The position numbers and the translations under genes were made by a program. Source: an uncultured Candidatus Saccharibacteria bacterium (GTDB lineage: Bacteria > Patescibacteriota > Minisyncoccia > Phycocordibacterales > UBA6899). From it: a DNA stretch of 64,000 nucleotides. The notes under the pieces were generated by a model that saw only the letters and a list, made by a program, of their open reading frames with translations, ran no database searches and was not told the origin of the DNA. How positions within the stretch are numbered: the stretch's first letter is position 1; every line of letters starts with the position of its first letter. Location of the stretch: assembly GCA_964469335.1 (NCBI GenBank), contig CAYXYK010000003.1, forward strand, positions 68,671 through 132,670, read 5' to 3'. Shown in pieces: positions 1 through 64,000 of this stretch.

Positions 1-2
1 AG

Positions 3-896
3 CTCGAAGTCGGAGATATCGCAGTCGCGACGCTTGTCGTCATGGTCCTCACGGCAGGTCTTATCTATTTCGTGAACATCCGCAACTGGGATGCGAACCT
101 CAGCCTGATCAACGCGATACGTCCGGACGGTGTGCTTGTCGACGACGGACACGGCAACAAGAAGATCGCGCTCGAAGAAGTGGTCAATCGCGGGCTATTT
201 GGAACTGGAGAAGCACGTGAGCAACTTGCACAGTTCGCAGTCCAGACACTCGACCCTCGTATCCCTGAATCACTCCGCAAGCAGTTCTTTGAGCTGACCG
301 CTGCTCAATTCGACCAGGAACTCAAAGACGATCCAGAGAACGTCCGTACGCAATCTTTCACCGCAACATTCTATGCCCGCTTCGGTCAGTATGATAAGGC
401 GCTTGAGCATTTCCAAGCAGCGATCAAGCTCTCGCCGAACCGCCAGTCGAACTATCTCGACCTTGGGATGATGTACATCTCAATGGGGCGATATGCAGAC
501 GCAGAGGCGGTCATCAAGAAAGCATATGATCTTGAGCCGGCGAATAATGATGCCGGGGTCGCATACGCAACGGCACTCATCTACAACAAGAAACCGGAGC
601 TTGCGCAGCCAGTCCTTGCTACGCTCGGGCAGTCGGCGTTCGACAGTCGCATCGTGAACGCCCTCGGGAACGCAGGGTACTTCGAGCAGGTGATCGCACT
701 TGTGAACGAGAAGATCGCTCAAGGGCTCGCGACCGGCCGTGATTACTTCTCGCTCGCGGGAGGCTATGCCTCAATCGGGCAGACGGCGAAAGCACTCGAA
801 GCAGTCGACAAGGCTGTATCAGTCGATGCCTCACTCAAGGACCAAGGTGAGCAACTGAAGACCCAGATCAGTGCTGGTCGTCCTGTAACGAAATAA
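3..896 (+). CDS. TPR-repeat protein, 5' partial (reading frame is open to the window start)
   Basis: Tetratricopeptide-like repeats (KALEHFQAAIKLSPNRQSNYLDLGMMYISMGRYADAEAVIKKAYDLEP); no stop codon upstream in frame to position 3. Confidence 0.6.
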   Translation, partial: LEVGDIAVATLVVMVLTAGLIYFVNIRNWDANLSLINAIRPDGVLVDDGHGNKKIALEEVVNRGLFGTGEAREQLAQFAVQTLDPRIPESLRKQFFELTAAQFDQELKDDPENVRTQSFTATFYARFGQYDKALEHFQAAIKLSPNRQSNYLDLGMMYISMGRYADAEAVIKKAYDLEPANNDAGVAYATALIYNKKPELAQPVLATLGQSAFDSRIVNALGNAGYFEQVIALVNEKIAQGLATGRDYFSLAGGYASIGQTAKALEAVDKAVSVDASLKDQGEQLKTQISAGRPVTK

Positions 897-914
897 AATT
901 CGTCGATCCGACAG

Positions 915-950
915 AAAAGAACACTCGTACATGCGAGTGTTCTTTTGTTT
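915..950 (+). terminator. Intrinsic terminator after the TPR gene
   Basis: Perfect 13-bp stem aaaagaacactcg / cgagtgttctttt with loop tacatg, then gttt. Confidence 0.6.
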
Positions 951-964
951 GGTACAATGTGTCG

Positions 965-1984
965 ATGGAGATACAGGAGCATGTTCCACTTGCACCCTAC
1001 ACGATGTTCCATATCGGCGGAGTAGCAAGATATTACTGCATAGCTAAGCATGATGAGGATGTGATCGAGGCGGTGAGATTCGCAGTAGCGCATCATGTGC
1101 CGTATTTCGTGCTCGGCGGCGGATCGAACATCCTCGTCTCGGATCGCGGATTCTCTGGTATCGTCATTCACATGAAAAGTGACAAGATGGTCTGGAACGA
1201 AGATGGTTCACTCGTCACCTCAGACGCGGGAGTGTCTTGGGACAAACTCGTCGAAGCAAGTGTCGAGCGGTCACTCTATGGGATCGAAAATCTTTCAGGT
1301 ATACCCGGTTCAGTCGGAGGAGCAGCGGGAGGAAACATCGGTGCATATGGAAGTGAAGTCAGCAGCACTCTCGAGTGGGTGGATGCTCTCGACATTAAAA
1401 CAGGTGGGATTCGAAGAATCACGAATAAAGAATGTGAACTCGGATATCGTGATTCGATCTTCAAATCGGAGAAAGGGAAGCATCTCATTATCCTCCGAGC
1501 TGCTTTTCGTCTCAGTCCCGAAGGCACGCTTGATCGAAAATACAAAGATGTCGCGGAGTACGAGAAGGACACCGGGGAGGTCGCAACACTGCGAGAGATG
1601 CGAAGCGCAATCCTTGCTATCCGCGCAAGAAAGTTTCCCGGAGATGGAAGTATCGGTACTGCTGGGTCATTCTTCAAGAATCCGGTAGTAACCGATGAAG
1701 AAGCGAACGCATTCCTCAAGAGGTTCCTTAGTGCTCCAAATTTTCCGCAGGATGACGGTCGAGTGAAACTTTCCGCGGCATGGATCATCGATCATGTGCT
1801 CAATTTGCGCGGTGTGCGTGAGAGAAATGTCGGAACATGGCCATCACAAGCACTTGTACTTGTGAACTACGGAGGTGCATCCGGAACAGAAATGAAAGAT
1901 TTTGCACGAATGATCATTGAAAGAGCAAAAAAAGAAACTGGTATCACTCTCGCTCCCGAAGTCATCTTCGTTGGTGATGAATGA
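965..1984 (+). CDS. murB: UDP-N-acetylenolpyruvoylglucosamine reductase
   Basis: FAD-binding MurB motifs (FVLGGGSNILVSD, GIENLSGIPGSVGGAAGGNIGAYG). ATG at 965 lies 7 nt after TACAAT (953-958); an in-frame GTG at 959 is the alternative start. Confidence 0.88.
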   Translation: MEIQEHVPLAPYTMFHIGGVARYYCIAKHDEDVIEAVRFAVAHHVPYFVLGGGSNILVSDRGFSGIVIHMKSDKMVWNEDGSLVTSDAGVSWDKLVEASVERSLYGIENLSGIPGSVGGAAGGNIGAYGSEVSSTLEWVDALDIKTGGIRRITNKECELGYRDSIFKSEKGKHLIILRAAFRLSPEGTLDRKYKDVAEYEKDTGEVATLREMRSAILAIRARKFPGDGSIGTAGSFFKNPVVTDEEANAFLKRFLSAPNFPQDDGRVKLSAAWIIDHVLNLRGVRERNVGTWPSQALVLVNYGGASGTEMKDFARMIIERAKKETGITLAPEVIFVGDE

Positions 1985-2242
1985 TATAAATAAGGCTTCG
2001 CTGCACATTCATTTGCGATATGCCTGATAAAAAAATTTTTTTGCATCGCGAACGAAAAAAAATTATACACGAGTTATCCACAACTTTTTGTTGTTGTGTA
2101 TTGAGCGTGTAAGATATGCGAGGGATAATAATGTGTAGGAGTGTTCGTTGGTGAACGTAAAATATTTTTCAAGGACACTCGCATCTTTTGATGCTTTATG
2201 GTCGAAGCATAAAATTTTATAAGCCTCTAAACCCTCACTACT

Positions 2243-2311
2243 ATGGCAGCAAAGAAGAAGGCAAAGAAAGCAGCAAAGAAGACTGCAGCAAAGAAGAAGA
2301 AGAAGGCATAA
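2243..2311 (+). CDS. 22-aa lysine/alanine-rich micro-protein (MAAKKKAKKAAKKTAAKKKKKA), hypothetical
   Basis: ATG..TAA read directly from the sequence; followed 10 nt later by a perfect 22-bp hairpin; no clear SD. Confidence 0.3.
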   Translation: MAAKKKAKKAAKKTAAKKKKKA

Positions 2312-2321
2312 GCCACATTTC

Positions 2322-2369
2322 TTCCACAAAGAAAAATTCCTGCGTAAGCAGGAATTTTTCTTTGTGGAA
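2322..2369 (+). terminator. Perfect 22-bp palindromic hairpin (A-tract/T-tract arms; bidirectional-terminator-like)
   Basis: ttccacaaagaaaaattcctgc gtaa gcaggaatttttctttgtggaa. Confidence 0.55.
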
Positions 2370-2597
2370 GAATAAAACAAGCGAACTTCTTCGTTGCGGG
2401 GCCCCAGCGACTCAGTCACCGTACTCCGAGTACGCCTCCTTCGCCGCAATCCCCGCGCCTTGAATTTCATCTTGTTTTATTCTTCCTGAATGCCCAGAAA
2501 ATTAACAAGACAAAGGTGTTCGACATGGGGGTTCGGCTACGTTATAGTAGGTGGACTTCAGGCCGTTTGCGCTTAGTTGACAGCTCTGGAAAACATC

Positions 2598-5093
2598 ATG
2601 AAATTACTGAACAAACTATTCAAAACAGAAGGAGAAAAAGAAGTGCAGCGACTTTGGCCGATCGTGGAGAAGATAAACGGATATGAAGCGGAGATCAAGA
2701 CACTTTCAGACGAAGCACTCACGGAGAAGACACACGAGTTTAAAAAAAGATTAGCAGAAGGAGAGACGCTCGATGATATTCTTCCCGAAGCATTCGCAGT
2801 TGTACGTGAAGGATCACTCCGCACGCTTGGGCAGCGTCACTACGATGTGCAGCTCCTTGGCGGCATCATCCTACACAAGGGAATGATTGCCGAGATGAAG
2901 ACCGGTGAGGGAAAGACGCTTGTCGCAACACTGCCGACCTACCTCAACGCACTGAGCGGTAAGGGCGTACATATTGTCACCGTCAACGACTACCTTTCTT
3001 CCCGCGATGCAGTGTCGATGGGACAGATCCATGCATTCCTCGGACTCACTGTCGGAGTGATCAATCATGACTCATCCTATCTCTATGATAAGACCCAGGT
3101 CGCTAGCGATGAGTCGCGTGATGAGACCGGTTCATTCCGCGTCTTCCACGAGTTCCTTCGTCCGTCAACAAGAAGAGAAGCATATGCAGCGGACATCACC
3201 TACGGAACGAATAACGAATTCGGGTTCGACTATCTGCGCGATAATATCTCATATGAAGCGAAAGATCTGCGGCAGAGAGAGTTCAACTTCGCTATCGTCG
3301 ACGAGATCGATTCCATCCTCATCGACGAAGCACGAACCCCACTCATCATCTCTGCTCCAGCACAGGATTCCGAGTCACTTTATGCTACATTCGCAGCTAT
3401 CGCGACGAAACTCTCTGCACCGGGGGATTTCACCGTCGACGAGAAGCTCAAGGCAGTCCAGATCACCGATGAGGGGATCACTAAAGCCGAACAACTTCTT
3501 GGTGTCGAGAATATCTATACAGAAAAAGGCATCAAATATGTCCATCATCTGGAAACCGCGGTACGTGCAAAGGCTCTTTTCCTCAAAGATAGAGAATATG
3601 TGATCAAGGGAGACGAGGTCATCATCGTCGACGAATTCACCGGGCGATTGCAGCCCGGCCGTCGTTGGTCAGAAGGGCTCCATCAGGCGATCGAGGCAAA
3701 AGAAGGGGTGAAAGTGCAGCAGGAGTCTCGTACCATGGCGTCGATCACTTTCCAGAACTACTTCAAACTGTACGGCAAGCTCTCCGGTATGACAGGTACA
3801 GCGCTCACTTCGAGCGAGGAATTCCTCAAGATCTATGGGCTCGACGTGATTCCGGTCCCCCCAAATCGTCCGTCTGTCCGTATCGACAACAATGACCTGA
3901 TCTTTCAGACCGAACAAGGGAAGTTCAAGGCGATCGCACGCAAGGTGAAGGAACTCCACGATAAAGGCCAACCGGTACTCATCGGTACCGTCTCGGTCGA
4001 GAAGAATGAACTTCTGTCCGCTTTTCTCACTCACGAAGGGGTACCTCATGAGCTTTTGAATGCAAAGAATCACGAACGGGAAGGTGAGATCATCGCACAA
4101 GCAGGTCGTGATGCATCGGTCGTCATCGCCACCAACATGGCGGGCCGTGGCGTCGACATCAAGCTCGGCGGTAATCCTGGAAGTCCTGAAGCATATACGA
4201 CAGTGAAGGAGCACGGCGGGCTTTTCGTCTTGGGTACCGAACGCCACGAAGCTCGTCGTATCGATAACCAGCTGCGCGGTCGCTCAGGACGCCAAGGTGA
4301 TCCCGGCGAGACACAGTTCTTCGTCTCACTCGAGGATTCGCTGATGCGTATCTTCGCATCTGACACCATCAAGAGCATGATGGGTCGTTTCGGTATCCCC
4401 GAGGATGAACCGATCGAGAACCGTATGATCACTCGAGCCTTGGAGAACGCACAGGAGAAGATAGAAGGATTCAATTTCGACGCCCGCAAGCACGTACTCC
4501 AGTACGACAACATCATCAATCTTCATCGTAAGACGATGTATGAGCGTCGCCGAAAACTCTTGCTCGGCACGAAGGAAGAAGTAAAAGGATATTTCGACAA
4601 TCTCATCGCCGAGGCAGGTGAGTTTGGTGAGGAGATTGAGAAGGCAAAGAACGAGAAGATCGCGATCATCGGCGAGGATTCTTTCTATGATGTGGTTCGC
4701 CGACTGGCATTACAGACAAATGACATGTTCTGGATCGACCACCTCGAGCTGATGGATTACGCTCGATCATCGGTCAATCTGCGCGCATACGGACAGCGTG
4801 ACCCTCTAGTTGAGTACAAGCATGAAGGACTTAGGCTTTACAAAGAGATGGAGGAGGGGATCAGACATCAGATACTTGAAATGATTCCACGTATCGAAGT
4901 TGGAGCATTCGTACAGCGCGAAGCAGAACTCAAGAAAGTCGAAGCACAGATGACACTCGCGGGAGGGGCGAATACCGGAGACGCAACCACTTCGCAAGCG
5001 AAAAAGACTGACGAGCATGCAATCGGGCGAAACGACCCCTGCTGGTGCGGTAGCGGGAAGAAATTCAAGAAGTGCCACGGTGCTGAAGCATAA
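2598..5093 (+). CDS. secA: Preprotein translocase ATPase SecA
   Basis: KTGEGKTLVATLPTYLNAL Walker A/DEAD motor; C-terminal zinc finger CWCGSGKKFKKCHG; start chosen at MKLLNKLF (the ORF also has an in-frame ATG at 2577). Confidence 0.93.
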   Translation: MKLLNKLFKTEGEKEVQRLWPIVEKINGYEAEIKTLSDEALTEKTHEFKKRLAEGETLDDILPEAFAVVREGSLRTLGQRHYDVQLLGGIILHKGMIAEMKTGEGKTLVATLPTYLNALSGKGVHIVTVNDYLSSRDAVSMGQIHAFLGLTVGVINHDSSYLYDKTQVASDESRDETGSFRVFHEFLRPSTRREAYAADITYGTNNEFGFDYLRDNISYEAKDLRQREFNFAIVDEIDSILIDEARTPLIISAPAQDSESLYATFAAIATKLSAPGDFTVDEKLKAVQITDEGITKAEQLLGVENIYTEKGIKYVHHLETAVRAKALFLKDREYVIKGDEVIIVDEFTGRLQPGRRWSEGLHQAIEAKEGVKVQQESRTMASITFQNYFKLYGKLSGMTGTALTSSEEFLKIYGLDVIPVPPNRPSVRIDNNDLIFQTEQGKFKAIARKVKELHDKGQPVLIGTVSVEKNELLSAFLTHEGVPHELLNAKNHEREGEIIAQAGRDASVVIATNMAGRGVDIKLGGNPGSPEAYTTVKEHGGLFVLGTERHEARRIDNQLRGRSGRQGDPGETQFFVSLEDSLMRIFASDTIKSMMGRFGIPEDEPIENRMITRALENAQEKIEGFNFDARKHVLQYDNIINLHRKTMYERRRKLLLGTKEEVKGYFDNLIAEAGEFGEEIEKAKNEKIAIIGEDSFYDVVRRLALQTNDMFWIDHLELMDYARSSVNLRAYGQRDPLVEYKHEGLRLYKEMEEGIRHQILEMIPRIEVGAFVQREAELKKVEAQMTLAGGANTGDATTSQAKKTDEHAIGRNDPCWCGSGKKFKKCHGAEA

Positions 5094-5109
5094 ACGCCAA
5101 CGATACAAT

Positions 5110-5511
5110 ATGAAAAATCTTGAAAAAAAGATATATTCACACCTCAAGGAACGTGGATGGCATGAGCTGCGACCGTCAGATGTCGCGAAATCGATCATGA
5201 TCGAAGGGGCGGAGCTGCTCGAGCTTTTCCAGTGGGAAAATCGTTCGCTCGCGGAGGTGAAAAAAGACAAGAAGAAAATCGAAGAAGTGAAAGAGGAGAT
5301 TGCCGATGTGCTGATCTATGCGATCGAACTTACCACGCTGCTTGGTATCGATACGGAAAAAGCGATACGAAAGAAACTGGCATATACCGCGAAAAAATAC
5401 CCTGCAGCGGTCATGAAGAAGAATGCAAAAGAAGGTTCCGGCTCCGGTAACGAATCCGAATATTGGCGGATCAAGAAAGCCTACCGTGCGAAGAAGAACT
5501 CAGCGAACTAA
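5110..5511 (+). CDS. MazG-like nucleotide pyrophosphohydrolase (dCTPase-like all-alpha NTP-PPase)
   Basis: EIADVLIYAIELTTLLGID motif typical of MazG/DCTPP1; start taken at the internal ATG (MKNLEKK) to avoid overlap with the secA 3' end. Confidence 0.6.
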   Translation: MKNLEKKIYSHLKERGWHELRPSDVAKSIMIEGAELLELFQWENRSLAEVKKDKKKIEEVKEEIADVLIYAIELTTLLGIDTEKAIRKKLAYTAKKYPAAVMKKNAKEGSGSGNESEYWRIKKAYRAKKNSAN

Positions 5512-5513
5512 CG

Positions 5514-5732
5514 ATGAAAAAAGGAGTCTACCGCCATTTCAAAGGAGGGAAGTATGAGGTGATCGATGTCGTCACTCACTCGGAAACACTCGAAGAGATG
5601 GTGCTGTATCGTCACTTTGATGGCGATAGAGGACTTTGGGTACGACCGAAAGAGATGTTTGAGGAAGTCATCGAACGAGACGGGAAAAGCATCCCGCGTT
5701 TTTCCTACATTGGAGAAACAGACCAGAAATAA
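5514..5732 (+). CDS. DUF1653 family protein
   Basis: YRHFKGGKYEV...VLYRH motif characteristic of DUF1653; start at MKKGVYRHF. Confidence 0.55.
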   Translation: MKKGVYRHFKGGKYEVIDVVTHSETLEEMVLYRHFDGDRGLWVRPKEMFEEVIERDGKSIPRFSYIGETDQK

Positions 5733-5747
5733 TGCTATACTCCGCTG

Positions 5748-6995
5748 ATGTCTAAAAAAGGAAGTCCGCTTTTCACGCTTTTCTTCACCATATTCCTCGA
5801 TATGGTCGGAGTGGGTATCCTCATCCCGGTCATGCCAGTCCTTCTCACTGAGCCGAGTTCCTCACACTTCATCCTCCCCGCAGGAACATCGGTCGAAACG
5901 GGGTACCTTCTGCTCGGACTCCTGTTCACGCTTTTCTCACTCGGACAGTTCCTTGCGGCACCCATCATCGGACAGTTTTCAGATAAGTGGGGAAGAAAGA
6001 AACTCCTTGCGCTCTCGGTATTCGGGACTTCGCTCGGTTTCTTCATGTTCGGTGTGGGAGTCATCTTGGGTAATGTCCCGCTACTGTTCTTCGCTCGGTT
6101 CTTTGCTGGAGTGATGGGAGGGAACATCGTCGTTGCACAAGCCGCCATCGCGGATATCACTACACCCGAGAACCGCGCAAAGAATTTCGGGATGATCGGC
6201 GCGGCGTTCGGACTTGGATTCATTCTTGGACCGTTCATCGGAGGTAAACTCACCGATACGACGCTCGTATCGTGGTTCTCTGCATCCACGCCATTCTTCT
6301 TTGCCGCGGCACTTTCGTTCATCAACGTCATTCAGGTCTTGTACTATCTCACTGAGACGAATCTTCATACGGCGAAGGACAAGAAAGTCGAATGGGGTAA
6401 ATCGTTGTCGAACATCCTCCATGCGCTCAAGATGCCGCGGGTGCGACCGCTGTTCATCACCAACTTCCTCTTCCAAGGTGGTTTTTCGTTCTATATCACG
6501 TTCATGGCGGTCTATCTTTTGGCGAAATTCAATTTCACTCAAGGTGAACTCGGTAACTATTTCGCGTTCGTTGGGATATGGATCGTCATTACTCAGGGGT
6601 TCATCACCAGGAAGGTCGCCCAATATGTAAATGAGACGAAAGTCGTGCAGAACTCGATCATCGCCGTCGGGCTTTGTATCCTCGCGATCGTCATGGTCCC
6701 GTCAAGGAGCCTTCTCTATATGGTAGTCCCGTTCTTTGCGATCGCGGTCGGGCTTTCACAGGCGAACATCACCGCGCTGATCTCACGCTCAGCGGGTGCC
6801 GGTGTGCAAGGGGAAGTCCTCGGAATAAACGGAAGCGTAATGGCACTCGCGCAGGCGATCCCTCCGATCCTTTCAGGAGTGGTAGCCGGACTCTTCGAAC
6901 CGGAAGCGTCACTTCTCATTGCGGCAGCACTCGCTGTCATTGCTGGGCTATATTTCAATAATCATCTCCGTAACCTCAAACTTGCTCACTCATAG
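5748..6995 (+). CDS. MFS transporter (drug:H+ antiporter / tetracycline-efflux-like)
   Basis: 12-TM profile; MFS signature GQFSDKWGRKK between TM2 and TM3. Confidence 0.82.
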   Translation: MSKKGSPLFTLFFTIFLDMVGVGILIPVMPVLLTEPSSSHFILPAGTSVETGYLLLGLLFTLFSLGQFLAAPIIGQFSDKWGRKKLLALSVFGTSLGFFMFGVGVILGNVPLLFFARFFAGVMGGNIVVAQAAIADITTPENRAKNFGMIGAAFGLGFILGPFIGGKLTDTTLVSWFSASTPFFFAAALSFINVIQVLYYLTETNLHTAKDKKVEWGKSLSNILHALKMPRVRPLFITNFLFQGGFSFYITFMAVYLLAKFNFTQGELGNYFAFVGIWIVITQGFITRKVAQYVNETKVVQNSIIAVGLCILAIVMVPSRSLLYMVVPFFAIAVGLSQANITALISRSAGAGVQGEVLGINGSVMALAQAIPPILSGVVAGLFEPEASLLIAAALAVIAGLYFNNHLRNLKLAHS

Positions 6996-7080
6996 AGATA
7001 AAGCAACTGTGGAGATTCTCTATCGGTTTTTCATGCAAAACGCAATATACTTAAGGTAATATAAGCCTAATATATCTCCC

Positions 7081-9435
7081 ATGGAAGTTCTTCTGTTCGG
7101 ATCGTTCCTGATCGCGATCATCTATTTCAATAATCGTATCGGAAAAGCAGAGTGGCGTATCAATGAACTCGAAGGTGCTCTGAAGAAAAACACATCGACC
7201 GCTGGCTCTGAGAAGCAAGCGACACCCACTGCCTCACCGGATGGGCTCGAAAAACTTCTCGCAGTAAGCGCCAAAGAGCCAGTGACGCCGTCCCCAGCAC
7301 CCGCACCACTATATGCAAGTGAGGCGAACAGCAAGACCTCGAGCGTCCCGACGGAAAGCAATGAAGAGACCAGTGCTAGGTGGCTCGGTCGTATCGGTGC
7401 GATCGCGGTGTTGCTTGGAGTAGTGTTCTTCCTCAAGTATGCTTTCGATAACAACTGGATCGGCCCGGTCGGGCGAGTCGCGATCGGAGTACTCTTTGGT
7501 ATCGTCACCGTAGGTATTGGACAGAAGCTTCGTTCGAAGTATCAAAACTATTCCGACATTCTTATCGCGTGCGGTGTCGGCGTACTCTATCTATCCATCT
7601 ACGCATCGTACGGCTTCTACCACATGGTGATGCCCGCAGTCGCACTCTTCCTTATGGCGCTGGTGACCGCAGTCGCACTCCTTATTGCGGTAGTAGACGG
7701 AAGTATCGGCCTTGCCGTCTTTGCCACGCTCGGCGGATTCGCGACTCCGGTAGCACTTTCGACCGGTGAGAACCATCTGGTCGGACTATCTCTCTACATG
7801 ATCATCCTTGATCTTGGTGTATTCGGTGCCGCATTCTATAAGAAATGGTTGAAACTCAATGTGATCGCATTCATCGGCACACTCTTTTTGTTCGAGGGCT
7901 GGATGAGCACGTATTACAGTGAGGCGCAGCTCGCAATGACCTTCTTATTCGGATCAATCTTCTTCGGACTCTTTCTTGCGACTTCCATACTTCATCATCT
8001 TTTGCGCAAAGAACCGACTACCGTTTCCGATCTCCTCCTCATCACCGCAAATGCGGCGTGGTATTTTTCCCTCGGGTATCGACTGTTCGATCCGCTGTAC
8101 CATGAGTATCTCGGTTTCTTCGCATTTCTTCTTTCGGCACTGTATTTGGCGATCGCATATGTCTCATTCAGTTCGAATCGTGCGGATCGCACACTCAATC
8201 TCTTCCTCCCGGGAATTGCCGTCGTGTTCCTCACTGTTGCGATACCGCTGCAGCTCACCGGTCTCTATATCTCCGTTGCTTGGCTTGTGGAGGCGGCTGT
8301 CCTCCTCGCAACATCACTCTACCTACGCGAGAGAGTGATGCAGGTGTTCGCATGGCTCGTGCTCGTACTCGGAATTGCTTCCGTCGGTGATGATGTCTCT
8401 GCGATCCGAAGCGGACTCCACACATGGATGCCGCAACCCGATGCGTGGCAAGTTCCCATTCCGACACTTGCACCGTTCTGGAATACCGGCTTCTTCCTGA
8501 TGATCACGGCAACACTCGTCATCTACTTGTTTGCCTATTTGTATCATCGCTTCCGCGATGCCGACCCTGAAGCATCGCACGCGATGCTCCTTTCGCTAGT
8601 GCTTGGCAGTATCGCTACGGCGATCACATTCACGGTCGAGCTCGATAACGGGCTCGATAACTGGGTGGCTCTCCCGTGGCTATTCGAAGGCCTACTCGTG
8701 CTGTTCATCGGTCTTCGTCTTCGCTCCAAGCTCACACAAGGTGTGGGGTGGCTGATCTCCGCGCTTGGCTTGATGGCGATGGGGGGAGCAGTAGGGAACA
8801 TCCACCAAGCACACGGAGTATCAGGGACAGATGCTCCCGCGTTCTTCAATCTTGGAACACTCCTGATGCTCTGCTCAGTCGGAGTTACCTATGTTTTCGC
8901 GTATCTCTACCGGCTTCATAAGGAAAGTATCCCTGACTGGAAGAAATATGCCGGAGTACTGGTGATCATCGCGAATCTCCTTACTGTTGCATGTTTCACC
9001 TGGGAGATCGGTTACAGCTATGATCTGCGCATTCGTACACTCTCCTACGAATCGGCACGTATCCAAGCTGATGCCCAGAATTATTATGGAGGGGCAGCAG
9101 ATCCTTCGTATGTTCCCAATCCTGACGTGAACTCCGTACCGTACTATGTGGAGGTGAAGGATATCAAGAGCTCGAAAGAGACAGCGATCACGATCTTCTG
9201 GGCGTTCTATGCGATACTCCTGCTCGTCGTCGGCTTTGCGAAGCGTCTGCGAGTTATTCGTTTGTTCGGGCTAGTGTTCTTCTTCGTCACCGCGATACGA
9301 GCGTTCCTCATCATCTGGCAGCTCAATGAGCTCACACGGATCATTTCATCAATCGCGTTCGGGGTCATTGCGCTCGCTGGATCGTTCTTGTATGCGAAGT
9401 ATAAGGGTCGTTTACAATCAATCATCCTCGATTAG
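7081..9435 (+). CDS. Large polytopic membrane protein, DUF2339-like
   Basis: N-terminal TM followed by a coiled-coil (AEWRINELEGALKK) and a low-complexity linker, then more than 15 predicted TM helices; the architecture matches DUF2339. Confidence 0.5.
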   Translation: MEVLLFGSFLIAIIYFNNRIGKAEWRINELEGALKKNTSTAGSEKQATPTASPDGLEKLLAVSAKEPVTPSPAPAPLYASEANSKTSSVPTESNEETSARWLGRIGAIAVLLGVVFFLKYAFDNNWIGPVGRVAIGVLFGIVTVGIGQKLRSKYQNYSDILIACGVGVLYLSIYASYGFYHMVMPAVALFLMALVTAVALLIAVVDGSIGLAVFATLGGFATPVALSTGENHLVGLSLYMIILDLGVFGAAFYKKWLKLNVIAFIGTLFLFEGWMSTYYSEAQLAMTFLFGSIFFGLFLATSILHHLLRKEPTTVSDLLLITANAAWYFSLGYRLFDPLYHEYLGFFAFLLSALYLAIAYVSFSSNRADRTLNLFLPGIAVVFLTVAIPLQLTGLYISVAWLVEAAVLLATSLYLRERVMQVFAWLVLVLGIASVGDDVSAIRSGLHTWMPQPDAWQVPIPTLAPFWNTGFFLMITATLVIYLFAYLYHRFRDADPEASHAMLLSLVLGSIATAITFTVELDNGLDNWVALPWLFEGLLVLFIGLRLRSKLTQGVGWLISALGLMAMGGAVGNIHQAHGVSGTDAPAFFNLGTLLMLCSVGVTYVFAYLYRLHKESIPDWKKYAGVLVIIANLLTVACFTWEIGYSYDLRIRTLSYESARIQADAQNYYGGAADPSYVPNPDVNSVPYYVEVKDIKSSKETAITIFWAFYAILLLVVGFAKRLRVIRLFGLVFFFVTAIRAFLIIWQLNELTRIISSIAFGVIALAGSFLYAKYKGRLQSIILD

Positions 9436-9436
9436 T

Positions 9437-9560
9437 GTGGTTTTCAATTCCGGCGAATTTCATCGTTGCCTGCGTCGTGAGTCGGCTCAACGTACGATGA
9501 GTACGTCTCGCCGGCATTACTTCATTTGCGCCTCGAACTTCATTAAGAATTGAAAACCAT
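9437..9560 (+). other. Nested long inverted-repeat structure in the intergenic region (candidate structured RNA or complex terminator)
   Basis: Outer arms gtggttttcaattc(9437-9450) / gaattgaaaaccat(9547-9560); inner ccggcga / tcgccgg; innermost cgtac-gatga-gtacg. Confidence 0.4.
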
Positions 9561-9578
9561 AAAAGAAAATTAATACTC

Positions 9579-10889
9579 ATGAACATGAAAAAAATATTAG
9601 TCACTTGCTCGATGCTTGGTTTTCTTCTTTCTGGGACTGCGTATGCGGATTTCGTTCCTGCAAAGTGGATGTGGAAGAAAGACGTCAGTGATATCGCACC
9701 CACGGAGAGCGGGTCATATGTGAAGGTGCATCTCGACAGGGAAGTGAGTTTCCATGCGAAGAACGATTTGAGCGACCTACGTGTCGCCGAAGAAGGAGTC
9801 GAGATACCATATCAACTCGTCACGCTTTCCGAGCAAGTCCGTGCCGACCACATGCCGAGCACCCTTCGTGACATTTCGACTCGTGATGGAGTATCAATGT
9901 TTGTCATCGACCTAGGTGTCTCCGGCGTCATGAATGATCATCTGAGGATCATTACTGATAGTAAGAATTTCAAACGACCGGTTGCGGTCTATGCATCGGA
10001 TCAGGGGCTTCCAGTCGACGATCCTGCATGGCGGCTGCTTACCGACACAGGATATATTTACAACTTCCATGATGAGAAATCGGGGTTTGATGCAGGTCAA
10101 GGTGAAGTGAGGTACCCGGATAATACCGCACGCTATCTTAAGGTGATAATCGATAACGGAGAAGGTGAGACTGTCTCAGTCAAGAGCGCAGAGGTGCTGC
10201 GTCTTTCGGCTCGCGAGAGCGTTGAAAATGTGATCCGCCCCTCTGCGACGATAGTTGATAATCCCGCGAAGAAGACAACAGAAATAACCGCGGACCTCGG
10301 TGGAACGGGAATCCCGACCCATCGAATCACACTTGCTACGCTCGATGCGAGAAATTTCAGTCGCCGTGCGCTCGTACTAGAAAGTAACGACGCAGTAAAT
10401 TGGAATTCCATCGGAGAAGGGTACCTGTTCGCGCTCGACACTGAGCTCTTTAGGGGGGATGCTCTCACGCTTTCTTACCGTGAAAGTCATTCGAGATACA
10501 TCCGAGTTCTGGTAATGAATCAGGACGACCTGCCTATATCGTGGAATCAAAGTGTTTCGATCGAAAGTACAGTTCGCGCGGTGGTATTTAGGGCGACTCT
10601 CGGTAAGCGCTATGCACTCTATTACGGAAACCCCTCCGCAGTTGCGCCGAACTATGATCTTTCTCGCTACTTCCAGTACATCGAAAGTGCCGGACTTGCT
10701 CGGGTAACACTCCTGTCCGAATCCGCGAACGAACAGTATGTTCAGCCTGCTCCTCCGGTCATCCCGTATTCAGAAAAGCACCCGAATTTGCTCTCGGCCG
10801 TTCTGGTGCTTCTGGTTGCCATGCTGTCATTCTTCCTTCTTTCGTACGTCAAAAAGCTGAAACATTCTCCGCGGGGTGAAAATGAATAA
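9579..10889 (+). CDS. Secreted protein with C-terminal TM anchor, possibly DUF3999 family
   Basis: Signal peptide (MNMKKILVTCSMLGFLLSGTAYA), C-terminal hydrophobic helix. The DUF3999 assignment is tentative: it is based on recalled co-occurrence with DUF2339 neighbours, not on a recognised sequence motif. Confidence 0.35.
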   Translation: MNMKKILVTCSMLGFLLSGTAYADFVPAKWMWKKDVSDIAPTESGSYVKVHLDREVSFHAKNDLSDLRVAEEGVEIPYQLVTLSEQVRADHMPSTLRDISTRDGVSMFVIDLGVSGVMNDHLRIITDSKNFKRPVAVYASDQGLPVDDPAWRLLTDTGYIYNFHDEKSGFDAGQGEVRYPDNTARYLKVIIDNGEGETVSVKSAEVLRLSARESVENVIRPSATIVDNPAKKTTEITADLGGTGIPTHRITLATLDARNFSRRALVLESNDAVNWNSIGEGYLFALDTELFRGDALTLSYRESHSRYIRVLVMNQDDLPISWNQSVSIESTVRAVVFRATLGKRYALYYGNPSAVAPNYDLSRYFQYIESAGLARVTLLSESANEQYVQPAPPVIPYSEKHPNLLSAVLVLLVAMLSFFLLSYVKKLKHSPRGENE

Positions 10890-10935
10890 TCCATGATTTC
10901 CATCCAGGAATGAAAATGCGCTATACTGTCTCCAT

Positions 10936-12006
10936 ATGACGAAACCAAACATCGGCGAGCTGGTATTCTTTTGGATCCTTTTCGGGGTGGCCGGGGTACT
11001 GTCATTCTTCGTGATGACGCCGTATCTCAGTGGGCTGTTCCTCTCTGTGGTCATGACAGTGCTGTTCCTTCCTGTTTTTCGGAAGATCCATGCGATGATC
11101 GGGAAAGGCCGTGCGTGGCCGGCACTTATCACTGTGCTTCTCGCGCTTGCGATCATACTGGTTCCAGTGATCTTCTTTGGCATACTCATGTTCCAGGAAG
11201 TCGTGAACATCTATGTCGCGTTGACGCAGCCAGGGTCTACCGTTGTCAGTGACATCAATGGTGCTACGACCAGTTTCGAGCGATTCATGCAGCACTACAT
11301 CCCACAGTTCGCTCTCAAGACGAATGTCACGAGTTATTTACAGTCGATACTGAGTTATGTAGCGACGAACCTCAATTCGTTCTTCTCCGGGATCATCGCT
11401 ATCGTCATCGATCTGTTCATCATTATCGGCGCGATGTTCTTCTTCTATCGTGACGGTGAGAAGCTTCACAATTTTGCGGTGAAGTGGAGCCCGCTTGCCG
11501 ACCGTTATGATGAAAGCTTGATCAAGAAGCTTGAGATCGCGATCAGCGCGGTCGTCTCCGGAGCTCTTTTCGTATCGGTCATCCAGGGATTCACCATCGG
11601 CATCGGCTTTGCGGTTTTCGGACTCCCGAATCCGGTCCTATGGGGGGCGGTCTCCGTCATCGCCGCGCTCATCCCCATCGTTGGTACTGCTATCATCACC
11701 ATACCGGCGGGTCTCTATCTGATCTTCCAAGGAAGCTATACTGAAGGAGTACTCATGCTCATCTACGGAGGGGTGATCGTCGGAACCATTGATAATCTCA
11801 TCCGCCCACTTTTCATCAAGCGGGGTGTTGATATCCATCCGTTCGTCATCCTCCTCTCTGTGCTCGGCGGTCTTGTCTATTTCGGGCCGATCGGGTTTCT
11901 TGCCGGTCCTATTACCATCGCCTTTTTCTACGCGCTCCTCGATATCTATCCGGCGATCGTATCCGGTAAGCAGCCGAAAGAAACAACCGACGTCGTATCG
12001 TCATGA
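10936..12006 (+). CDS. AI-2E family transporter (PerM/UPF0118-like)
   Basis: About 8 TM helices; size and topology fit the AI-2E family; TATACT 8 nt upstream of the ATG. Confidence 0.55.
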   Translation: MTKPNIGELVFFWILFGVAGVLSFFVMTPYLSGLFLSVVMTVLFLPVFRKIHAMIGKGRAWPALITVLLALAIILVPVIFFGILMFQEVVNIYVALTQPGSTVVSDINGATTSFERFMQHYIPQFALKTNVTSYLQSILSYVATNLNSFFSGIIAIVIDLFIIIGAMFFFYRDGEKLHNFAVKWSPLADRYDESLIKKLEIAISAVVSGALFVSVIQGFTIGIGFAVFGLPNPVLWGAVSVIAALIPIVGTAIITIPAGLYLIFQGSYTEGVLMLIYGGVIVGTIDNLIRPLFIKRGVDIHPFVILLSVLGGLVYFGPIGFLAGPITIAFFYALLDIYPAIVSGKQPKETTDVVSS

Positions 12007-14054
12007 TCGAATACGAAACAAAAGAAATAGAACACTCAGGGAAAAAGCTGCAGCTTTCTACGCCGAATTGGAGCACACTTGTGCTCGCGAGTGTCATACC
12101 TGAACTTACCAAGCTTCTTGATGAAGAGCGATTGCTCATCGAAGACGTCGCGAGCAAGAAGCCGGCACTGTTTAAAGAGCTCCACTCACGATTCAGCGAG
12201 CTTGGCGAACGAGTTCGAAGATTGTGGGGTCCGGTCAATCATCTGAATTCAGTGGGCGAGACCGAGGAATTGCATAGGATCATCGAAGAAGGAGAGCGAA
12301 TGATCGCTCTCTCGAATAGTCATGCGTTGATGCACGAAGGACTTTACCGTGCCTATGTCTCGTATCGTGAGCACTCCGATGAATACAAAGCGCTCGGGAA
12401 AGAAGAAAAGAAAATCATCGATGATCGGATCGTCGATTTCGAACTTGGTGGCGTAGCTCTCTCTCCGGAACACAAGATACGTATGACTGAGATCGCGACC
12501 AGGCTCTCTGCTATCTCCACTCAGATCGAATCGAATGTCAAAGGTGCGGTCGCTGATTGGAGTAAGTATATCGAGAGTGAAGTAGTGCTGAACGGAGTTC
12601 CGGAAGCTGCAAAGCAGGCGATGCAACGGGCCGCCACGGCAAAGGGGCACTCTGGCTGGCTGCTGACGCTTCATGCTCCGATATTCGGTCCTGTCATCGC
12701 ACACGCAACAGACAGAGGACTTCGCGAGGAGCTCTATCGTGCATTCGTTACCAGGGCATCCGATCAGGGTCCGCACGATAGGAAATACGATAATTCGCAG
12801 TTGATCAATGAGACACTCTCCCTCCGTGATGAGCAAGCGAAACTCCTTGGATTCACAGATTTCGCAGAGCTTGCGCTCAAGAAGAGAATGGCGCCATCGG
12901 CGGGTAAGGTGAAGGAATTCCTATCAGACCTCGCCACTAAAGCGAAACCGAAAGCAAAGGAAGAGTTTGCCGCACTCGAGGAATTCGCGCGAGGGAATCT
13001 AGGCATCGAACATGTAGAGGCGTGGGATTATCCGTACGTTGCCGAAAAGCTCGAGAAGGCGCGCTACGACCTTTCGCAAGAAGAGCTCAGACCGTATTTC
13101 GGTGGTGCAAAGGTCCTCGAAGGCGTGTTCGGTCTGGTCAATCGACTCTATGGAGCACGAGTGGAGGAAATGTCCGATGTGTCCACTTGGCGTCCTGATG
13201 TGAAGTTCTTTGCACTGTACGATCGCGAAGGCGAACTTCGCGGAGGATTCTATGCCGATCTCTTTGCGCGGGACGGGAAGAATCAGGGTGCTTGGATGGA
13301 CATCGTACTTGAGAGGGAAGAGCGGGACGGAGTCACGCAGGTTCCAGTCGCGTACCTTAACTGCAATTTCACTGAACCAAAAGAAGGCGAGGATTTCCAG
13401 CTCCTTCATGGCGAAGTCGAGACGATATTCCATGAATTCGGACACGTGCTGCATCATTTGTTCTCGCGCACAAAAAACCCGGATTCATCGATGAATGGTG
13501 TCGAGTGGGATGCGGTCGAGTGCCCGAGTCAGGTGAATGAGAACTGGGCATGGGAACGATCGATGCTTGTCTCACTTTCTCGTCACAAAGATACTCACGA
13601 GCCACTCCCAGCTACCCTGACAGAGAAGCTGATCGCCGCAAAACATCACCTCACTGCCGTTATGCTTCTTCGTCAGATCGAATTCGCACTCGTCGACCTC
13701 AGACTCCATACGGAGAAAGGGAAAGATCCGCTGGACGTCCTTCTTGAAGTGAGAAAGGACATTCGCGTGACGCCGACCATACCCGAAGACCGTTTCCTCT
13801 CTTCATTCACCCACATTTTCTCAGGTGGTTATGCTGCAGGATATTACAGTTATCTGTGGGCTGAAGTGCTCGCATCGGACCTATTCGAGGCGTTCACCGA
13901 GACAGGCGATCCTTTCAATAAGGAGGTCGGAGCACGTTTCCTCACTTCGGTGCTCGAAGTCGGATCATCGCGTCCGTTCATGGAGAGTTATAAAGAATTC
14001 AGAGAAAGAGAGCCGTCGCCGGATGCACTGCTACGCCTGCGTGGACTCGCATAG
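12003..14054 (+). CDS. M3 family zinc metallopeptidase (oligopeptidase A / Dcp-like)
   Basis: HEFGH zinc motif (FHEFGHVLHH) with a downstream E; the length fits the M3 family. Confidence 0.85.
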   Translation: MIEYETKEIEHSGKKLQLSTPNWSTLVLASVIPELTKLLDEERLLIEDVASKKPALFKELHSRFSELGERVRRLWGPVNHLNSVGETEELHRIIEEGERMIALSNSHALMHEGLYRAYVSYREHSDEYKALGKEEKKIIDDRIVDFELGGVALSPEHKIRMTEIATRLSAISTQIESNVKGAVADWSKYIESEVVLNGVPEAAKQAMQRAATAKGHSGWLLTLHAPIFGPVIAHATDRGLREELYRAFVTRASDQGPHDRKYDNSQLINETLSLRDEQAKLLGFTDFAELALKKRMAPSAGKVKEFLSDLATKAKPKAKEEFAALEEFARGNLGIEHVEAWDYPYVAEKLEKARYDLSQEELRPYFGGAKVLEGVFGLVNRLYGARVEEMSDVSTWRPDVKFFALYDREGELRGGFYADLFARDGKNQGAWMDIVLEREERDGVTQVPVAYLNCNFTEPKEGEDFQLLHGEVETIFHEFGHVLHHLFSRTKNPDSSMNGVEWDAVECPSQVNENWAWERSMLVSLSRHKDTHEPLPATLTEKLIAAKHHLTAVMLLRQIEFALVDLRLHTEKGKDPLDVLLEVRKDIRVTPTIPEDRFLSSFTHIFSGGYAAGYYSYLWAEVLASDLFEAFTETGDPFNKEVGARFLTSVLEVGSSRPFMESYKEFREREPSPDALLRLRGLA

Positions 14055-14057
14055 CAT

Positions 14058-14906
14058 ATGACACGCGTAACTGGCGCAGAATTCAATCGAGTGCTGTTCG
14101 CTTGGCACAAGAAGAATTATCGTGCGATGGCGTGGCGAGACACTCACGACCCATATCGCATTCTGGTATCGGAACTGATGCTCCAGCAGACCCAGGTCGC
14201 GAGAGTGAAAGAGAAATATGCATCATTCATCAAGAAATATCCAAAAGTAAAAGATCTTGCAGCGGCACCCCTCGGTGATGTACTGCGTATCTGGTCCGGA
14301 CTCGGCTATAATCGACGCGCGAAGTTTTTGCGAGAGTGTGCGAAGACTGTCACGGAAGAGTGTGGCGGCAAGTTTCCGAACGATTACGAAGGATTGGTGC
14401 AGCTGCCGGGTATTGGCAGATCCACAGCAGGAGCACTCCTTGCTTTTGCATTCGGACACGACACGCCGATGATCGACACGAACATACGCCGAATCCTTGT
14501 TCGTGTATTCTATAAGAACAAAACAATTCCGAGTGACAAAGAGCTGTATGAGTTCGCGCGTGCGCTCATCCCAAAAGGGGAGGGAAGGATGTGGAACTAT
14601 GCGATGCTCGATCTCGGGGCCACAAAATGCACTGCGCGTAATCATTCCGACTCGTGTCCGATGTGCTCACTTCATGGCAAGGTGGGAGACTTCACTTACA
14701 AAAAGCCGCAAAAGAAATTCGCCGGCTCAGCGCGTTACTACCGCGGCAAATTAATGAAATTGCTCTCACTTAAGGAGGCTGTGCGAATCACAGAAATCAA
14801 AAAAGAACTGAGTGAATACGAAGGAGATATAGCACTACTAGTCTCAACACTTGTGAAAGAGGGGTTGATAACCAAGAAAAATGCCCTGTTTAGCCTCCCT
14901 AAATAG
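14058..14906 (+). CDS. mutY: A/G-specific adenine DNA glycosylase (MutY-like HhH-GPD, N-terminal catalytic domain only)
   Basis: QQTQV...WSGLGYNRRAKFL, HhH GIGRSTAGA followed by DTN, and Cys cluster CTARNHSDSCPMC; no NUDIX-like C-terminal domain. Confidence 0.78.
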   Translation: MTRVTGAEFNRVLFAWHKKNYRAMAWRDTHDPYRILVSELMLQQTQVARVKEKYASFIKKYPKVKDLAAAPLGDVLRIWSGLGYNRRAKFLRECAKTVTEECGGKFPNDYEGLVQLPGIGRSTAGALLAFAFGHDTPMIDTNIRRILVRVFYKNKTIPSDKELYEFARALIPKGEGRMWNYAMLDLGATKCTARNHSDSCPMCSLHGKVGDFTYKKPQKKFAGSARYYRGKLMKLLSLKEAVRITEIKKELSEYEGDIALLVSTLVKEGLITKKNALFSLPK

Positions 14907-14943
14907 TGGGGATAAGTGGTTTGCAAGTATTCTATTTATTTTC

Positions 14944-14959
14944 TACTATATATCTAGTA
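14944..14959 (+). promoter_or_regulatory. Candidate LexA operator: near-palindrome TACTA-N6-TAGTA upstream of lexA
   Basis: tactatatatctagta located 70 nt upstream of the lexA ATG; LexA is normally autoregulated; the motif is not a known consensus. Confidence 0.3.
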
Positions 14960-15028
14960 ATTAGAAAATTAATAGTATCGTCTTTCGGATTCATCCCACA
15001 ATGAAAACCGGAACGAAGCCAAAGACAT

Positions 15029-15721
15029 ATGCTTACTAAGAAACAAAAAGAAGTCCTCGATTTCATCGAGAGCTATACCAAGAAGAATTCGTTCGCACCT
15101 TCCCTCGAGGAGATACGCAAACACTTCTCCCTCGCGTCAGTCTCTACTGCGCATCACTATGTAAAGAAGCTCGAAGAGGGTGGCTATGTCTCAAAGGCGG
15201 ACAATCAGCCACGTGGCGTTGCGATACTCGCCGCTGACTTCATGGGATCGTCGGTGTCAGGTAATATCTTCGGTTTCGACTATATTTCCATCCCACTCGT
15301 CGGTGCCGCGAATTGTGGTCCTGCGACCATCCTTGCCGAAGAGAACGTTGAAGGGTACCTCAGCATTCCGAAGACGTTGGTGTCGAAGAAAAGCGGTATC
15401 TTTGCGCTCCGTGCGATCGGAAACTCGATGAACCGCGCAAACGTGAAGGGGAAAAGTATCGATGAAGGTGACCTCGTGCTAATCGATTCTGAGGATCGCG
15501 ATGTGCGCGACGGTGACTACGTACTCTCGATCATCGACGGCGCTGCGAACCTCAAACGCTATTCGCTCGACAAGAAACTCGGGCAAGTGAAACTGCTCTC
15601 CGAGTCGAGTGAGTCGCACAAACCGATCTTCATCCTCCCTGGTGATGATTTTGCGATCAATGGGAAAATCATCGCTGTGATAAAGCAAGGCGAGTCGGTA
15701 AGTAAGAAAAGAATGCGTTAA
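15029..15721 (+). CDS. lexA: LexA repressor (S24 peptidase)
   Basis: N-terminal wHTH (LEEIRKHFSLASVSTAHHYVKKLEEGGY), cleavage region ALRAIGNSM (catalytic Ser), ANLKRY (catalytic Lys). Confidence 0.9.
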   Translation: MLTKKQKEVLDFIESYTKKNSFAPSLEEIRKHFSLASVSTAHHYVKKLEEGGYVSKADNQPRGVAILAADFMGSSVSGNIFGFDYISIPLVGAANCGPATILAEENVEGYLSIPKTLVSKKSGIFALRAIGNSMNRANVKGKSIDEGDLVLIDSEDRDVRDGDYVLSIIDGAANLKRYSLDKKLGQVKLLSESSESHKPIFILPGDDFAINGKIIAVIKQGESVSKKRMR

Positions 15722-15740
15722 CATCGTCATCGAGATAGAA

Positions 15741-15775
15741 GGGCGCCGCTCTATGAGCGGCGTTTCTGTCATTTC
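15741..15775 (+). terminator. Intrinsic terminator after lexA
   Basis: cgccgctc tatg gagcggcg followed by tttctgtcatttcttgttttct. Confidence 0.7.
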
Positions 15776-16056
15776 TTGTTTTCTGCAAGTTCTTGCTCTG
15801 CTTGAGCGCGCAGTAGCTTCATCGCAGTCGAGTACTTCCGCACATCGATGTCGCCTGTCGTGGCGTAGCCTTTTCGAAGTTGAATGGCGATCCGCTCCGC
15901 GTCAGCTTCTTCGTCGAACAGTTCGACTGCGACACGCAGTCCGCGGTCACGGTTGTCTCGCTTGCGGAGCATCTCCCACTTCGGGGTAGCTCCGTGCGAG
16001 CATGAAAGTACCTTGAGGTGTTTTCCGACCTGCCTGCAGATCACCCATTGTTCCAT
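15769..16056 (-). CDS. Hypothetical small protein
   Basis: 95-aa ORF convergent with lexA; Cys/His-containing N-terminus (CRQVGKHLKVLSCSHG); no recognisable family. Confidence 0.3.
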   Translation of the reverse strand: MEQWVICRQVGKHLKVLSCSHGATPKWEMLRKRDNRDRGLRVAVELFDEEADAERIAIQLRKGYATTGDIDVRKYSTAMKLLRAQAEQELAENKK

Positions 16057-16170
16057 ACACGCCTCCTTAGGGTTATGTCGTTCGGTTGGATTCTTCGCCA
16101 GTTATACCGCTCGTACGGATATAGTCAACCGACGATATTCCTCGGTTGGGATTTATGCTAGGATGGCAAT

Positions 16171-16542
16171 ATGGCAACACTACTCGTCAAATGGCTCATA
16201 TCGGCACTTGGCATCTTCATAGTCGGAAGCTACCTGCCGGGTATTCATGTTCCGGACTATAAGATCGCCCTTATCGTGGCACTGGTCCTGGCGGTCTTAA
16301 ATGTGACCTTGCGTCCGATCCTGAAATTGATATCTCTCCCTATCACCATTCTCACACTCGGGGTATTCGCCCTCGTAGTAAATGGATTCGTGTTCTGGCT
16401 GGTTCCATTCATCGTGAAAAGTTTTGTTATCGATACTTTCTGGTGGGCGGTTCTCGGAGCGATCATCGTGTCGATCATTACGGGCATACTCGATCGTGTC
16501 ATCCTTGGGAGCGATGGAAAGGTAGGTAATTCAGAAGACTAG
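16171..16542 (+). CDS. Phage-holin-4_2 / DUF360 family small membrane protein
   Basis: About 120 aa with 4 TM; WLISALGIFIVGSYLPGIHV resembles the PF04020 N-terminus. Confidence 0.55.
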   Translation: MATLLVKWLISALGIFIVGSYLPGIHVPDYKIALIVALVLAVLNVTLRPILKLISLPITILTLGVFALVVNGFVFWLVPFIVKSFVIDTFWWAVLGAIIVSIITGILDRVILGSDGKVGNSED

Positions 16543-16546
16543 CGAC

Positions 16547-17446
16547 ATGGAAGACAAGAAGATCCGGATCGTCACCCATAACGGTAATTTCCATGTCGAC
16601 GACCTGTTCGCGGTCGCAGCGCTTCAGCTCCTTCATGGAGTAGAACACACCGAAGTCATACGTTCTCGCGATCCAATGGTGTGGGAAAGCGGGGATTACG
16701 TGCTCGATGTCGGAAGTGTCTATGATCCAGCGACGAAACGCTATGACCACCATCAACATGGAGGTGCAGGTGCGCGCATGAACGGTGTCCCATACTCCGC
16801 GCTCGGACTCGTGTGGAAACATCACGGAGAAGCGCTCTGTGGATCGAAGGAGATCGCTGAGAAGATTGATAAGGAAATGGTCACACCGATCGACCTCGCA
16901 GATAATGGTATCGAGGTATATGCGCCGACACATGAAGGTGTCCATCCGTTCCTTATCCATCGTTTACTTGTTGTGATGCGTCCGACTTGGAAAGAAGGGG
17001 ACGGAGTCATGCATGATGAGCGATTCATGGAACTTTTGCCGATGGCCCGCCGAATCATCGAGCGTGAGATCGTCACTGCGCGCGACACCACGGAAGGTGA
17101 GAAATACGTCATCGAAGCATACAATGCCGCACCCGACAAAAGGCTGATCGTCATCGATAAGCCATACCCTTGGTCTGCGGTGTTGGCGCGGACACCCGAT
17201 GCGCTCTATATCGTGAAGCCGAAATCGGTCGGACCGAACTGGGAGGTGGAATGTGTCCGTGATGACGTACATAGCTTCATGAATCGTAAGTCACTCCCTG
17301 AGGCATGGAGGGGTTACCGAGACGAGGAACTCGTCGAGAGGACAGGAGTGTCGGATGCGATCTTCTGTCATAACAAGGGGTTCATCGCGGTCACCGGATC
17401 TAAAGAGGGCGCATTAAAACTTGCGCAAATGGCAGTTAACGCGTAG
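16547..17446 (+). CDS. MYG1/UPF0160 family metal-dependent hydrolase
   Basis: IVTHNGNFHVDDLFAVAAL N-terminal motif and HHQHGG region typical of MYG1. Confidence 0.7.
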   Translation: MEDKKIRIVTHNGNFHVDDLFAVAALQLLHGVEHTEVIRSRDPMVWESGDYVLDVGSVYDPATKRYDHHQHGGAGARMNGVPYSALGLVWKHHGEALCGSKEIAEKIDKEMVTPIDLADNGIEVYAPTHEGVHPFLIHRLLVVMRPTWKEGDGVMHDERFMELLPMARRIIEREIVTARDTTEGEKYVIEAYNAAPDKRLIVIDKPYPWSAVLARTPDALYIVKPKSVGPNWEVECVRDDVHSFMNRKSLPEAWRGYRDEELVERTGVSDAIFCHNKGFIAVTGSKEGALKLAQMAVNA

Positions 17447-17459
17447 AGTCACACAACTT

Positions 17460-18467
17460 ATGGCTTTTGTCGATGAACTTAAAATACACATAGCGGCTGG
17501 AAAAGGAGGCGACGGCGTCTACCGTATGCGCCACGAGAAGGGAAAGGAATTCGCAGGTCCCTCGGGCGGCGATGGCGGCAAGGGCGGCGATGTCTATGTG
17601 GTCGGATCGAGAGATCTTGGCCTTCTTTTCAAGTACCGCCATGAGAAGATCTTCAAGGCAGAAAATGGCGAAGACGGCAAGAAGGACAGCTACCACGGAG
17701 CGAACGGTGAAGACCTTACCATCAAGTTTCCGATCGGAAGCATCCTCAAGAATCTCAATACCGGAGAGATCACGCAGATCCTCACTGAGAACGAACCGAT
17801 ACTCCTTCTTAAGGGAGGCGACGGCGGCTTCGGGAACGAACATTTCAAAAGCTCGATCGTACAGGCTCCAACCCGCACTACCCCAGGCTATCCGTGTGAG
17901 GAAGCAGATTACTACATCGAGCTCCAGCTCGTCGTCGATGTCGGCTTCGCAGGATTCCCGAATGCCGGAAAATCGTCGCTCCTCAATGTGCTCACCAATG
18001 CAAGTGCAAAAGTCGGAGCATATCAATTCACTACGCTCGAGCCGAATCTGGGTGCATTCTATGGATACATCCTCGCGGACATCCCCGGACTCATCGAAGG
18101 AGCGTCGGACGGGAAGGGGCTTGGGCACAAGTTCCTCCGCCATATCGAGCGCACCAAGATGATCGCGCACCTTGTCTCACTTGAAAATGAAGATGTCGTA
18201 GAGGCGTACACCACCATCCGCAAAGAACTCGACGCATACAACAAGAGTTTCGCGACGAAGGATGAGATCATACTTCTCACCAAGACCGATATGGTCGACG
18301 AAAAGACAATCGAGGAAGCCAAGAAAAAGCTCGCGAAGTTCAAGAAACCCATCTACACAATTTCCGTCTATGACGATCCAGCGATCAAGAAATTCGCCGA
18401 TGAGTTTGTGAAGATCCTCCGCGCTAAAGATACGAAGATAGTCAAAGAAGAGGCTAAACCTGAATAG
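17460..18467 (+). CDS. obg: GTPase Obg
   Basis: Glycine-rich Obg fold (AAGKGGDGVYRMRHEKGKEFAGPSGGDGGKGGDVYVV); G-domain GFPNAGKSSLL, DIPGLIEGA; start at MAFVDELKIHI. Confidence 0.9.
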   Translation: MAFVDELKIHIAAGKGGDGVYRMRHEKGKEFAGPSGGDGGKGGDVYVVGSRDLGLLFKYRHEKIFKAENGEDGKKDSYHGANGEDLTIKFPIGSILKNLNTGEITQILTENEPILLLKGGDGGFGNEHFKSSIVQAPTRTTPGYPCEEADYYIELQLVVDVGFAGFPNAGKSSLLNVLTNASAKVGAYQFTTLEPNLGAFYGYILADIPGLIEGASDGKGLGHKFLRHIERTKMIAHLVSLENEDVVEAYTTIRKELDAYNKSFATKDEIILLTKTDMVDEKTIEEAKKKLAKFKKPIYTISVYDDPAIKKFADEFVKILRAKDTKIVKEEAKPE

Positions 18468-18483
18468 CCGTTTAGTGGTATGA

Positions 18484-19071
18484 TTGCCATATATGGCAAC
18501 CAAAAAAACCACGACAAAAAAGAAGGTAGCAAAGAAGACTACCAAGAAAGTTACGAAGAAAGCAGTGAAGAAGACCGCTCCTAAAAAAGCTGTGGCTAAG
18601 GTCATATCCCTGAAAGTGGGAGAGATTGCACCGGACTTCACCATGGCGTCGACCGATGGAGGAAATGTGAAACTCTCCACACTCCGTGGCAAACGCGTGG
18701 TCCTGTATTTCTACCCGAAAGATATGACGAGCGGCTGCACCATCGAGGCGCACGAGTTCTCCGCTGTTGCGAAGGAATTCGCCAAGAAGGGGACTCTCGT
18801 GTTCGGTGTAAGCCCGGACGACATCGAAAGTCATCATAAGTTCATCAAGAAGGATGCTCTCACTTTTCCGCTTCTTGCCGACATTGGACATACGGTCGCG
18901 GAGAAATACGGCATCTGGGTTGAGAAGAGTATGTATGGGAAGAGATATATGGGCATCGAGCGCTCAACATTCGTTGTTGGAAAGGATGGAAAACTCGAGC
19001 AGGTATATCGCAAGGTTTCACCTGAGGGCCACGCGGTATGTGTTCTTGAAGATATAGCACAGAGTAAGTAA
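18484..19071 (+). CDS. bcp: Peroxiredoxin Bcp (thiol peroxidase) with a Lys-rich N-terminal extension
   Basis: RVVLYFYPKDMTSGCTIEAHEF peroxidatic Cys motif; N-terminal about 40 aa is KK-rich (TKKTTTKKKVAKKTTKKVTKKAVKKTAPKKAVAKV). Confidence 0.85.
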   Translation: MPYMATKKTTTKKKVAKKTTKKVTKKAVKKTAPKKAVAKVISLKVGEIAPDFTMASTDGGNVKLSTLRGKRVVLYFYPKDMTSGCTIEAHEFSAVAKEFAKKGTLVFGVSPDDIESHHKFIKKDALTFPLLADIGHTVAEKYGIWVEKSMYGKRYMGIERSTFVVGKDGKLEQVYRKVSPEGHAVCVLEDIAQSK

Positions 19072-19163
19072 ATTTTGTACTCTGCTCGTCTTTCCCTCGA
19101 CAAGTCTGGTCACCATAGATGACTATGGCTCCCAGACATTATCTCAGTCCACGACTTCGTATT
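19070..19163 (+). repeat. Structured intergenic repeat, copy A (partner at 56930-57025)
   Basis: aattttg..ctcgtctttccctc..[gtctgg tcac catag atga ctatgg ctc ccagac]..ctcagtccacgacttcgtatt; shares its flanks and hairpin architecture with copy B. Confidence 0.6.
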
Positions 19164-19209
19164 TCATATAACTATGAAGGTCTGATGCAAGAAGTCATTT
19201 TGAAAAACC

Positions 19210-19947
19210 ATGCAAATAACAATCGCAACTTGGAACATCGCAGGAGGAAGGCCGATCCGTTCGGAAGGGCGTTTTGATTATGATGCTGAGGATGTTGAGT
19301 ACTTCACCAAGCAACTTAGACTGGTCAATCCAGATGTGGTGTGTTTACAAGAGACACATATAAATAGTGAGCGGTCAGTCGCAAAAGAAATAGCGCAATC
19401 TCTCGGATTACGTATTCACGAAACAGCAATGAGTCCTTCTCATATCGATAGTCGCTATTCACTTGGAAACGCATTGTTGCACAAAGTGTCTGAGACAAAA
19501 GAGCAAGACTACATCTTCCCATATCCGTCATTTTCGCTTGTGCTCCCAGATGGAAAACCGGCGGCACATCACGATAAAGGATTTCAGATAGACGACATCA
19601 GCACACTCTCCGTAGTCAATCTTCAGATGATGCCATTAAAATTCCTCGGTACGCCATACGACTCACATAATGGTGAAGTGTTCGCAAAAGAAATGGAAGA
19701 CATTCTCCTGAAGTACGTGAGGGACTCAGCTGTTATTTGTGGTGATTTCAACTTCGCGAATCCTAAACAGCTCTACTCGCGGTTGCTTTCAAATCGTAAT
19801 GATGTGCTTCCAGATGTTCCGACTCGTCCGGAGGGAAAGAAGACAGACTTCATTTTTGTTCCCGAAGGAATTGTTTGTATTGATTCTGGGGTCATCAAAA
19901 CAAACACCGACCATTTTCTCTGTTGGGTGACGCTAGAAATTGCTTAA
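19210..19947 (+). CDS. Endonuclease/exonuclease/phosphatase (EEP) family protein
   Basis: N-terminal TWNIAGG and C-terminal DH motifs of the EEP fold. Confidence 0.72.
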   Translation: MQITIATWNIAGGRPIRSEGRFDYDAEDVEYFTKQLRLVNPDVVCLQETHINSERSVAKEIAQSLGLRIHETAMSPSHIDSRYSLGNALLHKVSETKEQDYIFPYPSFSLVLPDGKPAAHHDKGFQIDDISTLSVVNLQMMPLKFLGTPYDSHNGEVFAKEMEDILLKYVRDSAVICGDFNFANPKQLYSRLLSNRNDVLPDVPTRPEGKKTDFIFVPEGIVCIDSGVIKTNTDHFLCWVTLEIA

Positions 19948-19995
19948 ACCCGCAAGCTTCACCTTTTTGGGTTGTGTGCTAGAATCGCTTAATAT

Positions 19996-21402
19996 ATGGC
20001 GTATAAAACCACTATCGGACTCGAGATACACGCGGAGCTGAAAACAGCGACCAAGATGTTCTGTCGCTGCAAAAATGACCCTGATGAAGACAAGCCAAAC
20101 CATAATATCTGCCCTGTCTGCACCGCGCAGCCCGGCTCTCTTCCGGTCATCAATCAGAAAGCCGTCGAGCATGTCCTTCGAGTGGGGAAAGCGGTCGGCT
20201 CGAATCTCGCTGACTTCACCGAGTGGGACCGCAAGAACTATTTCTATCCGGATATTCCGAAGGGTTATCAGATCAGTCAGTATAAATACCCACTGGTTCA
20301 GGGCGGATCGATCGCAGGAGTTGAGCTGACCCGTATCCACCTCGAAGAAGACACCGGCAGTTCGCGCCATGATGCAGGAGACTATTCGCTGGTCGATTAC
20401 AATCGCGCCGGAGTTCCACTCATGGAGCTTGTCACCGAACCTGTCATTCATGATGCGGAGACCGCGATGAAGTTCGCAAAGGAACTGCAGCTTCTCCTCC
20501 GCTACCTTGGTGCATCCGATGCGAACATGGAGAAAGGAGAGATGCGCGTCGAAGCGAACATCTCGATCTCGGAGACCGACACTTTCGGCACCAAGGTCGA
20601 AGTGAAGAATCTCAATTCATTCAAGTCGGTCGGCGATGCGATCGCATTCGAGATCAAACGACATGAGGAAGTCCTTTCACGCGGCGAGAAGGTGATACAG
20701 GAGACACGTGGTTGGGATGAGAATACCGGTAAGACCTTCAGTCAGCGCAAGAAGGAAAGTGCGAACGACTACCGCTATTTCCCAGATCCAGATCTCCCGA
20801 AGATGGTGACGACTGAAGTATTCGGTAAGAACTACGAGAAGCTTCCGGCACTCCCCGAACTCCCATGGGAGAAACGTGAACGATTGCAGAAAGAGTACGG
20901 ATTCGTGGAGCACGTGACTGAGATCTACGTGAGCGATTTCCTGCTCGGGAAATTCTTCGATGATGTTGTCGCCTTGCTTGGAAAGGACAAGGAGCTCATC
21001 ACACTCGCATCGAACTATATCTCCTCGGATGTCGCATCGCTCATGAAGCAAAGTGGTCATCTTGGAAAACTTACTGCAGAGCATTTTGTGGCATTAATCA
21101 GAATGACCAAAGCAGGTGATCTTTCCTCTCGAGGTGCGAAAGACACGCTCCTCCTCATCTACAAAGAAGGAGGTGAGCCGAAAGCCGTCGCAGAGAAAGC
21201 GGGGCTCATCCAGAAGAGTGATACTGGTGCTCTCAAAAAGATCGCCGAAGAAGTTATCGCAGCAAATGAAAAGGTGGTCGCAGAATACAAGGCAGGGAAG
21301 GAAGCCTCACTGATGTTCCTCGTCGGACAAGGGATGAAGCTCTCCAAGGGTTCAGCAAACCCGGGAGTGCTCACTGCGCTCTTCAAGGAATTACTCGGAT
21401 AG
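19996..21402 (+). CDS. gatB: Asp-tRNA(Asn)/Glu-tRNA(Gln) amidotransferase subunit B
   Basis: TIGLEIHAELKT, CRCKNDPDED...CPVC zinc motif, and GatB/YqeY C-terminal domain. Confidence 0.93.
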   Translation: MAYKTTIGLEIHAELKTATKMFCRCKNDPDEDKPNHNICPVCTAQPGSLPVINQKAVEHVLRVGKAVGSNLADFTEWDRKNYFYPDIPKGYQISQYKYPLVQGGSIAGVELTRIHLEEDTGSSRHDAGDYSLVDYNRAGVPLMELVTEPVIHDAETAMKFAKELQLLLRYLGASDANMEKGEMRVEANISISETDTFGTKVEVKNLNSFKSVGDAIAFEIKRHEEVLSRGEKVIQETRGWDENTGKTFSQRKKESANDYRYFPDPDLPKMVTTEVFGKNYEKLPALPELPWEKRERLQKEYGFVEHVTEIYVSDFLLGKFFDDVVALLGKDKELITLASNYISSDVASLMKQSGHLGKLTAEHFVALIRMTKAGDLSSRGAKDTLLLIYKEGGEPKAVAEKAGLIQKSDTGALKKIAEEVIAANEKVVAEYKAGKEASLMFLVGQGMKLSKGSANPGVLTALFKELLG

Positions 21403-21405
21403 CGT

Positions 21406-21966
21406 ATGCGCACCCTCGTCATCGACAATGAGACTCGACTCCTTTCCGAGCTCGAGGCCTTGCTGCCTGGACATGAAACCGTACGTCGCTGGAATGAGGA
21501 ATATGATGATCATGATGAATTTGATCTCGTCATTCTTTCTGGGGGCAGTACGTTCGGTGTGCTTGAGCAAAAATCACGACTATCGCATGAGTATGATCTC
21601 GTATTGAAACGAGAGAAACCGATTATCGGTATTTGTTTGGGGGCAGAGCTCATCGTAGACGCGTATGGTGGTACGATCACACAACTTACTGAAATAGAAC
21701 GAGGACAGTGTCAGATATATGTCCGTGAAGCGAGCCCGATATTCGGAGGTCTTGAGCAATTCACCGTGAACGAGAGACATCACTGGAAGACAGAGAAGCT
21801 CCCGACGAATTTCGAGATTCTCGCTGAGTCAGGTCATGGGGTTGAGGTATTCAAACACCGAACGAAGCCCATATTCGGTTTTCAGTTCCATCCTGAGTCC
21901 CAACTGAATCCGTCTGATGGAGGCACTATCCTTCTTGCACTCACACGACAATTCGGCCTTATATAG
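21406..21966 (+). CDS. Class I glutamine amidotransferase-like protein
   Basis: GICLGAEL nucleophile-Cys elbow and FGFQFHPE (His/Glu) motifs. Confidence 0.65.
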   Translation: MRTLVIDNETRLLSELEALLPGHETVRRWNEEYDDHDEFDLVILSGGSTFGVLEQKSRLSHEYDLVLKREKPIIGICLGAELIVDAYGGTITQLTEIERGQCQIYVREASPIFGGLEQFTVNERHHWKTEKLPTNFEILAESGHGVEVFKHRTKPIFGFQFHPESQLNPSDGGTILLALTRQFGLI

Positions 21967-21986
21967 ATTGCGATTTCGGCCTTTTA

Positions 21987-23558
21987 TTGTATGCTAATCA
22001 CATGGATACGGGTGTAAAAACACTTGCGCAGCTTTCTGAAGAAGGGAAGGAGACTAAATATGTCACACTCGAGACTGGAGCGAAGATTTCTGGCTATACC
22101 AAAGACTATCTTGAGCGTCTCTGTTTGCTGAATAAAGTCGAATACCGTCTCTGGTCAAACGGGAATTTTGTCATAGAGCTCGATTCTCTCCTCCGCGAGA
22201 CTCAGGCTATACTCCTTTCTTATGAAGGGATCACTTTTGTCGACAAAAATGAGCTTACCGACCCAGTCCCTCAGGTGGTAGGAAACATCCTCTCCTCGGT
22301 GTTAGGAGGAGCCTCGCTCGGAGCTGCTGTTCCACCACTGACTTCCTATGAGGACTCTCCCGCTTTTAAAAGCGGAATCGCACAGGCCGTGCCGACGTTT
22401 GGGAAAACGATATCTGAACATTCAACCCCCGTATCGTTCATTGGGCGGGCAGTCATTTCTGACGCACTGCACCCCGAAGAGAAGATCGAAAAGAAAAAAG
22501 AGTCTCTGAAAGGCTCGATTCCTGCCGTAGCAGCGGTGCCCGTTCCAGCTGCGACCGAACCATCGAAAAAAGAGGATGCACCAATCCATGTCCCGATCGC
22601 AAAATTCAACATGAATGCTATTCATCCGGAAGCACCGAGTTCAGCATCCGAGAGATCAGTGGCGGAGAAGGTGCATGAACGTGAGCATATTCCCGTGATT
22701 GCGGTGAATACTCACGATGATTGGGATGCACAACTTCTCGGATCACATTTACCCAAAAAAGAAGAGGCGCAACATATCCCGGTGACGAAAAGCGAAGACA
22801 TCGCTCCAAACATCCACTCGACCGAACATATCCCGATGCACCTCTCGATCGAAAAGGCACCAAGTACTCAGGCGGGTGATTTCGCTCCGCCGCAAGGCCA
22901 GAAAGTGATCGTCTTTTCAGATAGCGGAGTGACAGAACACGTTGCACCAGTAGCGGCGGAAAATCAGAACGTGCCTCCTCTCTCACCGTCGAACACCGCG
23001 GCACCCGTCAGTTTGATCGCCACTGCCCCGCATGTTTCGCTCCCTCTGCCCTCTGCGCTCCCGCTGCTTACAGCCACTCCTGAGCTGAATCTTCCTCCAG
23101 TCAAGACCGAGATTCCTGTCCGTGCAGCATCGGTGCTCCCAATGGCGACAGAAGAGCACCATCTTACTCCATATGAGACACATCCGCTGATGAAAAGCGC
23201 AGGGTTCAACATGGTTTTCGCCGCATTACTCATCGCTTCTTCTTTCGTCATGCTCGGTGGGAGAGTGCTTGAGAACATCGGGGGGAAACTCAACACAGCT
23301 GAATATGTCGCGGGTGTCGGTGCAGCAGGTGGGAACTTGCCAGAATCACAAGCTGGTGTGCCTAACGATGATCGTGCAGCCCTCCAAAACGGTGAACGAG
23401 CCATGCTTCCGTTCTCCAATGAAGTGACTGCAACCTCCGGCGAACGAGAGAACTCCATCATCATCCGCCCTGTTTTTGAAAATGGTCCCGGAAAGTCCTA
23501 TGAATACATCCTTGTTCCAGAAAGTGAGGTTGTCGGGACTACAACACCAGTTGAGTAG
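21987..23558 (+). CDS. Hypothetical bitopic membrane protein, low-complexity Pro/Ala/Ser/Glu-rich
   Basis: Repeated EHIPV-type motifs; a single TM helix (MVFAALLIASSFVMLGGRVL) near the C-terminus. Confidence 0.4.
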   Translation: MYANHMDTGVKTLAQLSEEGKETKYVTLETGAKISGYTKDYLERLCLLNKVEYRLWSNGNFVIELDSLLRETQAILLSYEGITFVDKNELTDPVPQVVGNILSSVLGGASLGAAVPPLTSYEDSPAFKSGIAQAVPTFGKTISEHSTPVSFIGRAVISDALHPEEKIEKKKESLKGSIPAVAAVPVPAATEPSKKEDAPIHVPIAKFNMNAIHPEAPSSASERSVAEKVHEREHIPVIAVNTHDDWDAQLLGSHLPKKEEAQHIPVTKSEDIAPNIHSTEHIPMHLSIEKAPSTQAGDFAPPQGQKVIVFSDSGVTEHVAPVAAENQNVPPLSPSNTAAPVSLIATAPHVSLPLPSALPLLTATPELNLPPVKTEIPVRAASVLPMATEEHHLTPYETHPLMKSAGFNMVFAALLIASSFVMLGGRVLENIGGKLNTAEYVAGVGAAGGNLPESQAGVPNDDRAALQNGERAMLPFSNEVTATSGERENSIIIRPVFENGPGKSYEYILVPESEVVGTTTPVE

Positions 23559-23654
23559 CGAGACCAGGGTCATAACAAATGCCCTGGAGGTAAGATAGGC
23601 CTGTCACAGTAAAAGGGGATAGCCGTAGTGCTGTTTTCCCAATATAATATAAGT

Positions 23655-24599
23655 ATGAGATATCATTTTGGCGCTTTCTTGGCAGCTTTGTTGTTTGTGT
23701 CTACTCCTTTTGCTCAGGCAGCAGTCATGCCGAGTGGTGCGTTCATTGTCTCTCCCGTCAAGCAAGAGCTCACGTTGAAGCCTGGGGAAGAAAAGGTGCT
23801 GAGTGTCACGCTCTCGAACGGCACTCCTTATCCGCTCTCGATCAGCGGTTCGTATGAGGATATCGCCGCAGCAGAGCAGACTGCTCCCGGTGACAATCCA
23901 GTGAAACTTCTTGGTGCGGGCGTATCAAAGGATTCACTTCGTGAGTCGATCAGTTTTCCAAAGACCTCATTCGATCTCCTCTCCGGGAAAGAGATATCCA
24001 TTCCGATCAGTATCAAACTCTCTTCATCGGTGACCCCCGGCGGGAGATATGGATCGGTGATATGGAGTTTCAAGGTGGCCAACAAGGCTGGTGAAGCCCA
24101 ACCCGCAAACGTTGCTCTTGAAAGCAGGATTGCATCGCTGTTCTTCGTGCGAGTCGAAGGAGAAACAAAAGAAGAAGGGCAGCTGGTGTCATTCGGAGTT
24201 TTCAACGACGAAAAGACGGTCTCCCAGCCCGCAAGCACTACACCACTCCGTTTCCAGTTGTCATTTGAGAACAAAGGGAACGCTCATCTTAACCCCTATG
24301 GACGTATCACCATTTCCGGAATGCTTACTGAACCGAAGGTACTAATCGTCGATCCATGGGCAGTGCTCCCTGGTGCGACTCGGATGCGTGAGGTCGATCT
24401 GCTTTCCTCGCTTCCTCCTGGCTACTACCGTGCGCACCTTGAACTGAATCGCGGCTACAAAGATATCGTTGATGAGCAAGAAGTAGTGTTCTGGGTGTTG
24501 CCGACTGCTCTTGAGTGGGTCATTGGGCTCACCATCTTGATACTCCTCGCGCTGCTTATCCGTCGTTCCTTGGCTCTGTCGAGGCATTCAATCTCTTGA
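23655..24599 (+). CDS. Secreted protein with C-terminal TM anchor (hypothetical surface protein)
   Basis: Signal peptide MRYHFGAFLAALLFVSTPFAQA; C-terminal helix EWVIGLTILILLALLIRR; TATAAT 7 nt upstream of the ATG (alternative GTG start at 23628). Confidence 0.45.
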   Translation: MRYHFGAFLAALLFVSTPFAQAAVMPSGAFIVSPVKQELTLKPGEEKVLSVTLSNGTPYPLSISGSYEDIAAAEQTAPGDNPVKLLGAGVSKDSLRESISFPKTSFDLLSGKEISIPISIKLSSSVTPGGRYGSVIWSFKVANKAGEAQPANVALESRIASLFFVRVEGETKEEGQLVSFGVFNDEKTVSQPASTTPLRFQLSFENKGNAHLNPYGRITISGMLTEPKVLIVDPWAVLPGATRMREVDLLSSLPPGYYRAHLELNRGYKDIVDEQEVVFWVLPTALEWVIGLTILILLALLIRRSLALSRHSIS

Positions 24600-24601
24600 A
24601 C

Positions 24602-25357
24602 ATGCGAACTTTTTTACCATATCTACTGACAACATTCGTGATATCGATGCTTTTCGGTACTCCATTCGCATTCGCATATGTCGCATCGAGTTCGAATTAT
24701 CGGATACAGACCGACAGTGTGAACATCGGCGGACTGTTCTCTAGTTCAACATCGTATCGCACGGAAGACACCCTCGGTGAGTCTGGTGTCGGCACATCAT
24801 CCTCTGTGACCTACTCGATAAAGGCGGGTTACCAGCAGATGCAAGGTGTGTATCTTGCGGTCGCTCCGTCCGGGGACATCACTCTCGCGCCGAACATCCC
24901 GGCAACTGGAGGAGGAGCGGCTGATGCACTTGCGACATTCATCGTGACGACCGATAACACTGCCGGATATACCATGAGCATAGTCTCAGCCCAGACACCG
25001 GCGCTCAATTCTGGTGCGAACAATTTCCCCGATTATGTTCTTGGTGGTGCGAATCCTGATTTCTCATTCACGACCCCAGCCGCGTCGTCTCGCTTCGGTT
25101 TCTCACCAGAAGGTGTCGATATTTTGCAACGCTTCAAGGATAACGGTGCAGCATGCAATATTGGCGCGCTCGACACCGCGAGCGCATGTTGGGATCCACT
25201 CTCTACTACACCTGCCTCGATAGCTGGTCGCAGTAGTGCGAACAATCCGTCGGGAACACAAACCGATATTCGCTTCCACGCAGCGTCCGGTGCGTCGAAC
25301 GTTCAGCCAGCAGGTGCGTATGTCGCAACTGCCACCGTCACCGTGCTTCCTTTGTAA
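24602..25357 (+). CDS. Secreted Ser/Thr/Gly-rich protein (hypothetical)
   Basis: Signal peptide MRTFLPYLLTTFVISMLFGTPFAFA; two Cys; no TM after the signal peptide; start codon lies 2 nt after the upstream stop. Confidence 0.45.
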   Translation: MRTFLPYLLTTFVISMLFGTPFAFAYVASSSNYRIQTDSVNIGGLFSSSTSYRTEDTLGESGVGTSSSVTYSIKAGYQQMQGVYLAVAPSGDITLAPNIPATGGGAADALATFIVTTDNTAGYTMSIVSAQTPALNSGANNFPDYVLGGANPDFSFTTPAASSRFGFSPEGVDILQRFKDNGAACNIGALDTASACWDPLSTTPASIAGRSSANNPSGTQTDIRFHAASGASNVQPAGAYVATATVTVLPL

Positions 25358-25360
25358 ACC

Positions 25361-28309
25361 ATGAAAACGAATCGTATCTGGAAACCTGTCACACTCGCGC
25401 TCATGCTGATCGCTGGGCTTTTCTTTGGCGCCTATAGTGCGCTCGCCGCATCGAGTCAGTTCACTATCGGGCTCTCTGTCATCTCTGACTCGATCCCTCC
25501 TTCGACCCCGATAGGGTTGACCGCCAATGCGGTGTCATCGGCACAGATCGATCTCTCGTGGACAGCATCGACTGACAATGTCGCCGTCGGGGGGTACGTC
25601 ATCCGTCGTGGTTTCATCGCGATCGCTACTACCTCTGGGATTACCTATTCGGACACAGGGCTCTCCGCGAGTACAGCTTATGACTATACAGTGCAGGCGT
25701 TCGACACGACATTTAATTACTCCGCACTTTCGAGCACGTCGACAGCGACAACCTCTGCACCTTCAGGTGGGGGAGGAGGCGGCGGGCCGGTCGCACCTAC
25801 CGTGACGGCATTTTCTCCGGTGAACGGAGCGGTCAATGTCTCTCCGACGACGACACTGTCGATCACGATGAGTCAGCTCGTCAATAAAGTTTCCGGGAAT
25901 ATTCTCGTGCGGCGCTACAGTGATAGTGTCGTCGTTGACACCATTGACGTGTCACAGGGGCAAGTGACCATGAACGGTACGATCGTAAACATCGCACTTA
26001 CCGGGGGACTTGCACAGAACACCCAGTATTATGTCGAGGTACCTGCGGGTTCATTCAGTACGCAATCCGGCGGTAACTTTGCGGGCTTCAGCGGGAATTC
26101 AACGTGGAGTTTCACGGTCGTAGATCAGGCCCCTCCGGTCATCTCAGGTGTCACTGCCTCATCAACCTATACAAGCAGTACGATCACGTTCTCCACTGAT
26201 AAAGCTGCAGTAGCGACCATAGACTACGGTACTTCGACACTATATGGACTCGGATCGGCAAGTGAGGTCGTATATGGCACCAACCATGTCCTCACCCTCA
26301 CTCCGCTCGCAAGCGGTACGCTTTATTATTTCCGTATCACCACTCACGACGCCGGAAACAATTACAGCGTTCCCTATACCGGTAATTTTTCCACACTGAC
26401 ACCCCCTCCACCTCCGGACACGACTCCTCCCGCGAATCCATCGAATTTCACTGGCAATCCAGGGCTGAATAACATTGCACTCACTTGGACCAATCCGAGC
26501 GATGTTGACTTCGCGGCAGTGCGTATCATGAGAAGGACATCAGGGTACCCGACTGATCCGTCCGATGGAATACTTGTCTATGACGGAGCACTTGAAGCAT
26601 TCGATAACACAGGGCTCGCGACGGGAACAAGATATTATTACACCGCATTCGCACGTGATAACGAGTTCCACTATTCTCCCGGTGCACTTTCCCCTGCGAT
26701 GACCGCTACGGGGATCATCCCACCCCCACCCCCGCCACCACCCCCACCACCACCTCCTCCACCACCACCTTCAGGGACGCCACCACCTCCTCCACCAGGA
26801 GGCACCGGAAATGGTGGTACTTCAACATCAACACCACCTCCACCTCCACCGACTCCGATAGTGATATTCCCTCCAATCACCTCCACGTCGTCGGGACCGT
26901 TCGTTGATCTCATCGGCACCGGGACTCCGAGTGCGGTCATCTCGAAACTGTCACTTTCGGATGCTCGCTTCATTCAACTTGGTGAGACGGAAACTCCGCT
27001 TTCGATTAAGAACGGAGTAGTGAGATCGAACGGCGATTTTCCGGTAAAAGTCGCCATCGACGTGTACAAGATCCCACAGTCTCTCACGACGATCGCGATA
27101 AGCATCGAGGATCCAAAAGGGAAAGGTGCCTCAGTCTCCTATCTTCTTCGTCTCAATCAAGACAAGACGGCTTTTGAGGGTGTTGTGCCGATGTTCGATG
27201 CACCGGGAAAGTACAGTTTCACGATCAGTATCCTCGACCATGAACGTCAGGCAATATCACGTTTTGCCGGAATCTTCGATGTGTTCATCCTTCCGAAAGT
27301 TCCGAGCATAGTTCCTGCTGAAGTAGCGAAAGTCGTCACGCAGGCGATGACTGCGATCGAAGAGCCAGTCTCGAATGTCGCGCCAATCGCCGCTCCGGTC
27401 GGAGTTGCCGCAGGTGCATCACAGGCAGTGTTGCTTGCGACCAATGTCGGATCAGGTTATGACCTCTATCTCTTGCTGCTGAAGTTCATCGGTCTTTTGA
27501 CTGGGCTCTTCCGTCGAAAACGCAACGAGCCGTGGGGTGTCGTCTATGACTCGGTGACGAAGCGTCCTCTCGATCCGGCATATGTCATTGCACAACTTCG
27601 TGAAAGCGCACAGTCGAAGGGGGAGGCGATCACCGATCTCGACGGACGTTTCGGATTCTTCCTTAACCCAGGTGAGTATACAATCGTTGCAAACAAGACC
27701 CACTACAAGTTCCCGTCAGATAAGCTCAAAGGACGTTCTCATGATGAGCTGTACGACAATCTCTATTTTGGAGATCCGTTCCAAGTTCGTGAGGGAGGAG
27801 TGGTGCAATACAATATTCCGCTTGACCCGGTCGAATTCGACTGGAACGAATATGCAAAGAATCAGGACAAAGTCTTCCAGATCTATTCGAAAAAGAAGAA
27901 TATCCGCTTATGGGTCTTCAACACGATCTTCTTCTTCGGTCTCATCTTCTCGTTGCTTTCCCTCATCCTGTCATATTCGCTGCTCAATCTTGTCGTGGTG
28001 CTCATTTATGGCCTCATTTTCACGTTCCAGGTATTCTGGAGAGTCGCACACCGGCCTACATATATCGTAAACAAGGCAACAGGAAAACGTTTGCCGTTCG
28101 CCATCATCAAGGTCTGGCTGCCTGGACTTAATACTGTCGTGAAGAAGACGGTCTCCGATGAGAGCGGAAGATATTATTTCCTTGTTCCTCCCGGGAAATA
28201 TTACCTTACCGTTGAAGAGAAACTTCCCGACGCAAGTTATAAAGAGATCATGCGCACCGAAGAGATGGATCTCAAGGGAGGCGTGGTGAAGGAAGATATA
28301 TTCGTGTAG
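25361..28309 (+). CDS. Large cell-surface protein: FN3-like repeats, 17-Pro linker, C-terminal TM segments and carboxypeptidase-regulatory-like (transthyretin-fold) domains
   Basis: Signal peptide; repeated 'IDLSWTAS/ALTWTNPS' FN3-like units; PPPPPPPPPPPPPPPPP; TM helices after aa 700; GRFGFFLNPGEYTIVANKTHYKF and ESGRYYFLVPPGKYYL motifs. Confidence 0.6.
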   Translation: MKTNRIWKPVTLALMLIAGLFFGAYSALAASSQFTIGLSVISDSIPPSTPIGLTANAVSSAQIDLSWTASTDNVAVGGYVIRRGFIAIATTSGITYSDTGLSASTAYDYTVQAFDTTFNYSALSSTSTATTSAPSGGGGGGGPVAPTVTAFSPVNGAVNVSPTTTLSITMSQLVNKVSGNILVRRYSDSVVVDTIDVSQGQVTMNGTIVNIALTGGLAQNTQYYVEVPAGSFSTQSGGNFAGFSGNSTWSFTVVDQAPPVISGVTASSTYTSSTITFSTDKAAVATIDYGTSTLYGLGSASEVVYGTNHVLTLTPLASGTLYYFRITTHDAGNNYSVPYTGNFSTLTPPPPPDTTPPANPSNFTGNPGLNNIALTWTNPSDVDFAAVRIMRRTSGYPTDPSDGILVYDGALEAFDNTGLATGTRYYYTAFARDNEFHYSPGALSPAMTATGIIPPPPPPPPPPPPPPPPPSGTPPPPPPGGTGNGGTSTSTPPPPPPTPIVIFPPITSTSSGPFVDLIGTGTPSAVISKLSLSDARFIQLGETETPLSIKNGVVRSNGDFPVKVAIDVYKIPQSLTTIAISIEDPKGKGASVSYLLRLNQDKTAFEGVVPMFDAPGKYSFTISILDHERQAISRFAGIFDVFILPKVPSIVPAEVAKVVTQAMTAIEEPVSNVAPIAAPVGVAAGASQAVLLATNVGSGYDLYLLLLKFIGLLTGLFRRKRNEPWGVVYDSVTKRPLDPAYVIAQLRESAQSKGEAITDLDGRFGFFLNPGEYTIVANKTHYKFPSDKLKGRSHDELYDNLYFGDPFQVREGGVVQYNIPLDPVEFDWNEYAKNQDKVFQIYSKKKNIRLWVFNTIFFFGLIFSLLSLILSYSLLNLVVVLIYGLIFTFQVFWRVAHRPTYIVNKATGKRLPFAIIKVWLPGLNTVVKKTVSDESGRYYFLVPPGKYYLTVEEKLPDASYKEIMRTEEMDLKGGVVKEDIFV

Positions 28310-28312
28310 TTC

Positions 28313-29701
28313 ATGAGGCGTCATGCGATCATCGTGGTCGACCTTGGGTTTGGCGATGCAGGGAAAGGCTCGGTCGTCGACGCACTCACAGCGCGGTACA
28401 AAGCGCACACGGTTGTACGCTACAACGGCGGCGCACAAGCGGCACATACTGTAGTTACCCCGACCGGGGCAGTCCATACTTTTTCGCAGTGGGGAAGCGG
28501 GACTTTCTCTCCCGGAGTCCGTACTTATCTTTCGGAGTATATGTTGGTCGATCCGTTCGCACTCCTCAATGAGGAATTACATCTTCAAAGCGTGGGTGTG
28601 TCCGACGGTTTCGCTCGTATGTACATCGATGAGCGTGCCCCCATTGTCACTCCGTTCGCCCGCTCACTCAATAGACTCCGCGAGTACGCAAGAGGTGAAG
28701 CGCGACACGGTAGCTGTGGTATGGGGATTGGAGAAACCATGGAAGAAAAATGCGAACTAGGTGAGCTCGTGCTGTACGCGGGAGATATGCGGAACGAAGA
28801 ACAGCTTCGTGAGAAACTTGATATGCAGCGGATCCGTATGCAAAAAGTCGCTACACAGTTGACCGAAGGACTTTCGCTCGAAGGTGAGATCCTCGATGAA
28901 TGGAAACTCCTAGCTGCTGAAGATGGTCAGGCGATGACGAATATCATTGCTGTGTGCAGAAGGGTCGCAGAACTGGTCACGATCGTTCCTCGTGCTCAGG
29001 TCCATGAGTTTTTCCGTCCAGAAGGTGTGGTCATCTTCGAGGGTGCACAAGGAGTGCTGATTGATCAGGATTTTGGTTTCACACCGTACACGACATGGAG
29101 TGATACGACATCGAAAAATGCAAAAAACATTCTCGGGGCATGTGGTTTCGAGGGAGAAGTGAAAGTGATCGGAGTGCTGCGTGGATATGCGGTGAGGCAC
29201 GGTCCTGGGCCATTCGTTTCGGAAGATCATGGACTCACTCGGAATCTCCCTGACACCCATAATGTGTGGAATGCTTGGCAGAAAGATTTTCGTGTCGGCG
29301 TCTTTGATGCGGTAAGCAGTAGATATGCGCTTGCAGTGACTGGTGGTATTGATGTCCTTGCGATCAATTGTCTTGATAGACTCTCAGAGATGACAGAGCT
29401 AGTGATTGTGACGCATTACCGAGCGGATGGGTCTATGAACACAGAAGAATTTCTTGAGGGGAGAGATGGAAAGGGATTTCTTCGAGATATCGTGCTGAGT
29501 CGCCCCGCGGATCAGAGTCACCAAGAACAGCTCACTTCGTTCCTCAGGCAAGTGGTGCCAGTCAAAACAACATTTGCAACAAGCATGATTGGGGAATTCG
29601 TTTCGGCAATTGAGCAGGAACTTGGGGTTTCAGTCGCACTTCTCGGGTACGGGGCATCGAGGGACAAGAAAGAATGGAAACATGAAATTATAGCCTTATA
29701 A
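28313..29701 (+). CDS. Adenylosuccinate synthetase family protein (divergent PurA-like)
   Basis: GDAGKGSVVD (P-loop, compare GDEGKGK), VVRYNGGAQAAHTVV (compare VVRYQGGHNAGHT), GSCGMGIGET (compare TTGRGIGPAY). Confidence 0.65.
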   Translation: MRRHAIIVVDLGFGDAGKGSVVDALTARYKAHTVVRYNGGAQAAHTVVTPTGAVHTFSQWGSGTFSPGVRTYLSEYMLVDPFALLNEELHLQSVGVSDGFARMYIDERAPIVTPFARSLNRLREYARGEARHGSCGMGIGETMEEKCELGELVLYAGDMRNEEQLREKLDMQRIRMQKVATQLTEGLSLEGEILDEWKLLAAEDGQAMTNIIAVCRRVAELVTIVPRAQVHEFFRPEGVVIFEGAQGVLIDQDFGFTPYTTWSDTTSKNAKNILGACGFEGEVKVIGVLRGYAVRHGPGPFVSEDHGLTRNLPDTHNVWNAWQKDFRVGVFDAVSSRYALAVTGGIDVLAINCLDRLSEMTELVIVTHYRADGSMNTEEFLEGRDGKGFLRDIVLSRPADQSHQEQLTSFLRQVVPVKTTFATSMIGEFVSAIEQELGVSVALLGYGASRDKKEWKHEIIAL

Positions 29702-29765
29702 CAGGCTCATTTTGGATATGGTATGATATTTCCATACAATTATCGTACATAATCCACTGATCACC

Positions 29766-30887
29766 ATGGGTAATAATCAATATGCAGCACCTGCTGCAAG
29801 TGTCGCTGCGGCTCCGGCATCCGCTCCTCTTGTGTCGACCGAAGGGAATAAGGTTCGCGTTGCGATAAACGGCTTCGGTCGTATCGGACGGGCGTTCTAC
29901 AAGCTTGCACGTACTCGTCCTGAGTTTGAGATCGTGGCAGTGAATGATCTCGGCGATCTTGAGAACATGGCATATCTTCTCAAATATGATACTGCGTATG
30001 GTAAGGCAGATTTCGATATCACGATCGTTCCAGTTGGAGGGGCGGAGGAACCAGGATTCGTCGATAATGGGCGCAAGGTTGTCCTAGTTCAAGAAAAGGA
30101 TGCCACCAAGCTTCCGTGGGGAAAGTACAACATAGACATTGTCGTCGAGTCGACCGGACTCTTCACTGCATTCGACAAAGCGAAGGTGCATCTCGATGCG
30201 GGTGCAAAACGTGTCGTCATCACCGCTCCAGTGAAAGGCGCAGAGGTTCCCGGCATTACCACTGCGACAGTGCTGATGGGAATCAATGATGACAAGCTCG
30301 CAACGTGCGTCATGTCATCGAATGCATCATGCACGACGAACGCTGCATCCCCATTGATCCACATTCTCCATGAGAAGATCGGTATCGAGAAAGCGCTCCT
30401 AAATACCACCCATGCGATGACTGGTACCCAGCGTGTCGTCGACAGTCCTGGAGGCAAGGATGCTCGCGGTGGTCGTGCTGCATCAGAGAACATGATCCCC
30501 GCATCGACCGGTGCGGCGATAGCGGTCACCGAAGCAGTTCCCGATCTCAGGGGTCTCTTCGATGGGATTTCCATTCGTGTTCCGGTCATTGCTGGAAGCA
30601 TCGCGGACATTACCTTCATTGCGAAGCGCGAGACCAGTACTGAGGAGGTCAATCAGATTCTTCGTGATGCCGCAAAGGACCCGCGCTGGGAGGGTGTCTT
30701 CACTGTCACCGAGGAAGATCTCGTCTCATCGGACATTGTCGGCAATCTCCATGGTGCGATCGCAGATCTTCAAATGACCCGAGTTGTCGGTGGCAATCTC
30801 GTGAAAGTGATGAGCTGGTATGATAATGAGATGGGTTACACCAATACACTGGTCAAGCATGTGGTCGAGGTTTCGAAACACGTCTAA
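29766..30887 (+). CDS. gap: Glyceraldehyde-3-phosphate dehydrogenase, type I
   Basis: INGFGRIGR Rossmann motif and active-site SNASCTTN; about 28-aa Ala-rich N-terminal extension. Confidence 0.93.
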   Translation: MGNNQYAAPAASVAAAPASAPLVSTEGNKVRVAINGFGRIGRAFYKLARTRPEFEIVAVNDLGDLENMAYLLKYDTAYGKADFDITIVPVGGAEEPGFVDNGRKVVLVQEKDATKLPWGKYNIDIVVESTGLFTAFDKAKVHLDAGAKRVVITAPVKGAEVPGITTATVLMGINDDKLATCVMSSNASCTTNAASPLIHILHEKIGIEKALLNTTHAMTGTQRVVDSPGGKDARGGRAASENMIPASTGAAIAVTEAVPDLRGLFDGISIRVPVIAGSIADITFIAKRETSTEEVNQILRDAAKDPRWEGVFTVTEEDLVSSDIVGNLHGAIADLQMTRVVGGNLVKVMSWYDNEMGYTNTLVKHVVEVSKHV

Positions 30888-30908
30888 TCTTACGCTGAGA
30901 AAAAGGAC

Positions 30909-31370
30909 ATGAAGATATATTTTGCAACAGACCACGCTGGATATGAACTCAAGGAAGCGCTCGCCTCGTATGTCGAGAAAGACCTTGGATATACTGTTGC
31001 GGACATGGGGGCTCACCAGAACGATCCGAACGATGACTATCCTGATTTCATCCAGCTTGCAGCTCAAGAAGTGTCTCATGATCCGTCCGGTTCACGCGGT
31101 ATCATCATGGGAGGCTCGGGGCAGGGTGAAGCCATCGTCGCGAATCGCTTCCCGAATGTTCGATGCGCGCTTTACTATGGAGGGCCACTCGACATCATTA
31201 AGCTTTCCCGTGAACACAACAATGCAAATATCCTTTCACTAGGCGCGCGCTTTGTCTCATTAGATGAGGCAAAAGCGGCTGTGAAGCTCTGGCTCGAGAC
31301 GGCATTCGTCGAAGAAGAGCGGCACATGCGCCGCATCAAGAAGGTTGAACAGATATGGCCCTATCGCTAA
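30909..31370 (+). CDS. rpiB: Ribose-5-phosphate isomerase B
   Basis: RpiB/LacAB fold (GIIMGGSGQGEAIVANRFPNVRCAL). Confidence 0.88.
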   Translation: MKIYFATDHAGYELKEALASYVEKDLGYTVADMGAHQNDPNDDYPDFIQLAAQEVSHDPSGSRGIIMGGSGQGEAIVANRFPNVRCALYYGGPLDIIKLSREHNNANILSLGARFVSLDEAKAAVKLWLETAFVEEERHMRRIKKVEQIWPYR

Positions 31371-32083
31371 ATATGGTAGAAATCATTCCCGCAATCATGC
31401 CGAAGAGTTTCGCCGATCTCGAGAATAAAGCCGAGCGAGTTCGCGGTCTGGTTCCGCTCGCGCAGATCGATGTGATGGACGGAAAATTCGTGAAATCGAA
31501 GAGTTGGCCATACATGGAGTCAGCATCGGCGAGTGGTGATCATTTTGACGAACTCAAGTCTCAGGAAGAACTACTTCCATTTTTCGACGAACTCGACTAT
31601 GAACTCGATCTGATGATCGACGAGCCCGAGAAACATATATACGAATGGTTGCCACTTGGAGCGAGTAGGCTGATCTTCCATATCGAAGCGATCAAAGATA
31701 TCGAGCTGTTCTTCGCTCACGATATATGGAAAGAGGGAGCACGTGAAATAGGAGGACAGAAGATCATTGAGGTCGGACTTGCGATCACTCCCGGAACTCC
31801 GATCGAGGAGATCCTCCCGCACCTCTCGAAGATCGACCTCGTGCAGTGCATGGGTATCGCGAAGATAGGATACCAAGGCGAACCATTCGATGAACGAGTG
31901 CTTGAGATGATCAATACCATCCGTGTTGCCGCCCCCAATATGCCGATTTCGGTAGACGGCAGCGTAAATATGGAGACTGTGCCACTTCTTAGAGCGGCAG
32001 GCGCGACACGACTCGTGTCCGGATCGGCAGTTTTCGGCGCAGAAGACATCGGGGAGGCGATCGAAGCACTCGGGCAAGCATAA
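31355..32083 (+). CDS. rpe: Ribulose-phosphate 3-epimerase-like
   Basis: IDVMDGKFV, LDLMIDEP, ISVDGSVN, and C-terminal Gly-rich phosphate-binding motifs; alternative start ATG 31373 would remove the overlap with rpiB. Confidence 0.72.
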   Translation: MALSLNMVEIIPAIMPKSFADLENKAERVRGLVPLAQIDVMDGKFVKSKSWPYMESASASGDHFDELKSQEELLPFFDELDYELDLMIDEPEKHIYEWLPLGASRLIFHIEAIKDIELFFAHDIWKEGAREIGGQKIIEVGLAITPGTPIEEILPHLSKIDLVQCMGIAKIGYQGEPFDERVLEMINTIRVAAPNMPISVDGSVNMETVPLLRAAGATRLVSGSAVFGAEDIGEAIEALGQA

Positions 32084-32136
32084 AAGGGCATAACTGGGGA
32101 TGCAATCTTGCTATATTCCTATAAAATAAGGGATAT

Positions 32137-33036
32137 ATGGAGCACCTCTACGATGCGCGGATAAAAGAACTTGAGCTGATTGCCAACGATATTCGTCAGA
32201 CTATCATCAAGATGCTTGTTGCAGCTGGGTCAGGGCATACGGCAGGCCCACTCGGGATGGCCGATATTTTTACCTTATTGTATTTCCATGCGCTCAGGCA
32301 CGATCCACAGAATCCTGATTGGCAGGATCGTGACCGTGTCATTCTTTCAAATGGACACATCGCTCCAGTCCTCTACGCGACGATGGCGCATCGTGGCTAT
32401 TTCGGTGTAAATGAAGCTGAGACGACACTTCGGAAATTCGGATCGCGTCTCCAGGGGCACCCGCACCGTGAATGGCTGCCCGGTATCGAAACATCCTCGG
32501 GCCCTTTGGGCTCTGGTCTCTCTCAGGCGGTGGGCATGGCACTGGCTGACAGAATGGATAGAGGCACGCAGTCCAATAGGTTCTACTACTGTCTCCTTGG
32601 GGACGGAGAGCTCGATGAAGGACAGAATTGGGAAGCAATTATGCTCGGAGCGAAAGAGAAACTTCACAACCTCATCGCTATCGTCGATCGAAATAATATT
32701 CAGATAGACGGCTTCACCGAGGATGTGATGCCGCTTGAACCGCTTCCTGAGAAATGGGCGGCGTTCGGCTGGCATGTGCAGGAGATTGACGGGCATGATA
32801 TGCAGGCGATCAATCAGGCGATCACCGAAGCGAAAGCGGTCTATAACCGTCCGTCAGCAATCATTGCGCATACGATACCAGGGCGCGGTGTCGAGTTCGC
32901 TGAACGTCGATTCGAGTGGCATGGCAATCCGCCAGGGAAGGGTCCTGCTGATGTGGTGCCGAAAGACAAGCAAGGAGAAGTAGCACTCGCAGAACTCAGG
33001 ACGTTACGAGGAATCATAAAAAGTGAACATCAATAA
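32137..33036 (+). CDS. Transketolase, N-terminal (TPP-binding) subunit
   Basis: LGDGELDEGQNWEA TPP motif; split-tkt arrangement. Confidence 0.9.
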   Translation: MEHLYDARIKELELIANDIRQTIIKMLVAAGSGHTAGPLGMADIFTLLYFHALRHDPQNPDWQDRDRVILSNGHIAPVLYATMAHRGYFGVNEAETTLRKFGSRLQGHPHREWLPGIETSSGPLGSGLSQAVGMALADRMDRGTQSNRFYYCLLGDGELDEGQNWEAIMLGAKEKLHNLIAIVDRNNIQIDGFTEDVMPLEPLPEKWAAFGWHVQEIDGHDMQAINQAITEAKAVYNRPSAIIAHTIPGRGVEFAERRFEWHGNPPGKGPADVVPKDKQGEVALAELRTLRGIIKSEHQ

Positions 33037-34024
33037 CATGAACCCCGTACCCATCAACCCAAAAGTCTTCGACACCGATGTCGAACAGGCGCCGATCCGC
33101 AAGGGATTCGGTGAAGGGCTACTTGAGGCTGGAGAGCGAGATCACAATGTTGTTGCACTCTGTGCCGATCTCACTGAGTCGACACAGATGCACCACTTCG
33201 CGAAGAAGTTCCCTGAGCGCTATACCCAGGCAGGTATCGCAGAGCAATCGATGGCGAGTGTCGCGAGCGGTATGGCGGCAATGGGTAAGGTGCCATTCTT
33301 CTCTTCTTATGCGATGTTCTCGCCAGGAAGAAACTGGGAACAGATCCGTACGACCATCGCATATAATGACAGTAATTGCAAAATAGTTGGAAGCCATGCT
33401 GGTATCTCGGTTGGCCCCGACGGAGGAACTCATCAGGCGGTTGAAGACCTCGCGTTGATGCGTATCATCCCACGCATGACGGTCATCGCTCCCTGCGATT
33501 CCATCGAGGCAAAGAAGGCGACACTCGCTGCGGCTGTCTGGCACGGTCCTGTCTATATCCGCCTTGCACGGGAAGCTACCCCAATAGTCACCACGCTTGA
33601 GACTCCATTTTCGATAGGGAAGGCAGAGCTATATTTCACACCAAAAGAGGGAATCGAAACGAAGGTAGCGATCCTTGCGACCGGCTCACTTGTTCACAAT
33701 GCGCTCAAGGCAGCAAAACTGCTCGAAGAGAAAGGAATAGGAGCGAAAGTTTGGAACTTCGCGACTGTGAAGCCGATGGACGAGGAAGCTGTCCTCGAGG
33801 CAGCCAAGATCGGCGCGATCGTCACCGTTGAAGAGCATCAGCAGAAAGGCGGATTCGGGAGTGCTGTCGCAGAGTATCTTGCACAGAACAAACCGACCAA
33901 GCAGGAATTCGTCGGTGTGAAAGATCTGTTCGGACAGTCAGGTACTCCCGCAGAACTTATCGAACATTATGAGATGGGAATTTCACATATCGCTCTTGCT
34001 GCAGAGCGTGTTATCAGTCGTTAG
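33023..34024 (+). CDS. Transketolase, C-terminal (pyrimidine-binding) subunit
   Basis: Pyr-binding and C-terminal transketolase domains (GPDGGTHQAVEDLALMR). Confidence 0.9.
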   Translation: MNINNMNPVPINPKVFDTDVEQAPIRKGFGEGLLEAGERDHNVVALCADLTESTQMHHFAKKFPERYTQAGIAEQSMASVASGMAAMGKVPFFSSYAMFSPGRNWEQIRTTIAYNDSNCKIVGSHAGISVGPDGGTHQAVEDLALMRIIPRMTVIAPCDSIEAKKATLAAAVWHGPVYIRLAREATPIVTTLETPFSIGKAELYFTPKEGIETKVAILATGSLVHNALKAAKLLEEKGIGAKVWNFATVKPMDEEAVLEAAKIGAIVTVEEHQQKGGFGSAVAEYLAQNKPTKQEFVGVKDLFGQSGTPAELIEHYEMGISHIALAAERVISR

Positions 34025-34027
34025 TTC

Positions 34028-36796
34028 ATGAGAAGAAGAGCGCACCAACATTTCCTTGCATACACTCTCGAGCATATTCTCGGTTCGTTCTTCGTTATCT
34101 CGGTCGCGATGTTTGTCGGATATGCCGCGTACGCCTCTGACACCGCATCAAGTTCTACTTCGACCGCTTCGACAATGGCGATGAACATTCTCACTCCTCC
34201 AGTACTCGGAGTGCCGGAAGTTTCAACGGGTAAAGTCGCGCTTTCATGGACGGGGGTGTCGACGACTGGGACCGTGGCGCAAGGCTTCGCGGTGTATCGA
34301 AACGATGTCGTCATCACAAAGGTCACCGTAGGGTCATATATTGATTCATCAGGATTGACTCCTGGACAAAGTTATACCTATTTCATAAAAACGATCGATA
34401 CGGCAGGGAATATGTCGCTTCCGAGTAACGTCATCACGATCACCATTCCGCTTGCTACGACAGGGGTGACCACAACGACCGGAACAACTTCTGCAGGTAC
34501 TACCCCTCCACCTGCTCAGGCGACAGTAAGTGCTACTCCTTCGGTGCCCGTGGCACTCAGCCCGGTGACCTTCAGTGTGACCGTTGCTCCCATTGTCGAC
34601 TGCACGAGCGGTAAACCAATGAACGAAGTCTTCTTCGTCACCTCGGATTTCACCGGCGGGTCATTCCGGGTATCTTCTGACGGTGGGATAAACAACGCTC
34701 CGCTTGAGTGGGGAAGATATCCGTTCCCGAACGGGAAATATTCATGGTCCGCCGTCGTGAAGGATGGGTATACGGTGGAGGGTACTGCATCCGGATCCTT
34801 CACTCTCGCAGGGGTCTGTGCCCCCGTGTCGTCAACAACAACCATAACGAACACCACTAATGCCTCGCCGTCAGTCTCAGTAACCGCTGACACTTTTCCT
34901 CTGAAGTATCCAGAAAGTGCGACCATCATTCCTACTGTTGCGATCGATAATGTCAGAGTCCTTGAAGAAGACACGATCTCCGGTGTCGTTACGTTCAACG
35001 TCATTGCTCGCGGGAGTACTCGGACCGTCTTCGTTCTCCAGAATGCTTCGGGGACGAAACAGTATATTGATAAACAGCTCGGTGTCGTGCACAAGGATGG
35101 TACCGATGAGTGGTCTACACTTTGGAATACGATGAATATGGAAAACGGCAACTATACGCTTGCCGCGTTGATGGATACGAGTGCCGGAACCATGATCTCA
35201 AAGAAGTTCACATTCAACGTCAAGAACGTCGGGATGCAAACAACTGGAGCCGTCGTGAGTAAAAAACCGACACTAAAAGTCTATTTGAACAATATTCCTG
35301 TTTCATCCGGAGCGACCCTCTCACCTGATGACACAATAGAGTTTAGAGTAGGAGTTCTCAATGCAAAGAAGGTCAGTTTCTACGCGATGCTTCCGACCGG
35401 AACAACGCCCCTCGAGCTCGGCAGCGGAGTGATCGACGATCTGTTATCGGGGAACACTCAGGATGTATGGACAACGACACTCGATGTGAAAAAAGTGAAG
35501 ACTGGTGCGTATAAGTTGTTCGCCCGAGTACTCTATCTTGACGGTACGGTGGCAGAATCCGCAGCGTTCCCGATCTCAGTCGGACAGATCGTGAGCGGCA
35601 ATGTCACTACCAGTGTCATTGTCGCAACCGATACAAAGCTGACGGACATCAACACCTTCGCGAGCAAAGAAGAAGTGTTGTCACGAGTGACAGAACCTGC
35701 CGCGTGTAACACACCCGAGGAATGCAAGATCTTCTGTGCGAGTGACGCGGCACTCACGAACAGTTGCGTCTCGTTCGCGCGGGTCTCGGTCGGTACAAAA
35801 GACACAGCATCCTCACTCGTCGGAGATATATCAGCTCAAAATCTCGACCGAGTACTCGCAGATGTGCGCAAACGTTCAGACATTCCGACGCTCGTCGAAG
35901 ATGCGGATGATCTGGTCAAGTTCTGTGCTGATCCGAGCCATGTCGATATCTGCGCTAAAATGCTCAGCAAGAACGATCTAGCTACCGAAGAGACCATCAA
36001 AGAGAAGAAGAAGTTGCTGCGTGAAGCGAAGGAGGAAGAGGCAAAACTACTCACTCAACGTACCGGTGCACGCGCCTTCCTCGACAGTGACGGGGACAAG
36101 CTCTCTGATTATGATGAAGTGAATATCTATCACACCGAACCCTCTGTCGCGGATACCGACCATGATGGCATCCCGGACGGTACCGAGATCGAAGACCATA
36201 CTAATCCGCACGGAAATAACGAAAATACAGCAAGGAGCTCGACGAGCTCGGTGAGTGGTGAAGAAGGAGTGACTTTCGAAGACCCGCTTTTGACCGGAGT
36301 CGAGAAGAAAGAACTGCTCACTGTCACCAATATCCAAGTGGCTGAAGTAGGCAGCGGAGAGAGCGGAACAAGTACCGCAAAGAAACTTTTCCTTGCCGGG
36401 CGGGCACTTCCGAATAGCTATGTCACACTCTATATCTTTTCGACGCCTATCATCGTTACCATCAAGGCTGATGCAAGAGGAGCATGGACATACACACTCG
36501 ATAAAGAACTTCCAGACGGTTCTCATCAGGCGGTCTCTGCGATAACTGATGAAGGAGGGCACATCCTCGCAAAATCCGAGCCGCTCCCGTTCGTGAAGGT
36601 AGCGGCAGCAGTCTCGGTCGGGTCGAACGCACTCTTACCGTCGAACGAAACCCCGGGATTCTTCACCGGCGCATCACTGTATGCTTTCATTGCCATCCTG
36701 GTCGGACTCATCGGAGTGGCATTCTCGATCATCGGTTTCATGGTAAAGGGGAAAGTGGAGCAAGATGCACCACTCTTTCCTCCGACACCGAAATAA
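34028..36796 (+). CDS. Large membrane-anchored surface protein with FN3-like domain, Thr-rich linker and thrombospondin-type-3-like Ca-binding repeats
   Basis: N-terminal TM/signal; ALSWTGVST FN3-like; TTTGTTSAGTTPPP; DSDGDKLSDYDEVNIYHTEPSVADTDHDGIPDGTE; C-terminal TM helix. Confidence 0.55.
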   Translation: MRRRAHQHFLAYTLEHILGSFFVISVAMFVGYAAYASDTASSSTSTASTMAMNILTPPVLGVPEVSTGKVALSWTGVSTTGTVAQGFAVYRNDVVITKVTVGSYIDSSGLTPGQSYTYFIKTIDTAGNMSLPSNVITITIPLATTGVTTTTGTTSAGTTPPPAQATVSATPSVPVALSPVTFSVTVAPIVDCTSGKPMNEVFFVTSDFTGGSFRVSSDGGINNAPLEWGRYPFPNGKYSWSAVVKDGYTVEGTASGSFTLAGVCAPVSSTTTITNTTNASPSVSVTADTFPLKYPESATIIPTVAIDNVRVLEEDTISGVVTFNVIARGSTRTVFVLQNASGTKQYIDKQLGVVHKDGTDEWSTLWNTMNMENGNYTLAALMDTSAGTMISKKFTFNVKNVGMQTTGAVVSKKPTLKVYLNNIPVSSGATLSPDDTIEFRVGVLNAKKVSFYAMLPTGTTPLELGSGVIDDLLSGNTQDVWTTTLDVKKVKTGAYKLFARVLYLDGTVAESAAFPISVGQIVSGNVTTSVIVATDTKLTDINTFASKEEVLSRVTEPAACNTPEECKIFCASDAALTNSCVSFARVSVGTKDTASSLVGDISAQNLDRVLADVRKRSDIPTLVEDADDLVKFCADPSHVDICAKMLSKNDLATEETIKEKKKLLREAKEEEAKLLTQRTGARAFLDSDGDKLSDYDEVNIYHTEPSVADTDHDGIPDGTEIEDHTNPHGNNENTARSSTSSVSGEEGVTFEDPLLTGVEKKELLTVTNIQVAEVGSGESGTSTAKKLFLAGRALPNSYVTLYIFSTPIIVTIKADARGAWTYTLDKELPDGSHQAVSAITDEGGHILAKSEPLPFVKVAAAVSVGSNALLPSNETPGFFTGASLYAFIAILVGLIGVAFSIIGFMVKGKVEQDAPLFPPTPK

Positions 36797-36805
36797 TCCC
36801 GAAGC

Positions 36806-38158
36806 ATGAAACGATTCACAGATCTCTTTTCGCGCGGCATCGATTTCGTGCGTAACAATCCGCAGATCATGTACACGCTTTTTCTCGTGTTCGCGATCCC
36901 GCTCGCATTCTTTTTTTCGAGCGATCAGTTCCTCCGGGTCGCGCGTGAGAATCAGGATCGCCTCGAGCAGTCACGGGTCGCGCTCTTGGAAGATGTTTTT
37001 GCTGCATTCATCCCTGGCGTAGCGAACGAGGATGACCTGCTTTCCAAGATCAAAAAAATCACGAAGGAAAACGAAACGATCAATTCGATCGATGTCATCG
37101 TAGCGGCGTCTTCAAGTGATGGATATCGATTATATGCTTCCCTTGAAAAGGGAACCTCGTCAGACGCGTATATCCCGGATCAAATCGCAATGAATCTGCT
37201 CCGCTTTGCGAAAGGTGATCAGGATCAGTCATTCGCCATGGCATATTCTGATGACCTCGGAAGGCACTGGCGGAGCGCACGGTCGCTCGGCAGTGTCGGC
37301 GGGAATGAGGGTTATGTGCTTGTCGATGTCTCGATGGCACAGTCAGATGCTGTGTCTCGGAAGAACATCCAGAAAGCATATGTCTTATTGGTGCTCATCA
37401 TTTTGATGATCATCGTGCTACTTGCCAGACAGGCTCGGATCATCGATTACTCTGTACTCTATCGAAGACTCAAGGAGGTCGATCAAATGAAGGACGACTT
37501 CGTCTCGATGGCCGCCCATGAACTCCGCTCACCGCTCACCGTGATTCGGGGTTATGTCGAGATGCTCGGTGAAGGAGAAGGACTCAAAGATGCTGGAAGG
37601 ATACATTTGCGCAACATCGACCAAGCTGCGGTGCGATTAAGTGGACTCATCGGTGATATCCTCGATGTTGCAAAGCTTCAGGAGGGGAGGATGTCGTTCA
37701 ATCCTACTTCTTTCGATCCCGACACGGTCGTCGCGAGTGTCGTAGATGGCTATCAGCAGCCTGCATCGGCAAAGGGCCTTACACTCACACTCGCGAATGA
37801 GGCGCAAACGATCATCTCTGTCGATCAAGACCGTTTTCGACAAGTTGTGACCAATCTGGTCGGAAACGCTGTGAAATATACCGGAGTGGGGTCGGTACGT
37901 GTCAGTACAAAGAAAGAAAACGGAAGATATATCCTCCGTGTATCAGATACCGGATTCGGTATCTCTGCCGAACATCAGAAGCATCTGTTCGAGAAATTCT
38001 ATCGGGTGAAGAGTGAGGAGACAGCCCGTATCGAAGGTACTGGTCTCGGACTATGGATCACGCTCACAATGGTGCATGCGATGAACGGGGATATCTCGGT
38101 CGAATCGATCGAAGGGAAAGGTTCTGATTTCATTGTCAGCTTCAAGGCGGAAGAGTAG
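36806..38158 (+). CDS. Sensor histidine kinase
   Basis: Two N-terminal TMs flanking an extracytoplasmic domain; H-box MAAHELRSPLT; HATPase N/G boxes (LVGNAVKYT, DTGFGI, GTGLGLWI); no cognate response regulator in the window. Confidence 0.85.
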   Translation: MKRFTDLFSRGIDFVRNNPQIMYTLFLVFAIPLAFFFSSDQFLRVARENQDRLEQSRVALLEDVFAAFIPGVANEDDLLSKIKKITKENETINSIDVIVAASSSDGYRLYASLEKGTSSDAYIPDQIAMNLLRFAKGDQDQSFAMAYSDDLGRHWRSARSLGSVGGNEGYVLVDVSMAQSDAVSRKNIQKAYVLLVLIILMIIVLLARQARIIDYSVLYRRLKEVDQMKDDFVSMAAHELRSPLTVIRGYVEMLGEGEGLKDAGRIHLRNIDQAAVRLSGLIGDILDVAKLQEGRMSFNPTSFDPDTVVASVVDGYQQPASAKGLTLTLANEAQTIISVDQDRFRQVVTNLVGNAVKYTGVGSVRVSTKKENGRYILRVSDTGFGISAEHQKHLFEKFYRVKSEETARIEGTGLGLWITLTMVHAMNGDISVESIEGKGSDFIVSFKAEE

Positions 38159-38167
38159 GATACGGGG

Positions 38168-38566
38168 ATGAAAGACATCGCACGCATCCCGCGTAGTTTC
38201 GTCTATGCCTGGAAGGGGTTACGGCACGCATATCGAGCAGATAAGAGTTTCCGGCTAGAGATCCGCATCGGGCTTCCGGTCTATATCCTACTCGGCTTTC
38301 TGCTCTACCCGCTCTCAGCGTCCGAGTTCATTTTCTTTGTGCTTTCGTACGCACTGATCCTCACTGTCGAACTCGTGAACACTGCGTTCGAGAAAATGCT
38401 CGACAAGGTACACCCAGAGGAGCATGAATTGATCGCGAAGAGCAAGGACATCGCTTCGGCCGCAGTACTCATCGCGTTCCTGTTTGCGGTGTTCGTGAAC
38501 GGAGTACTTTTTTACACACACTTCTTCGCACATTCATACTTCTTCCTTGGAGGGATGTTTGCATAA
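38168..38566 (+). CDS. dgkA: Diacylglycerol kinase / undecaprenol kinase (DgkA family)
   Basis: Prokaryotic DAGK topology (3 TM) with ELVNTAFE and ASAAVLIAF motifs. Confidence 0.7.
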   Translation: MKDIARIPRSFVYAWKGLRHAYRADKSFRLEIRIGLPVYILLGFLLYPLSASEFIFFVLSYALILTVELVNTAFEKMLDKVHPEEHELIAKSKDIASAAVLIAFLFAVFVNGVLFYTHFFAHSYFFLGGMFA

Positions 38567-38572
38567 GCATAT

Positions 38573-38601
38573 AAAAACACTCCGCAATGCGGAGTGTTTT
38601 T
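38573..38601 (+). terminator. Bidirectional terminator between dgkA and the pfkB gene
   Basis: aaaaacactccgc aat gcggagtgttttt. Confidence 0.75.
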
Positions 38602-38614
38602 ATGAGAGAGAACA

Positions 38615-39628
38615 CTAGACCGATAGTTCCGTGACGTGATAGTCAGCTGGGCCTTCCGCAAGGTACTTCTCGAGGGCATCTTTTGTGAGAAGACCTTCTT
38701 GTGCGCCGACATATTGTACGACGGACATAGAGTTGATCGGACCCCACTGGAGTGCGGTCTCGATCGGCAGTCCGAGTGCGAGAGCGACGGTGATCGTTGA
38801 TGCGCATGCATCACCCGCGCCGGTGCGCTCATACGGAGGTTTCGGGTCAGGGTACGGAGGCATGAAGAAACTCTTCCCGCTGTATGAATCGTACGCATAT
38901 GCTCCCTTCGGGCCGTCAGTGATGACGGAGATCTTCGGTCCGAGCGCGCTCATCATCTTGCCGAGTTGTTCTGAAGCGACCTTGTTCTCACCGAGAATAA
39001 GACGAGCTTCTTCGACATTGCAGAAAAAGATCTCTGTATGTGCGTAGAGATCCTTGAGCGCCTCCTTGCCAAGCTTGATCTGGAATGTACCGGGTTGGAA
39101 TGCAAGTTTCACCGTGGGGTGTGCCTTAAGGTATTCTGCTATCTCAAGATGATAGGGAAGTGAGTTGTCACCGACTGAACTGAAATACAGCCATTTCGGA
39201 TTCCCGACCCCAGGTAGTTTATAGTCATACGTCTCATGCTTGATGAGGATGGTGCGCTCGGCATTGTGCCAGAGAACATAATGAAAGTTGGTGAGTTTGT
39301 CAGAATGTGTCTTCACGAAGTTGGTCGAGACGTTATTCTTCTTGAGCTCATCCGTCACTGCGACCCCGCGGTCGTCGCCGCCAACATCCGCGACAAGTGC
39401 CGCCTTGAGTCCGAGGCGAGATGCAGAGACTGCCGCGTTCGCGGCATTCCCGACTCCAGCGAGAATGACATGGAAATCGTAGGGGATCTTCGCGCCGTTC
39501 ACAAAGCAGAGCTCTTCATCGACGACACCCTCGGCGCTTTCGGTTCGCATGACGCTTGCCTGACTGATACGGATGAAGTCGTCTATGACGGTGTCTCCGA
39601 TCGCAACAAAATCAAATTCTTGGTCCAT
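38615..39628 (-). CDS. PfkB-family carbohydrate kinase
   Basis: Ribokinase-like fold; C-terminal GAGDA anion-hole motif (RTGAGDACAS); N-terminal GG dipeptide region. Confidence 0.8.
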   Translation of the reverse strand: MDQEFDFVAIGDTVIDDFIRISQASVMRTESAEGVVDEELCFVNGAKIPYDFHVILAGVGNAANAAVSASRLGLKAALVADVGGDDRGVAVTDELKKNNVSTNFVKTHSDKLTNFHYVLWHNAERTILIKHETYDYKLPGVGNPKWLYFSSVGDNSLPYHLEIAEYLKAHPTVKLAFQPGTFQIKLGKEALKDLYAHTEIFFCNVEEARLILGENKVASEQLGKMMSALGPKISVITDGPKGAYAYDSYSGKSFFMPPYPDPKPPYERTGAGDACASTITVALALGLPIETALQWGPINSMSVVQYVGAQEGLLTKDALEKYLAEGPADYHVTELSV

Positions 39629-39744
39629 ATAATTGTGTATTTATAACTTGCAGCCATTATAGCATGGCGATGATCTCCAATAGTGATTTGTCCCCGCATG
39701 CGAGCGATACTATTTGTGCACGGATAATACCTTTTTGGTACAAT

Positions 39745-40797
39745 ATGCAGTATATGAACACTACATTACTTGAAACAACTGCTCGCGCCCTCGTCGCTCC
39801 GGGCAAAGGCATTCTTGCCGCTGATGAGTCGAACGCAAGCGCGAACAAGCGTTTCGTGCTTGTCGGAGTCGAAGAAACAGAAGAGAATCGTCGCATCTAT
39901 CGCCAACTCTTACTCACGACACCGAAGGCGAAAGAAGCCATTTCTGGAGTCATTTTCTACGACGAAACATTCTGGCAAGCGGGGGATGACGGCAAGCCGT
40001 TCCATCAGTACTGCAGTGAGAACGGCATCCTTCCTGGGATCAAGGTCGATGAAGGTCTGGTCGACCTTCCCGGTTTCCCGAACGAGAAACTCACCAAGGG
40101 ACTCGACGGACTTCCTCCTCGTATGGAGAAGTATCGTGATGCCGGCGCAAAATTCGCCAAGTGGCGTTCCGTCATCACTATCGGAGAAGGCATTCCGACC
40201 AATGAATGTATCAACGCCAATGTATTCGTACTCGCACGGTACGCACGGATCTGCCAGGACTACGATATCGTTCCGATCGTCGAGCCGGAAGTGTTATTCG
40301 ACGGAACACACACCAAAGAGCGATGCGAAGAAGTGACCGACAAGGTATATACCGCACTTTTCCTTGCGATGCGTGCATATCGTGTACACCTTCCGGGGGC
40401 GATCCTCAAGACCGGTATGGTGCTTCCCGGTAAGGATTCAGGGGTACTTTCGGAGCCGATGATTGTCGCGGAGCAGACGGTACGCGCGCTGCATACCTTC
40501 GTGCCGAAAGATCTCGGTGGTGTGGTGTTCCTTTCCGGCGGGCAGACTCCGTCCGCATCGTTCCTCAACCTCGACGCGATCGCGAAGAAAGGCCCGCATC
40601 CGTGGGGAGTGACCTTCTCGTATTCACGTGCACTGCAGGATCCCGTACTCAAGTATTGGGCAAGTCATCGCGACGATATCAAGGGGGCGCAGGAGATTTT
40701 CTCACACCAGCTTTCGATCGCGGTCGATTCGACCAAGGGGCAGCTTAATGCTGAATCACTTGGCGGTGACTTCGTATCGACAAGTCAGGACCTGTAG
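39745..40797 (+). CDS. fba: Fructose-bisphosphate aldolase, class I
   Basis: GKGILAADES, Schiff-base Lys region (GAKFAKWRSV), IVEPEVL; extended -10 TGGTACAAT abuts the start; alternative starts at 39664 or 39754. Confidence 0.88.
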   Translation: MQYMNTTLLETTARALVAPGKGILAADESNASANKRFVLVGVEETEENRRIYRQLLLTTPKAKEAISGVIFYDETFWQAGDDGKPFHQYCSENGILPGIKVDEGLVDLPGFPNEKLTKGLDGLPPRMEKYRDAGAKFAKWRSVITIGEGIPTNECINANVFVLARYARICQDYDIVPIVEPEVLFDGTHTKERCEEVTDKVYTALFLAMRAYRVHLPGAILKTGMVLPGKDSGVLSEPMIVAEQTVRALHTFVPKDLGGVVFLSGGQTPSASFLNLDAIAKKGPHPWGVTFSYSRALQDPVLKYWASHRDDIKGAQEIFSHQLSIAVDSTKGQLNAESLGGDFVSTSQDL

Positions 40798-41051
40798 AAC
40801 AAGCACTCTGCATCACCCTAAGCTCCCATCCAATTTCGCCAACATACTACAAGTACGTCTTTTGGGTTGGGTTCCGGACGCTCTCACACCCAAGCCTCTT
40901 CAGTAAATCGTACACATGCTGCATTCCAGATATTTCCGACCCAAAATCCAGAGAAATGCAGGAGGATTGGGGGAAGTTTCCTTGAGCAGGGGAAAGTGGT
41001 ATTCTCTACATATACAACAAGTCTTTTTGTTATTCGCTTAAATCTTAGACT

Positions 41052-42332
41052 ATGAAAAGAACAGGAACGATCATCGGCTTCGCACTTTTGCTCGGGCTTT
41101 CACTCCCGACCGGAGTGGTGTTTGCCGCAGCAACGGACTATACGAATTACTGGACAATGGACGAAGGCACCGGACGCAGCGTGAATGATAGTGTCGGAGG
41201 ACAGAACGGCGTCATGACTGGCTCGTCGACCGGCTTTGGTTGGGCAACTGGTAAGGTCGGCACTGCCATCGGTATGGACGGCACCATGGGCACCGGTGTT
41301 GCTCTCCCGAACGGATTTCTGCGGGGAAGTCAGGGAACGATATCCCTCTGGCTTGATGCACAGTCGCTCACCGATCAGAATGTCATCTTCTCTGGAAAGT
41401 CGACGTCAGACAACAACATCTACGCAGCACTGCTTGTCGACCACGATGGACGTGTGACGTTCCAACTGCGTGATACGACAAGCGGAAATGACCGCAAAGC
41501 ACAGGGGGCGAAACTGCTCAATAAGAACGAGTGGTACAATGTCGTCTTCACCGCGAATGGACAGACCTATCGTGTCTATGTGAACGGCGAGGAGGTGACG
41601 GTTGCAGGCGACAATCTCGGAAAATGGTACCCGGATATCACCAATCATACATTCTCGTATCGTATCGGTATGATCGATGCGAACCCCTTGTCCGGTTCAT
41701 GGAACGGATACCTCGATGACCTTCGCATTTACTCGCGTGCGCTTTCGCTCGATGAGGTGAAAGATCTCTACAGCACCACCAACGCACAGCGTCCGACCAA
41801 CCCTGCAGGAGTCGCACCTAAGGTCACACTCACTGTTTCAGAAGACCACATTCCGTTTGGCGGTTCAGTCGCATTGATGTGGAATTCAGTGAATACCGAC
41901 TCATGTACATTCAGCGGTGCATACAATGGTTCGGTCGCAACGACCGGCTCGATGGTGTTCACAAAGCTTGCCGCAGATTCGCGCTACAGTCTTTCTTGCG
42001 GGAATGCGAAATATGGGAATGATGTCGCGAACGTCAATGTATTCGTCGGCGCTACCGGCGTAGCAACGTCGTCCGTTGTTGTGGTACCGCTTCCTCCCGT
42101 CACTCCTTCAGAGGGAGGAACAGTGTATGCGCGCAACCTGACCGTCGGGTCTCGTGGTGCAGATGTTACCGCGCTCCAAAATCACCTTATCGCGAAAGGC
42201 TATCTTGCCTCGACAGCAACCGGGTATTTCGGCGGTCTCACCAAGTCAGCACTCGTGAAGCTGCAGAAAGAAATGGGTCTGCCCTCAACCGGATACTTCG
42301 GCCCGATGACCCGTGGCGCACTCAATAAGTAG
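41052..42332 (+). CDS. Secreted LamG (concanavalin-like) domain protein with C-terminal peptidoglycan-binding domain
   Basis: Signal peptide; LamG_3-like DDLRIYSRALSLDEVKDLY; PG_binding_1-like ...ALQNHLIAKGYL...GYFGPMTRGAL. Confidence 0.6.
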   Translation: MKRTGTIIGFALLLGLSLPTGVVFAAATDYTNYWTMDEGTGRSVNDSVGGQNGVMTGSSTGFGWATGKVGTAIGMDGTMGTGVALPNGFLRGSQGTISLWLDAQSLTDQNVIFSGKSTSDNNIYAALLVDHDGRVTFQLRDTTSGNDRKAQGAKLLNKNEWYNVVFTANGQTYRVYVNGEEVTVAGDNLGKWYPDITNHTFSYRIGMIDANPLSGSWNGYLDDLRIYSRALSLDEVKDLYSTTNAQRPTNPAGVAPKVTLTVSEDHIPFGGSVALMWNSVNTDSCTFSGAYNGSVATTGSMVFTKLAADSRYSLSCGNAKYGNDVANVNVFVGATGVATSSVVVVPLPPVTPSEGGTVYARNLTVGSRGADVTALQNHLIAKGYLASTATGYFGGLTKSALVKLQKEMGLPSTGYFGPMTRGALNK

Positions 42333-42362
42333 CTAAAAGATTGCGGGAATATTCCACGCGCT

Positions 42363-42396
42363 GAAATGCCCACAAGTTGCGACTTGAGGGCATTTC
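42363..42396 (+). terminator. Intrinsic terminator
   Basis: gaaatgccc acaagttgcgacttga gggcatttc then tgtt. Confidence 0.55.
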
Positions 42397-42434
42397 TGTT
42401 AGTCTGAGACCCATTAACTATTAATTTCAGGATT

Positions 42435-43079
42435 ATGATAACGCTCAAAGCAGTCAAACGAGACGTGAAAGTAAGTCCGAAATCGATCCGCAGAAACGGG
42501 GAAATCCCGGCGGTCTATTACGGATTCGGAAAAGCTTCAACGACGGTCACCGTCAATAAGCTTGAATTTAAAAAGGTATACGCTGAGGCAGGTGAGTCGA
42601 CCATCATCACCCTTGAGACACCGGAAGGGAAGCTCGAGGCGCTCATCCATGATGTCGCAAGAGACGTCGTGACAGGTGAGCCTGTGCACATCGACTTCTA
42701 TATCGCATCGAAGGATCACAAGATGCAGGTCTATGTACCGGTCGAGTTCATCGGCACTTCGCCGGCGGAGAAGCTCGGTGCAGTGGTCACAAAGATCATG
42801 CACGAAGTGCACATCGAAGCGCTTCCTGCGAAGCTCCCGAATCACATCACCGTCGACCTTGCAGCACTCGTTGAGGTGAACAGTCACATCACTGTTGGTG
42901 ATCTCAATCTTGGGGACGGCGTACATGTGCTCACCCCGCTCACTGAGGTCATCGCGCTCGTCGCTATCCCCGGTGCGCCGAAGGAGGATGAGACAGCTCC
43001 CGCTCCTGACCTCTCAGCCATCGAGGTAGAGAAGAAAGGCAAGAAAGAGGAGGAAGAAACAGAGGAAGCAGCGAAGTAA
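42435..43079 (+). CDS. rplY: 50S ribosomal protein L25 / general stress protein Ctc
   Basis: L25 N-terminal beta-barrel (RRNGEIPAVYYG...VHIDFY) plus C-terminal Ctc extension with acidic tail. Confidence 0.88.
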   Translation: MITLKAVKRDVKVSPKSIRRNGEIPAVYYGFGKASTTVTVNKLEFKKVYAEAGESTIITLETPEGKLEALIHDVARDVVTGEPVHIDFYIASKDHKMQVYVPVEFIGTSPAEKLGAVVTKIMHEVHIEALPAKLPNHITVDLAALVEVNSHITVGDLNLGDGVHVLTPLTEVIALVAIPGAPKEDETAPAPDLSAIEVEKKGKKEEEETEEAAK

Positions 43080-43089
43080 TCTGTCAGTC

Positions 43090-43131
43090 GCCATAAGAAA
43101 AATCACCCTGATGGGTGATTTTTCTTATGGC
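43090..43131 (+). terminator. Perfect 19-bp palindromic bidirectional terminator
   Basis: gccataagaaaaatcaccc tgat gggtgatttttcttatggc. Confidence 0.75.
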
Positions 43132-43185
43132 GGGGGGAAATCGCCTTTGGATGTCATATATATGCGGTATAATTGTTCTCATAGC

Positions 43186-44574
43186 ATGGGTACACTTACT
43201 TCGAAGAGCGCATGGCTTCGGCCAGCTACGATTTTCCTCACGTTCACAGTCCTTTTTTCCATAGGAGGGACGGTTTTGGCGCAAACGGCGTCGAGCACAC
43301 CGCCAGCTGCGCCAGTCGACAAGGAAGCGCTGCTCCAGCAGCAGCTCGATGATATCAACCTTGAGATCAAAGGACTCAATAACACCATCGGTGGGCTACA
43401 AGGACAAGGAAAGACACTCAATGGTGATATCAAGCTCCTCAACGCGAATATCGAAAAGGCAACACTCAATATTAAGGCGAAGAATCTGCAGATCTCACAG
43501 CTCTCTCAGGGGATCACTGAGAAATCACGTACCGTCCGTACGCTCTCACAGAAACTCGAGGCGGAGCGACAGTCGCTGGCACAGCTGATACGGAAGACCA
43601 ATGAGCTCGACCAGGCGTCACTTACCGAGATGCTCTTTTCGAACGAAGATCTCTCGAGTTTCTTCCTCGATCTCGATTCATTCGACGCACTACGTGCCGG
43701 ACTCAAGAATTCCTCTGATGCGCTCAAGAGTGCAAAATCAGAGACTGAGGCCGCTCAAGCTGCGCTCGAGGAGAAACAACAAAAAGAGATGGATGCAAAA
43801 GCAGAACTCCAACGCAATAAGCAGCTGGTGGAGTCCAATCAGGCCGAGAAGAAACGGCTCCTGTCGATCACAACGAACAAAGAACGGGAATATCAGAAGG
43901 TGCTTGCGGACCGAAAGAAGAAAGCCGCGGAGATCCGCGCTGCACTGTTCGCGCTTCGTGATTCGGGCGAGATCAATTTCGGAAAAGCGCTCGATTATGC
44001 GAATCTCGTCTCTGCGAAGACCGGCATCCGCCCGGCATTCCTCCTTGCCGTGTTCATGCAGGAATCGAGCTTCGGAAAGAATCAGGGTTCATGCTATCTC
44101 AAAGACAAATCGACCGGCTCAGGTATCGGTGTACGCTCCGGAAGCACGATCGCAAAAGTGATGAATCCTTCTCGTGATGTTCCACCATTCCTGAAGATCA
44201 CCGCTGCGCTCGGGAAGGATCCATACAACACGTTGGTGTCATGTCCTCAGGAAGTGGGGTGGGGAGGTGCGATGGGAGCAGCACAGTTCATTCCTTCAAC
44301 ATGGGAAATGATCTCGGGGCGTATCACGTCGGCGCTTGGCACCGATGCGGCAGACCCGTGGAGTGCCCGCGATGCGTTCATGGCGGCAGGGATTTATCTC
44401 ACTGATATCGGAGCGGTGTCCGGTAGCTATAGTGCGGAGCGCGACGCAGCATGTCGCTATTTCTCAGGCAGTAAATGCAGCAAGTCGAGCTGGGCGAGAA
44501 CGTATGGGGATCAGGTGATGGCGAAGGCTGCGAACATCCAGACCACCATGATCGACCCACTACAGAATACGTAA
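43186..44574 (+). CDS. Secreted coiled-coil protein with C-terminal lytic-transglycosylase-like (SLT/lysozyme-like) domain
   Basis: Signal peptide; long coiled coil; LLAVFMQESSFGKN (catalytic Glu-Ser) and GAMGAAQFIPSTW motifs; TATAAT (43169-43174) upstream; start at MGTLTSK. Confidence 0.62.
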   Translation: MGTLTSKSAWLRPATIFLTFTVLFSIGGTVLAQTASSTPPAAPVDKEALLQQQLDDINLEIKGLNNTIGGLQGQGKTLNGDIKLLNANIEKATLNIKAKNLQISQLSQGITEKSRTVRTLSQKLEAERQSLAQLIRKTNELDQASLTEMLFSNEDLSSFFLDLDSFDALRAGLKNSSDALKSAKSETEAAQAALEEKQQKEMDAKAELQRNKQLVESNQAEKKRLLSITTNKEREYQKVLADRKKKAAEIRAALFALRDSGEINFGKALDYANLVSAKTGIRPAFLLAVFMQESSFGKNQGSCYLKDKSTGSGIGVRSGSTIAKVMNPSRDVPPFLKITAALGKDPYNTLVSCPQEVGWGGAMGAAQFIPSTWEMISGRITSALGTDAADPWSARDAFMAAGIYLTDIGAVSGSYSAERDAACRYFSGSKCSKSSWARTYGDQVMAKAANIQTTMIDPLQNT

Positions 44575-44722
44575 TTTGAGCGCATCGCTCGGTTTTCCCT
44601 CGGCGGGTTTGGAGGCAGTACTATCAGTACAGCTTCGCAAACACCGCCTCAGTCCAAACCTTCGCACTGCATCTCAAATAACGTATTCTGGAATTTCAAT
44701 TTTGCAAAAATATTTTTGGTAA

Positions 44723-44750
44723 GAAAAAAGGCGGCCCGGGTGGGCCGCCT
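44723..44750 (-). terminator. Intrinsic terminator (minus strand) for the GC-rich gene
   Basis: On the minus strand: GGCGGCCC-ACCC-GGGCCGCC followed by TTTTTTCTT. Confidence 0.7.
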
Positions 44751-44770
44751 TGATGGCGCGCTGAAAAGGT

Positions 44771-45547
44771 TCAGCTGCGGAGATCGCGTCGGAAGTTGAT
44801 CAGGTCGGAGAAGAACCGGCCGATCTTGTACCAACGCGTCGCCTTGAGCGCGATGAGCTCCTTGAGCGCCGAGCGGGTGAAGACGATCTTGTCCTGCAGG
44901 TCGCGGTAGCGGTTGTCGGTCGAATTGCCTTGCCAGACATGCTCGGTGCGGCCTTCGAGGTACAACAGGATGCCGTCCATCACCGACTTCTGCTCGACAT
45001 TGAGTGACTCTGCGGTCACGAGCGCCTTGGTGAGGCGCTGCACTTCACCGCTGAGCATGCGGTTGGTGCCCTCGACTCCGGCCGCCGCGATCTCGGTCAG
45101 CTCCAGGATGGTCTGCTCTCGGCCGGCCGGGGTGATCTCGCCACGGCGGATCTTCCGGATCGTCTCTTTGATCTTCGCCAAGGTCGGAGCACGGACGGTC
45201 ATCTCACGGTGGAGCACCCGTTCGTGGTTCACGATCTTGCGGCTGACAACGAGACGGACCTCGGGATCGCCGACGTCGTAATTACCGGTCTGGAGGACCT
45301 CGTCACTGAACACAGCTGTGAACACTGGCATGTCGACCTCGATCTTGGCAGAAAACCACTCGATGTCATCCGCGAGGTCATCGCGAATGACGAGATCGGG
45401 CTCTTGGAACAGGTCATGTTCAATCCGGATGTAATTGCCACGCGCTTCGGTGCCAACGTCCAGGTCGGTCGGTGCGTGGACTCGACACGTGCCATTGAGG
45501 CTGAGTGTGATGCGCGCCTCTTTCTTGAGGAAGCAGAAAATGGACAT
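44771..45547 (-). CDS. Hypothetical protein in a GC-rich patch
   Basis: 258-aa ORF from an ATG preceded by AAGGAAA; the minus strand is chosen over overlapping ORFs because it has a terminator and an RBS; no recognisable family. Confidence 0.4.
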   Translation of the reverse strand: MSIFCFLKKEARITLSLNGTCRVHAPTDLDVGTEARGNYIRIEHDLFQEPDLVIRDDLADDIEWFSAKIEVDMPVFTAVFSDEVLQTGNYDVGDPEVRLVVSRKIVNHERVLHREMTVRAPTLAKIKETIRKIRRGEITPAGREQTILELTEIAAAGVEGTNRMLSGEVQRLTKALVTAESLNVEQKSVMDGILLYLEGRTEHVWQGNSTDNRYRDLQDKIVFTRSALKELIALKATRWYKIGRFFSDLINFRRDLRS

Positions 45548-45794
45548 GAGATTTCCTTCACAATATCGCCTTGTACGCCAACTCTTCGTTGGTCGCTCCG
45601 GTCGATCTGTTTCAAAGAACGGGCGAGGTGAGTCGCCCACGAGTGTCACCGTGCGTAGGCAAAGTAACATGAACATTATAGCACAAAATAGACTATATAG
45701 TCAAATATGGAGGAGAAGTCATTGAGCATCTTTGGAAAATAGGGAACTTCGCGTTCTGGGTATACAGCATCGAAATTGATATATAATTAACAAT

Positions 45795-46319
45795 ATGAAT
45801 ATTCATCCACTGTTCGTGCATTTTCCGCTGGCGTTACTCTCGCTCTACGCGCTTATGGTGCTCGTGCCCATTCGAGTTTCGTCGAAGTTCGCCTGGTGGG
45901 GAGGAGCAGCATCCTTCCTGTCGGTATTCGGTTGGCTTTCCACTCTTCCGACCGCAGTGGCAGGAGGTATCGCGGAAGAACTGGTCAAAGGGAAAGTCGA
46001 CCCTGCGCTGATCGAGATGCATGCGAGTTTCGCCGGAAGCGTCATCTTCATCTTCTTCATTTTCTTTTCCGCCAATGTGGTACGAAGCGCAAAAGAGCGC
46101 GGCTGGGGGGATCGCATCGTTTCGGGGAATGCACTCCTTCAAAAGATATGGGTCATGAAACAGAAGGGAGCGCGGCTTGTCCTCGACACATCCCTCAGCA
46201 AGTTGCTTGCACTAGCTGGGCTGATCGCGATCACTATTACCGGGGCACTCGGCGCGGCGATCGTGTACGGTCTAGGCTTCGATCCATTCGTGGACTTGGT
46301 TTACAAGACATTCATGTAA
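45795..46319 (+). CDS. DUF2231-like membrane protein
   Basis: N-terminal HPLFVHFPLALL motif and 4 TM helices; TATAAT 7 nt before the ATG. Confidence 0.45.
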   Translation: MNIHPLFVHFPLALLSLYALMVLVPIRVSSKFAWWGGAASFLSVFGWLSTLPTAVAGGIAEELVKGKVDPALIEMHASFAGSVIFIFFIFFSANVVRSAKERGWGDRIVSGNALLQKIWVMKQKGARLVLDTSLSKLLALAGLIAITITGALGAAIVYGLGFDPFVDLVYKTFM

Positions 46320-46400
46320 CACGTGTTTCTTGCAAAGTGAGGGAAGAGCGGGTAGGGTACAGCACGGAACGATTCTTCAACATCGAACAACGGAGGTGAA

Positions 46401-46700
46401 ATGACCATTACACAAGCGGTGATCGAGTTCATGACCAACACCCTCAAGCAGAGCGGCCTCATCGTGATGACGCCGCGTGAGTTCCTGCTCGCGCTACTTC
46501 GCCCCGGACACGACTGTCGCGACGGTTGGGTCAGTGCTGAGCGCATCGAAGCGGAATTCGTCCGCTACGGACTCTTGTCTGAACAGGCCAGGGTACTGCT
46601 CGAGACGCTGCAACAGGAAAGCGTGATCGATTTCTGCCTGATACAGAAAGATGGGGTGGGCACCCCGAGCTACCGCCGCAAGCTCAGGCCAGGCAGGTAA
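46401..46700 (+). CDS. Hypothetical protein
   Basis: 99 aa; strong SD GGAGGTGA 5 nt upstream; terminator follows. Confidence 0.45.
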   Translation: MTITQAVIEFMTNTLKQSGLIVMTPREFLLALLRPGHDCRDGWVSAERIEAEFVRYGLLSEQARVLLETLQQESVIDFCLIQKDGVGTPSYRRKLRPGR

Positions 46701-46711
46701 AGCCTCCAAGT

Positions 46712-46750
46712 AAGGCCGGTCCGATCGGACCGGCCTTTCATCGTTTTGGG
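46712..46750 (+). terminator. Intrinsic terminator
   Basis: aaggccggtccgatcggaccggcctt then tcatcgtttt. Confidence 0.7.
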
Positions 46751-46793
46751 GGAATCTTGCCAAAAATAGGGGTGTTTGGTAGAGTAGACCCCT

Positions 46794-47018
46794 ATGAAGA
46801 CAGCTATCCACCCAAAGTATCACCTTGTGCAGGCGACCTGTGAGTCGTGCGGCGCAGTAGCAACTGTCGGATCGACTATGGACACCGTTACCATGGAAAT
46901 CTGCTCACAGTGCCATCCGCTCTTCACCGGTCTCGAGAAGTCACTCGATCAAGGAGGACGCGTCGAGAAGTTCCGCGCACGCGCGGCTTCGGCAGCTCCC
47001 AAGAAAGCGAAGAAATAA
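46794..47018 (+). CDS. rpmE: 50S ribosomal protein L31
   Basis: MKTAIHPKY...CxxC...CSQCHPLFTG...GRVEKF. Confidence 0.9.
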   Translation: MKTAIHPKYHLVQATCESCGAVATVGSTMDTVTMEICSQCHPLFTGLEKSLDQGGRVEKFRARAASAAPKKAKK

Positions 47019-47024
47019 CGACCG

Positions 47025-47063
47025 CAACAAAAAACCGCTGGCAATGCCGCGCGGTTTTTTGTT
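47025..47063 (+). terminator. Bidirectional terminator
   Basis: caacaaaaaacc ... ggttttttgttg arms enclosing a GC-rich inner stem. Confidence 0.6.
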
Positions 47064-47200
47064 GCTAGACTTCTAGAACTCGCGCCCTGCTTGATCTTCC
47101 TTCGGCCAGCTCGACAATGTATAAGCATACATCCTACGAGTATGCCCTCAGAACAGATCTGCGCATTGCATCGAATTCTGTAAGTCTTCATAATACCTGT

Positions 47201-48184
<984 letters not shown>

Positions 48185-48287
48185 TCCTAAAAACCCATAA
48201 AAGCCTTGCCAAAAGCGCTATTTCTTGCCGAAGTGGGGCTTTTTTGCTAATATCACCGAGTTATATTAATAGTTTGAGGATAGAAAA

Positions 48288-48983
48288 ATGACTGAAAACA
48301 ATACCGTAATCGATGCAATGTTCAATGTCGGCGCTCACTTCGGGTATTCCCGAGCTCGCCGTCATGCCTCTGTGCGCTCACACCTGTTCGGTGCAAAGAA
48401 CGGGGTGGATATTATTAATCTTGAAGAGACCGCAAAGATGCTCGCCGCAGCAGAGGAGCGCATTCGCGAACTCGGAAAGCTCGGGAAGCCCGTCGTCTTC
48501 GTCGGCACCAAGATGGAGGTTCGCCCTCTCGTCGAGGCAGCAGCGAAGTCACTCAATCAGCCCTACGTCACAGAGCGTTGGGTCGGCGGCATGCTCACCA
48601 ACTGGCCGGAGATCAAGAAGCGCACCGCGCGTCTCAAGGAACTCTCGGACAAGTTCTCAAAGGGTGAGCTCGAGAAGTACACCAAGAAGGAACGCCTTTT
48701 GTTCGAGCGTGAAATGGCAAAGCTCCAGACCGAGTTCGGAGGTATCGCCGCTCTTGAAGGAACTCCCGCAGCACTCGTCATCGTCGACCCTCGCGAAGAG
48801 CACATCGCTGTGCTCGAGGCGATCAAGATGAAGGTGGAGATCATTGCGCTTCTCAACACCGACTGCAACAAGAACGAGATCACATATCCGATCCTTGCGA
48901 ATGATTCGGCACTCGAGAGTGTGAAGTATTTCCTCGCACAGCTTGGTGCAGCATTCACTCAGGGCGTGAAGTCTCGCGCATAA
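48288..48983 (+). CDS. rpsB: 30S ribosomal protein S2
   Basis: S2 signature (VGAHFGY, VVFVGTK, ERWVGGMLTNW). Confidence 0.95.
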   Translation: MTENNTVIDAMFNVGAHFGYSRARRHASVRSHLFGAKNGVDIINLEETAKMLAAAEERIRELGKLGKPVVFVGTKMEVRPLVEAAAKSLNQPYVTERWVGGMLTNWPEIKKRTARLKELSDKFSKGELEKYTKKERLLFEREMAKLQTEFGGIAALEGTPAALVIVDPREEHIAVLEAIKMKVEIIALLNTDCNKNEITYPILANDSALESVKYFLAQLGAAFTQGVKSRA

Positions 48984-49147
48984 ACTTGCCTGTTCGGCTA
49001 CCTCCTTCGTTGCCAGCGTCATGAATCTCCTCAACGTACTCGAAGTACGTCTCGGAGATATCATTCCTCGGCGCCTCGGATATCATCCGAACAACCAAGT
49101 TTAAAGATTCAAAATGGAATTCTTTGTAAGTTAATTGAAACAACAAT

Positions 49148-49750
49148 ATGGAAATCAGCATGGATCAGATCAAAGCACTTCGTGATGAGACCGGCGTTGC
49201 AGTAATGCAGTGCAAGAAGGCGCTCGAGGATGCAGGAGGAGACATGGAGAAGGCCCGCATGATGCTTCGCAAGAAGTCTGGTGAGATCGCCGCAAAGAAA
49301 GGCGACAGAACCTTGGCTGCCGGAGTCGTACAGGCATACATTCATGCCAACGGTAGTGTCGGTGCCATCGTCGAACTTTCCTGTGAGACCGATTTCGTCG
49401 CAAAGAACGAAGAGTTCAAGAAGCTCGCATATGAGATCGCGATGCATGTCGCCGCGATCAATCCGAAATTCCGCACTGTCGAGGATATTACGGAGGAGGA
49501 TAAAGAGAAGGCAAGGGCATTCTTTGCTGAGGAGGTAGAGAAGACCATGAAGGGTAAGCCGAAAGAGATCCAGGATAAGGCACTTCAGGGAAAACTCGAC
49601 ACATTCTTCGGCGAGCAGGTGCTGATGAAGCAGCCGTACGTGAAGGACCCGAACATCACCATCGAAGGACTCATCACGAATGCAGTCCAGAAATTCGGCG
49701 AAAAGACCGAAGTAACCCGTTTTTCCCGCCTCGCGGTAGGGAAGGCATAG
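49148..49750 (+). CDS. tsf: Elongation factor Ts
   Basis: UBA-like N-terminus (IKALRDETGVAVMQCKKALE) and EF-Ts dimerisation domain; classic rpsB-tsf pair. Confidence 0.95.
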   Translation: MEISMDQIKALRDETGVAVMQCKKALEDAGGDMEKARMMLRKKSGEIAAKKGDRTLAAGVVQAYIHANGSVGAIVELSCETDFVAKNEEFKKLAYEIAMHVAAINPKFRTVEDITEEDKEKARAFFAEEVEKTMKGKPKEIQDKALQGKLDTFFGEQVLMKQPYVKDPNITIEGLITNAVQKFGEKTEVTRFSRLAVGKA

Positions 49751-49783
49751 TTCCCAAAGGTCACGCGCGGTATAATTACCCTT

Positions 49784-50161
49784 ATGTCACTTCTCACTAT
49801 CACATGGCTTCTCTCGCTTGCGACACTCGTCGTGATCACGCTCTATGCGTTCCGTCGTGCACGCTCCGCTCCAGCCCCACGCTATGTTCCGCACGATCTC
49901 GGAGAATTCATCCATGAGGCTCTCACGCATATGGTCGGCGGGGTATCGAACACTCTCGGGACTGCGCAGCCGCATGCGAGGCGTGTCAGTGCATACGTCG
50001 TCTCGGTGAGTAAGTGGGGTCACGATGTGTTCATCGATCGTGTCTTCGGCAAGACTGCACTCGCGCCCGGCAAGACCGCATCGTTCTTCCTGAAATACAT
50101 CGCGGAGCATAAAGAGGAAGTGAAGGGTAGTCAGGAGCAGAAGGCGGGACTACAGAAGTAA
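49784..50161 (+). CDS. Hypothetical membrane-anchored protein
   Basis: N-terminal TM (LLTITWLLSLATLVVITLYAF); terminator follows. Confidence 0.4.
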   Translation: MSLLTITWLLSLATLVVITLYAFRRARSAPAPRYVPHDLGEFIHEALTHMVGGVSNTLGTAQPHARRVSAYVVSVSKWGHDVFIDRVFGKTALAPGKTASFFLKYIAEHKEEVKGSQEQKAGLQK

Positions 50162-50173
50162 ATGAGAGACAAG

Positions 50174-50205
50174 AAAAGCACCATATCGTGGTGCTTTTCG
50201 TTTAG
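50174..50205 (+). terminator. Intrinsic terminator
   Basis: aaaagcacca tatcg tggtgctttt cgttt. Confidence 0.7.
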
Positions 50206-50350
50206 GGTAGTGGGCTTGGTCAGGAGTCACTAAGTCTTTTGCGGACAAAAGCCTAAGTGCTCACGACCTTAGCTCGTCCGTTTCATCAGAATGAAACAGG
50301 ACTGCGCTTTTCAAGCCCGACCGCAAGGCAAGCAGTTGCCTTGCTCTTCC

Positions 50351-50391
50351 GGCTCCAAAGAAAAAATCCCCACGAGGGGATTTTTTCTTTG
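50351..50391 (-). terminator. Palindromic terminator immediately 3' of tRNA-Thr
   Basis: ccaaagaaaaaatcccc acga ggggattttttctttgg; overlaps the encoded CCA end. Confidence 0.6.
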
Positions 50392-50464
50392 GAGCCGGAA
50401 GTCGGGCTTGAACCGACGACCTACGGTTTACAAAACCGTTGCTCTACCAACTGAGCTATTCCGG
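50389..50464 (-). tRNA. tRNA-Thr (anticodon UGU), CCA encoded
   Basis: Minus strand reads GCCGGAAUAGCUCAGUUGGUAGAGCAACGGUUUUGUAAACCGUAGGUCGUCGGUUCAAGCCCGACUUCCGGCUCCA; cloverleaf checked by hand (7-bp acceptor, D and T arms, anticodon loop UUUGUAA). Confidence 0.9.
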
Positions 50465-50839
50465 CTTATCTCGACTGCAAAAACTTCTCGTTTCAGCAAT
50501 TCAAAGATAATACGTTATTTATGTCATAAAGCAAGGAATTGATTTGTGTAACAAGGAAGAACACATATAATTCACTTATTGTGAAAGAAAATAATGCAAA
50601 GAGTGTAGCGACATGTAAAGAGTGCAAATACATCTTTCTCGGGGCATTTGCGGTACTCATCGGATTCTTTGTCGTCACATTCCTTTTGCGAGATGAAAGT
50701 GTAACGAGTTCGCTCTCCGGGAATACGACAATCACCGTTCCGGCAGCGACTTCCAGTCCTTGAATTCCCAACATTTTTTCAAATAATGCAAGTCGTTCTG
50801 ATGCGTGCCTTTGGAGCGATATTCCCATATAATGGCAGA

Positions 50840-51613
50840 ATGCATATGAGAGAAAAACTCGGCATCGACGTCACCATGCCAGGGAGTGCCCCGGAGCGCG
50901 GACACCTGCACCCCGTCACAGTCATGATGCGCGCGATCGCCACAACATTCGGTGATATGGGCTTTACCATAGCAGACGGCCCGGAGATCGAGACTGAGCA
51001 TTACAATTTCGATTCACTCAACATCCCGAAAGACCACCCCGCACGCGATATGTGGGACACTTTCTGGCTGAAGGACAAGAAGGGTCTCGAACGACTACTC
51101 TTGCGTACGCACACCTCACCGGTGCAAATCAGGCACATGGAGAAGCATGCACCACCGATCGCGATCATCGCTCCCGGAAAAGTGTATCGCTACGAGGCCA
51201 CCGATGCGACTCATGAGACTCAGTTCTATCAGTTCGAAGGGCTCATGATCGGGAAGGATGTCTCGCTCGCGAACCTCAAAGGGGTACTCCTCGCATTTTG
51301 CGAAAAACTCTTCGATCGCAAGATGGAGATCCGTTTCCGTCCAAGCTATTTCCCGTTCACTGAACCCTCTGTTGAGATTGATATCGGTTGGACCGATGAG
51401 CATGGCAAGGTAGAGAAGTGGATCGAGGTAATGGGCGCAGGTATGGTCCATCCGAAGGTGCTCGAAGGTTGCGGTATCGATTCAAAGAAGTGGCAAGGTT
51501 TCGCGTTCGGCGGTGGCGTTGATCGTTTCGTGATGCTCAAATGGGGGATCCCTGATGTGCGCACGCTCTATACCGGTGACCTTCGTGTTATCAAACAATT
51601 CCCAACGATATGA
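50840..51613 (+). CDS. pheS: Phenylalanine--tRNA ligase alpha subunit (short form, catalytic core only)
   Basis: Class II motifs FPFTEPSVEIDIGW and GAGMVHP; TATAAT (50826-50831) 8 nt upstream of the ATG. Confidence 0.9.
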   Translation: MHMREKLGIDVTMPGSAPERGHLHPVTVMMRAIATTFGDMGFTIADGPEIETEHYNFDSLNIPKDHPARDMWDTFWLKDKKGLERLLLRTHTSPVQIRHMEKHAPPIAIIAPGKVYRYEATDATHETQFYQFEGLMIGKDVSLANLKGVLLAFCEKLFDRKMEIRFRPSYFPFTEPSVEIDIGWTDEHGKVEKWIEVMGAGMVHPKVLEGCGIDSKKWQGFAFGGGVDRFVMLKWGIPDVRTLYTGDLRVIKQFPTI

Positions 51614-53565
51614 TCGTTTCTTATAACCTCCTTCAGACCTACTTCTCGAAGAAACTTCCAAAGCCTGATGCACTTGCGGAAGCGCTTACGTTCCATGCGT
51701 TCGAGATCGAAGGGATCGAGAAGAAAAACAATGACCACGCGATCGATGTGAAGGTGCTTCCGAATCGCGCACATGACTGCCTCTCGCATCACGGTATCGC
51801 TCGTGAGGTGAGCGCGATACTGAACATTCCGCTTGAGAAACTTCCAAAGGCGAAATATCCAAAAAGCAATCCGAAGACGAAGAAGGTCACGATCGAGGTG
51901 AAGGATCCGCGCGCGCTCCGCTATGAGGCGCTAGTGATCGAGAACGTGAAGGTGGGGCCTTCGCCAATGTGGCTGCGTGCGCACCTTGAGAATCTCGGGC
52001 AGCGCTCTGTGAGTAACGTCGTCGATGCGACCAACTACGTAATGTTCCTTCTTGGTCAGCCGCTCCATGCATTCGACTATGACAAGCTTAAGCATGCGAA
52101 GATCATCGTTCGCCCAGGTAAGGCGGGAGAGAAGATGACGACTCTCGACGGGAAAGATGTCGTGCTTGATCCCGATGTGATGGTGATCGCAGACGCGAGC
52201 GGCGTCTTGGGTATCGCCGGAGTGAAGGGTGGCACAAGCGCGGAGATCGATGAGAAGACAACGAACATCGTACTCGAAGCAGCCAATTTTGACGCAGAGT
52301 CGATCCGACGTACTTCACAGCGACTCTCCATCAAGACCGATGCATCGAAACGGTTCGAGTCGGGTATCACCCCGGCACTTACCGAGGATGCACTGATGAT
52401 GGTTGCGCACCTCATTCTTGATGTCGCGAAGACAGAAGAGAGTCGCGTCGGAACACCACTCGATAAATATCCCAAGAAGCAGAAGAAGGTGAACGTCGGA
52501 GTGACGCTTCATGAGATCTGTCACATCCTCGGTGCTGATTTTTCCGAGAAAGAAGTCGAGGGGGTATGGAAGCGTCTTTCGCTTCCGTTCACAAAGAAAG
52601 GGAAGGGCGCGGATAGTCTCTATACCGTCACTATCCCAGATGCACGGCTCGACCTCCGTTTGCGCGAAGACCTTGTTGAAGAGGTCGGTCGACTTGCCGG
52701 TTATCATAAACTGGTCCCGAAGATGCCGGTCGAAACCATCTCGCTGCCGTCTCTCAACAAAGAATGGCATGCGCGCGATGTCGTTCGCGAAGTGATGCTC
52801 TCGGCTGGGTTCTCTGATGTATACACCTACGGGTTCAACAGCATCGGTGAGATCGAAGTTGCGAACCCTATCGCGGCGGACAAGCGATTCCTACGTAACA
52901 ACCTCATGGGAGGACTCAAGGTCGCTGCACTTGAGAACCTCAAGTATGAAAGTGAAGTGCGCCTTTTCGAATTCGGTCATGTGTTCGGTAAGACAGACGG
53001 CAAGATCCGCGAAGAGAGTTCGTTCGCGGCGATCATCGGGTTCCAGAAACGCAAGGAAGCGCAGATGAAAGCAGATTTCTATGCGCTGAAAGGAGTACTT
53101 GAGACCGTATTCGCGACACTCGGGATAAAAGATACTCGCTACGAAGAAGCGGGGGGAGAACTCATCGCCAGCGTGTATTCAGGAAATGACTTACTTGGGA
53201 CGATGAGCCTCACCGGATTCGAGCTTGATTTCGTGAAGATGGTCACCTTGTCAGACATAGAAGTGAGATACACCGTCCCATCACGTTATCCGTCCATCAT
53301 CCGTGATGTGTCGCTGTTCGTGCCGATGCATACCAAAGCGGGGGATGTCGAGGCGGTGATCCGAAGTGCGATGGGAGCGTTGGTCCGCTCGCTCTCGCTC
53401 ATCGATGTATTCGAGAAACCCGAAGAAGGGAAGAAGTCGCTCGCATTCCGCATGGTGCTGCAGTCATTCGAGAAGACCCTTTCTGATGACGAAGCGAATG
53501 CCGTCGGGGCGAACGTGATCTCTGCCCTGGAGGCAGCAAATGCTGACTGGCTCGTGAGAAAATAA
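51610..53565 (+). CDS. pheT: Phenylalanine--tRNA ligase beta subunit (short form)
   Basis: B3/B4 and B5 domains (LHAFDYDKL..., GIAGVKGG); overlaps the pheS stop by 4 nt. Confidence 0.88.
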   Translation: MIVSYNLLQTYFSKKLPKPDALAEALTFHAFEIEGIEKKNNDHAIDVKVLPNRAHDCLSHHGIAREVSAILNIPLEKLPKAKYPKSNPKTKKVTIEVKDPRALRYEALVIENVKVGPSPMWLRAHLENLGQRSVSNVVDATNYVMFLLGQPLHAFDYDKLKHAKIIVRPGKAGEKMTTLDGKDVVLDPDVMVIADASGVLGIAGVKGGTSAEIDEKTTNIVLEAANFDAESIRRTSQRLSIKTDASKRFESGITPALTEDALMMVAHLILDVAKTEESRVGTPLDKYPKKQKKVNVGVTLHEICHILGADFSEKEVEGVWKRLSLPFTKKGKGADSLYTVTIPDARLDLRLREDLVEEVGRLAGYHKLVPKMPVETISLPSLNKEWHARDVVREVMLSAGFSDVYTYGFNSIGEIEVANPIAADKRFLRNNLMGGLKVAALENLKYESEVRLFEFGHVFGKTDGKIREESSFAAIIGFQKRKEAQMKADFYALKGVLETVFATLGIKDTRYEEAGGELIASVYSGNDLLGTMSLTGFELDFVKMVTLSDIEVRYTVPSRYPSIIRDVSLFVPMHTKAGDVEAVIRSAMGALVRSLSLIDVFEKPEEGKKSLAFRMVLQSFEKTLSDDEANAVGANVISALEAANADWLVRK

Positions 53566-53587
53566 ACTGAAATATGAAAGGCCCCGC

Positions 53588-53613
53588 AGTGCGGGGCCTT
53601 TTTGGTCGGAGAG
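53588..53613 (+). terminator. Bidirectional terminator, copy 1 of a duplicated hairpin
   Basis: aaaggccccgcagtgcggggccttttt; an identical 23-nt core recurs at 54199-54221. Confidence 0.75.
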
Positions 53614-53616
53614 TTC

Positions 53617-54153
53617 TCAGTGAATTCGTTTTTCTGTCCTCACCACTGCCAAGCAAAACGGGAGCGAGTTCTCGAGTACACCGATCGATTCGATTGTCTT
53701 GACGAACATCTCGACGATGGCGAGCAGGTGCTTCTCGTAAGCATGAAGTTGGCCTGCAGAGAGCTCATGCGTAGGTTCGATGACGATCTGGTATCCGGGT
53801 TGCCTGACTGGGATGGACGTCGGATCGTAGTCGATGAATTTCACGCTCTTGCGTTCCTGGATGACCGTCGGCTTGTAGTCTTCCCAGCTTGGCTTCATGA
53901 TCCACGGATTGTGAGCGCACGCCACTGCAAACAGCAGCGCGAGACGCTCCAATGTTTCTGGGGCTGACAGCAGAGCTGTCTCCTTTGTCGCTTCCCATCG
54001 AAGTAGGGACACGTCGATGATCCCCGAAACTTTGTAGCACGCCTCACGTTTTGCAAAGAGGTCTACTACTTTGCGGGTCAATGATCGACTATCGAAATTG
54101 GGAGAGGGCACCATCGGTAGCTCCTTCAAAGTACATGCTGGGCACGTCGCCAC
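53617..54153 (-). CDS. Hypothetical protein
   Basis: 178-aa ORF with a GTG start; TTGACA promoter element just upstream on the minus strand; no recognisable motifs. Confidence 0.4.
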   Translation of the reverse strand: MATCPACTLKELPMVPSPNFDSRSLTRKVVDLFAKREACYKVSGIIDVSLLRWEATKETALLSAPETLERLALLFAVACAHNPWIMKPSWEDYKPTVIQERKSVKFIDYDPTSIPVRQPGYQIVIEPTHELSAGQLHAYEKHLLAIVEMFVKTIESIGVLENSLPFCLAVVRTEKRIH

Positions 54154-54196
54154 AGTGGATATATTTCTACACTTTTATTGTTGATTGTCAATCATA

Positions 54197-54222
54197 GAAA
54201 AGGCCCCGCAGTGCGGGGCCTT
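54197..54222 (-). terminator. Terminator, copy 2 of the duplicated hairpin (minus strand)
   Basis: The minus strand reads AAGGCCCCGCACTGCGGGGCCTTTTCTATG. Confidence 0.65.
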
Positions 54223-54251
54223 GAGACGAACTCTCGTCGATGTCGCCGAGT

Positions 54252-54605
54252 TCAGAACGGGTAGTCCGTCCTGTGTTCCGAAGGCGGGCAGTTGGCGGAA
54301 GGAGCGATGATGCTGCCGACCAGCCAGGCGATGACGACGAACGTCATGATGGCGATCATGATGCCGATCACCCCGTGCGCCATCGGCCAAGCTACACCGG
54401 AGAACACCGAAATCGCAGCACCGGCGATCCCGACGAACTCAACTGAGTCCTTGGGACAACCTCGCTTGCGCTCCCTGTACGCCAGGGCTGCGAAGCCGAG
54501 GAGTAGAACCAGGAAGGTGGCGACGCCCCAGTAGAGGTAATTGAGGTCGTAGTTCGGGTGGTACGGGTTGAAGTGGCCGAGGTAGGAGTGCAGGAAGTCG
54601 TTCAC
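54252..54605 (-). CDS. Hypothetical small membrane protein (2-3 TM)
   Basis: 117 aa; hydrophobic segments ATFLVLLLGFAALAY and GVIGIMIAIMTFVVIAWLVGSII. Confidence 0.4.
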   Translation of the reverse strand: MNDFLHSYLGHFNPYHPNYDLNYLYWGVATFLVLLLGFAALAYRERKRGCPKDSVEFVGIAGAAISVFSGVAWPMAHGVIGIMIAIMTFVVIAWLVGSIIAPSANCPPSEHRTDYPF

Positions 54606-54816
54606 GGTCTGCCTTTCGTGCAGTTAAGTCTATTGGTATTATATATTAAATATCAAAAATGTCAATAATTTGCTACCTGAAATCCCTAGTATAAACAGCC
54701 CGATTCTTGGTGAATTTTCGGACCACAAAATGCGTGAAAAATGCTTGGTGAATATGGCTTTTCTTGATAGAATTGTGATATGAAATTGCCCTCATTTTAG
54801 GGGGCAAATTGCGTGA

Positions 54817-56925
<2,109 letters not shown>

Positions 56926-56929
56926 TTGA

Positions 56930-57025
56930 AATTTTGGCGCATTACTCGTCTTTCCCTCAGGAATTCCAGTCACCGTAGAATAACTACGGCTCCTGGAAAT
57001 TCCCTCAGTCCAAGACTTCTGTATT
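56930..57025 (+). repeat. Structured intergenic repeat, copy B (partner at 19070-19163)
   Basis: aattttg..ctcgtctttccctc..[ttccag tcac cgtag aataa ctacgg ctc ctggaa]..ctcagtccaagacttctgtatt. Confidence 0.6.
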
Positions 57026-57117
57026 GGATTCAAAAAATACGTAAATATACAAAGTGTTCAATCCAGCACTTTGTATGACACTCAAAATTCGATGTCCAAT
57101 CGACTTCTCATGCATAT

Positions 57118-57153
57118 AAAAAGAAAAACGGAGCCAATGTTGACTCCGTTTCA
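57118..57153 (-). terminator. Intrinsic terminator (minus strand)
   Basis: On the minus strand: AAACGGAGTCAACATTGGCTCCGTTTTTCTTTTT. Confidence 0.7.
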
Positions 57154-57690
57154 ATTCATGCGCCCACGTTCGGGGAAGTGCTGTTTCATCAGCGTCTGGA
57201 AGAAGTCGCGCAGCGTTTCCGCCTGGATCAGGTTGCGGTTCAACTCTGCATTCACGCTCGGATGGAACAGTGGGTGTGCGAGGTCCAACGTGAATTCTTC
57301 ATCGGACAGGGCGCGCTTGTCAGCGACGTTCTTCTCGAGATGTGCAAGGTAGTCCACGAGCAGTTCGCGAGTAGACACCAGGTAGGGGAAGCGAACTTTC
57401 GCTTTCATGAGTGGTTCGCCACTTTGGATGAACGCTTCTAGCGCGTCCTGGTAGCGAGCCGGGGGGATCGAGCGTTCGTCAAAGAACACTTTGGGAAGTC
57501 TCGGGTTCTTTCGTCCGGCGCTCGTCCTCCAGTCCAAGATGAAGAAGATGATGTCCATCAGTTCGCTGCTGTCACTTTGGCTGTAAACGACCTCGACGTC
57601 GCCTACGGCGCAGAGCCGTGTGATTGCCGCTCCTGTCTCTGTCGAGTGTGGGATGCCTTTCGTTGTGGGAAGAACACTTATTTCGAGCAT
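57151..57690 (-). CDS. Hypothetical protein
   Basis: 179-aa ORF with its own terminator; no recognisable family. Confidence 0.4.
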   Translation of the reverse strand: MLEISVLPTTKGIPHSTETGAAITRLCAVGDVEVVYSQSDSSELMDIIFFILDWRTSAGRKNPRLPKVFFDERSIPPARYQDALEAFIQSGEPLMKAKVRFPYLVSTRELLVDYLAHLEKNVADKRALSDEEFTLDLAHPLFHPSVNAELNRNLIQAETLRDFFQTLMKQHFPERGRMN

Positions 57691-57798
57691 GATGCCTCCT
57701 ATTCCTGTCTCTCTAGAAGTATATGGATAATCGTCCAGTACGCCAGAGTAGATGATTTTTTGCTACAATAGAAAGCATATACTTAGAGCCGAAATATA

Positions 57799-57826
57799 TT
57801 GACAAAATGTATTTTTTGTGTATAAT
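57799..57826 (+). promoter_or_regulatory. Consensus sigma70-type promoter (TTGACA-N16-TATAAT)
   Basis: ttgacaaaatgtattttttgtgtataat; the ATG of the downstream gene lies 9 nt after the -10 box. Confidence 0.6.
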
Positions 57827-57835
57827 GCAGATACT

Positions 57836-58990
57836 ATGACATCACCAGATTCCGTTGATTTTGACCCGACAGTTCGCACCAAGGAGGAACCCTCTCCCGC
57901 AAGTGATGCGGAAGGATTGACCGAACAAGAGGCTGAGGCCTATGCCTCGGAAGTTATCGCTACCGTACAAGAAACGAGTCGCCCAGTGCCCTCATACGAG
58001 GCAGAAGCGGTCGCCGCCCTCTCGGAAGCGATCCAAGAGCAACTTGATGGCAGTGCGCGATTCGCGAATGACGCAGAATTCCAAGCTGCAAAGGACGGAC
58101 TTGCGAACGAAGTATATGGAAATTCTGGGCCGGAACGAATCGTGAACGGCCAGCAAGAGGTTTCTGACGCCGAATTCGCAGCCGCAAAAAGACAGCTTGA
58201 ACAAGAGGTGTACAGTCAGAGAGGAGGTGTCGTCGCTGCCGAGGAAATTCCCGCCGAAATTCCCGCTCCTTTGACCGAGACGTCCTCTGGCACTCTCGCG
58301 ACGAGAATGATCAATAACACTGATGCAGCGATCCGTAGTGTCCTGCCTCCTGCAGTAGGGAATCTCGCAGACCGTGCACAAGTAGCGATCGAAAAAGGAT
58401 GGAGTAGTCTTAAGGGAAAACTCAGCGGGATGTGGAAGCGCACAGATGCGCCTGCTCCAATTGCACAGACACAACCAGTGGTGACACCGAGAACCGAAAG
58501 TGCGCCTGCCAGCGCTCCCATGAGTGCGAGAGCCACTGAGGTCCCACGTCAACAGCAAAACAGGGAGACTCCTGCTCCGGATGGAGTGAGCGCTGCTCTT
58601 GATCGGATGTACAAGGAAATGAGTCCTGAGGCTCGTGCGCGAATGGATGCTTCGAGAGCAGAGACAGAAAGGATTCTTGCGCAAAAAAGCCCCGAGATGC
58701 TCGACCTCGAGAGTCAGATCGAAGAGTTAGAACAACGTATGGCCAAAAAGTCCGGAGGAACTACATACCAGCGCCATGACTATGGTATTCAGGGTGCCCA
58801 CTATACGCGGAAAGCAGGTACTGCGGCTCGCTCCGAGCGATTCATGGACGACGCGATTATCAATCAGGGAAATGCCGCCGAGAAGGAACAGCAAGAACTA
58901 GCGGCACTCCGCAACCGTCTCTTCGCCGAAGGCTTGAAGCAGGGGAAGAAGAACAGCGATGCCCTTGCAGCAATGCGAAAACAAAAGTAG
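57836..58990 (+). CDS. Acidic Ala/Glu-rich hypothetical protein with internal repeats
   Basis: Repeated DAEF(Q/A)AAK..L..EVY(G/S) units; no TM; a GTG at 57818 is the alternative in-frame start. Confidence 0.45.
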   Translation: MTSPDSVDFDPTVRTKEEPSPASDAEGLTEQEAEAYASEVIATVQETSRPVPSYEAEAVAALSEAIQEQLDGSARFANDAEFQAAKDGLANEVYGNSGPERIVNGQQEVSDAEFAAAKRQLEQEVYSQRGGVVAAEEIPAEIPAPLTETSSGTLATRMINNTDAAIRSVLPPAVGNLADRAQVAIEKGWSSLKGKLSGMWKRTDAPAPIAQTQPVVTPRTESAPASAPMSARATEVPRQQQNRETPAPDGVSAALDRMYKEMSPEARARMDASRAETERILAQKSPEMLDLESQIEELEQRMAKKSGGTTYQRHDYGIQGAHYTRKAGTAARSERFMDDAIINQGNAAEKEQQELAALRNRLFAEGLKQGKKNSDALAAMRKQK

Positions 58991-58994
58991 GCCT

Positions 58995-59038
58995 GATGAA
59001 ACACGCACGCACCCATATGGGTGCGTGCGTGTTTCATC
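58995..59038 (+). terminator. Perfect 20-bp bidirectional terminator
   Basis: gatgaaacacgcacgcaccc atat gggtgcgtgcgtgtttcatc. Confidence 0.75.
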
Positions 59039-59063
59039 ATGTGGATTTTTTCGAACGCGCGGT

Positions 59064-60803
59064 TCAGTTCTGTGTACGCTCCGACACTTCCTTCGCGAGC
59101 CGCTGGAGGAAATCCTCAGATGCAAGACCTTCGAGCTTCGCGCCGTCACGGCATTCGATGGTGAGCGTGTCGCTCTCGCTCTCTTTGTCGCCTATGACGA
59201 CGACATATGGCACCTTCATCTCTTTTTGGGCGCGTATACGCTTGCCGAGACTGTTGTCTGATGCATCGCACACTGTGCGGATACCTGCCTGTTTGAGTTT
59301 CTTCTCGAGGACCAAACAGTATTCGACGTGTTTCTCCATGACGGGAATAACGGCGACCTGTGTCGGTGCGAGCCAGACGGGAAAGTTGCCTGCAGTATGT
59401 TCGATAAGGATCGAAAGGAAGCGTTCGATCGAACCCATAATTGCAGCATGGATCATGACGATGCGCTCGTTCTCTCCCTTCTCGTTCCGACAAGTGAGGT
59501 CGAAGCGTTCCGGCATATTGAGGTCGAGTTGGATGGTTGCGACTTGCCAGTTCCTGCCGATCGCGTCCTTTGCCATGAAGTCGAGCTTCGGTCCGTAGAA
59601 AGCAGCCTCGCCGATCCCTTCGAATGAGTCAGCTCCTTTTTCGTTCGCGATCTCCGTCAGCATGTTTTCGGCAAATGCCCAACGCTCTTTGTCACCGAGG
59701 TATTTCTCTGGAGTCTTGGGGTCATGCTTGGAGATACGAACGCGCAGGGTGAATCCGAACTTGCCGTAGAATTCATGGACGATATCCCAAATCTTGAGGA
59801 ATTCCTCCTTCGCCTGTGACATGCGACAAAAGACATGGGCATCGTCCTGAGTGAATGCGCGAACACGTGAGAGTCCAGAGAGTTCGCCGGTCTGTTCGTC
59901 GCGGTAGCACATGGTCGAATTCGCATAGCGCTGAGGAAGATCACGATAGCTCCACAGCTTGCGGGCGTAAATCTGCGTGTGGTGGGGGCAGTTCATTGGT
60001 TTCATGGCGAATTCGTGGCCGTCACGCGTAATGACCCGGAAGAGGTCATCTTTGTATTTGTCCCAGTGTCCGCTCTTCTCGTAGAGCTCTTTCTTGGTGA
60101 TGTGCGGAATCTCCACCTTCTCATACTCCCGCATTGCACGCAGTTCCCATACGAAGTTATCGAGTGTGTTCCGCAAGAGTGTACCCTTTGGCGTCCAGAG
60201 AGGGAGTCCAGGTCCGACGAGCTCTGAGAACGTGAAGAGATCGAGCTCTACACCGAGTTTCTTGTGGTCGCGTTTTTTCGCTTCTTCGAGCTGGAGGAGA
60301 TGTGCCTTGAGCGCGTCCTTCGACTCGAAGGCCATGCCGTAGATGCGAGTGAGCATCGGGTTCTTCTCGTCGCCGCGCCAATATGCGCCTGCGATACGGG
60401 TAAGGGTAAATCCGTCACCAGCGATCTCCCCGGTGTTCGCAACGTGTCCGCCCTTGCACAGGTCGGTGAACTCGCCGACGGTGTATGCAGTGAGGGTCTT
60501 ACCTTCTGCGGCGTACTCGTTCAAGAGTTCAAGTTTGAACGGCTGATCAGCGAACAGCTTTGCGCCTTCCTTCTGGTCGATCTCCCGTCCCGTCATTGGC
60601 AGCTTCTTGTTCACCAGTTTTTGCATCGCGCGTTCAAGTGACTTGAAGTCGTCTTGGGTCGGAACTTTGGTGAATTGGAAGTCGTAGTAGAAACCATCAT
60701 CAGTGGTCGGTCCGATGCCAAGTTTCACTTCCGGATCGAATTCCTTCGCCGCAGTCGCAAGGAGGTGGGCGAGCGTATGTCGAATCTGTTCTATGTCAGC
60801 CAT
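59064..60803 (-). CDS. thrS: Threonine--tRNA ligase (short form lacking N-terminal TGS domains)
   Basis: N2/editing-like N-terminus, class II catalytic core (HRDLPQRYA..., FHAxxxE), and anticodon-binding domain. Confidence 0.93.
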   Translation of the reverse strand: MADIEQIRHTLAHLLATAAKEFDPEVKLGIGPTTDDGFYYDFQFTKVPTQDDFKSLERAMQKLVNKKLPMTGREIDQKEGAKLFADQPFKLELLNEYAAEGKTLTAYTVGEFTDLCKGGHVANTGEIAGDGFTLTRIAGAYWRGDEKNPMLTRIYGMAFESKDALKAHLLQLEEAKKRDHKKLGVELDLFTFSELVGPGLPLWTPKGTLLRNTLDNFVWELRAMREYEKVEIPHITKKELYEKSGHWDKYKDDLFRVITRDGHEFAMKPMNCPHHTQIYARKLWSYRDLPQRYANSTMCYRDEQTGELSGLSRVRAFTQDDAHVFCRMSQAKEEFLKIWDIVHEFYGKFGFTLRVRISKHDPKTPEKYLGDKERWAFAENMLTEIANEKGADSFEGIGEAAFYGPKLDFMAKDAIGRNWQVATIQLDLNMPERFDLTCRNEKGENERIVMIHAAIMGSIERFLSILIEHTAGNFPVWLAPTQVAVIPVMEKHVEYCLVLEKKLKQAGIRTVCDASDNSLGKRIRAQKEMKVPYVVVIGDKESESDTLTIECRDGAKLEGLASEDFLQRLAKEVSERTQN

Positions 60804-61065
60804 GTGTGATGATTTAATTATTAGTAGAAATGAAAACGCCCTCGTGAAGATACGGCAGTGTTAGCCATATACTCACGAGGACGATTGAATATCGCGGTTC
60901 CACCTCGATTCTCCGCAGTATTCCGCGAAGCACTCATTCCGCTCGATTAGGGGATTTCCCGCTGGGCCTTCGGTTGGTAGCCGAAGCAATCTCGAGTGTT
61001 TTGAGTATACCTAGGGGGTGGAGAGCGGTCAACTGAGATGAATTTCACGTGAATTGCGACAAAAC
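60804..61065 (-). promoter_or_regulatory. T-box riboswitch-like leader of thrS (Thr specifier)
   Basis: The minus strand reads AAUCGAGGUGGAACCGCGAU (T-box consensus GGGUGGNACCGCG) at 60891-60910. A terminator (CCUCGUGA...UCACGAGG + GCGUUUUCAUUUC) lies between it and the ATG. A hairpin cuucgg-CUACCAA-ccgaagg has ACC followed by A in its loop. Confidence 0.65.
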
Positions 61066-61112
61066 ACGAAAGTGTATAGTTAAGTTAGTAGGAATAGCTA
61101 ACATAAAACACC

Positions 61113-61523
61113 ATGAGTAATACGCCAACGAAAGGATTCATCGTCGATATCGAAAAAGTCACCGAAGAGAACACCGACTATCGCCGGGTGGTTTTCACTG
61201 CAAAGAACATCCAGTTGGTGCTGATGAGTCTTCGTCCAGGAGAGGAGATAGGAGAGGAGACGCACCACCTCGATCAATTCATCCGCGTTGAAGAAGGGGA
61301 TGCGACCGTGTATCTCAACGATGAGGCATTCCCGCTCGGAGACGACCATGCGGTCATCGTCCCTGCCGGAGTGAAACATAATGTCGTGAACACCGGCGAT
61401 GAGGAACTCAAACTCTACTCACTCTACGCACCGCCTGAGCATAAAGATGGAACAATCCATCCAACAAAAGCCGATGAGAAAGAGGAGCATTTCGACGGCA
61501 CACTTTCTCCCGCGGCCCGGTAG
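61113..61523 (+). CDS. Cupin domain protein
   Basis: Two-motif cupin signature (GEEIGEETHHLDQFIRVEEG ... AVIVPAGVKHNVVN). Confidence 0.7.
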   Translation: MSNTPTKGFIVDIEKVTEENTDYRRVVFTAKNIQLVLMSLRPGEEIGEETHHLDQFIRVEEGDATVYLNDEAFPLGDDHAVIVPAGVKHNVVNTGDEELKLYSLYAPPEHKDGTIHPTKADEKEEHFDGTLSPAAR

Positions 61524-61542
61524 TGACGGACTCACATTCGCT

Positions 61543-62202
61543 ATGGCACCGCACCTCCTCCTAAAGTTCCTTATTGTATCGATCATGATCGGACTTCTGC
61601 TGTTCACCGGAATGGTACTACTCGCATTCCTCGTCATTAAGATGGGATCGAGTCGATTTCTGTACACTATCGATGCAGTTCCGCCTGCGCACACGGCGAT
61701 CGTTCTTGGTGCTGCGATCATGAAAGATGGGACGCCGACGCAGATATTCAAGGATCGGATCGATACCGCCGCAGCGCTGTATCGCGATGGGAAAGTGAAG
61801 AGCATCCTGATCACTGGAGATGACGGCTCGCGCACGCATAATGAAGTGAACCCGGCACGAGACTACCTCCTCTCCTTAGGTGTGCCGAGTGAAGCGATCT
61901 TCCTCGACCATGCCGGATTCGATACGTATAGCAGCATGTATCGCGCAAAAGAGGTTTTCTATGTCGGCTCTGCGATCATCTGTACGCAGTCGTTCCACTT
62001 GCCGCGTGCGGTGTTCATTGCAAGGCGTCTCGGTCTCGACGTATACGGCGTGGCATCGGATCAGCACGGATATTTTCTACGCAACAACTTCCGTGAACTC
62101 CTCGCAGATGTGAAAGCGGTGTTCAATCTCATCACGATGCGCGAACCGAAGTATCTCGGAGAGCCTATCCCTATCACAGGGGACAGTTCCAAGTCGATCT
62201 AG
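61543..62202 (+). CDS. SanA/YdcF-like (DUF218) membrane-anchored protein
   Basis: N-terminal TM then ILITGDDGSRTHNEVNPARDYLLSLGVP and HLPRA motifs of DUF218; start at MAPHLLLKF. Confidence 0.65.
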   Translation: MAPHLLLKFLIVSIMIGLLLFTGMVLLAFLVIKMGSSRFLYTIDAVPPAHTAIVLGAAIMKDGTPTQIFKDRIDTAAALYRDGKVKSILITGDDGSRTHNEVNPARDYLLSLGVPSEAIFLDHAGFDTYSSMYRAKEVFYVGSAIICTQSFHLPRAVFIARRLGLDVYGVASDQHGYFLRNNFRELLADVKAVFNLITMREPKYLGEPIPITGDSSKSI

Positions 62203-62429
62203 ACCAATGTGAAGTTGTCGACGGGAGTCGCATCCCATTTCCGTCGCATCTCCTCGCCCCATTTCTTCGGGTCTTTCTTGTGCTCTTGCTCCATTTTGTT
62301 CGCAAGGAGTTGATGCGAGTCCGTGACGTGAGTCGTCATCGACGCAACCATATCTCCCCACGTCGTAGTCGTGAATTTCTCGTCACATTCTCCTCCAAGT
62401 TCTCTGCAGGTCATAGTTTTCGTTTTCAT
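62199..62429 (-). CDS. DUF1059 family small protein (predicted metal-binding)
   Basis: MKTKTMTCRELGGECDEKF...KDPKKWGEEMRRKWDATP matches the DUF1059 consensus; the long ORF in the track is an upstream read-through. Confidence 0.65.
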   Translation of the reverse strand: MKTKTMTCRELGGECDEKFTTTTWGDMVASMTTHVTDSHQLLANKMEQEHKKDPKKWGEEMRRKWDATPVDNFTLV

Positions 62430-62504
62430 ATCGGTTGAGGCTAATTTGTAATAGTCGCTTAGTATACAAAGTGATGGTGAGCGTGAGATGAGTGTGAATG
62501 AAGG

Positions 62505-62540
62505 TGAAATGAAACCGCCCACACGAAGGTGGGCGGGGTT
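62505..62540 (-). terminator. Intrinsic terminator (minus strand)
   Basis: On the minus strand: AACCCCGCCCACC-TTCGT-GTGGGCGG followed by TTTCATTTCA. Confidence 0.6.
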
Positions 62541-62559
62541 CGGCCGGGGGGCCAGTGGG

Positions 62560-62781
62560 TCAGCGCGGCGCGCGGCTGTGCGTGCGGCGTTCGCGATTGC
62601 GACGACGCTTGGCAGCGACTTCGCAGATGATCCCGAACAGGACCGCGATCGGCATCGCGTAGACGAAGTAGACGCCGCCGGCGATGTTGTTGTGAACGCA
62701 GTACAGGCTGCCGAACACCAGTGCGACGAACACCCAGATGGCGATGACTGCGCCGCGGGTGAGTTTGGAATCATTGTCCAT
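62560..62781 (-). CDS. Small two-TM protein with Arg-rich C-terminal tail (hypothetical)
   Basis: 73 aa (MDNDSKLTRGAVIAIWVFVALVFGSLY...MPIAVLFGIICEVAAKRRRNRERR); SD GGAG 6 nt upstream; own promoter. Confidence 0.45.
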   Translation of the reverse strand: MDNDSKLTRGAVIAIWVFVALVFGSLYCVHNNIAGGVYFVYAMPIAVLFGIICEVAAKRRRNRERRTHSRAPR

Positions 62782-62818
62782 CGAGGTCTCCTTCAAAGAG
62801 CGGTTGAACGATGGGTAA

Positions 62819-62848
62819 ATGATAGCATAAAAATATATATTTGTCAAA
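62819..62848 (-). promoter_or_regulatory. Sigma70-type promoter TTGACA-N18-TATCAT (minus strand) driving the small TM protein
   Basis: The minus strand reads TTGACAAATATATATTTTTATGCTATCAT. Confidence 0.55.
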
Positions 62849-62861
62849 CATATGGAGCAGT

Positions 62862-62905
62862 AAAAAACCGCTGCATTCGGCCATGGATTGGCGCTTCGGC
62901 AGCGG
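62862..62905 (-). terminator. Intrinsic terminator directly after the RT stop codon (minus strand)
   Basis: CCGCTGC ... GCAGCGG stem followed by TTTTTT on the minus strand. Confidence 0.6.
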
Positions 62906-64000
62906 TTAACGTTGTTTTCTTTTTTTCTTGTAGTCCTTGCGGTACGGTTCCGACACGCGTTCGAATTCCTTGCACAAGGCGAAGGTCTTCGCATCGGTGC
63001 GGGTAGGAGCGATCACTTGTTTGTAATAGTGAAGAAACTCTGCGATGATGCCGCGGATCACCTCGGGCGAATCGTTCCACAGCTCCTTGGTAAGGTAGCT
63101 TTGGATGATGCCATGGATGCGGCGACGTTTCTTCTGCGGGAAGACCAATACCGCTTGTCTCGCTTCGCTGCGTTCATCCGAGTCCTCACGCATTCCGACC
63201 TTGGTCACGAACACCGTTCCCATGTGACGAGAGCGAACCGTGCTCTTTCGGTGATTTACTGCGAATCCGGCATCAGCGATGAACTGGCGTATCTCTTGGC
63301 GCATGAAGAACGGGATCGGGATGCCGCGCGAGAATACCAGATCGTCGACATAGCGGGTGTATGTCACGGTGCGCTCGGGTGCCTTGCGGTCGAGCTTCTT
63401 GAAGAAGAACGTGCGTAGGCGCGAGTCGAGGAACACTTCACAGTACAGGTTCAGCAGCATCGGGGAGAGCGGCCCTCCGACCGCGAGTCCTTTGCCGTGC
63501 ATCCCGCCGAATGCGAATGCGACGAAACTTTGCATGCGTGGGAAAAGCGGGTCAGAGCGGAGCGCGAAGTGCGCAAGCTCATTGCGGGCAAACTGGTCTA
63601 CGGAATAGAAGACGCCGTACTCCTCATGGCGGAAGATGAAGGTGAGGAGGAGCGACAGCCGTTCAAGATCGACGGAAGGATACGCATGAGCGAAGTCGGT
63701 GGTGTAGAAGAATTCACCTTGCGTATGCTTCTCCGAGTTCTTCATCGGGTTCGACTTCTTCACACAGCCGGTCGCGGAGGGGAGGATGCGCAGCCACTTG
63801 CCGTCGTCTCCCATCGCTTCGAGCTGGTGACGCAGGAACGTTTCGAACAAGTGATGCAGTTTGCGCATCGCACCATTCGGGTGTCCTATCAATCTGCGCT
63901 TGCCGCGCAGTTTGTTGGGGGGCTTCACTCCCTTTTTCTCTTTCGGGTCACCCCATCTGAAATTGAAATCAGGCACACCGCTCACTTCCGAGAGCAGTGT
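62906..64000 (-). CDS. Reverse transcriptase, retron-type/standalone bacterial RT (N-terminus runs off the window)
   Basis: RT motif A (YTTDFAHAYPSVD), motif B' (GLAVGGPLSPMLLNLY), motif C (YTRYVDDLVFS); a retron-like NxxKS...FVTKVG region follows YVDD; the frame is open to the window edge. Confidence 0.78.
   Translation of the reverse strand, partial: TLLSEVSGVPDFNFRWGDPKEKKGVKPPNKLRGKRRLIGHPNGAMRKLHHLFETFLRHQLEAMGDDGKWLRILPSATGCVKKSNPMKNSEKHTQGEFFYTTDFAHAYPSVDLERLSLLLTFIFRHEEYGVFYSVDQFARNELAHFALRSDPLFPRMQSFVAFAFGGMHGKGLAVGGPLSPMLLNLYCEVFLDSRLRTFFFKKLDRKAPERTVTYTRYVDDLVFSRGIPIPFFMRQEIRQFIADAGFAVNHRKSTVRSRHMGTVFVTKVGMREDSDERSEARQAVLVFPQKKRRRIHGIIQSYLTKELWNDSPEVIRGIIAEFLHYYKQVIAPTRTDAKTFALCKEFERVSEPYRKDYKKKRKQR

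Follow-up and report, generated by a model that had tools for sequence, protein, structure and literature searches.

The window, that is, the whole 64,000-nucleotide stretch of DNA analyzed here, includes secA, a DUF2339 gene, an AhpC/TSA (bcp-like) gene, a gene with an SLT domain, rpmE, prfA, rpsB, tsf and gyrB. A sequence-only reading of this DNA had described two plus-strand segments, one after the bcp-like gene and one after gyrB, as a structured element of about 95 nt that is present twice, and had offered a small RNA, a conserved 3'-UTR structure or a miniature palindromic repeat family as its possible identities. Both segments are located where that reading placed them (copy A, 19070-19165; copy B, 56930-57027). 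Copy A starts inside the stop codon of the AhpC/TSA (bcp-like) ORF, which ends at 19071, and copy B starts 5 nt past the GyrB ORF, which ends at 56925 (both assigned by Pfam). The blocks CTCGTCTTTCCCTC and CTCAGTCCA(C/A)GACTTC are common to the two copies, and their nested stems differ in sequence with self-complementarity kept in both. The alignment of A with B shows 82% column identity, and covariance-model scores of 90-106 bits (E ~1e-23 to 1e-29) place their likeness far beyond chance. The 14-mer CTCGTCTTTCCCTC has two exact occurrences in the window, and all other matches to it contain at least two mismatches. The earlier observation is thus confirmed as real but incomplete, since both its copy number and its length are underestimates. 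A covariance model was built from three copies and rebuilt from 21 (hereafter R2), and a search of the window with filters off identifies seven copies scoring 47-98 bits, the next match reaching 13 bits. The segments first described are the cores of copies A and B; in most copies an additional outer stem brings the unit to ~110-130 nt. The seven copies are as follows.

2366-2486, minus strand: copy H (subfamily 2), full hairpin; R2 core 2374-2468, 52.9 bits
9439-9558, minus strand: copy F (subfamily 2); R2 core 9446-9541, 65 bits
19069-19165, minus strand: copy A (subfamily 1), without a clear outer stem; 89.5 bits
44563-44690, minus strand: copy D (subfamily 1); R2 core 44573-44670, 97.6 bits
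47067-47187, minus strand: copy E (divergent subfamily 1); R2 core 47075-47169, 67.7 bits
48981-49103, minus strand: copy G (subfamily 2); R2 core 48990-49084, 47 bits
56930-57037, minus strand: copy B (subfamily 1), after gyrB; 95.3 bits

All seven copies share one orientation, and the family accounts for ~1.3% of the window at one copy per 9 kb. When folded together with its flanking sequence, each copy gives, as the full unit, an imperfect hairpin of ~110-130 nt. Its outer stem is near-perfect, 5-20 bp long and different in sequence in each copy; the inner 6-8 bp are semi-conserved (AATTTTGG, AATTCAG), and the remainder differs from copy to copy. Inside the outer stem are a conserved bulged A and three or four short helices with small internal loops between them, and the apical stem is most often (C)GTAC-loop-GTAC(G). 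At least two subfamilies are present. On the better-folding strand, subfamily 1 (A, B and D, with E more divergent) carries GGACUGAG / GAGGGAAAGAC, and subfamily 2 (F, G and H) carries GAUGAAGUUCGAGGCG / CAACGAAGAAAUUCGC.

Each copy occupies a particular position relative to its neighboring genes. Copy H, with a perfect 16-bp outer stem (GGAAGAATAAAACAAG / CTTGTTTTATTCTTCC), is found 3' of a terminator-like hairpin and ~90 nt upstream of secA (SecA by Pfam). The 12-bp outer stem of copy F (GGTTTTCAATTC / GAATTGAAAACC) begins 4 nt past the DUF2339 stop codon and ends 20 nt ahead of the next ORF. Copy A begins within the TAA of the bcp-like ORF, and in plus-strand terms its conserved blocks are CTCGTCTTTCCCTC (19085-19098) and CTCAGTCCACGAC (19144-19156), with the variable nested hairpin at 19104-19137. 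The outer stem of copy D (18 bp; CAGAATACGTAATTTGAG / CTCAAATAACGTATTCTG) takes in the TAA of the SLT-domain gene (SLT_2 by Pfam) together with the three codons before it, and P1 is GGUUU/AAACC in place of GUCUU/AAGAC. Copy E, in which P1 is GAUCU/AGAUC, is located between rpmE and prfA, 3' of a terminator-like hairpin, and its end is 14 nt from the ATG of prfA. Copy G occupies the rpsB-tsf spacer, and its outer stem (TAAACTTG / CAAGTTTA) opens with the rpsB stop codon. The outer stem of copy B is a weak 5-bp remnant, TTTTG / CAAAA.

In 16 listed copies, which represent eight sites, the start of the core ranges from 2 nt within a stop codon to 11 nt beyond it, and the gap on the downstream side is larger. 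This hugging of stop codons may result in part from compact spacers and from the cost of disturbing start regions; copies E and F come within 14-20 nt of the next start codon. The association is closest at the SLT site, where seven of seven distinct sequences with a model match carry an outer stem of 18-19 bp; one arm comprises the final three codons, the stop codon and six further bases, and pairs with the far arm. Between species the arms vary in concert, with CAGAAYACGTAA in five and CTRAATTCCTGA in two, and a divergent element-like sequence is present at the SLT site of L011, one of the related loci. Either the reading frame extends into the element, which supplies the stop codon, or complementarity of the far arm to the gene end is maintained.

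Separate terminator-like hairpins are present downstream of copies C and D and upstream of copies E and H, which indicates that the element is not itself a terminator and usually lies within the transcript. Stable hairpins directly 3' of genes are what unusual intrinsic terminators without a U-tract would look like, but this reading is extremely unlikely: canonical terminators with a GC-rich stem and T-run occur in the same genome close to the copies, other copies occur inside the rpsB-tsf spacer and inside dnaE, and no T-run follows the outer stem on either strand.

Family size, host range and known systems

The loci searched comprise the gyrB loci of relatives, 80 metagenome rpsB loci, and three loci of the EEP (phosphatase/nuclease-family) gene that follows copy A (19210-19947 in the window). 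R2 identifies 30 distinct copies in the window, in L008 and in Lloydbacteria-level loci (RpsB at least 70% identical), and five further copies at bcp and obg sites bring the family to ~35 in all; a search for further copies, which the sequence-only reading had proposed, thus yields seven in the window and ~28 more in related genomes. R2 scores over all copies range from 23 to 98 bits, versus 13 bits for the best background match, and the copies are 50-80% identical to each other. The closest named GyrB relatives are Candidatus Lloydbacteria (CPR/Parcubacteria). In 64 loci of more distant Parcubacteria (RpsB 40-53% identical), R2 finds no copy, and the region after rpsB contains no comparable structure. 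A pattern scan of one genome per species, whose representatives exclude the window's own genome, returns one real relative, L008, a MAG designated 'bacterium'; its three other matches are chance occurrences in high-GC genomes. Among viral contigs, the exact pattern of subfamily 1 occurs in three related phage contigs as a chance match within a coding region and with no hairpin, and the exact pattern of subfamily 2 is not found.

Comparison with catalogued RNAs does not identify the element. With Rfam 15 at the gathering threshold, one tRNA is the only match in the whole window, and permissive scans of copies A, D, E and G give chance-level matches only (E >1). No Rfam family matches the element, and the Rfam check suggested earlier is answered in the negative. 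Nor was any description of it found in the literature on repeats or structured RNAs in CPR, Parcubacteria or Lloydbacteria, the coverage of which was incomplete, and the family is apparently undescribed. The copies display the general features of dispersed palindromic repeats, namely many related copies, a long hairpin in each and presence/absence differences among relatives. Of the three identities first offered, the miniature palindromic repeat family fits best, given the ~35 copies, the presence/absence differences, and a copy that is inserted in frame in dnaE. The location of most copies also agrees with a conserved 3'-UTR structure, which may be true as well.

Several specific identities were considered and rejected. 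A strict MITE does not fit, since neither a target-site duplication nor strongly conserved terminal repeats were found and none of the ~20 window ORFs scanned is a transposase, and REP/RAYT elements do not fit copies of ~110-130 nt with 50-80% mutual identity and no Y1 transposase in the scanned ORFs. The ends lack the core motifs of an integron attC site, and the neighbors are syntenic housekeeping genes. The apical GAGCCGUA...UACGGU recalls group II intron domain 5, for which the bulge, the upper helix and the GNRA loop are missing and no Rfam intron match is found. Hammerhead and other small ribozyme cores have an unfitting topology and, again, no Rfam match. An intrinsic terminator is rejected for the reasons given above.

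A retron ncRNA (msr-msd) is likewise rejected, with copies scattered far from the reverse transcriptase (RT) ORF and with an A as the conserved base bulged out next to the outer stem. The msd regions of retrons are long, imperfect hairpins with flanking inverted repeats, and a retron-type RT ORF is encoded at the end of the window (62906-64000, minus strand), from which it might be supposed that the hairpins were spread through an RNA intermediate by this retron-like enzyme. There is next to no chance that this is correct: no msr-like part and no conserved unpaired G at the stem base are found, the RT is absent from the same region in L009 and L010, which carry an element copy, and we know of no precedent for the RT-driven spread of such hairpins.

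Among characterized systems, REP/BIME (RAYT) sequences resemble the element in being extragenic hairpins that follow genes, and REPs near stop codons affect expression of the upstream gene. However, REPs are 20-40 nt long, near-identical within a genome, carry a conserved GTAG-type head and are accompanied by a RAYT gene, none of which applies here. The intercistronic RNase III hairpins of the phage T7 type are, by functional analogy only, comparable irregular stem-loops with internal loops between cistrons, and these leave a protective 3' hairpin once cleaved. Unlike the present element, T7 hairpins are not a repeat family.

RPE, ERIC and Correia elements fit as the closest parallels; in-frame insertions are known for RPE, inversion and RNase III cleavage for Correia, and gene 3' ends for ERIC (PMC10969869). 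RPEs are hairpin-forming repeats of 100-150 bp in a reduced genome that occupy the same sites in related species, have no obvious transposase and are inserted in frame in essential genes (PMC10969869). The present family is similar as a hairpin repeat in a reduced genome with shared sites, no obvious transposase and an in-frame copy in an essential gene (here dnaE of L015), but it shows no sequence relation to RPEs, belongs to another host phylum, and has one in-frame case versus many intergenic copies. RPEs are mostly reported inside ORFs. The Lloydbacteria copies have no conserved reading frame in common. ERIC/IRU sequences are imperfect palindromes of ~127 bp in transcribed spacers and gene 3' ends, present in both orientations and with site-conserved copies and effects on mRNA stability (PMC10969869). 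The likeness extends to size, palindromy, transcribed intergenic or 3'-end location, the use of both orientations and site-conserved copies, an effect on mRNA stability being only expected for the present element. However, the sequences are unrelated, and the ERIC consensus is conserved over its whole length, whereas the present outer stem has a sequence of its own in each copy and may take in the end of the ORF before it. Correia elements, which are Neisseria MITEs, are also dispersed 100-200-bp elements that form long mRNA hairpins (PMC10969869). Three of their features were not found here, namely conserved terminal inverted repeats of 26 bp, duplication of a TA target and promoters inside the element. 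The Lloydbacteria element family probably represents a kind of genomic passenger element that is already familiar.

Covariation and the two strands

In the 30-copy alignment, standard pairs make up 88.8% of pair cells, compared with 63% for shuffled partners and 32-44% for partners displaced by 1-3 columns; fitting of the alignment to the model inflates its paired fraction somewhat, yet the margin is large. Changes on both sides are found in 25 of the 28 pairs (222 cells). The same long hairpin is predicted for every copy, and single-sequence folds independently give the same architecture. The earlier suggestion that the structure is maintained, and that the segments are not a plain recent duplicate, holds on this larger set of copies. 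Templated correction between the arms of a palindrome could nevertheless give apparent compensation without selection.

The two strands are not equivalent. The plus strand that was first described does fold, but the complementary strand of the two segments folds better (z -5.6/-5.0 vs -2.2/-3.2), and mean fold z-scores for the two strands are -5.6 and -4.6. Columns in internal loops are 80% purine on the window minus strand in both arms, and paired columns are 52% purine, so that G/A faces G/A in the loops of one strand and C/U faces C/U in those of the other. Purine loops confined to one strand would not arise from a plain DNA palindrome. The purine-loop (window minus) strand is also the more stable in 28 of 30 copies, with a mean of -52.1 vs -43.0 kcal/mol. 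Wobble positions comprise 64 G.T and 31 A.C, and 43 of the 64 G.T are in four columns beside the G-A loops; outside those columns the counts are 21 G.T vs 31 A.C. The comparison of G.U with A.C was rejected as a strand test, since the excess comes from these four columns and does not settle the strand.

The stability of the purine-loop strand and its conserved G.U pairs beside tandem G-A loops might suggest independent small RNA genes, transcribed from that strand and antisense to the 3' ends of the neighboring genes. Such genes are nevertheless very unlikely. No sigma-70-like promoter is found before the purine-loop strand at copies B, D, E and G, and no T-run follows it; the wobble counts outside the four columns do not favor this strand; and copies are present in both orientations and inside an ORF. 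With no promoter-like site ahead of the better-folding strand and no Rfam match, nothing supports the small RNA of the sequence-only reading.

Most sites have the purine-loop strand in antisense to the genes beside it, and the mRNA there carries the weaker-folding version as a result. With each site counted once, the pyrimidine-loop version would be in the mRNA at ~10 sites and the purine-loop version at three, which are upstream of rpsB (L013/L017/L031), in the rpmE-prfA spacer of L026, and inside dnaE of L015. The evidence on the acting strand is divided, with two measures favoring the purine-loop strand, and its antisense location at most sites and the lack of a promoter before it at copies B, D, E and G speaking against it. 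The copy that follows the minus-strand dnaE in L009 is flipped together with the gene, and the window GC skew stays positive across the syntenic region. Together these suggest that orientation follows transcription rather than replication, as judged from one case in which the L009 replication direction is inferred from another genome.

Strand asymmetry of this type would also fit a single-stranded DNA recognition site, that is, a hairpin cut or moved by an HUH/Y1-type enzyme or a recombinase, comparable to REP/RAYT sequences, IS200/IS605 ends or attC sites. A conserved structure with variable sequence, purine-rich internal loops on both arms, and the lack of a visible target-site duplication or terminal inverted repeat are all compatible with such a site, and sheared G.A pairs form in DNA too. 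It remains an improbable explanation. The ORFs scanned include no Y1/HUH or integrase gene, the sequences contain neither a GTAG-type REP signature nor attC R''/R' core sites (RYYYAAC ... GTTRRRY), and a REP is only a quarter to a third as long as the element. The flipped L009 copy and the positive GC skew also argue against an orientation tied to replication, within the limits of a single case and an inferred replication direction.

Inheritance, turnover and maintenance of the copies

Comparisons among related genomes show that copies are inherited at fixed sites and are also duplicated, gained, lost, decayed, and found in opposite orientations. First, the same sites are occupied in different genomes. 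The site after the SLT gene is occupied in several species, the rpsB site in the window, L013, L015, L017, L022 and L011, the gyrB site in the window, L011 and L012, and the bcp-like site in the window, L098 and L099. Nearest-neighbor identities often join same-site copies. The rpmE-prfA spacer contains copies in several species, in opposite orientation in the window and L013 vs L026. Second, relatives differ in presence and absence at the gyrB, dnaE, rpsB, obg-bcp and bcp sites. L013 and L015 have no copy at the gyrB site, and in L009 and L010, whose GyrB is 93% identical to that of the window, this site appears to retain the two ends without the core. No structured region follows rpsB in L019, L024, L026, L027 and L030. 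At the bcp stop codon of L097, where the EEP-family protein is 87% identical, a copy of a different type is found beside a decayed remnant of an A-type 3' half. Third, L026 contains two copies that are 99% identical and 211 nt apart, and copy B is 80% identical to an SLT-site copy of another genome, 73% identical to copy A, and at most 68% identical to the copy at its own site in L011.

The dnaE locus provides the case of insertion within a gene. DnaE of L015 has ~41 extra residues in a variable loop relative to DnaE of L013, which is 91% identical, and these residues are encoded by a 135-nt hairpin that is detected by R2 and leaves the ORF intact. At the same position, dnaE of L011 contains a diverged 132-nt hairpin with shared outer-stem sequence. 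A claim that this L011 hairpin is in inverted orientation was dropped, its alignment scores being not above those of shuffled sequences. Copies as a group share no reading frame.

Signs of a conventional transposition mechanism were sought at the same loci. No direct repeats or target-site duplication are found at the hairpin boundaries in a search that started from MFE boundaries and is noisy to that extent; the flanking sequence is an inverted, not a direct, repeat. A strongly conserved terminal inverted repeat is not seen, and no transposase is present among the ~20 window ORFs scanned by Pfam.

Intact hairpins have been kept at the same sites for a long time, with compensatory changes, in genomes whose RpsB proteins are only 73-77% identical. 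Such long retention exceeds the prediction of simple selfish decay, and host selection of the structure could account for it. One alternative to a repeat family is that the copies are a host-selected cis-acting mRNA element that punctuates polycistronic transcripts at stop codons, where it could define 3' ends, shield the upstream cistron, provide an RNase III site or delay the release of ribosomes; selection on that role, not mobility, would then conserve it. This possibility, which is doubtful but deserves consideration, is consistent with sites conserved across species (the SLT gene, rpsB, the bcp-like gene and rpmE-prfA), with covarying stems and an outer stem that tracks the last codons of the SLT gene, with the position at stop codons at eight sites, and with a copy in the classical rpsB-tsf operon spacer. 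However, the sites are dispensable, as rpsB is followed by unstructured sequence in five relatives, the gyrB site is empty in four and the L097 copy has decayed. Both orientations occur in one spacer and one copy occurs within a coding region, copies E and H are placed after, not before, terminator-like hairpins, and the conserved purine/purine loops are usually on the non-transcribed strand. The mRNA-element reading overlaps with that of a repeat family and differs from it mainly in what maintains the copies.

The segments are probably members of a dispersed palindromic repeat family in Candidatus Lloydbacteria-like CPR bacteria that are usually co-transcribed with their neighbors. On this explanation, copies would spread at the DNA level by a hairpin-dependent copying process, as the turnover data suggest, and would survive where insertion is tolerated, such as gene ends, short spacers and a variable protein loop. 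Copies between a stop codon and the next gene or terminator would be co-transcribed, which would place in the mRNA a long stem-loop that starts at the stop codon. To judge from this position, the stem-loop may affect the upstream cistron as a barrier to 3' exonucleases or as an RNase III-type processing site. The stems would be kept paired by a structural requirement, possibly helped by templated correction between the palindrome arms. Retention with compensatory change, together with purine loops on one strand, leaves room within this explanation for a real function or for a dedicated recognition protein.

It is conceivable, but rather unlikely, that such a protein is the key to the family, the hairpin being a functional nucleic-acid module, not a passenger, that is read by it either to mark gene ends in these tiny genomes or within a mobility system whose substrate is the hairpin. 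One strand, whether RNA or single-stranded DNA, would then fold into a rod in which tandem G.A loops connect short helices, and mobility would use none of the known TIR/TSD transposases. If this is true, its signatures would be the 80%-purine loops of both arms, the long-term occupation of fixed sites, and outer stems that evolve in step with the final codons of the gene before them.

The very small genomes of CPR/Patescibacteria are usually called streamlined. A repeat family in this group fills many gene spacers, reaches into stop codons and sits once inside dnaE, and it is a noticeable component of Lloydbacteria-like genomes. Gene prediction may be affected by its copies, which can give rise to spurious small ORFs; a called gene of 55 aa in L013 (3206-3373) overlaps a copy at 3248-3341. 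The elements could also act as strain markers. As a diverse and richly covarying family, they are a good test case for distinguishing selection on structure from palindrome self-correction. If the elements do shape mRNA ends, they would be among the first cis-acting RNA features described for this uncultured lineage.

Element sites in related genomes

Sites occupied by the element in some genomes are altered in others. In L009 (12076-12130) and L010, two close relatives, the region 3' of gyrB carries GATTTTTGGAGTCATAC and TTATGATTCTTTAAAAAAAC, which are similar to the two ends of copy B, the element copy that follows gyrB in the window. The core of a copy B-like element is absent between these retained ends, and it looks as if the apical hairpin portion has been deleted. 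Two further sites lie in other related loci:

L097 1340-1430: decayed remnant of an A-type copy, CAGTCCACAACTTCGTATTTCATATAAATATGAAG
L029 1118-1230: AT-rich palindrome of ~110 nt, immediately 3' of the rpsB stop codon

Beside the L097 remnant, the stop codon of the bcp-like ORF is occupied by a more recent copy, which belongs to another type. The L029 palindrome (z = -5.4 and -6.4 for its two strands) occupies the position after rpsB that the element uses in other genomes; it is unrelated to the element, is very AT-rich, is composed of AATTTTC-like units, and gives no match to the element model.

Resemblances and neighboring reading frames

A 22-base subfamily-1 pattern is matched in three related phage contigs from IMG/VR (L002-L004), within an apparent coding region; because the hairpin is absent, this is a chance match, and the contigs were rejected as element carriers. 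The apical stems in the window, such as that at 56970-56995 (minus strand), carry a motif, GAGCCGUA...UACGGU, that includes a conserved G.U and is similar to the lower helix of domain 5 in group II introns. The motif has no bulge, upper helix or GNRA loop, and no intron match was found in Rfam; the likeness is thus taken as coincidence.

Several reading frames lie in the window:

44771-45676, minus: ORF of 301 aa, adjoining an element copy, no Pfam match
57151-57690, minus: ORF of 179 aa, adjoining an element copy, no Pfam match
57818-58990, plus: ORF of 390 aa, adjoining an element copy, no Pfam match
62906-64000, minus: reverse transcriptase ORF, truncated by the window end (Pfam RVT_1, E = 7.6e-11)

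The reverse transcriptase has a YVDD motif, and its top PADLOC matches are retron-type enzymes; its ncRNA, if any, would fall outside the window. No reverse transcriptase is present in the equivalent region of L009 or L010. A publicly annotated 55-aa gene in L013 (3206-3373), which overlaps an element copy at 3248-3341, is probably spurious.

Insertions in dnaE

The dnaE gene of L011 (16218-19553, minus strand) contains an insertion:

Codons ~826-870: in-frame, hairpin-forming insertion of 132 nt

This insertion, with a predicted hairpin energy of -40 kcal/mol, is too divergent to be detected by the element model. It lies in the same loop as the in-frame dnaE copy of L015 and has the outer-stem sequence CAGATTCGG in common with that copy. 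L010 carries an 81-nt insertion at the same dnaE position.

Follow-up and report, generated by a model that had tools for sequence, protein, structure and literature searches.

The four neighbouring genes g0, g1, g2 and g3 of the window (the whole 64-kb stretch of DNA that was analysed) are thought likely, with some reserve, to encode a surface appendage that is assembled without an usher, by putative strand complementation, and that is related to both the Pam pilus and the WxL/WxLIP systems. The appendage is a putative contact organ of the cell surface, and its role is probably contact with a surface or a host cell. Patescibacteria (CPR) account for a substantial part of bacterial diversity, and many of them live attached to other cells; beyond type IV pili and the Pam pilus, which was reported in 2026, no contact organs of this group are known to us. 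The Pam pilus was first described that year in Candidatus Mycosynbacter amalyticus (Saccharimonadia), and it polymerises through donated linker strands (Troman et al., bioRxiv 10.64898/2026.03.03.709456). Paceibacteria are not mentioned in that preprint, and the cluster reported here is widespread in this class, which lies outside those named there.

Organization and conservation of the cluster

The genes g1, g2 and g3 are three adjoining open reading frames (ORFs) on the plus strand, separated by 2-3 bases and encoding proteins of 314, 251 and 982 amino acids. Signal-like N-termini were found on all three, and the original prediction of a cluster of three consecutive genes for secreted surface proteins was borne out. 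Synteny in related genomes, which had been proposed as a check, proved to be conserved: in 83 loci from Lloyd-, Kaiser-, Zambryski-, Nomura-, Taylor-, Vogelbacteria and other Paceibacteria, the order g1-g2-(FN3 gene) was kept in 80-82 and g1 adjoined g2 in 82. The g2 family is present in at least 218 species representatives of Paceibacteria/Parcubacteria. Each of the three proteins has hundreds of conserved relatives in the same gene order, and the cluster is hence not a product of chance. Its genomic context is gatB/gap, whereas that of the Pam genes is ATP synthase.

The unit kept across relatives consists of four genes, with g0 (21987..23558, plus strand, ORF call) upstream of the other three; a g0 homologue also precedes g1 in related loci. 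This fourth conserved gene had been missed in the original prediction. It encodes a bitopic membrane protein of 523 amino acids, composed of an N-terminal HTH_17-like domain, predicted to lie on the cytoplasmic side, a long low-complexity linker, a transmembrane (TM) helix at residues 405-428 and an outside part of about 95 amino acids ending in YEYILVP. The Pfam family HTH_17 was matched by 9 of 22 members of the g0 family (best E = 2e-9); g0 of the window gave no HTH_17 match of its own in Pfam. Such an HTH-TM protein belongs to the window cluster and sets it apart from the Pam pilus.

The WxLIP-like protein g1

The protein g1 (23655..24599, plus strand, ORF call) has a signal-like segment at residues 7-25 (signal peptide about residues 1-22), two beta-rich domains and a C-terminal TM helix at residues 284-302 (24504-24560). 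Judged by profile comparison, its family belongs to the WxLIP (DUF916) proteins of Firmicute WxL clusters. PF06030 (DUF916, now WxLIP_PGBD) was matched by 31 of 57 family members in Pfam (best E = 6e-7), and the family profile matched the EfmWxLIP1 structures (9i25/9i1y) with E = 2.2e-7 (9i25_C) over profile positions 48-175. The likeness to cell-surface-complex operons of Gram-positive bacteria that had been noted earlier is thus supported. The DUF916 scan proposed at the same time succeeded for the family and not for g1 of the window, for which PF06030 remained below threshold and no Pfam match was obtained, so the WxLIP link is one of family level. DUF3324, the second WxLIP domain, was absent from the Pfam matches of all g1 family members, which comprised only generic Ig-like families in its place. 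One g1 relative gave a negligible match to a fimbrial chaperone (E = 0.057). Up to E = 10, neither g1 nor g3 was matched by any CPR_pilus/Pam model of NCBIfam; the PamT model was the only one of this kind seen, and others, for the chaperones or PamR, may not exist there.

WxL/Csc clusters occur in Lactobacillales and Bacillales, and their WxLIP proteins are built as DUF916-DUF3324-TM (Hassan et al. 2023, PMC10599100). It was predicted with AlphaFold2 that a WxLIP strand completes the incomplete beta-sandwich of the WxL domain (PMC10599100). The protein g1 resembles WxLIP in its signal peptide, two Ig-like domains and C-terminal TM helix, and a small secreted subunit and a large multidomain surface protein accompany it in both systems. 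It is therefore conceivable, if unlikely, that the cluster forms a WxL-type platform on the wall, in which g1 stabilises g2 on the cell's own peptidoglycan and g3 is an independent FN3 adhesin that happens to share the operon; the homology of g1, the shared gene content with a TM-anchored WxLIP and the predicted WxLIP-WxL strand complementation would all suit such a platform. However, WxL clusters carry at least two WxL-domain proteins with dual Trp-x-Leu motifs, and neither g2 nor g3 contained a WxL family match (Pfam, E up to 1) or a W-x-L motif, as had already been observed in the original prediction. DUF3324 was likewise not detected, g3 has a TM module of its own as anchor in place of a C-terminal WxL domain, and the phylum is a different one. 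The nearest fold of g2, that of chaperone-usher pilins, and the tie between g2 and the N-terminus of g3-type anchors (see below) also speak against this platform.

The PamT-like subunit g2

The protein g2 (24602..25357, plus strand) is a secreted, putative cap subunit with a mature part that is 48% A+S+T+G. It matched the NCBIfam model NF058579 (CPR_pilus_PamT) with E = 2.4e-12 and 46.8 bits over g2 residues 9-131, far under the equivalog cut-off of 240 bits and along the N-terminal half of the model only. The similarity extends past the signal peptide, as signal-less internal g2-like domains also matched (E = 1e-8 to 4e-8) and one signal-less homologue spanned model positions 26-238 of 241. 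A further g2-like protein, from the Paceibacteria locus L040 described below, scored 26.6 bits against the same model. These comparisons make g2 a remote homologue of PamT. Its fold is probably of the pilin type; the nearest folds are those of chaperone-usher pilins, with an archaic chaperone-usher pilin as the best match. The family profile matched 1686 protein clusters at 50% identity. Neither the PamT homology nor the pilin-type fold had been recognized in the original prediction.

Two parts can be distinguished in the mature protein. A head at residues 26-84 (24677..24853, plus strand) comprises about 55 residues rich in Y/S/N/G, with three S-S/T-x-x-Y-R/S-I/T motifs and the invariant residues S30, Y33, D38, G44, S49, T57, E60, G64, S68, G76, Y77 and M80. 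Despite this strong conservation, the head was unfolded in the monomer model (pLDDT 30-38). It is followed by a pilin-type Ig-like domain at residues 85-251 (24854..25354, plus strand), in which the cysteine pair Cys185/Cys196 is invariant. In larger proteins the g2 domain is also found at the C-terminal end, behind N-terminal Laminin_G_3, DUF2341 or FN3 domains, and two-domain tip adhesins are laid out in this way. As the head of these proteins is placed between the lectin and pilin domains, it could be a neck and not the part that adheres.

The stalk of g3

The protein g3 (25361..28309, plus strand; ORF call and Pfam) was confirmed in all the features that had been assigned to it earlier, namely a signal peptide, FN3-like units, a run of 17 prolines, TM helices and beta-sandwiches. 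Its mature N-terminus is a strand at residues 30-45, ASSQFTIGLSVISDSI (25448..25495, plus strand), which had been overlooked. The strand is conserved in orthologues (consensus NQFTxGLxVVSD), shows alternating hydrophobic residues (F-x-I-x-L-x-V) and leads through a Pro-rich hinge (PPSTP) to the first FN3 domain; the Pfam fn3 match begins only at residue 49 and does not include it. Among the ORFs of the window it was the sole match to its motif pattern. It is proposed that residues 30-45 are a donor strand of the type used by strand-exchange pili.

The extracellular stalk (25496..26710, plus strand) consists of an FN3 domain (about residues 46-135), the Ig-like Big_5 (145-252) and two FN3-like units (256-345 and 355-450). 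The FN3 assignment made earlier was verified by the Pfam fn3 match at residues 49-117 (27.9 bits, cut-off 25). Big_5 scored 47.2 bits at residues 145-252 and the FN3-like family Pur_ac_phosph_N scored 29.8 bits at residues 268-339 (cut-off 30); the fourth unit was placed by alignment and sequence pattern only. A Pro-rich spacer follows, identified by composition (residues 453-505; 26717..26875, plus strand), in which a run of exactly 17 prolines (residues 454-470, 26720-26770) lies within a 53-residue linker that is 60% Pro. The spacer differs in length and composition among orthologues, being acidic in distant ones, and its conservation (0.46) is the lowest of the mature regions; only the signal peptide (0.33) is lower. 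Next to the membrane, AlphaFold2 modelled an Ig-like beta-sandwich at residues 535-642 (26963..27286, plus strand; pLDDT about 85), which was found in 61 of 83 related loci.

Some homologues bear public labels such as 'alpha amylase catalytic region' and 'chitodextrinase', and the NCBIfam model for exoglucanase CbhB gave a partial match, as would be expected of an ordinary carbohydrate-active or other enzyme-associated surface protein. That the cluster should be of this kind is hardly credible, however, as the matches span FN3 repeats only (positions 780-963 of 997 for CbhB, with 84 bits against a cut-off of 1950) and no catalytic domain was found in any of the four proteins with Pfam or NCBIfam.

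The membrane anchor of g3

The anchor module (27455..28306, plus strand) is made up of TM1 (residues 699-717), the beta-sandwich domain 1 (718-843), a TM2-TM3 hairpin (844-896; TM2 about 844-870 and TM3 874-896) and the transthyretin/CarboxypepD_reg-like domain 2 (897-982). The three hydrophobic helices were found by hydropathy and were modelled as helical by AlphaFold2, which speaks against the concern that the TM block might be an artefact of hydrophobic beta-strands. The block had been described as unusual; its helices are real, but it is a recurrent module in Patescibacteria, with more than 407 relatives in metagenomes.

The seven-strand beta-sandwich of CarboxypepD_reg/transthyretin-like domains was found in g3. 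Domain 1 of the window protein (about residues 720-843) gave only sub-threshold matches to the transthyretin clan (NOMO_5th, DUF1416) and had low AlphaFold2 confidence; in orthologues, this domain carries PF13715/PF13620. It differs from other transthyretin-like domains by a long, nearly invariant insertion (KTHYKFPS ... PLDPxEFDWNE). Domains of this type are usually extracytoplasmic, and the two of g3 had been taken for parts of the surface structure. In g3 they are instead interleaved with TM helices, and both are predicted to face the cytoplasm by the positive-inside rule and charge bias only. To our knowledge, this conserved combination of three TM helices and two beta-sandwich domains has not been described before as a module of surface proteins in CPR.

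Split and fused variants

The relation between g2 and g3 was examined in metagenome loci retrieved through the g3 anchor, so that the presence of g1 or g2 did not bias the sampling. Of the 49 complete anchor ORFs, 10 had a g2 head fused to their own N-terminus (HMM E = 5e-21 to 7e-13), and none of these had a g1 or g2 gene upstream. A g2 gene lay just upstream of 32 of the 39 anchors without a fused head, in 31 cases together with g1, and the other seven had no adjacent g2. The difference (0/10 against 32/39 with upstream g2; Fisher p = 2.4e-6) links g2 with the N-terminal end of g3-type anchors and offers indirect support for a putative donor-strand exchange. The natural split variant (g1, g2 and a strand-bearing g3) and the fused variant (head on anchor) form a testable pair.

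An extracellular matrix fibre like TasA/TLP or cannulae, assembled without a chaperone and with unrelated surface proteins as neighbours, would not account for this fusion pattern or for the tight g1-g2-g3 synteny, both of which favour a chaperoned and anchored assembly. Such a fibre is very improbable, given also that no Peptidase_M73/TasA match was found for g2 in Pfam and that its best match was an archaic chaperone-usher pilin.

Shaft pilins in other Paceibacteria

In the L040 locus of other Paceibacteria, a single cluster contains an extra 234-aa g2-like pilin, g1, g2 and a 522-aa g3-like protein. The extra pilin opens with the strand DQFTVTQSIT. The 522-aa protein begins with a strand similar to this one and has FN3 domains and one TM helix at its C-terminus, an architecture shared with PamR. 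Short g3-like anchors of other Paceibacteria likewise start with a strand of the g3 type, as does the extra pilin paralogue; this shaft-type paralogue gave no match to the PamT model. In the window, no further pilin-like ORF beyond g2 was detected by tblastn or by profile search of all six-frame ORFs, and two-domain major pilins of the PamA/PamB/PamE type were absent. A polymerising shaft pilin is present in many other Paceibacteria clusters and missing from the window, where g3 is about twice as long; a covalent stalk therefore seems to replace the pilus shaft.

The probable pilin fold of g2, its conserved N-terminal region that is unfolded in the monomer model and the polymerisation of Pam pili through donated linker strands (bioRxiv 10.64898/2026.03.03.709456) would be in keeping with a thin pilus in which g2 polymerises with itself through that region, g3 serves only to end and anchor the fibre and g1 is the chaperone. 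This is considered quite unlikely. The N-terminal region of g2 occurs as a stand-alone head at the extreme N-terminus of anchored, monomeric stalks in which a pilin domain is lacking, and this does not fit a donor strand; moreover, the clusters with a shaft-type paralogue use a different, g3-like strand, and that paralogue is absent from the window.

Proposed assembly and relation to known systems

In the preferred model of an usher-less appendage with a single-chain stalk, g1, g2 and g3 would be exported by Sec, as their signal peptides suggest. The two-domain g1, held in the membrane by its C-terminal helix, would serve as chaperone for g2: by analogy with the WxLIP-WxL and PamC/D-pilin predictions, it would bind the pilin-type domain and pass the subunit on to g3, whose N-terminal strand (SSQFTIGLSVIS) would then complete the fold of g2. 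As a stalk anchored in the membrane, g3 (FN3, Big_5, FN3, FN3, Pro-rich spacer and Ig-like domain) may be a few tens of nanometres long if each domain measures about 4 nm and the spacer adopts a polyproline-II conformation. The result would be a single-chain stalk without shaft pilin that carries g2 and its Y/S/N/G-rich head at the distal end; the anchor would cross the membrane three times, with its two conserved beta-sandwich domains in the cytoplasm as charge bias suggests, and g0 would be a conserved membrane-tethered HTH neighbour of the appendage genes.

Both the Pam pilus and the window cluster are CPR-specific and usher-less, with signal peptides on all parts and paired cysteines in the subunits. 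The counterparts would be PamC/D for g1 (by architecture: chaperone-like, signal peptide, two beta domains, C-terminal TM helix), PamT for g2 (small single-domain tip subunit) and PamR for g3 (by architecture: N-terminal strand, FnIII, C-terminal TM helix), although the 522-aa proteins of Paceibacteria are closer to PamR. The sequence of g3 suggests that it is an enlarged version of the PamR logic of conserved N-terminal strand, FN3 domains and membrane anchor. The window cluster, which looks like a pared-down relative of the Pam pilus, differs in having no two-domain shaft pilins, a g2 far below the PamT cut-off and a g3 of about 980 aa with Big_5, the 17-Pro spacer, a three-TM anchor and two transthyretin-like domains. 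Archaic and classical chaperone-usher pili (CsuA/B, CupE/SCPU, Fim, Pap, CFA/I) differ as well: the window cell is monoderm and has no outer-membrane usher, the base of the appendage is an integral membrane protein, and the putative chaperone g1 is membrane-tethered; neither an usher nor a PapD-family match was found in g0-g3 with Pfam and NCBIfam.

The position of a WxLIP/DUF916 homologue directly beside a PamT homologue suggests that WxL complexes and CPR Pam pili share an assembly principle, namely a membrane-tethered chaperone and strand complementation without an usher. A more far-reaching joint reading, which is speculative and doubtful as a whole, holds that the cluster is a shaft-less pilus of one molecule that signals from tip to cytoplasm. 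The g2 cap would be docked non-covalently on a stalk of one chain, anchored by three passes through the membrane, and the whole would be mechanically and informationally continuous between tip and cytoplasm. The two nearly invariant beta-sandwich domains on the cytoplasmic side would relay tip contact inward, and the co-conserved g0 would serve as transcriptional read-out. In parallel, Firmicute WxL clusters, CPR Pam pili and this cluster would all derive from one ancient system of monoderms that works by chaperone and strand complementation and has no usher.

One further protein, P0365, joins a g1-like N-terminal part and a g2-like C-terminal part in a single gene product, a further link between the two, and other profile matches of a similar size seem to share this layout.

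Gene cluster, synteny and distribution

Three ORFs lie next to each other on the forward strand of the window, with intergenic gaps of 2-3 bases, and encode proteins of 314, 251 and 982 amino acids, which confirms the original prediction of a three-gene surface cluster; the interpretation offered with it is supported in part. The genes are g1 (23655-24599, +), the proposed chaperone, g2 (24602-25357, +), a PamT-like putative cap protein, and g3 (25361-28309, +), a putative membrane-anchored stalk. It is fairly probable, in our judgement, that the cluster is a strand-complementation surface system of the Pam/WxL type, with g2 docked on g3.

Synteny in relatives, proposed earlier as a check, was found to be strong: of 83 loci, 82 have a g1 homologue immediately before g2, and 80 have a gene for an FN3-domain protein immediately after it. 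In the clade of the window, the cluster is located between gatB and a GAPDH gene, with g0, which encodes an HTH-TM protein, as a fourth, upstream member. By their record titles, the relatives belong to the Parcubacteria/Paceibacteria (Candidatus Lloydbacteria, Kaiser-, Zambryski-, Nomura-, Taylor- and Vogelbacteria, Minisyncoccia), and the nearest g2 relative among these Paceibacteria records shows 76% identity. The g2 family gave 550 matches at the 90% clustering level, and its profile was matched by 1686 clusters at the 50% level (E up to 1e-3); 218 species representatives were found to carry the family by two peptide patterns only.

Compared with the related loci L001-L003, the window has two extra genes, a 186-aa ORF between gatB and g0 (21406-21966, +) and a 462-aa ORF between g3 and the GAPDH gene (28313-29701, +), which starts 3 bases past the g3 stop and which, from its sequence, we take to be adenylosuccinate-synthetase-like. 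The flanks of the cluster are therefore less fixed than its core. No further pilin-like, chaperone-like or strand-bearing genes were found within the window. A scan of 21300-29900 gave promoters at the shuffled mean and terminators about 1.8 sd above it, not clearly over controls.

The chaperone candidate g1 and its link to WxLIP

The g1 protein starts with a signal-like segment and carries a TM helix near its C-terminus (residues 284-302). On its own it gave no significant family match in Pfam or NCBIfam, and a PDB sequence search returned noise only; single-sequence scans of g0 and g1 being of no use, family-level scans were needed. PF06030 (DUF916, renamed WxLIP_PGBD) was matched by 31 of 57 members of the g1 family, and the family profile matched EfmWxLIP1 of Enterococcus faecium in the PDB (9i25_C, 9i1y_A; E=2e-7), which supports the suspected resemblance to cell-surface-complex operons of Gram-positive bacteria, a link that holds at the level of the family and not for the g1 of the window alone. 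DUF3324 was not detected in the family. In WxLIP proteins, a signal peptide precedes two Ig-like domains, and a TM helix lies at the C-terminal end (PMC10599100); the layout of signal peptide and C-terminal TM helix recurs in g1. In AlphaFold2 models, WxLIP inserts a strand which completes the incomplete beta-sandwich of partner WxL proteins (PMC10599100).

The database protein P0365 resembles g1 in its N-terminal part, with 35% identity over 284 residues, and continues in a g2-like C-terminal part that keeps the g2 signal-peptide region; this may be a real fusion or a stop-codon read-through in gene calling. Other g2-profile matches of about 520-600 aa were matched from the signal-peptide region onward, P0365 being the sole one checked.

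PamT likeness, fold and head of g2

The g2 protein likewise starts with a signal-like segment; A, S, T and G account for 48% of its mature part. It matches the NCBIfam model NF058579, "CPR-type pilus protein PamT", with E=2.4e-12 and 46.8 bits, far under the equivalog cut-off of 240 bits. In Ca. Mycosynbacter amalyticus, PamT has been proposed as the single-domain subunit at the tip of the Pam pilus (10.64898/2026.03.03.709456). The similarity is not an artefact of the signal peptide, since internal g2-like domains of larger proteins match the PamT model too, one of them spanning positions 26-238 of 241. A Pfam scan of g2 found no family, PDB sequence searches with g2 alone and with its profile gave nothing meaningful, and assignment to a TasA-like family, which had no Pfam match, was rejected. 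An AlphaFold2 model built from 55 sequences showed residues 81-251 to be folded, with pLDDT above 90. The preceding head (residues 26-84) is among the most conserved stretches and carries three S-S/T-x-x-Y-R/S-I/T motifs; it is unfolded in the monomer model (pLDDT 30-38).

Larger proteins exist in which a g2 domain forms the C-terminus behind N-terminal Laminin_G_3, DUF2341 or FN3 domains. Five of these (P0368, P0392, P0400, P0426 and P0478) end in the g2 head and pilin domain and begin with Laminin_G_3 (a concanavalin-like lectin), DUF2341 or several FN3 domains; one such N-terminal part weakly matches the NCBIfam "TafC family fimbrial protein". Two-domain tip adhesins such as FimH and PapG are built in this way, and the five proteins appear to be lectin-bearing tip adhesins belonging to the same system. 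In the lectin-bearing relatives, the lectin domain precedes the head and the pilin domain follows it; the head may therefore form a neck and not the adhesive end.

Stalk and anchor of g3

The architecture foreseen for the giant protein, with FN3-like units, a 17-proline run and TM helices in the last third, was found in g3, and the domain HMM scan proposed for it gave Pfam matches to fn3 (residues 49-117), Big_5 (145-252) and the FN3-like Pur_ac_phosph_N (268-339). Behind a signal-like N-terminus, the mature protein opens with ASSQFTIGLSVISD, in which hydrophobic residues alternate, followed by a Pro-rich hinge and the first FN3 domain. This strand is kept in orthologues, with the consensus NQFTxGLxVVSD. 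The run of exactly 17 prolines (residues 454-470) lies in a 53-residue spacer of 60% Pro, which is the least conserved region of mature g3, variable in length and composition and acidic in distant orthologues. A poly-Gly-rich ORF of 100 aa on the opposite strand (26671-26973, -) is the reverse complement of this spacer and almost certainly no gene.

The most conserved part of g3 is the C-terminal anchor and not the stalk, with column identities of 0.83 for TM1 and 0.85 for domain 1, the first of its two beta-sandwich domains (residues 718-843 and 897-982), and with the invariant motifs PWGxVYD, ITDxDGRxGF, KTHYxFPS and PxDPxxFDWNE. Its hydrophobic helices cover residues 699-717, about 844-870 and 874-896. 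Lys and Arg amount to 4.2 per 15 residues after TM1, 4.0 before TM2 and 3.6 after TM3; the loop of 3 residues between TM2 and TM3 lacks them, and the 46 residues ahead of TM1 have 0.9. By the positive-inside rule, this bias would place the stalk outside and both beta-sandwich domains in the cytoplasm. A topology of four TM helices with both domains outside is disfavoured, as all K/R-rich flanks would then be outside and the charge-free loops inside.

Enzyme labels on homologues (alpha-amylase, chitodextrinase, exoglucanase CbhB) were rejected because the matches cover FN3 repeats only. The g3-type anchor is modular and also occurs under unrelated extracellular heads, as in locus L163. Reuse of the anchor was seen at L137:8194-10293 and L163:8056-10002; one version has a stalk of short Cys-containing repeats (GCTDPxAxNYNxxAxxDDGSCxY), and another carries a Ser/Gly/Pro-rich spacer and an unrelated head in which GYxWSxxxGWINxxP repeats occur.

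A fuller cluster with a putative shaft pilin

In L040, a locus of a more distant Paceibacterium, one block encodes a g0-like HTH-TM protein, a 234-aa g2-like pilin with the mature N-terminus EDQFTVTQSITSEI, g1, g2 and a 522-aa g3-like protein. The last opens with a similar strand, continues in FN3 domains and has a single TM helix at its C-terminus. The Pam anchor PamR, in which FnIII domains lie between a strand at the N-terminus and a TM helix at the C-terminus, has exactly this architecture (10.64898/2026.03.03.709456). The extra pilin, pil2, is about 230 aa long and precedes g1 in 38 of the 83 loci (for example L040:5310-6014, L030:5297-5989 and L062:5237-5968); neither the window nor its clade has it. 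The N-terminal strand of pil2 belongs to the EDQFTVTQSIT type. In its signal peptides, a conserved "EP" stands about 7 residues ahead of the predicted cleavage site (...LEPTLSRA|V) and might point to a dedicated processing step. The PamT model is matched by the g2 type only and not by pil2. The arrangement in L040 fits the order tip (g2), shaft (pil2), anchor (g3), and the comparison suggests that the clade of the window lost the shaft pilin while g3 doubled in length.

Split and fused anchors

From metagenomes, 80 loci were retrieved via the g3 anchor only, so that the sample is unbiased towards g1 or g2; 49 of them hold complete anchor ORFs with at least 2.3 kb upstream. Ten of the 49 ORFs start with the g2 head right behind the signal peptide (head-only HMM, E=5e-21 to 7e-13), as in L137 (AYVAASPNYRLEKDSLNVGG...TLGE...GYRYM), and none of these ten has a gene for g1 or a g2 pilin domain upstream. 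Most of the remaining 39 anchors open with an alternating strand such as AATDAVQVNLSVT; g2 lies just upstream in 32 of them, accompanied by g1 in 31 (Fisher p=2.4e-6 for split versus fused, 49 complete ORFs). Thus, the head is either covalently joined to the top of the stalk or delivered by g2, then in company with g1 and a strand-bearing g3. Such a pattern would be expected if docking the head on the stalk were the purpose of the g2 pilin domain, of the g3 strand and of g1 as a chaperone.

Proposed assembly and comparison with known systems

In the proposed mechanism, g1, g2 and g3 would all be exported by Sec, membrane-tethered g1 would cap the pilin domain of g2, and g2 would then be handed over to the N-terminal strand of g3. 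The outcome would be a single-chain stalk, estimated at a few tens of nm, on a three-TM anchor, with g2 and its head shown at the distal end.

The Pam pilus is an usher-less donor-strand-exchange filament with the membrane-anchored, chaperone-like PamC/D (10.64898/2026.03.03.709456). Judged by their descriptions, PamC/D and PamR would correspond to g1 and g3, and the cluster would work in a similar manner. The cluster is not a strict member of the Pam system, because g2 fails the PamT equivalog test and PamA/B/E-type pilins are missing; apart from PamT, no NCBIfam CPR_pilus/Pam model matched g1, g3, the g1 family or any of the L040 proteins. The WxLIP component is common to the cluster and to Firmicute WxL clusters, but the WxL domains that define the latter are not. 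The cluster probably has the pilin fold in common with chaperone-usher pili, but neither the usher nor a PapD-type chaperone. The Pam preprint (10.64898/2026.03.03.709456) does not mention WxL/DUF916 or Paceibacteria/Parcubacteria, and the terms chaperone, pilus and donor do not occur in the WxLIP paper (PMC10599100). The cluster may connect WxL clusters and Pam pili in evolution; of wider interest, too, is the shaft-less variant with its conserved transmembrane anchor and predicted cytoplasmic domains.

The upstream gene g0

The 523-aa protein encoded by g0 (21987-23558, +) has a conserved domain at its N-terminus (KYVTLETGAKISGYTKDYLERLC...), followed by a long linker of low complexity, a single TM helix (residues 405-428) and a short C-terminal part on the outside that ends in YEYILVP. 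The g0 protein of the window has no HTH_17 match, and single-sequence Pfam and NCBIfam scans gave nothing useful; in the family, Pfam HTH_17 matches the N-terminal domain of 9 of 22 members (best E=2e-9). The protein may be a membrane-tethered transcription factor, and its gene is kept directly upstream of the cluster in near and distant Paceibacteria alike.

Follow-up and report, generated by a model that had tools for sequence, protein, structure and literature searches.

A repeated terminator-like hairpin and the variable gene content of the pheT-gyrB interval in a patescibacterial genome

In the stretch of DNA analysed here (64,000 nt, referred to as the window; taken from the genome of an uncultured bacterium of the Patescibacteria, CPR), two small minus-strand genes lie between pheT and gyrB. 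The pheT gene (51610..53565, plus strand) encodes the 651-aa beta subunit of PheRS, with the Pfam domains B3_4, B5, tRNA_synthFbeta and FDX-ACB recognised on its orthologs, and converges on the two-gene module; gyrB (54841..56925, plus strand), which has a stem-loop in its leader at 54786-54807, diverges from it. The order pheS-pheT-gyrB is kept in all relatives that we compared. On the pheT side of the module lies ORF165 (53617..54114, minus strand), which encodes a soluble orphan protein and is documented by homologs in the same slot, by their alignment and by an AF2 model, and on the gyrB side lies ORF117 (54252..54605, minus strand), which encodes an orphan membrane protein. Each of the two genes is followed by a hairpin: H1 (53577..53601, assigned to both strands), recognised from sequence and folding, and H2 (54200..54222, minus strand), an identical copy recognised from sequence, folding and comparison with relatives.

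The repeated core, AAGGCCCCGCAGTGCGGGGCCTT, is 23 nt long and occurs in two exact plus-strand copies, at 53578-53600 and 54200-54222. The earlier note on this DNA had recognised the exact repeat, but its coordinates need correction: copy 1 had been placed at 53590-53612, 12 nt off, and copy 2 was off by 1. The perfect arms of H1 reach 12 nt, and when the A that precedes the core on its 5' side is counted as well, the two hairpins are identical at 24/24 nt, including the loop. The copies are 622 bp apart, with 599 bp intervening, and their left flanks are loosely similar (ATAnnAAA; ATATGAAA at H1 and ATAGAAAA at H2). When further copies were sought with up to 3 mismatches, only these two were found within the 64-kb window, where the chance expectation is 0; this, together with the homology seen in relatives, bears out the view that the exact identity is unlikely to be accidental. 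H1 and H2 are also the only GGCCCC-N3-12-GGGGCC hairpins of the window, the remaining strong hairpins and terminators of which are unrelated to them in sequence. The copy search covered 64 kb of a 260-kb contig and leaves room for as many as a few tens of copies in the whole genome; a Poisson argument from the 64 kb puts any further copies at roughly fewer than 50 per Mb. Both stems comprise 10-12 bp, including 8 G:C pairs, closed by a 3-nt loop. The folding energies amount to -21.9 kcal/mol (H1, minus strand), -26.6 kcal/mol (H1, plus strand) and -28.3 kcal/mol (H2 with flank), with z-scores of -4.1 to -4.6, and none of the 200 shuffled sequences folded as well.

On the minus strand each copy is followed by a U-tract, as the earlier note had seen (GGGGCCUUUCAUAUUU for copy 1 and GGGGCCUUUUCUAU for copy 2); the bases directly after the stem read UUUCAUAUUU at H1 and UUUUCUAU at H2. 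On the plus strand, H1 continues after GGGGCC with UUUUUGG; H2 has no plus-strand U-tract, and no gene there needs termination. The distances from stop codon to hairpin are 12 nt (pheT to H1), 16 nt (ORF165 to H1) and 29 nt (ORF117 to H2). Both hairpins resemble rho-independent (intrinsic) terminators in having a stable GC-rich stem, a short loop, a 3' U-rich tract and a position close behind stop codons. The likeness is one of anatomy, and they differ from such terminators in that those of one genome are normally all different, whereas H1 and H2 are exact copies of each other. Since U-tracts are found on both of its strands, H1 would serve pheT as well as ORF165, and we regard it as a putative bidirectional intrinsic terminator for these two convergent genes, while H2 would be a unidirectional terminator of ORF117. 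Bidirectional terminators are described between convergent genes, and H1 is similar to them in carrying A- and T-tracts on both sides. The proposal that each copy terminates one minus-strand gene thus agrees with the anatomy but had overlooked the plus-strand UUUUU through which H1 would also serve pheT. A simple terminator scanner listed neither hairpin, because A:U pairs extend the stem and the scanner assigned the first U's to it. An Rfam scan of the hairpins gave sub-threshold matches only, on the terminators at the 3' ends of unrelated models for sRNAs and leaders.

Comparison with relatives revealed that the content of the pheT-gyrB interval changes from lineage to lineage. The window and the JGI contigs L010-L016 (PheT 99% identical) share the order gyrB - ORF117 - H - ORF165 - H - pheT. 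L001-L004 (PheT 91%) have the window arrangement plus an additional gene, ORF126, upstream of ORF117; their H2 is identical to that of the window, and H1 of L001 (AAGAGCCCCGCAGTGCGGGGCTCTT) has variant arms, AAGAGCCCCGC...GCGGGGCUCUU, both of which are altered with pairing kept (-21.3 kcal/mol). In L017 (PheT 90%), ORF126 and an ORF117 that contains a stop codon are followed by a single hairpin and pheT, and ORF165 is missing. L006 (PheT 76%) has a 330-bp AT-rich spacer with neither a gene nor a hairpin, L138-L141 (PheT 63%) have an ORF165 homolog alone with one different hairpin next to pheT, without ORF117 and without a second hairpin, and the spacers of L007 and L008 (PheT 51-54%) contain an unrelated 106-aa ORF or repeats. 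In the PheT tree, ((L138,L140),(L006,(L005,(L001,(L017,(window,L010)))))), L007 and L008 fall outside; L005 has a PheT identity of 83% and is represented by a contig that stops within pheT, L017 is a 2x-coverage contig, and the split of window, L001 and L017 is close to a trichotomy at a recombining locus. The idea of a variable slot within a conserved housekeeping neighbourhood is thereby upheld (L006 is empty, L007 carries an unrelated gene, and L001 and L017 carry the extra ORF126), the interval being conserved in close relatives only; the gene bracketed by the hairpins, in view of its homologs in L138 and L140, does not appear to be the insertion.

The hairpins themselves can be followed through the close relatives. 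H2, with which the single hairpin of L017 is classed, is invariant across window, L010, L001 and L017, and the 29-nt spacer beside it differs at 4 (L001) to 11 (L017) positions and diverges by 14-35%. The flank of the single L017 hairpin is of the H1 type on the pheT side and of the H2 type on the ORF117 side. Synonymous divergence across the locus is mosaic: among window, L001 and L017, dS reaches 0.93-1.15 for pheT and 0.89 for pheS, and amounts to 0.33 for ORF165, 0.34-0.57 for ORF117, 0.08 for ORF126 and, over the initial 54 codons of gyrB, 0.19, with an identity breakpoint near 53640 at which identity rises from ~70% to ~90%. The mosaic and the breakpoint point to a recombinational exchange of the interval, or else of pheST, among these lineages.

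Three further observations concern the more distant relatives. The 106-aa minus-strand ORF in the slot of L007 (8994-9314) has its own bidirectional hairpin, AAAACCAGCCCTTGGCTGGTTTT, and no family matches. The spacer of L008, a Saccharibacteria MAG, contains two direct copies of ttgtcattgcgacggccccga (~9036-9056 and ~9141-9161), ~105 nt apart, which may be a further sign of the spacer as a rearrangement hotspot. In the gyrB leader of L138 (~190-345) there is a ~130-nt insertion relative to other lineages, with inverted copies of cgtgtttcgaaa, which resembles a small palindromic insert.

ORF165 had previously been described as a 178-aa gene at 53617-54153. An ORF of this size exists, the maximal reading frame reaching a GTG at 54153; the true start is most likely the ATG at 54114, for a product of 165 aa, since this codon is preceded by a Shine-Dalgarno sequence and the same start and gene call are found in all relatives. 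The Shine-Dalgarno sequence, AAGGAG (54121..54126, minus strand), lies 6 nt upstream of the ATG and is kept in L001, L138 and L140. Further upstream is the predicted promoter P165 (54164..54191, minus strand), which consists of a -35 TTGACA (54186-54191), a 16-nt spacer and a -10 TAGAAA (54164-54169). This promoter, noticed before, is indeed present and orthologous across four lineages: ATTGACAA is invariant in the ORF165-family promoters of L010, L001, L138 and L140, and the spacing and the position of the -10 are kept (TATAGT in L138, TATAAT in L140). A conserved stem in the 5'UTR of ORF165 mRNAs has weak support. With a dN/dS of 0.19 relative to L001, ORF165 is under purifying selection and, like ORF117, counts as a real gene.

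The family to which ORF165 belongs is very small. A search of 5.8 billion proteins returned ORF165 itself and one 87%-identical relative, among 1.84 billion representatives an exhaustive HMMER scan identified one true distant addition, P0007, and a profile search added P0008; two other candidates from the HMMER scan, P0005 and P0006, were rejected as spurious repetitive eukaryotic matches. The family thus consists of four members, each single-copy and all located between gyrB and pheT. P0002, P0007 and P0008 are all encoded in the pheT-gyrB slot, the distant pair convergent with pheT; P0007 and P0008 are ~32% identical to ORF165, and the promoters and 5'UTRs of their genes align with P165, with the SD/ATG context conserved. 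Across the alignment a helix stretch, GQL[HQ]AYEKHLLAI, is invariant, and it is encoded by different synonymous codons in the distant homologs and in ORF165. Profile searches of ORF165 and ORF117 against Pfam, NCBIfam, PHROGs, PADLOC and PDB sequences gave no significant match, in agreement with the earlier statement that neither protein has a recognisable family. The AF2 model of ORF165, built from the four sequences (pLDDT 74.6, pTM 0.66), has a disordered N-terminus and a beta-alpha-beta-beta-alpha-beta core, i.e., a ferredoxin-like arrangement with a four-stranded antiparallel sheet; fold searches with it gave generic matches only, so that profile and structure analysis together yielded a generic fold and no family. 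Our best guess, held with low confidence, is that ORF165 may be a small ligand- or partner-binding regulatory protein acting via the invariant helix. As a tiny orphan family of one Patescibacteria subclade, it may be useful to students of CPR-specific genes.

The 117-aa product of ORF117 is, as proposed, a predicted membrane protein, with ~3 predicted TM segments; the gene has a GTG start (ATG in relatives) and is under purifying selection (dN/dS 0.21 relative to L001). Its homologs are limited to the group of window, L001 and L017, with none in L138, L140 or L006. The candidate promoter P117 (54638..54665, minus strand) is a perfect TTGACA-16-TATAAT. By position, the P117 -35 and the flank towards gyrB, TGTCAATAATTTG, correspond as orthologs to the ancestral ORF16x promoter found in L138 and L140; a degenerate remnant of the -35 at this position is found in L006. 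ORF126, which encodes a 126-aa predicted membrane protein, lies upstream of ORF117 and in translational coupling with it in L001 (414-794) and L017 (81-461). The window lacks ORF126 and has retained the promoter, and pairwise alignment and gene maps place the scar of the missing gene, an alignment gap, at 54617..54628. The profile searches named above found nothing significant for ORF126, and the possibility that ORF117 and ORF126 are paralogs was rejected on comparison. Composition gave no signal of foreign origin, the small GC excess of ORF117 being what its make-up as a membrane protein rich in Gly and Ala would lead one to expect. In L017, a TGG-to-TAG change at codon 73 of ORF117 (~687-689) cuts the homolog to 72 aa; given the ~2x coverage of the contig, this may be either a sequencing error or gene decay. 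Perfect TTGACA-16-TATAAT promoters occur twice within 3.2 kb of the window, at 57799-57826 (plus strand) and 54665-54638 (minus strand), each before an orphan gene.

The sequence of the hairpin is widespread. An exact 21-mer of the core is present in at least 120 unrelated metagenome contigs, in a single copy per contig and with flanks that are all different; among the matches listed, the median GC content of these contigs is 0.65, and 94 of 120 have an A-run or T-run flank of the terminator type. These matches are unrelated GC-rich contigs and not samples of the source species. For a 17-mer core, 113 viral contigs contain one copy apiece. Altogether, over 230 unrelated contigs (metagenome loci L018-L137; viral loci from L142 onward) have the exact 21-mer or the 17-mer, with flanks of the terminator type. 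Some of the metagenome loci are orthologous and have common flanks (catgaaaaAGG...CCTttttctgtttcgatg in L076, L101, L107 and L126). Since the 21-mer is found in unrelated genomes with terminator flanks, the hairpin is best described as a generic terminator-type sequence that arises convergently, not as a mobile-element marker, and an exact match to it is weak evidence of relatedness or mobility. The concern raised earlier, that the hairpin might be a REP-like element present at many loci, is therefore answered in two parts: there are only two copies in 64 kb, and the sequence itself is generic in hundreds of unrelated genomes. Its generic nature does not turn the two local copies into a coincidence.

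Taken together, we consider it probable that the pheT-gyrB spacer is an accessory-gene slot in which two independent minus-strand units are each ended by the same hairpin, with the following history. H1 and H2 are homologous copies of one putative terminator, since H2 is invariant while its spacer diverges, the changes of H1 in L001 preserve pairing, and the two flanks of the L017 hairpin are of different types. The unit of P165, 5'UTR and ORF165 appears to be the ancestral content of the slot, because homologs with an orthologous promoter, 5'UTR and SD occupy the same slot in L138 and L140, at the place they hold in the PheT tree. ORF117 and ORF126 would be lineage-specific additions, as homologs of ORF117 are confined to window, L001 and L017. 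In the ancestor of these three lineages, an ORF126-ORF117 block would have taken up its position between P165 and gyrB, bringing with it a copy of the terminator next to pheT; H2 forms the 3' end of this newcomer block and immediately precedes the old P165 -35. H1, between convergent pheT and ORF165, would end both transcripts. H2 sits 8 nt upstream of the P165 -35 and would end the ORF117 transcript there, shielding ORF165 from P117 read-through. The 23-24-nt direct repeats would have made ORF165 deletable, and L017 may be the one-hairpin product of H1xH2 recombination or slippage; its state is better read as a secondary loss of ORF165, since L017 lies inside the clade with both hairpins and its ancestor has ORF165 in every resolution of the trichotomy. 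The window lineage would separately have lost ORF126, and L006 all slot content save the promoter remnant. The interval and the 5' end of gyrB would moreover have been exchanged by homologous recombination, which would give them an ancestry much younger than that of pheST.

The earlier note had read the same region as a duplicated or inserted cassette of promoter, gene and terminator. Spelled out, the unit of promoter, ORF165 and hairpin would have been inserted between pheT and ORF117, with the hairpin duplicated as a target or attachment site, and L017 would be the unoccupied state. L017 does lack ORF165 and has a single hairpin whose flanks match, and dS is lower in the module than in the backbone; even so we find this reading improbable, since 32%-identical homologs with orthologous promoter, UTR and SD occupy the same slot in a clade with PheT at 63%, without ORF117 or a second hairpin, since a family with four members among 5.8 billion proteins is single-copy and always at the pheT-gyrB locus, and since profile searches of the module proteins revealed no recombinase or transposase signature. 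What stands of it is the duplicated hairpin; the bracketed ORF165 is apparently the old resident, and the ORF117 unit with H2 the newcomer. That two independent terminators merely share a popular GC-rich hairpin would be conceivable from its repeated emergence in at least 120 metagenome contigs (21-mer) and 113 viral contigs (17-mer), but identity at 24/24 nt including the loop, similar left flanks within 622 bp, the lack of any other such hairpin in the 64 kb and the unrelatedness of the other window terminators all argue against it, and the patterns of shared descent in L017 and L001 effectively refute it; hardly any weight remains on such a convergence. Tandem duplication of a whole unit was also considered and rejected: Smith-Waterman, blastn-short and tblastx comparisons of the ORF165 unit with the ORF117(/126) unit gave nothing above shuffled sequences, and the two units have nothing in common beyond the hairpin and the -35.

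A merger of two arrangements, pheT-H-ORF165-P165 and pheT-H-ORF117-ORF126-P, stacked by transformation and homology-facilitated illegitimate recombination with gyrB as the anchor, deserves more attention, although we hold it to be rather unlikely. L017 would then descend from the second parent, and it could indeed represent a parental arrangement instead of a deletion product. Two hairpin copies would arise automatically, with no special mechanism, which would account for the duplication more naturally than the deletion model does; between the pheT stop and the hairpin, the spacers of L017, ATAGAAAAA, and of window H1, ATATGAAA, are similar to the left flank of H2, ATAGAAAA; the dS mosaic indicates recombinational exchange over the interval, and ORF126 is nearly identical in L001 and L017 (dS 0.08) despite a pheT dS of ~1. 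However, this model calls for a replacement as well as a merger, and the composite must have reached both the window and the L001 lineage; the orthology of the P117 -35 and gyrB-side flank to the ancestral promoter is fitted equally well by insertion in place; and no sampled lineage has an intact L017-type arrangement, since the ORF117 of L017 has a stop codon. Hence, deletion between H1 and H2 is favoured over the merger. A more speculative idea, to which we likewise give little credence, is that terminator hairpins act as recombination joints for the integrase-free stacking, swapping and excision of cassettes, in its exotic version with the ferredoxin/HUH-like ORF165 recognising the hairpins.

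Set beside known repeat and cassette systems, the locus shows partial likenesses. As in IS200/IS605 elements and integron cassettes, a unit of ~0.6 kb with a single small ORF is bounded by hairpins and is present or absent among relatives, which makes it conceivable that the 622-bp unit is an IS200/RAYT-like element and ORF165 a divergent Y1/HUH-fold protein acting on the hairpins. This is most improbable: unlike the TnpA proteins of IS200/IS605 (~130-155 aa), ORF165 lacks the HUH motif and the catalytic Tyr, and unlike those elements, which have multiple copies and varied insertion sites, the ORF165 family is single-copy and syntenic over deep divergence. A scan of four proteins, those of the two module genes and of two ORFs immediately beyond gyrB, gave no match to Y1_Tnp/RAYT. 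In contrast to the hairpins of IS200/IS605 and integrons, H1 and H2 are identical, perfect and in direct orientation. An integron cassette has a promoterless ORF and an imperfect attC of ~57-141 bp with R and L boxes, whereas here a perfect 23-nt palindrome is found and ORF165 is preceded by a conserved promoter of its own; the flanks that were inspected show no sign of an integrase. With REP/BIME sequences the hairpins share a short GC-rich palindrome directly after stop codons, more than one copy and the possibility of rearrangement between copies. They differ in that REP/BIME are imperfect and dispersed in tens to hundreds of intergenic copies, whereas the palindrome of H1 and H2 is perfect and two copies lie at one locus in 64 kb, the wider spread being one copy each across unrelated genomes and not within the source genome. 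The closest parallels are ordinary ones. As in direct-repeat-mediated deletion, L017 retains one repeat without the intervening 599 bp, with the difference that the repeats are putative functional terminators and not random microhomology, and that the event is deduced from one low-coverage contig. As in accessory "islets" exchanged by recombination of their core flanks, the content between pheT and gyrB is variable and synonymous divergence is mosaic.

The interval between pheT and gyrB is, in our view, a fast-changing accessory spot with gene gain and loss and not a new kind of mobile element, and the mechanism is ordinary. The finding opens no long-standing question and serves mainly as a worked example: once relatives are compared, an apparent inserted cassette with duplicated ends is better seen as an old resident gene beside a newer neighbour that carries a local copy of the terminator. 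It also illustrates that exact terminator duplicates can generate deletion-prone direct repeats, and that, with a GC-rich terminator sequence recurring convergently in hundreds of unrelated genomes, an exact hairpin match is not evidence of mobility.

Several other features of the window were observed in passing. A perfect palindrome with 26-nt arms (50346-50401) directly follows tRNA-Thr(TGT) (50390-50465, minus strand); the 3'-terminal 12 nt of the tRNA, CTTCCGGCTCCA, form part of its right arm, and the trailer hairpin consequently repeats the 3' acceptor strand in inverted form. Two further perfect palindromes, at 2319-2372 and 43089-43132 with arms of 25 and 20 nt, surround A5-6/T5-6 tracts (AAAGAAAAATTCC.. 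/ ..GGTGATTTTTCTT); they have the appearance of bidirectional terminators, and their sequences show no relation to those of H1 and H2. The stem-loop in the gyrB leader, TTGCCCTC-N6-GGGGGCAA, precedes the ATG of gyrB by 34 nt. It has no Rfam match and may be a regulatory element; five lineages, the most distant at 63% PheT identity, have kept this stem-loop, with 8 pairs, one of which shows a compensatory change.

Follow-up and report, generated by a model that had tools for sequence, protein, structure and literature searches.

The DNA directly after the gyrB stop codon in the window (the whole 64-kb stretch analysed here) folds into a stable hairpin, which raises the question of whether this hairpin serves gyrB itself or is one copy of a dispersed element. 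An earlier note, made from the letters alone, had described a structured repeat that lies immediately after the gyrB stop, has a partner at 19070-19163 in the same orientation, and is not specific to one gene. Our analysis agrees on each of these points. The core of the repeat begins at 56935, shortly past the gyrB TAA at 56923-56925; the copies at 56935-57030 (copy B) and 19075-19168 (copy A) share 82% column identity, both on the + strand shortly past a stop codon; other copies follow an SLT-domain gene, rpsB, the L31 gene, a DUF2339 gene, and a tiny lysine-rich ORF; and the structure is upheld by covariance-model matches in all copies, as well as by compensatory pairs. The earlier count of two copies, however, had to be raised to seven, all of them in one orientation within the window.

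Two covariance models describe the repeat, namely R1, built from copies A, B, and C, and R2, rebuilt from 13 sequences. R1 recovers copies at E = 1e-30, which far exceeds chance, and a search of the window with the filters off returned exactly seven copies (54-94 bits), the next-best match scoring 16 bits. Copy C (44578-44673), directly 3' of the SLT-domain gene, had first surfaced in a short-pattern search. All seven window copies are intergenic and they comprise three subfamilies; five of them start at, or a few nucleotides from, a stop codon, and further copies reside in related genomes. The ~95-nt hairpin repeat is previously uncatalogued. In Rfam 15, only tRNA reached the gathering score across the whole window, and searching copies A and B at E up to 10 returned only chance matches to miRNA, snoRNA, and lncRNA families; a full-text literature search found nothing on such repeats in CPR bacteria. 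Near the left end of the window, a tiny lysine/alanine-rich ORF at 2245-2311 (+) (MAAKKKAKKAAKKTAAKKKKKA) is followed by a 25-bp perfect terminator palindrome and then by copy F.

Table. Coordinates of gyrB, of the seven repeat copies, and of associated features in the window (minus-strand elements are given in forward-strand positions).
Feature	Position	Strand	Remarks
gyrB	54841..56925	+	Stop TAA 56923-56925, adjoined by copy B; Pfam DNA_gyraseB, Toprim, HATPase_c
Copy B core (P0-P3)	56935..57030	-	Best-folding strand; R1 106 bits, E 1e-30; R2 91 bits
P0			5' GAUGmAaUdC segment with a less conserved 3' partner
GARG/CGAG loop			Between P0 and P1
P1, 5 bp (copy B)	57012..57016 with 56948-56952	-	5' strand GUCUU pairs with AAGAC; covaries, GUC/GAC (A, B) versus GGU/ACC (C)
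Internal loop, 5' side (copy B)	57005..57011	-	GGACUGA; same letters in A, B, and C
Internal loop, 3' side (copy B)	56953..56958	-	GAGGGA; same letters in A, B, and C; loop of 7 x 6 nt
P2-P3 region (copy B)	56959..57004	-	10 of 18 pairs compensatory among A, B, and C
P2, ~11 bp (copy B)	56999 (bulge)		Conserved bulged U
Tandem GA/GA (copy B)	56991-56992 and 56970-56971		
P3, 7 bp (copy B)	56984-56990 with 56972-56978; loop 56979-56983		Often CGUAC...GUACG; closing pair a conserved G.U
ATATTTA	56918..56924		Spans the gyrB stop; complementary to TAAATAT at 57042-57048
Small local hairpin TACAAAGTG...CACTTTGTA	57048..57075		In strain-specific DNA that replaces the right arm; outside the repeat family
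Intrinsic terminator of convergent gene 57151..57690	57125..57152	-	
Copy A core	19075..19168	-	After AhpC/TSA (bcp-like) peroxiredoxin gene 18484..19071 (+), stop 19071
Copy C	44563..44690 (core 44578-44673)	-	After SLT-domain gene
Copy C outer arms	44563-44580 and 44673-44690		18 nt, 94% complementary; left arm includes the last codons and TAA of the SLT-domain gene
Copy D	47067..47187 (core 47080-47172)	-	After L31 and bidirectional terminator 47024-47065; 30 nt before prfA start
Copy E	9436..9566 (core 9459-9544)	-	Second subfamily; begins right past the DUF2339 gene stop
Copy D and E outer arms			Resemble those of other copies
Copy F	2366..2486 (core 2379-2471)	-	Third subfamily; beside 25-bp perfect terminator palindrome 2319-2372
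Copy F outer arms			16 bp, perfect
Copy G	48981..49103 (core 49003-49087)	-	Second subfamily; after rpsB
Copy G outer arms			17 nt, 88% complementary; begin with rpsB TAA
26-bp perfect palindrome	50346-50401		Takes in the 3' end of tRNA 50393-50465; the opposite arm carries a perfect inverted copy

The core, when read in the minus-strand direction, forms an imperfect hairpin of ~95 nt, in which P0 is followed by a loop, P1, an internal loop, P2, a tandem GA/GA, and P3. In the alignment of copies A, B, and C, 12 of the 23 pairs are changed on both sides, and 97% of the cells are paired, versus 27-44% when the partners are slid by 1-3 columns; the internal loops of these three copies are identical, whereas their stems are very different. 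In a set of 20 distinct sequences, taken from the window and from related genomes, 19 of the 23 pairs show compensatory changes and 90% of the cells are paired, as compared with 65% in shuffles and 30-39% after sliding, and the observed covariation score was reached by none of 500 shuffles. Conservation is highest in the GATG-containing 5' end, at the bulged U, and at the apex of P3, and only one end of the element is strongly conserved; the P3-closing pair is a G.U in 15 of the 20 distinct sequences. A comparison of copies B and D between two strains of 98.4% identity gives 10 differing positions; G/A exchanges on the minus strand account for seven of them, and no difference disrupts a P1-P3 pair.

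Several known RNA motifs were compared with this fold by eye and set aside: (i) the hammerhead, since CUGAnGA/GAAA is out of register and only two stems are present; (ii) the hairpin ribozyme, with which AGAAGUC alone is in common; (iii) group II domain 5, for which GAGCCGUA...UACGGU is found in copies A and B only, with neither the bulge nor a GNRA loop; (iv) the K-turn, as the GA/GA loop is symmetric and lacks a 3-nt bulge; and (v) SECIS, which would lie on the wrong strand. A 7-codon mini-ORF on the minus strand (M-Q/K-Y/C-E-...-stop) was also rejected, having no Shine-Dalgarno sequence and no conservation in the second and third subfamilies.

The earlier note had read copy B on the plus strand, but the conserved structure folds better on the opposite one (hereafter, the model strand). 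Copy B reaches -38.5 kcal/mol (z -5.4) on the minus strand versus -29.8 kcal/mol on the plus strand, and in 12 of 13 copies the model strand is the more stable one, the difference reaching as much as 14 kcal/mol. The consensus energies of the model and opposite strands are -21.0 versus -14.8 kcal/mol for 18 sequences and -34.5 versus -26.0 kcal/mol for the seven window copies, although the + strand still folds at -21 to -40 kcal/mol. Moreover, the unpaired bases on the model strand are 67-82% purine, which opposes the local skew, where G and A are favoured on the + strand. The relative numbers of G.U and A.C cells are uninformative as to strand when taken alone, apart from one conserved G.U; outside that pair they are equal (12 versus 13), and the asymmetry therefore resides in the conserved loops and in that pair, not in the stems generally.

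The orientation relative to genes is nearly uniform: 9 of 10 independent positions have the model strand antisense to the gene that they abut. These include a weak yet still recognisable copy after dnaE (L082/L083), a gene on the other strand; only the copy in the rpsB 5' region of a related genome (L087:3245) is in sense orientation. The window consists of housekeeping DNA, in which almost all genes lie on the + strand and the GC skew is positive in 13 of 15 intervals; the + strand is probably the leading strand.

The window GyrB is 80-83% identical to proteins named Candidatus Lloydbacteria (Parcubacteria, CPR), and the host is, judging from this likeness, a Lloydbacteria-like CPR bacterium; metagenome contigs of a 98.4%-identical sister strain (L091) were also found, whereas exact-sequence look-ups of the window's GyrB and GatB returned no record. 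Orthologous copies persist across species with ~80-83% GyrB or SecA identity. They are present after the SLT-domain gene in the window, L087/L088, and L089, with a common P2 sequence (GGCGGUGU...ACCCGC); after rpsB in the window, L087, L089, and L084; after L31 in the window and L087; and upstream of secA in the window, L094, and L095. At the gyrB site, a copy is present in the window species and in L084-L086 (one of the copies in the latter is in decay), and the site is empty in L082, L087, L089, and L090; the DUF2339 site is filled in the window only, and no copies were found in L090 or L097/L098. The earlier note had asked whether close relatives lack the element, and the answer differs by site: the gyrB site is filled at 90% GyrB identity but empty at 93%, 83%, 82%, and 81%, whereas other sites are conserved. 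In the SLT-site orthologues of L087 and L089, the internal loops are replaced by paired bases.

Two local arrangements in these relatives deserve mention. In L087/L088, rpsB is bracketed by inverted copies of different subfamilies, at 3245-3331 (+) and 4086-4171 (-), of which the upstream, sense-oriented copy is separated from the rpsB start by 35 nt and closely follows a promoter-like TTGCGA-17-TAGTAT; in L089, direct tandem copies at 156-250 and 284-374 (-) follow the SLT-domain gene. Further afield, we scanned genome, metagenome, and viral collections for the exact pattern TGGACTGAG-N-GAGGGAAA(NNNCGAG), and the matches were singletons without a hairpin and a Nocardia palindrome, amounting to 5-6 independent events where, by our own estimate, ~7 are expected by chance. 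The Nocardia element (L001-L026, from Nocardia crassostreae NBRC 100342 and Nocardia sp. NPDC127526) is a multi-copy, GC-rich palindrome of ~120 nt with the loop words UGGACUGAG / GAGGGAAA-NNN-CGAG, as in copies A-C. Kinship with it was rejected: R1 finds no match at the Nocardia loci, the loop words are not kept even in sister Lloydbacteria, and the resemblance is probably a coincidence.

The core is usually nested in a palindrome of ~130 nt, the outer 13-20 bp of which are locus-specific and often perfect. Such outer stems are found in at least six of the seven window copies, and some of them take in the stop codon, which lies inside the outer stem in copies C and G and in L084, L087, and L091. 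The flanks of copy A do not pair with each other across the core; each folds into a small local hairpin of its own. After gyrB, the outer stem of the L084 copy (90% GyrB identity) is 20 bp long, perfect, and contains the stop codon; in copy B of the sister strain L091, P0 is intact and the gyrB TAA is enclosed by an outer stem of 16-18 bp. Copy B of the window is a slightly eroded family member, in which the right arm is lost and replaced by unrelated, strain-specific DNA; the ATATTTA that spans its gyrB stop falls on a stretch of the left arm of the outer stem, which L091 still has complete.

The two strains align up to 57035, and the break in the alignment there falls exactly on the right edge of copy B. 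Between 57035 and 57118 (L091 12194-12645), the window has 82 nt of unrelated DNA with a small hairpin, and L091 has at the break a partial second repeat copy and an extra 108-aa ORF, which has no family match and is not followed by a repeat copy. This small hairpin had been pointed out earlier and does exist, but at 57048-57075, not at 57035-57062, where it had been placed; the terminator of the downstream minus-strand gene, likewise pointed out, was found at 57125-57152.

Comparison with the empty gyrB sites of L082 and L090 suggests that the left arm is the ordinary 3' flank of gyrB and that the right arm is an inverted copy thereof. Between filled and empty gyrB sites there is no direct target-site duplication, but instead this inverted copy of the left flank. 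Other hairpins of the window, among them terminators and a tRNA end, have similar arms in the form of perfect inverted copies, and terminator palindromes with 25 and 20 perfect base pairs occur as well. Template switching at quasi-palindromes is a DNA-level process that both creates and perfects stems (PMC8794818, PMC7202029), and the outer arms probably arise by this process. In all, unusually long perfect palindromes with 15-26 bp arms and A-run/T-run flanks lie at 50346-50401, 2319-2372, 43089-43132, 38571-38603, and 47024-47065, and resemble bidirectional terminators.

As the best explanation, to which we give a probability of roughly 40%, we propose a lineage-specific, REP/REPIN-like family of strand-specific repeats that is recognised as a folded single strand. 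A REP/REPIN kind of element fits best because of the copy number, the intergenic sites, the tag, the compensating middle, the strand asymmetry, and the persistence with turnover. Like REPs and REPINs (PMC2817692), the repeats are dispersed extragenic palindromes of high copy number that form hairpins in ssDNA or RNA; they combine a conserved tag beside the hairpin, here a 5' GATG, with a variable middle in which changes are compensatory, as is also described for REPIN spacers (PMC3116915); they persist vertically at orthologous sites with occasional gain, loss, and clusters, often near stop codons; and one related genome has a RAYT-like gene. Tandem and partial copies, the strain-level rearrangement exactly at the edge of the element, and the filled and empty sites after gyrB and DUF2339 beside long persistence at SLT, rpsB, L31, and secA all point the same way, as does a strand asymmetry that runs against the local base skew in 12 of 13 copies. 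The outer arms, being often perfect Watson-Crick copies of gene ends, are what template switching predicts.

The repeat is nevertheless outside any described REP family, because its unit, tag, and doublet architecture differ and its cognate enzyme is only a candidate. REP hairpins are accompanied by a GTAG/CGTC tag (PMC3733652), in contrast to the GATG of the repeat, only one end of which is strongly conserved. The unit is one ~95-nt hairpin rather than an inverted doublet of 20-40-nt REPs, the host is a CPR bacterium, and no RAYT was found beside any copy or in the window. The nearly uniform orientation relative to the abutting gene (9 of 10 positions) is, to our knowledge, not a described REPIN property. 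Identical loops in copies A, B, and C, together with divergent stems, are also unlike a recent burst from a master copy, and there is no direct target-site duplication. IS200/IS605 elements have a known strand bias, and the more stable strand of the repeat, on what is probably the leading-strand template, is opposite to it.

A REPIN's cognate RAYT (Y1_Tnp) gene is single-copy and usually has the repeats on its flanks; the search for such an enzyme gave one candidate. Among 40 of the larger ORFs of the window, there is no Y1/HUH gene and no other transposase or integrase. By contrast, GCA_043719805.1 (L095), which carries repeats, encodes at 6098-6769 a solitary 223-aa Y1_Tnp protein with an HUH-like NHWH motif, whose best NCBIfam match is 'REP-associated tyrosine transposase' (NF047646) at 67.6 bits, below the cut-off of 80. 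Its gene has a giant RHS-like gene on one side and DUF5671-murB-secA on the other, no repeats flank it, and all other loci compared lack it.

If the family is indeed REPIN-like, its identity would lie in the asymmetric features, namely the 5' GATG, the bulged U, the tandem GA, the G.U(T), and the purine-rich loops, with the stems varying while pairing is kept. The folded single strand would be recognised by a trans-acting protein, for which a Y1/HUH (RAYT-like) enzyme, like those that maintain or move REPINs, is the best candidate. Once a copy had settled, template switching may lengthen and perfect the base of its hairpin by copying the gene end, stop codon included, into the other arm, and copies would last at sites that tolerate them, where transcription units end. 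If gyrB is affected at all, for instance through a stable 3' stem-loop in its read-through RNA, this would be a secondary consequence.

Two alternatives instead assign the repeat to RNA, and neither is fully exclusive of a REPIN-like origin, because resident repeats often acquire RNA-level effects. According to the former, which we consider unlikely, a structured RNA is made from the strand antisense to the abutting gene, through read-through of a convergent neighbour or divergent transcription at the next promoter; it would act as a small RNA, or as a hairpin with purine-rich loops that is bound or cut by a protein (e.g., RNase III, the gene for which is present in the clade), blocking head-on transcription. 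The better fold of the model strand and its antisense position, the dnaE copy included, are consistent with this, and a conserved G.U, a tandem GA, and unpaired bases that are mostly purine are typical of functional RNA; moreover, copies D and F are followed on the model strand by bidirectional intrinsic terminators. However, upstream of the core the model strand shows no conserved promoter motif at any fixed distance, promoter-like matches occur at chance frequency, and a terminator on this strand is lacking in copies A, B, C, and E. The balance of G.U and A.C cells outside the conserved pair, the sense-oriented copy of L087, the loops turned into pairs in the L087 and L089 orthologues, and several loop substitutions between two related strains also argue against it. 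The latter alternative, a 3'-UTR stem-loop of the sense transcript that shields gyrB mRNA from 3' exonucleases, serves as a processing site, or couples to translation termination, is about as unlikely. Liang, Rudd and Deutscher reportedly found in 2015 that E. coli REPs within 15 nt of stop codons couple to translation termination, and the proximity of five of the seven copies to stop codons, the fixed orientation relative to the upstream gene, the outer stems that hold the stop codon, and a + strand that still folds would suit such a role; the gyrB, AhpC/TSA, SLT, and DUF2339 genes, furthermore, have no other terminator-like structure of their own. On the other hand, the sense strand folds more weakly, with pyrimidine loops and a conserved A.C mismatch opposite the G.U, and a plain stabiliser needs no conserved asymmetric loops. 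Copies D and F, in addition, come after canonical bidirectional terminators; they would for the most part be missing from the upstream mRNA, and they are not needed to end the upstream transcript. This also bears on the earlier treatment of the element as part of the gyrB transcript, with a question about termination, which was not supported. A stable hairpin directly past the stop codon is what an intrinsic (Rho-independent) terminator of gyrB would offer, but neither strand has a U-tract after the hairpin, and on both the core is followed by an A-run; a terminator scan did not call copy B terminator-like, even though the organism uses canonical, often bidirectional, terminators nearby. We regard such a terminator as scarcely credible.

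Other hairpin-bearing elements were compared as well. Integron attC sites share with the repeat a structure that is conserved over sequence, a best fold opposite to the strand of the upstream gene, extrahelical bases, an unpaired central loop, and a position directly 3' of an ORF, and the 108-aa ORF that is present or absent beside copy B between strains would suit a single-strand recombination site marking mobile gene cassettes. Such a site is very improbable, however: copies A, B, and C have no R/L core sites (RYYYAAC/GTTRRRY), no integrase was found among 40 of the larger ORFs of the window, there is no cassette array, the upstream genes are syntenic housekeeping genes, and the variable ORF lacks a copy after it. 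ERIC/IRU sequences are 127-bp imperfect palindromes of enterobacteria that lie between genes in transcribed regions, by ORFs, and are kept at orthologous sites. The repeat resembles them in its size, its long imperfect hairpin, its intergenic position by ORFs, and its retention at orthologous sites, but no sequence relationship is apparent in an informal comparison, the phylum is another one, and its outer arms are locus-specific, with no TA duplication. The Correia/NEMIS MITEs of Neisseria are short non-coding elements with inverted ends that form hairpins when transcribed and are targets of RNase III; the repeat is likewise short, non-coding, and hairpin-forming but, unlike MITEs, it has neither a direct target-site duplication nor IS-like terminal repeats, and its copies are old, with diverged stems, and not recent insertions of almost the same sequence. 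It is a minority possibility, finally, that the family constitutes a new class of strand-specific CPR element, either an antisense RNA module that guards gene 3' ends against head-on transcription or a GATG-tagged ssDNA substrate of an HUH enzyme whose orientation is set by the neighbouring gene.

Whichever function the repeat may have, an element of ~130 bp occurs at about one copy per 9 kb in the window, and this density in a tiny, tightly packed CPR genome, together with retention at orthologous sites, makes pure junk unlikely. Should the REPIN-like reading be true, long-lived partnerships of repeat and enzyme would extend to an uncultured radiation; should the antisense RNA be real, it would represent a new way of insulating genes. 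On the practical side, hairpins of this kind, and the perfect palindromes of template-switch type around them, can cause terminators, small ORFs, and stop codons to be misannotated in CPR genomes.

A reverse transcriptase gene also lies near the right end of the window. It encodes a 385-aa protein (62906-64000 (-); L091 18421-20010) with weak retron-type matches below curated cut-offs, and upstream of it is a non-coding region of ~520 nt with 11-nt inverted repeats, AGCCGGGAAGC / GCUUCCCGGCU, that lie ~320 nt apart, like the a1/a2 of retrons. The repeat as a retron msr-msd was considered and rejected, as this reverse transcriptase is ~6 kb away and has its own a1/a2 repeats, and the covariance model finds nothing there. 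The reverse transcriptase region is 93% identical between the two strains, compared with 98% elsewhere.
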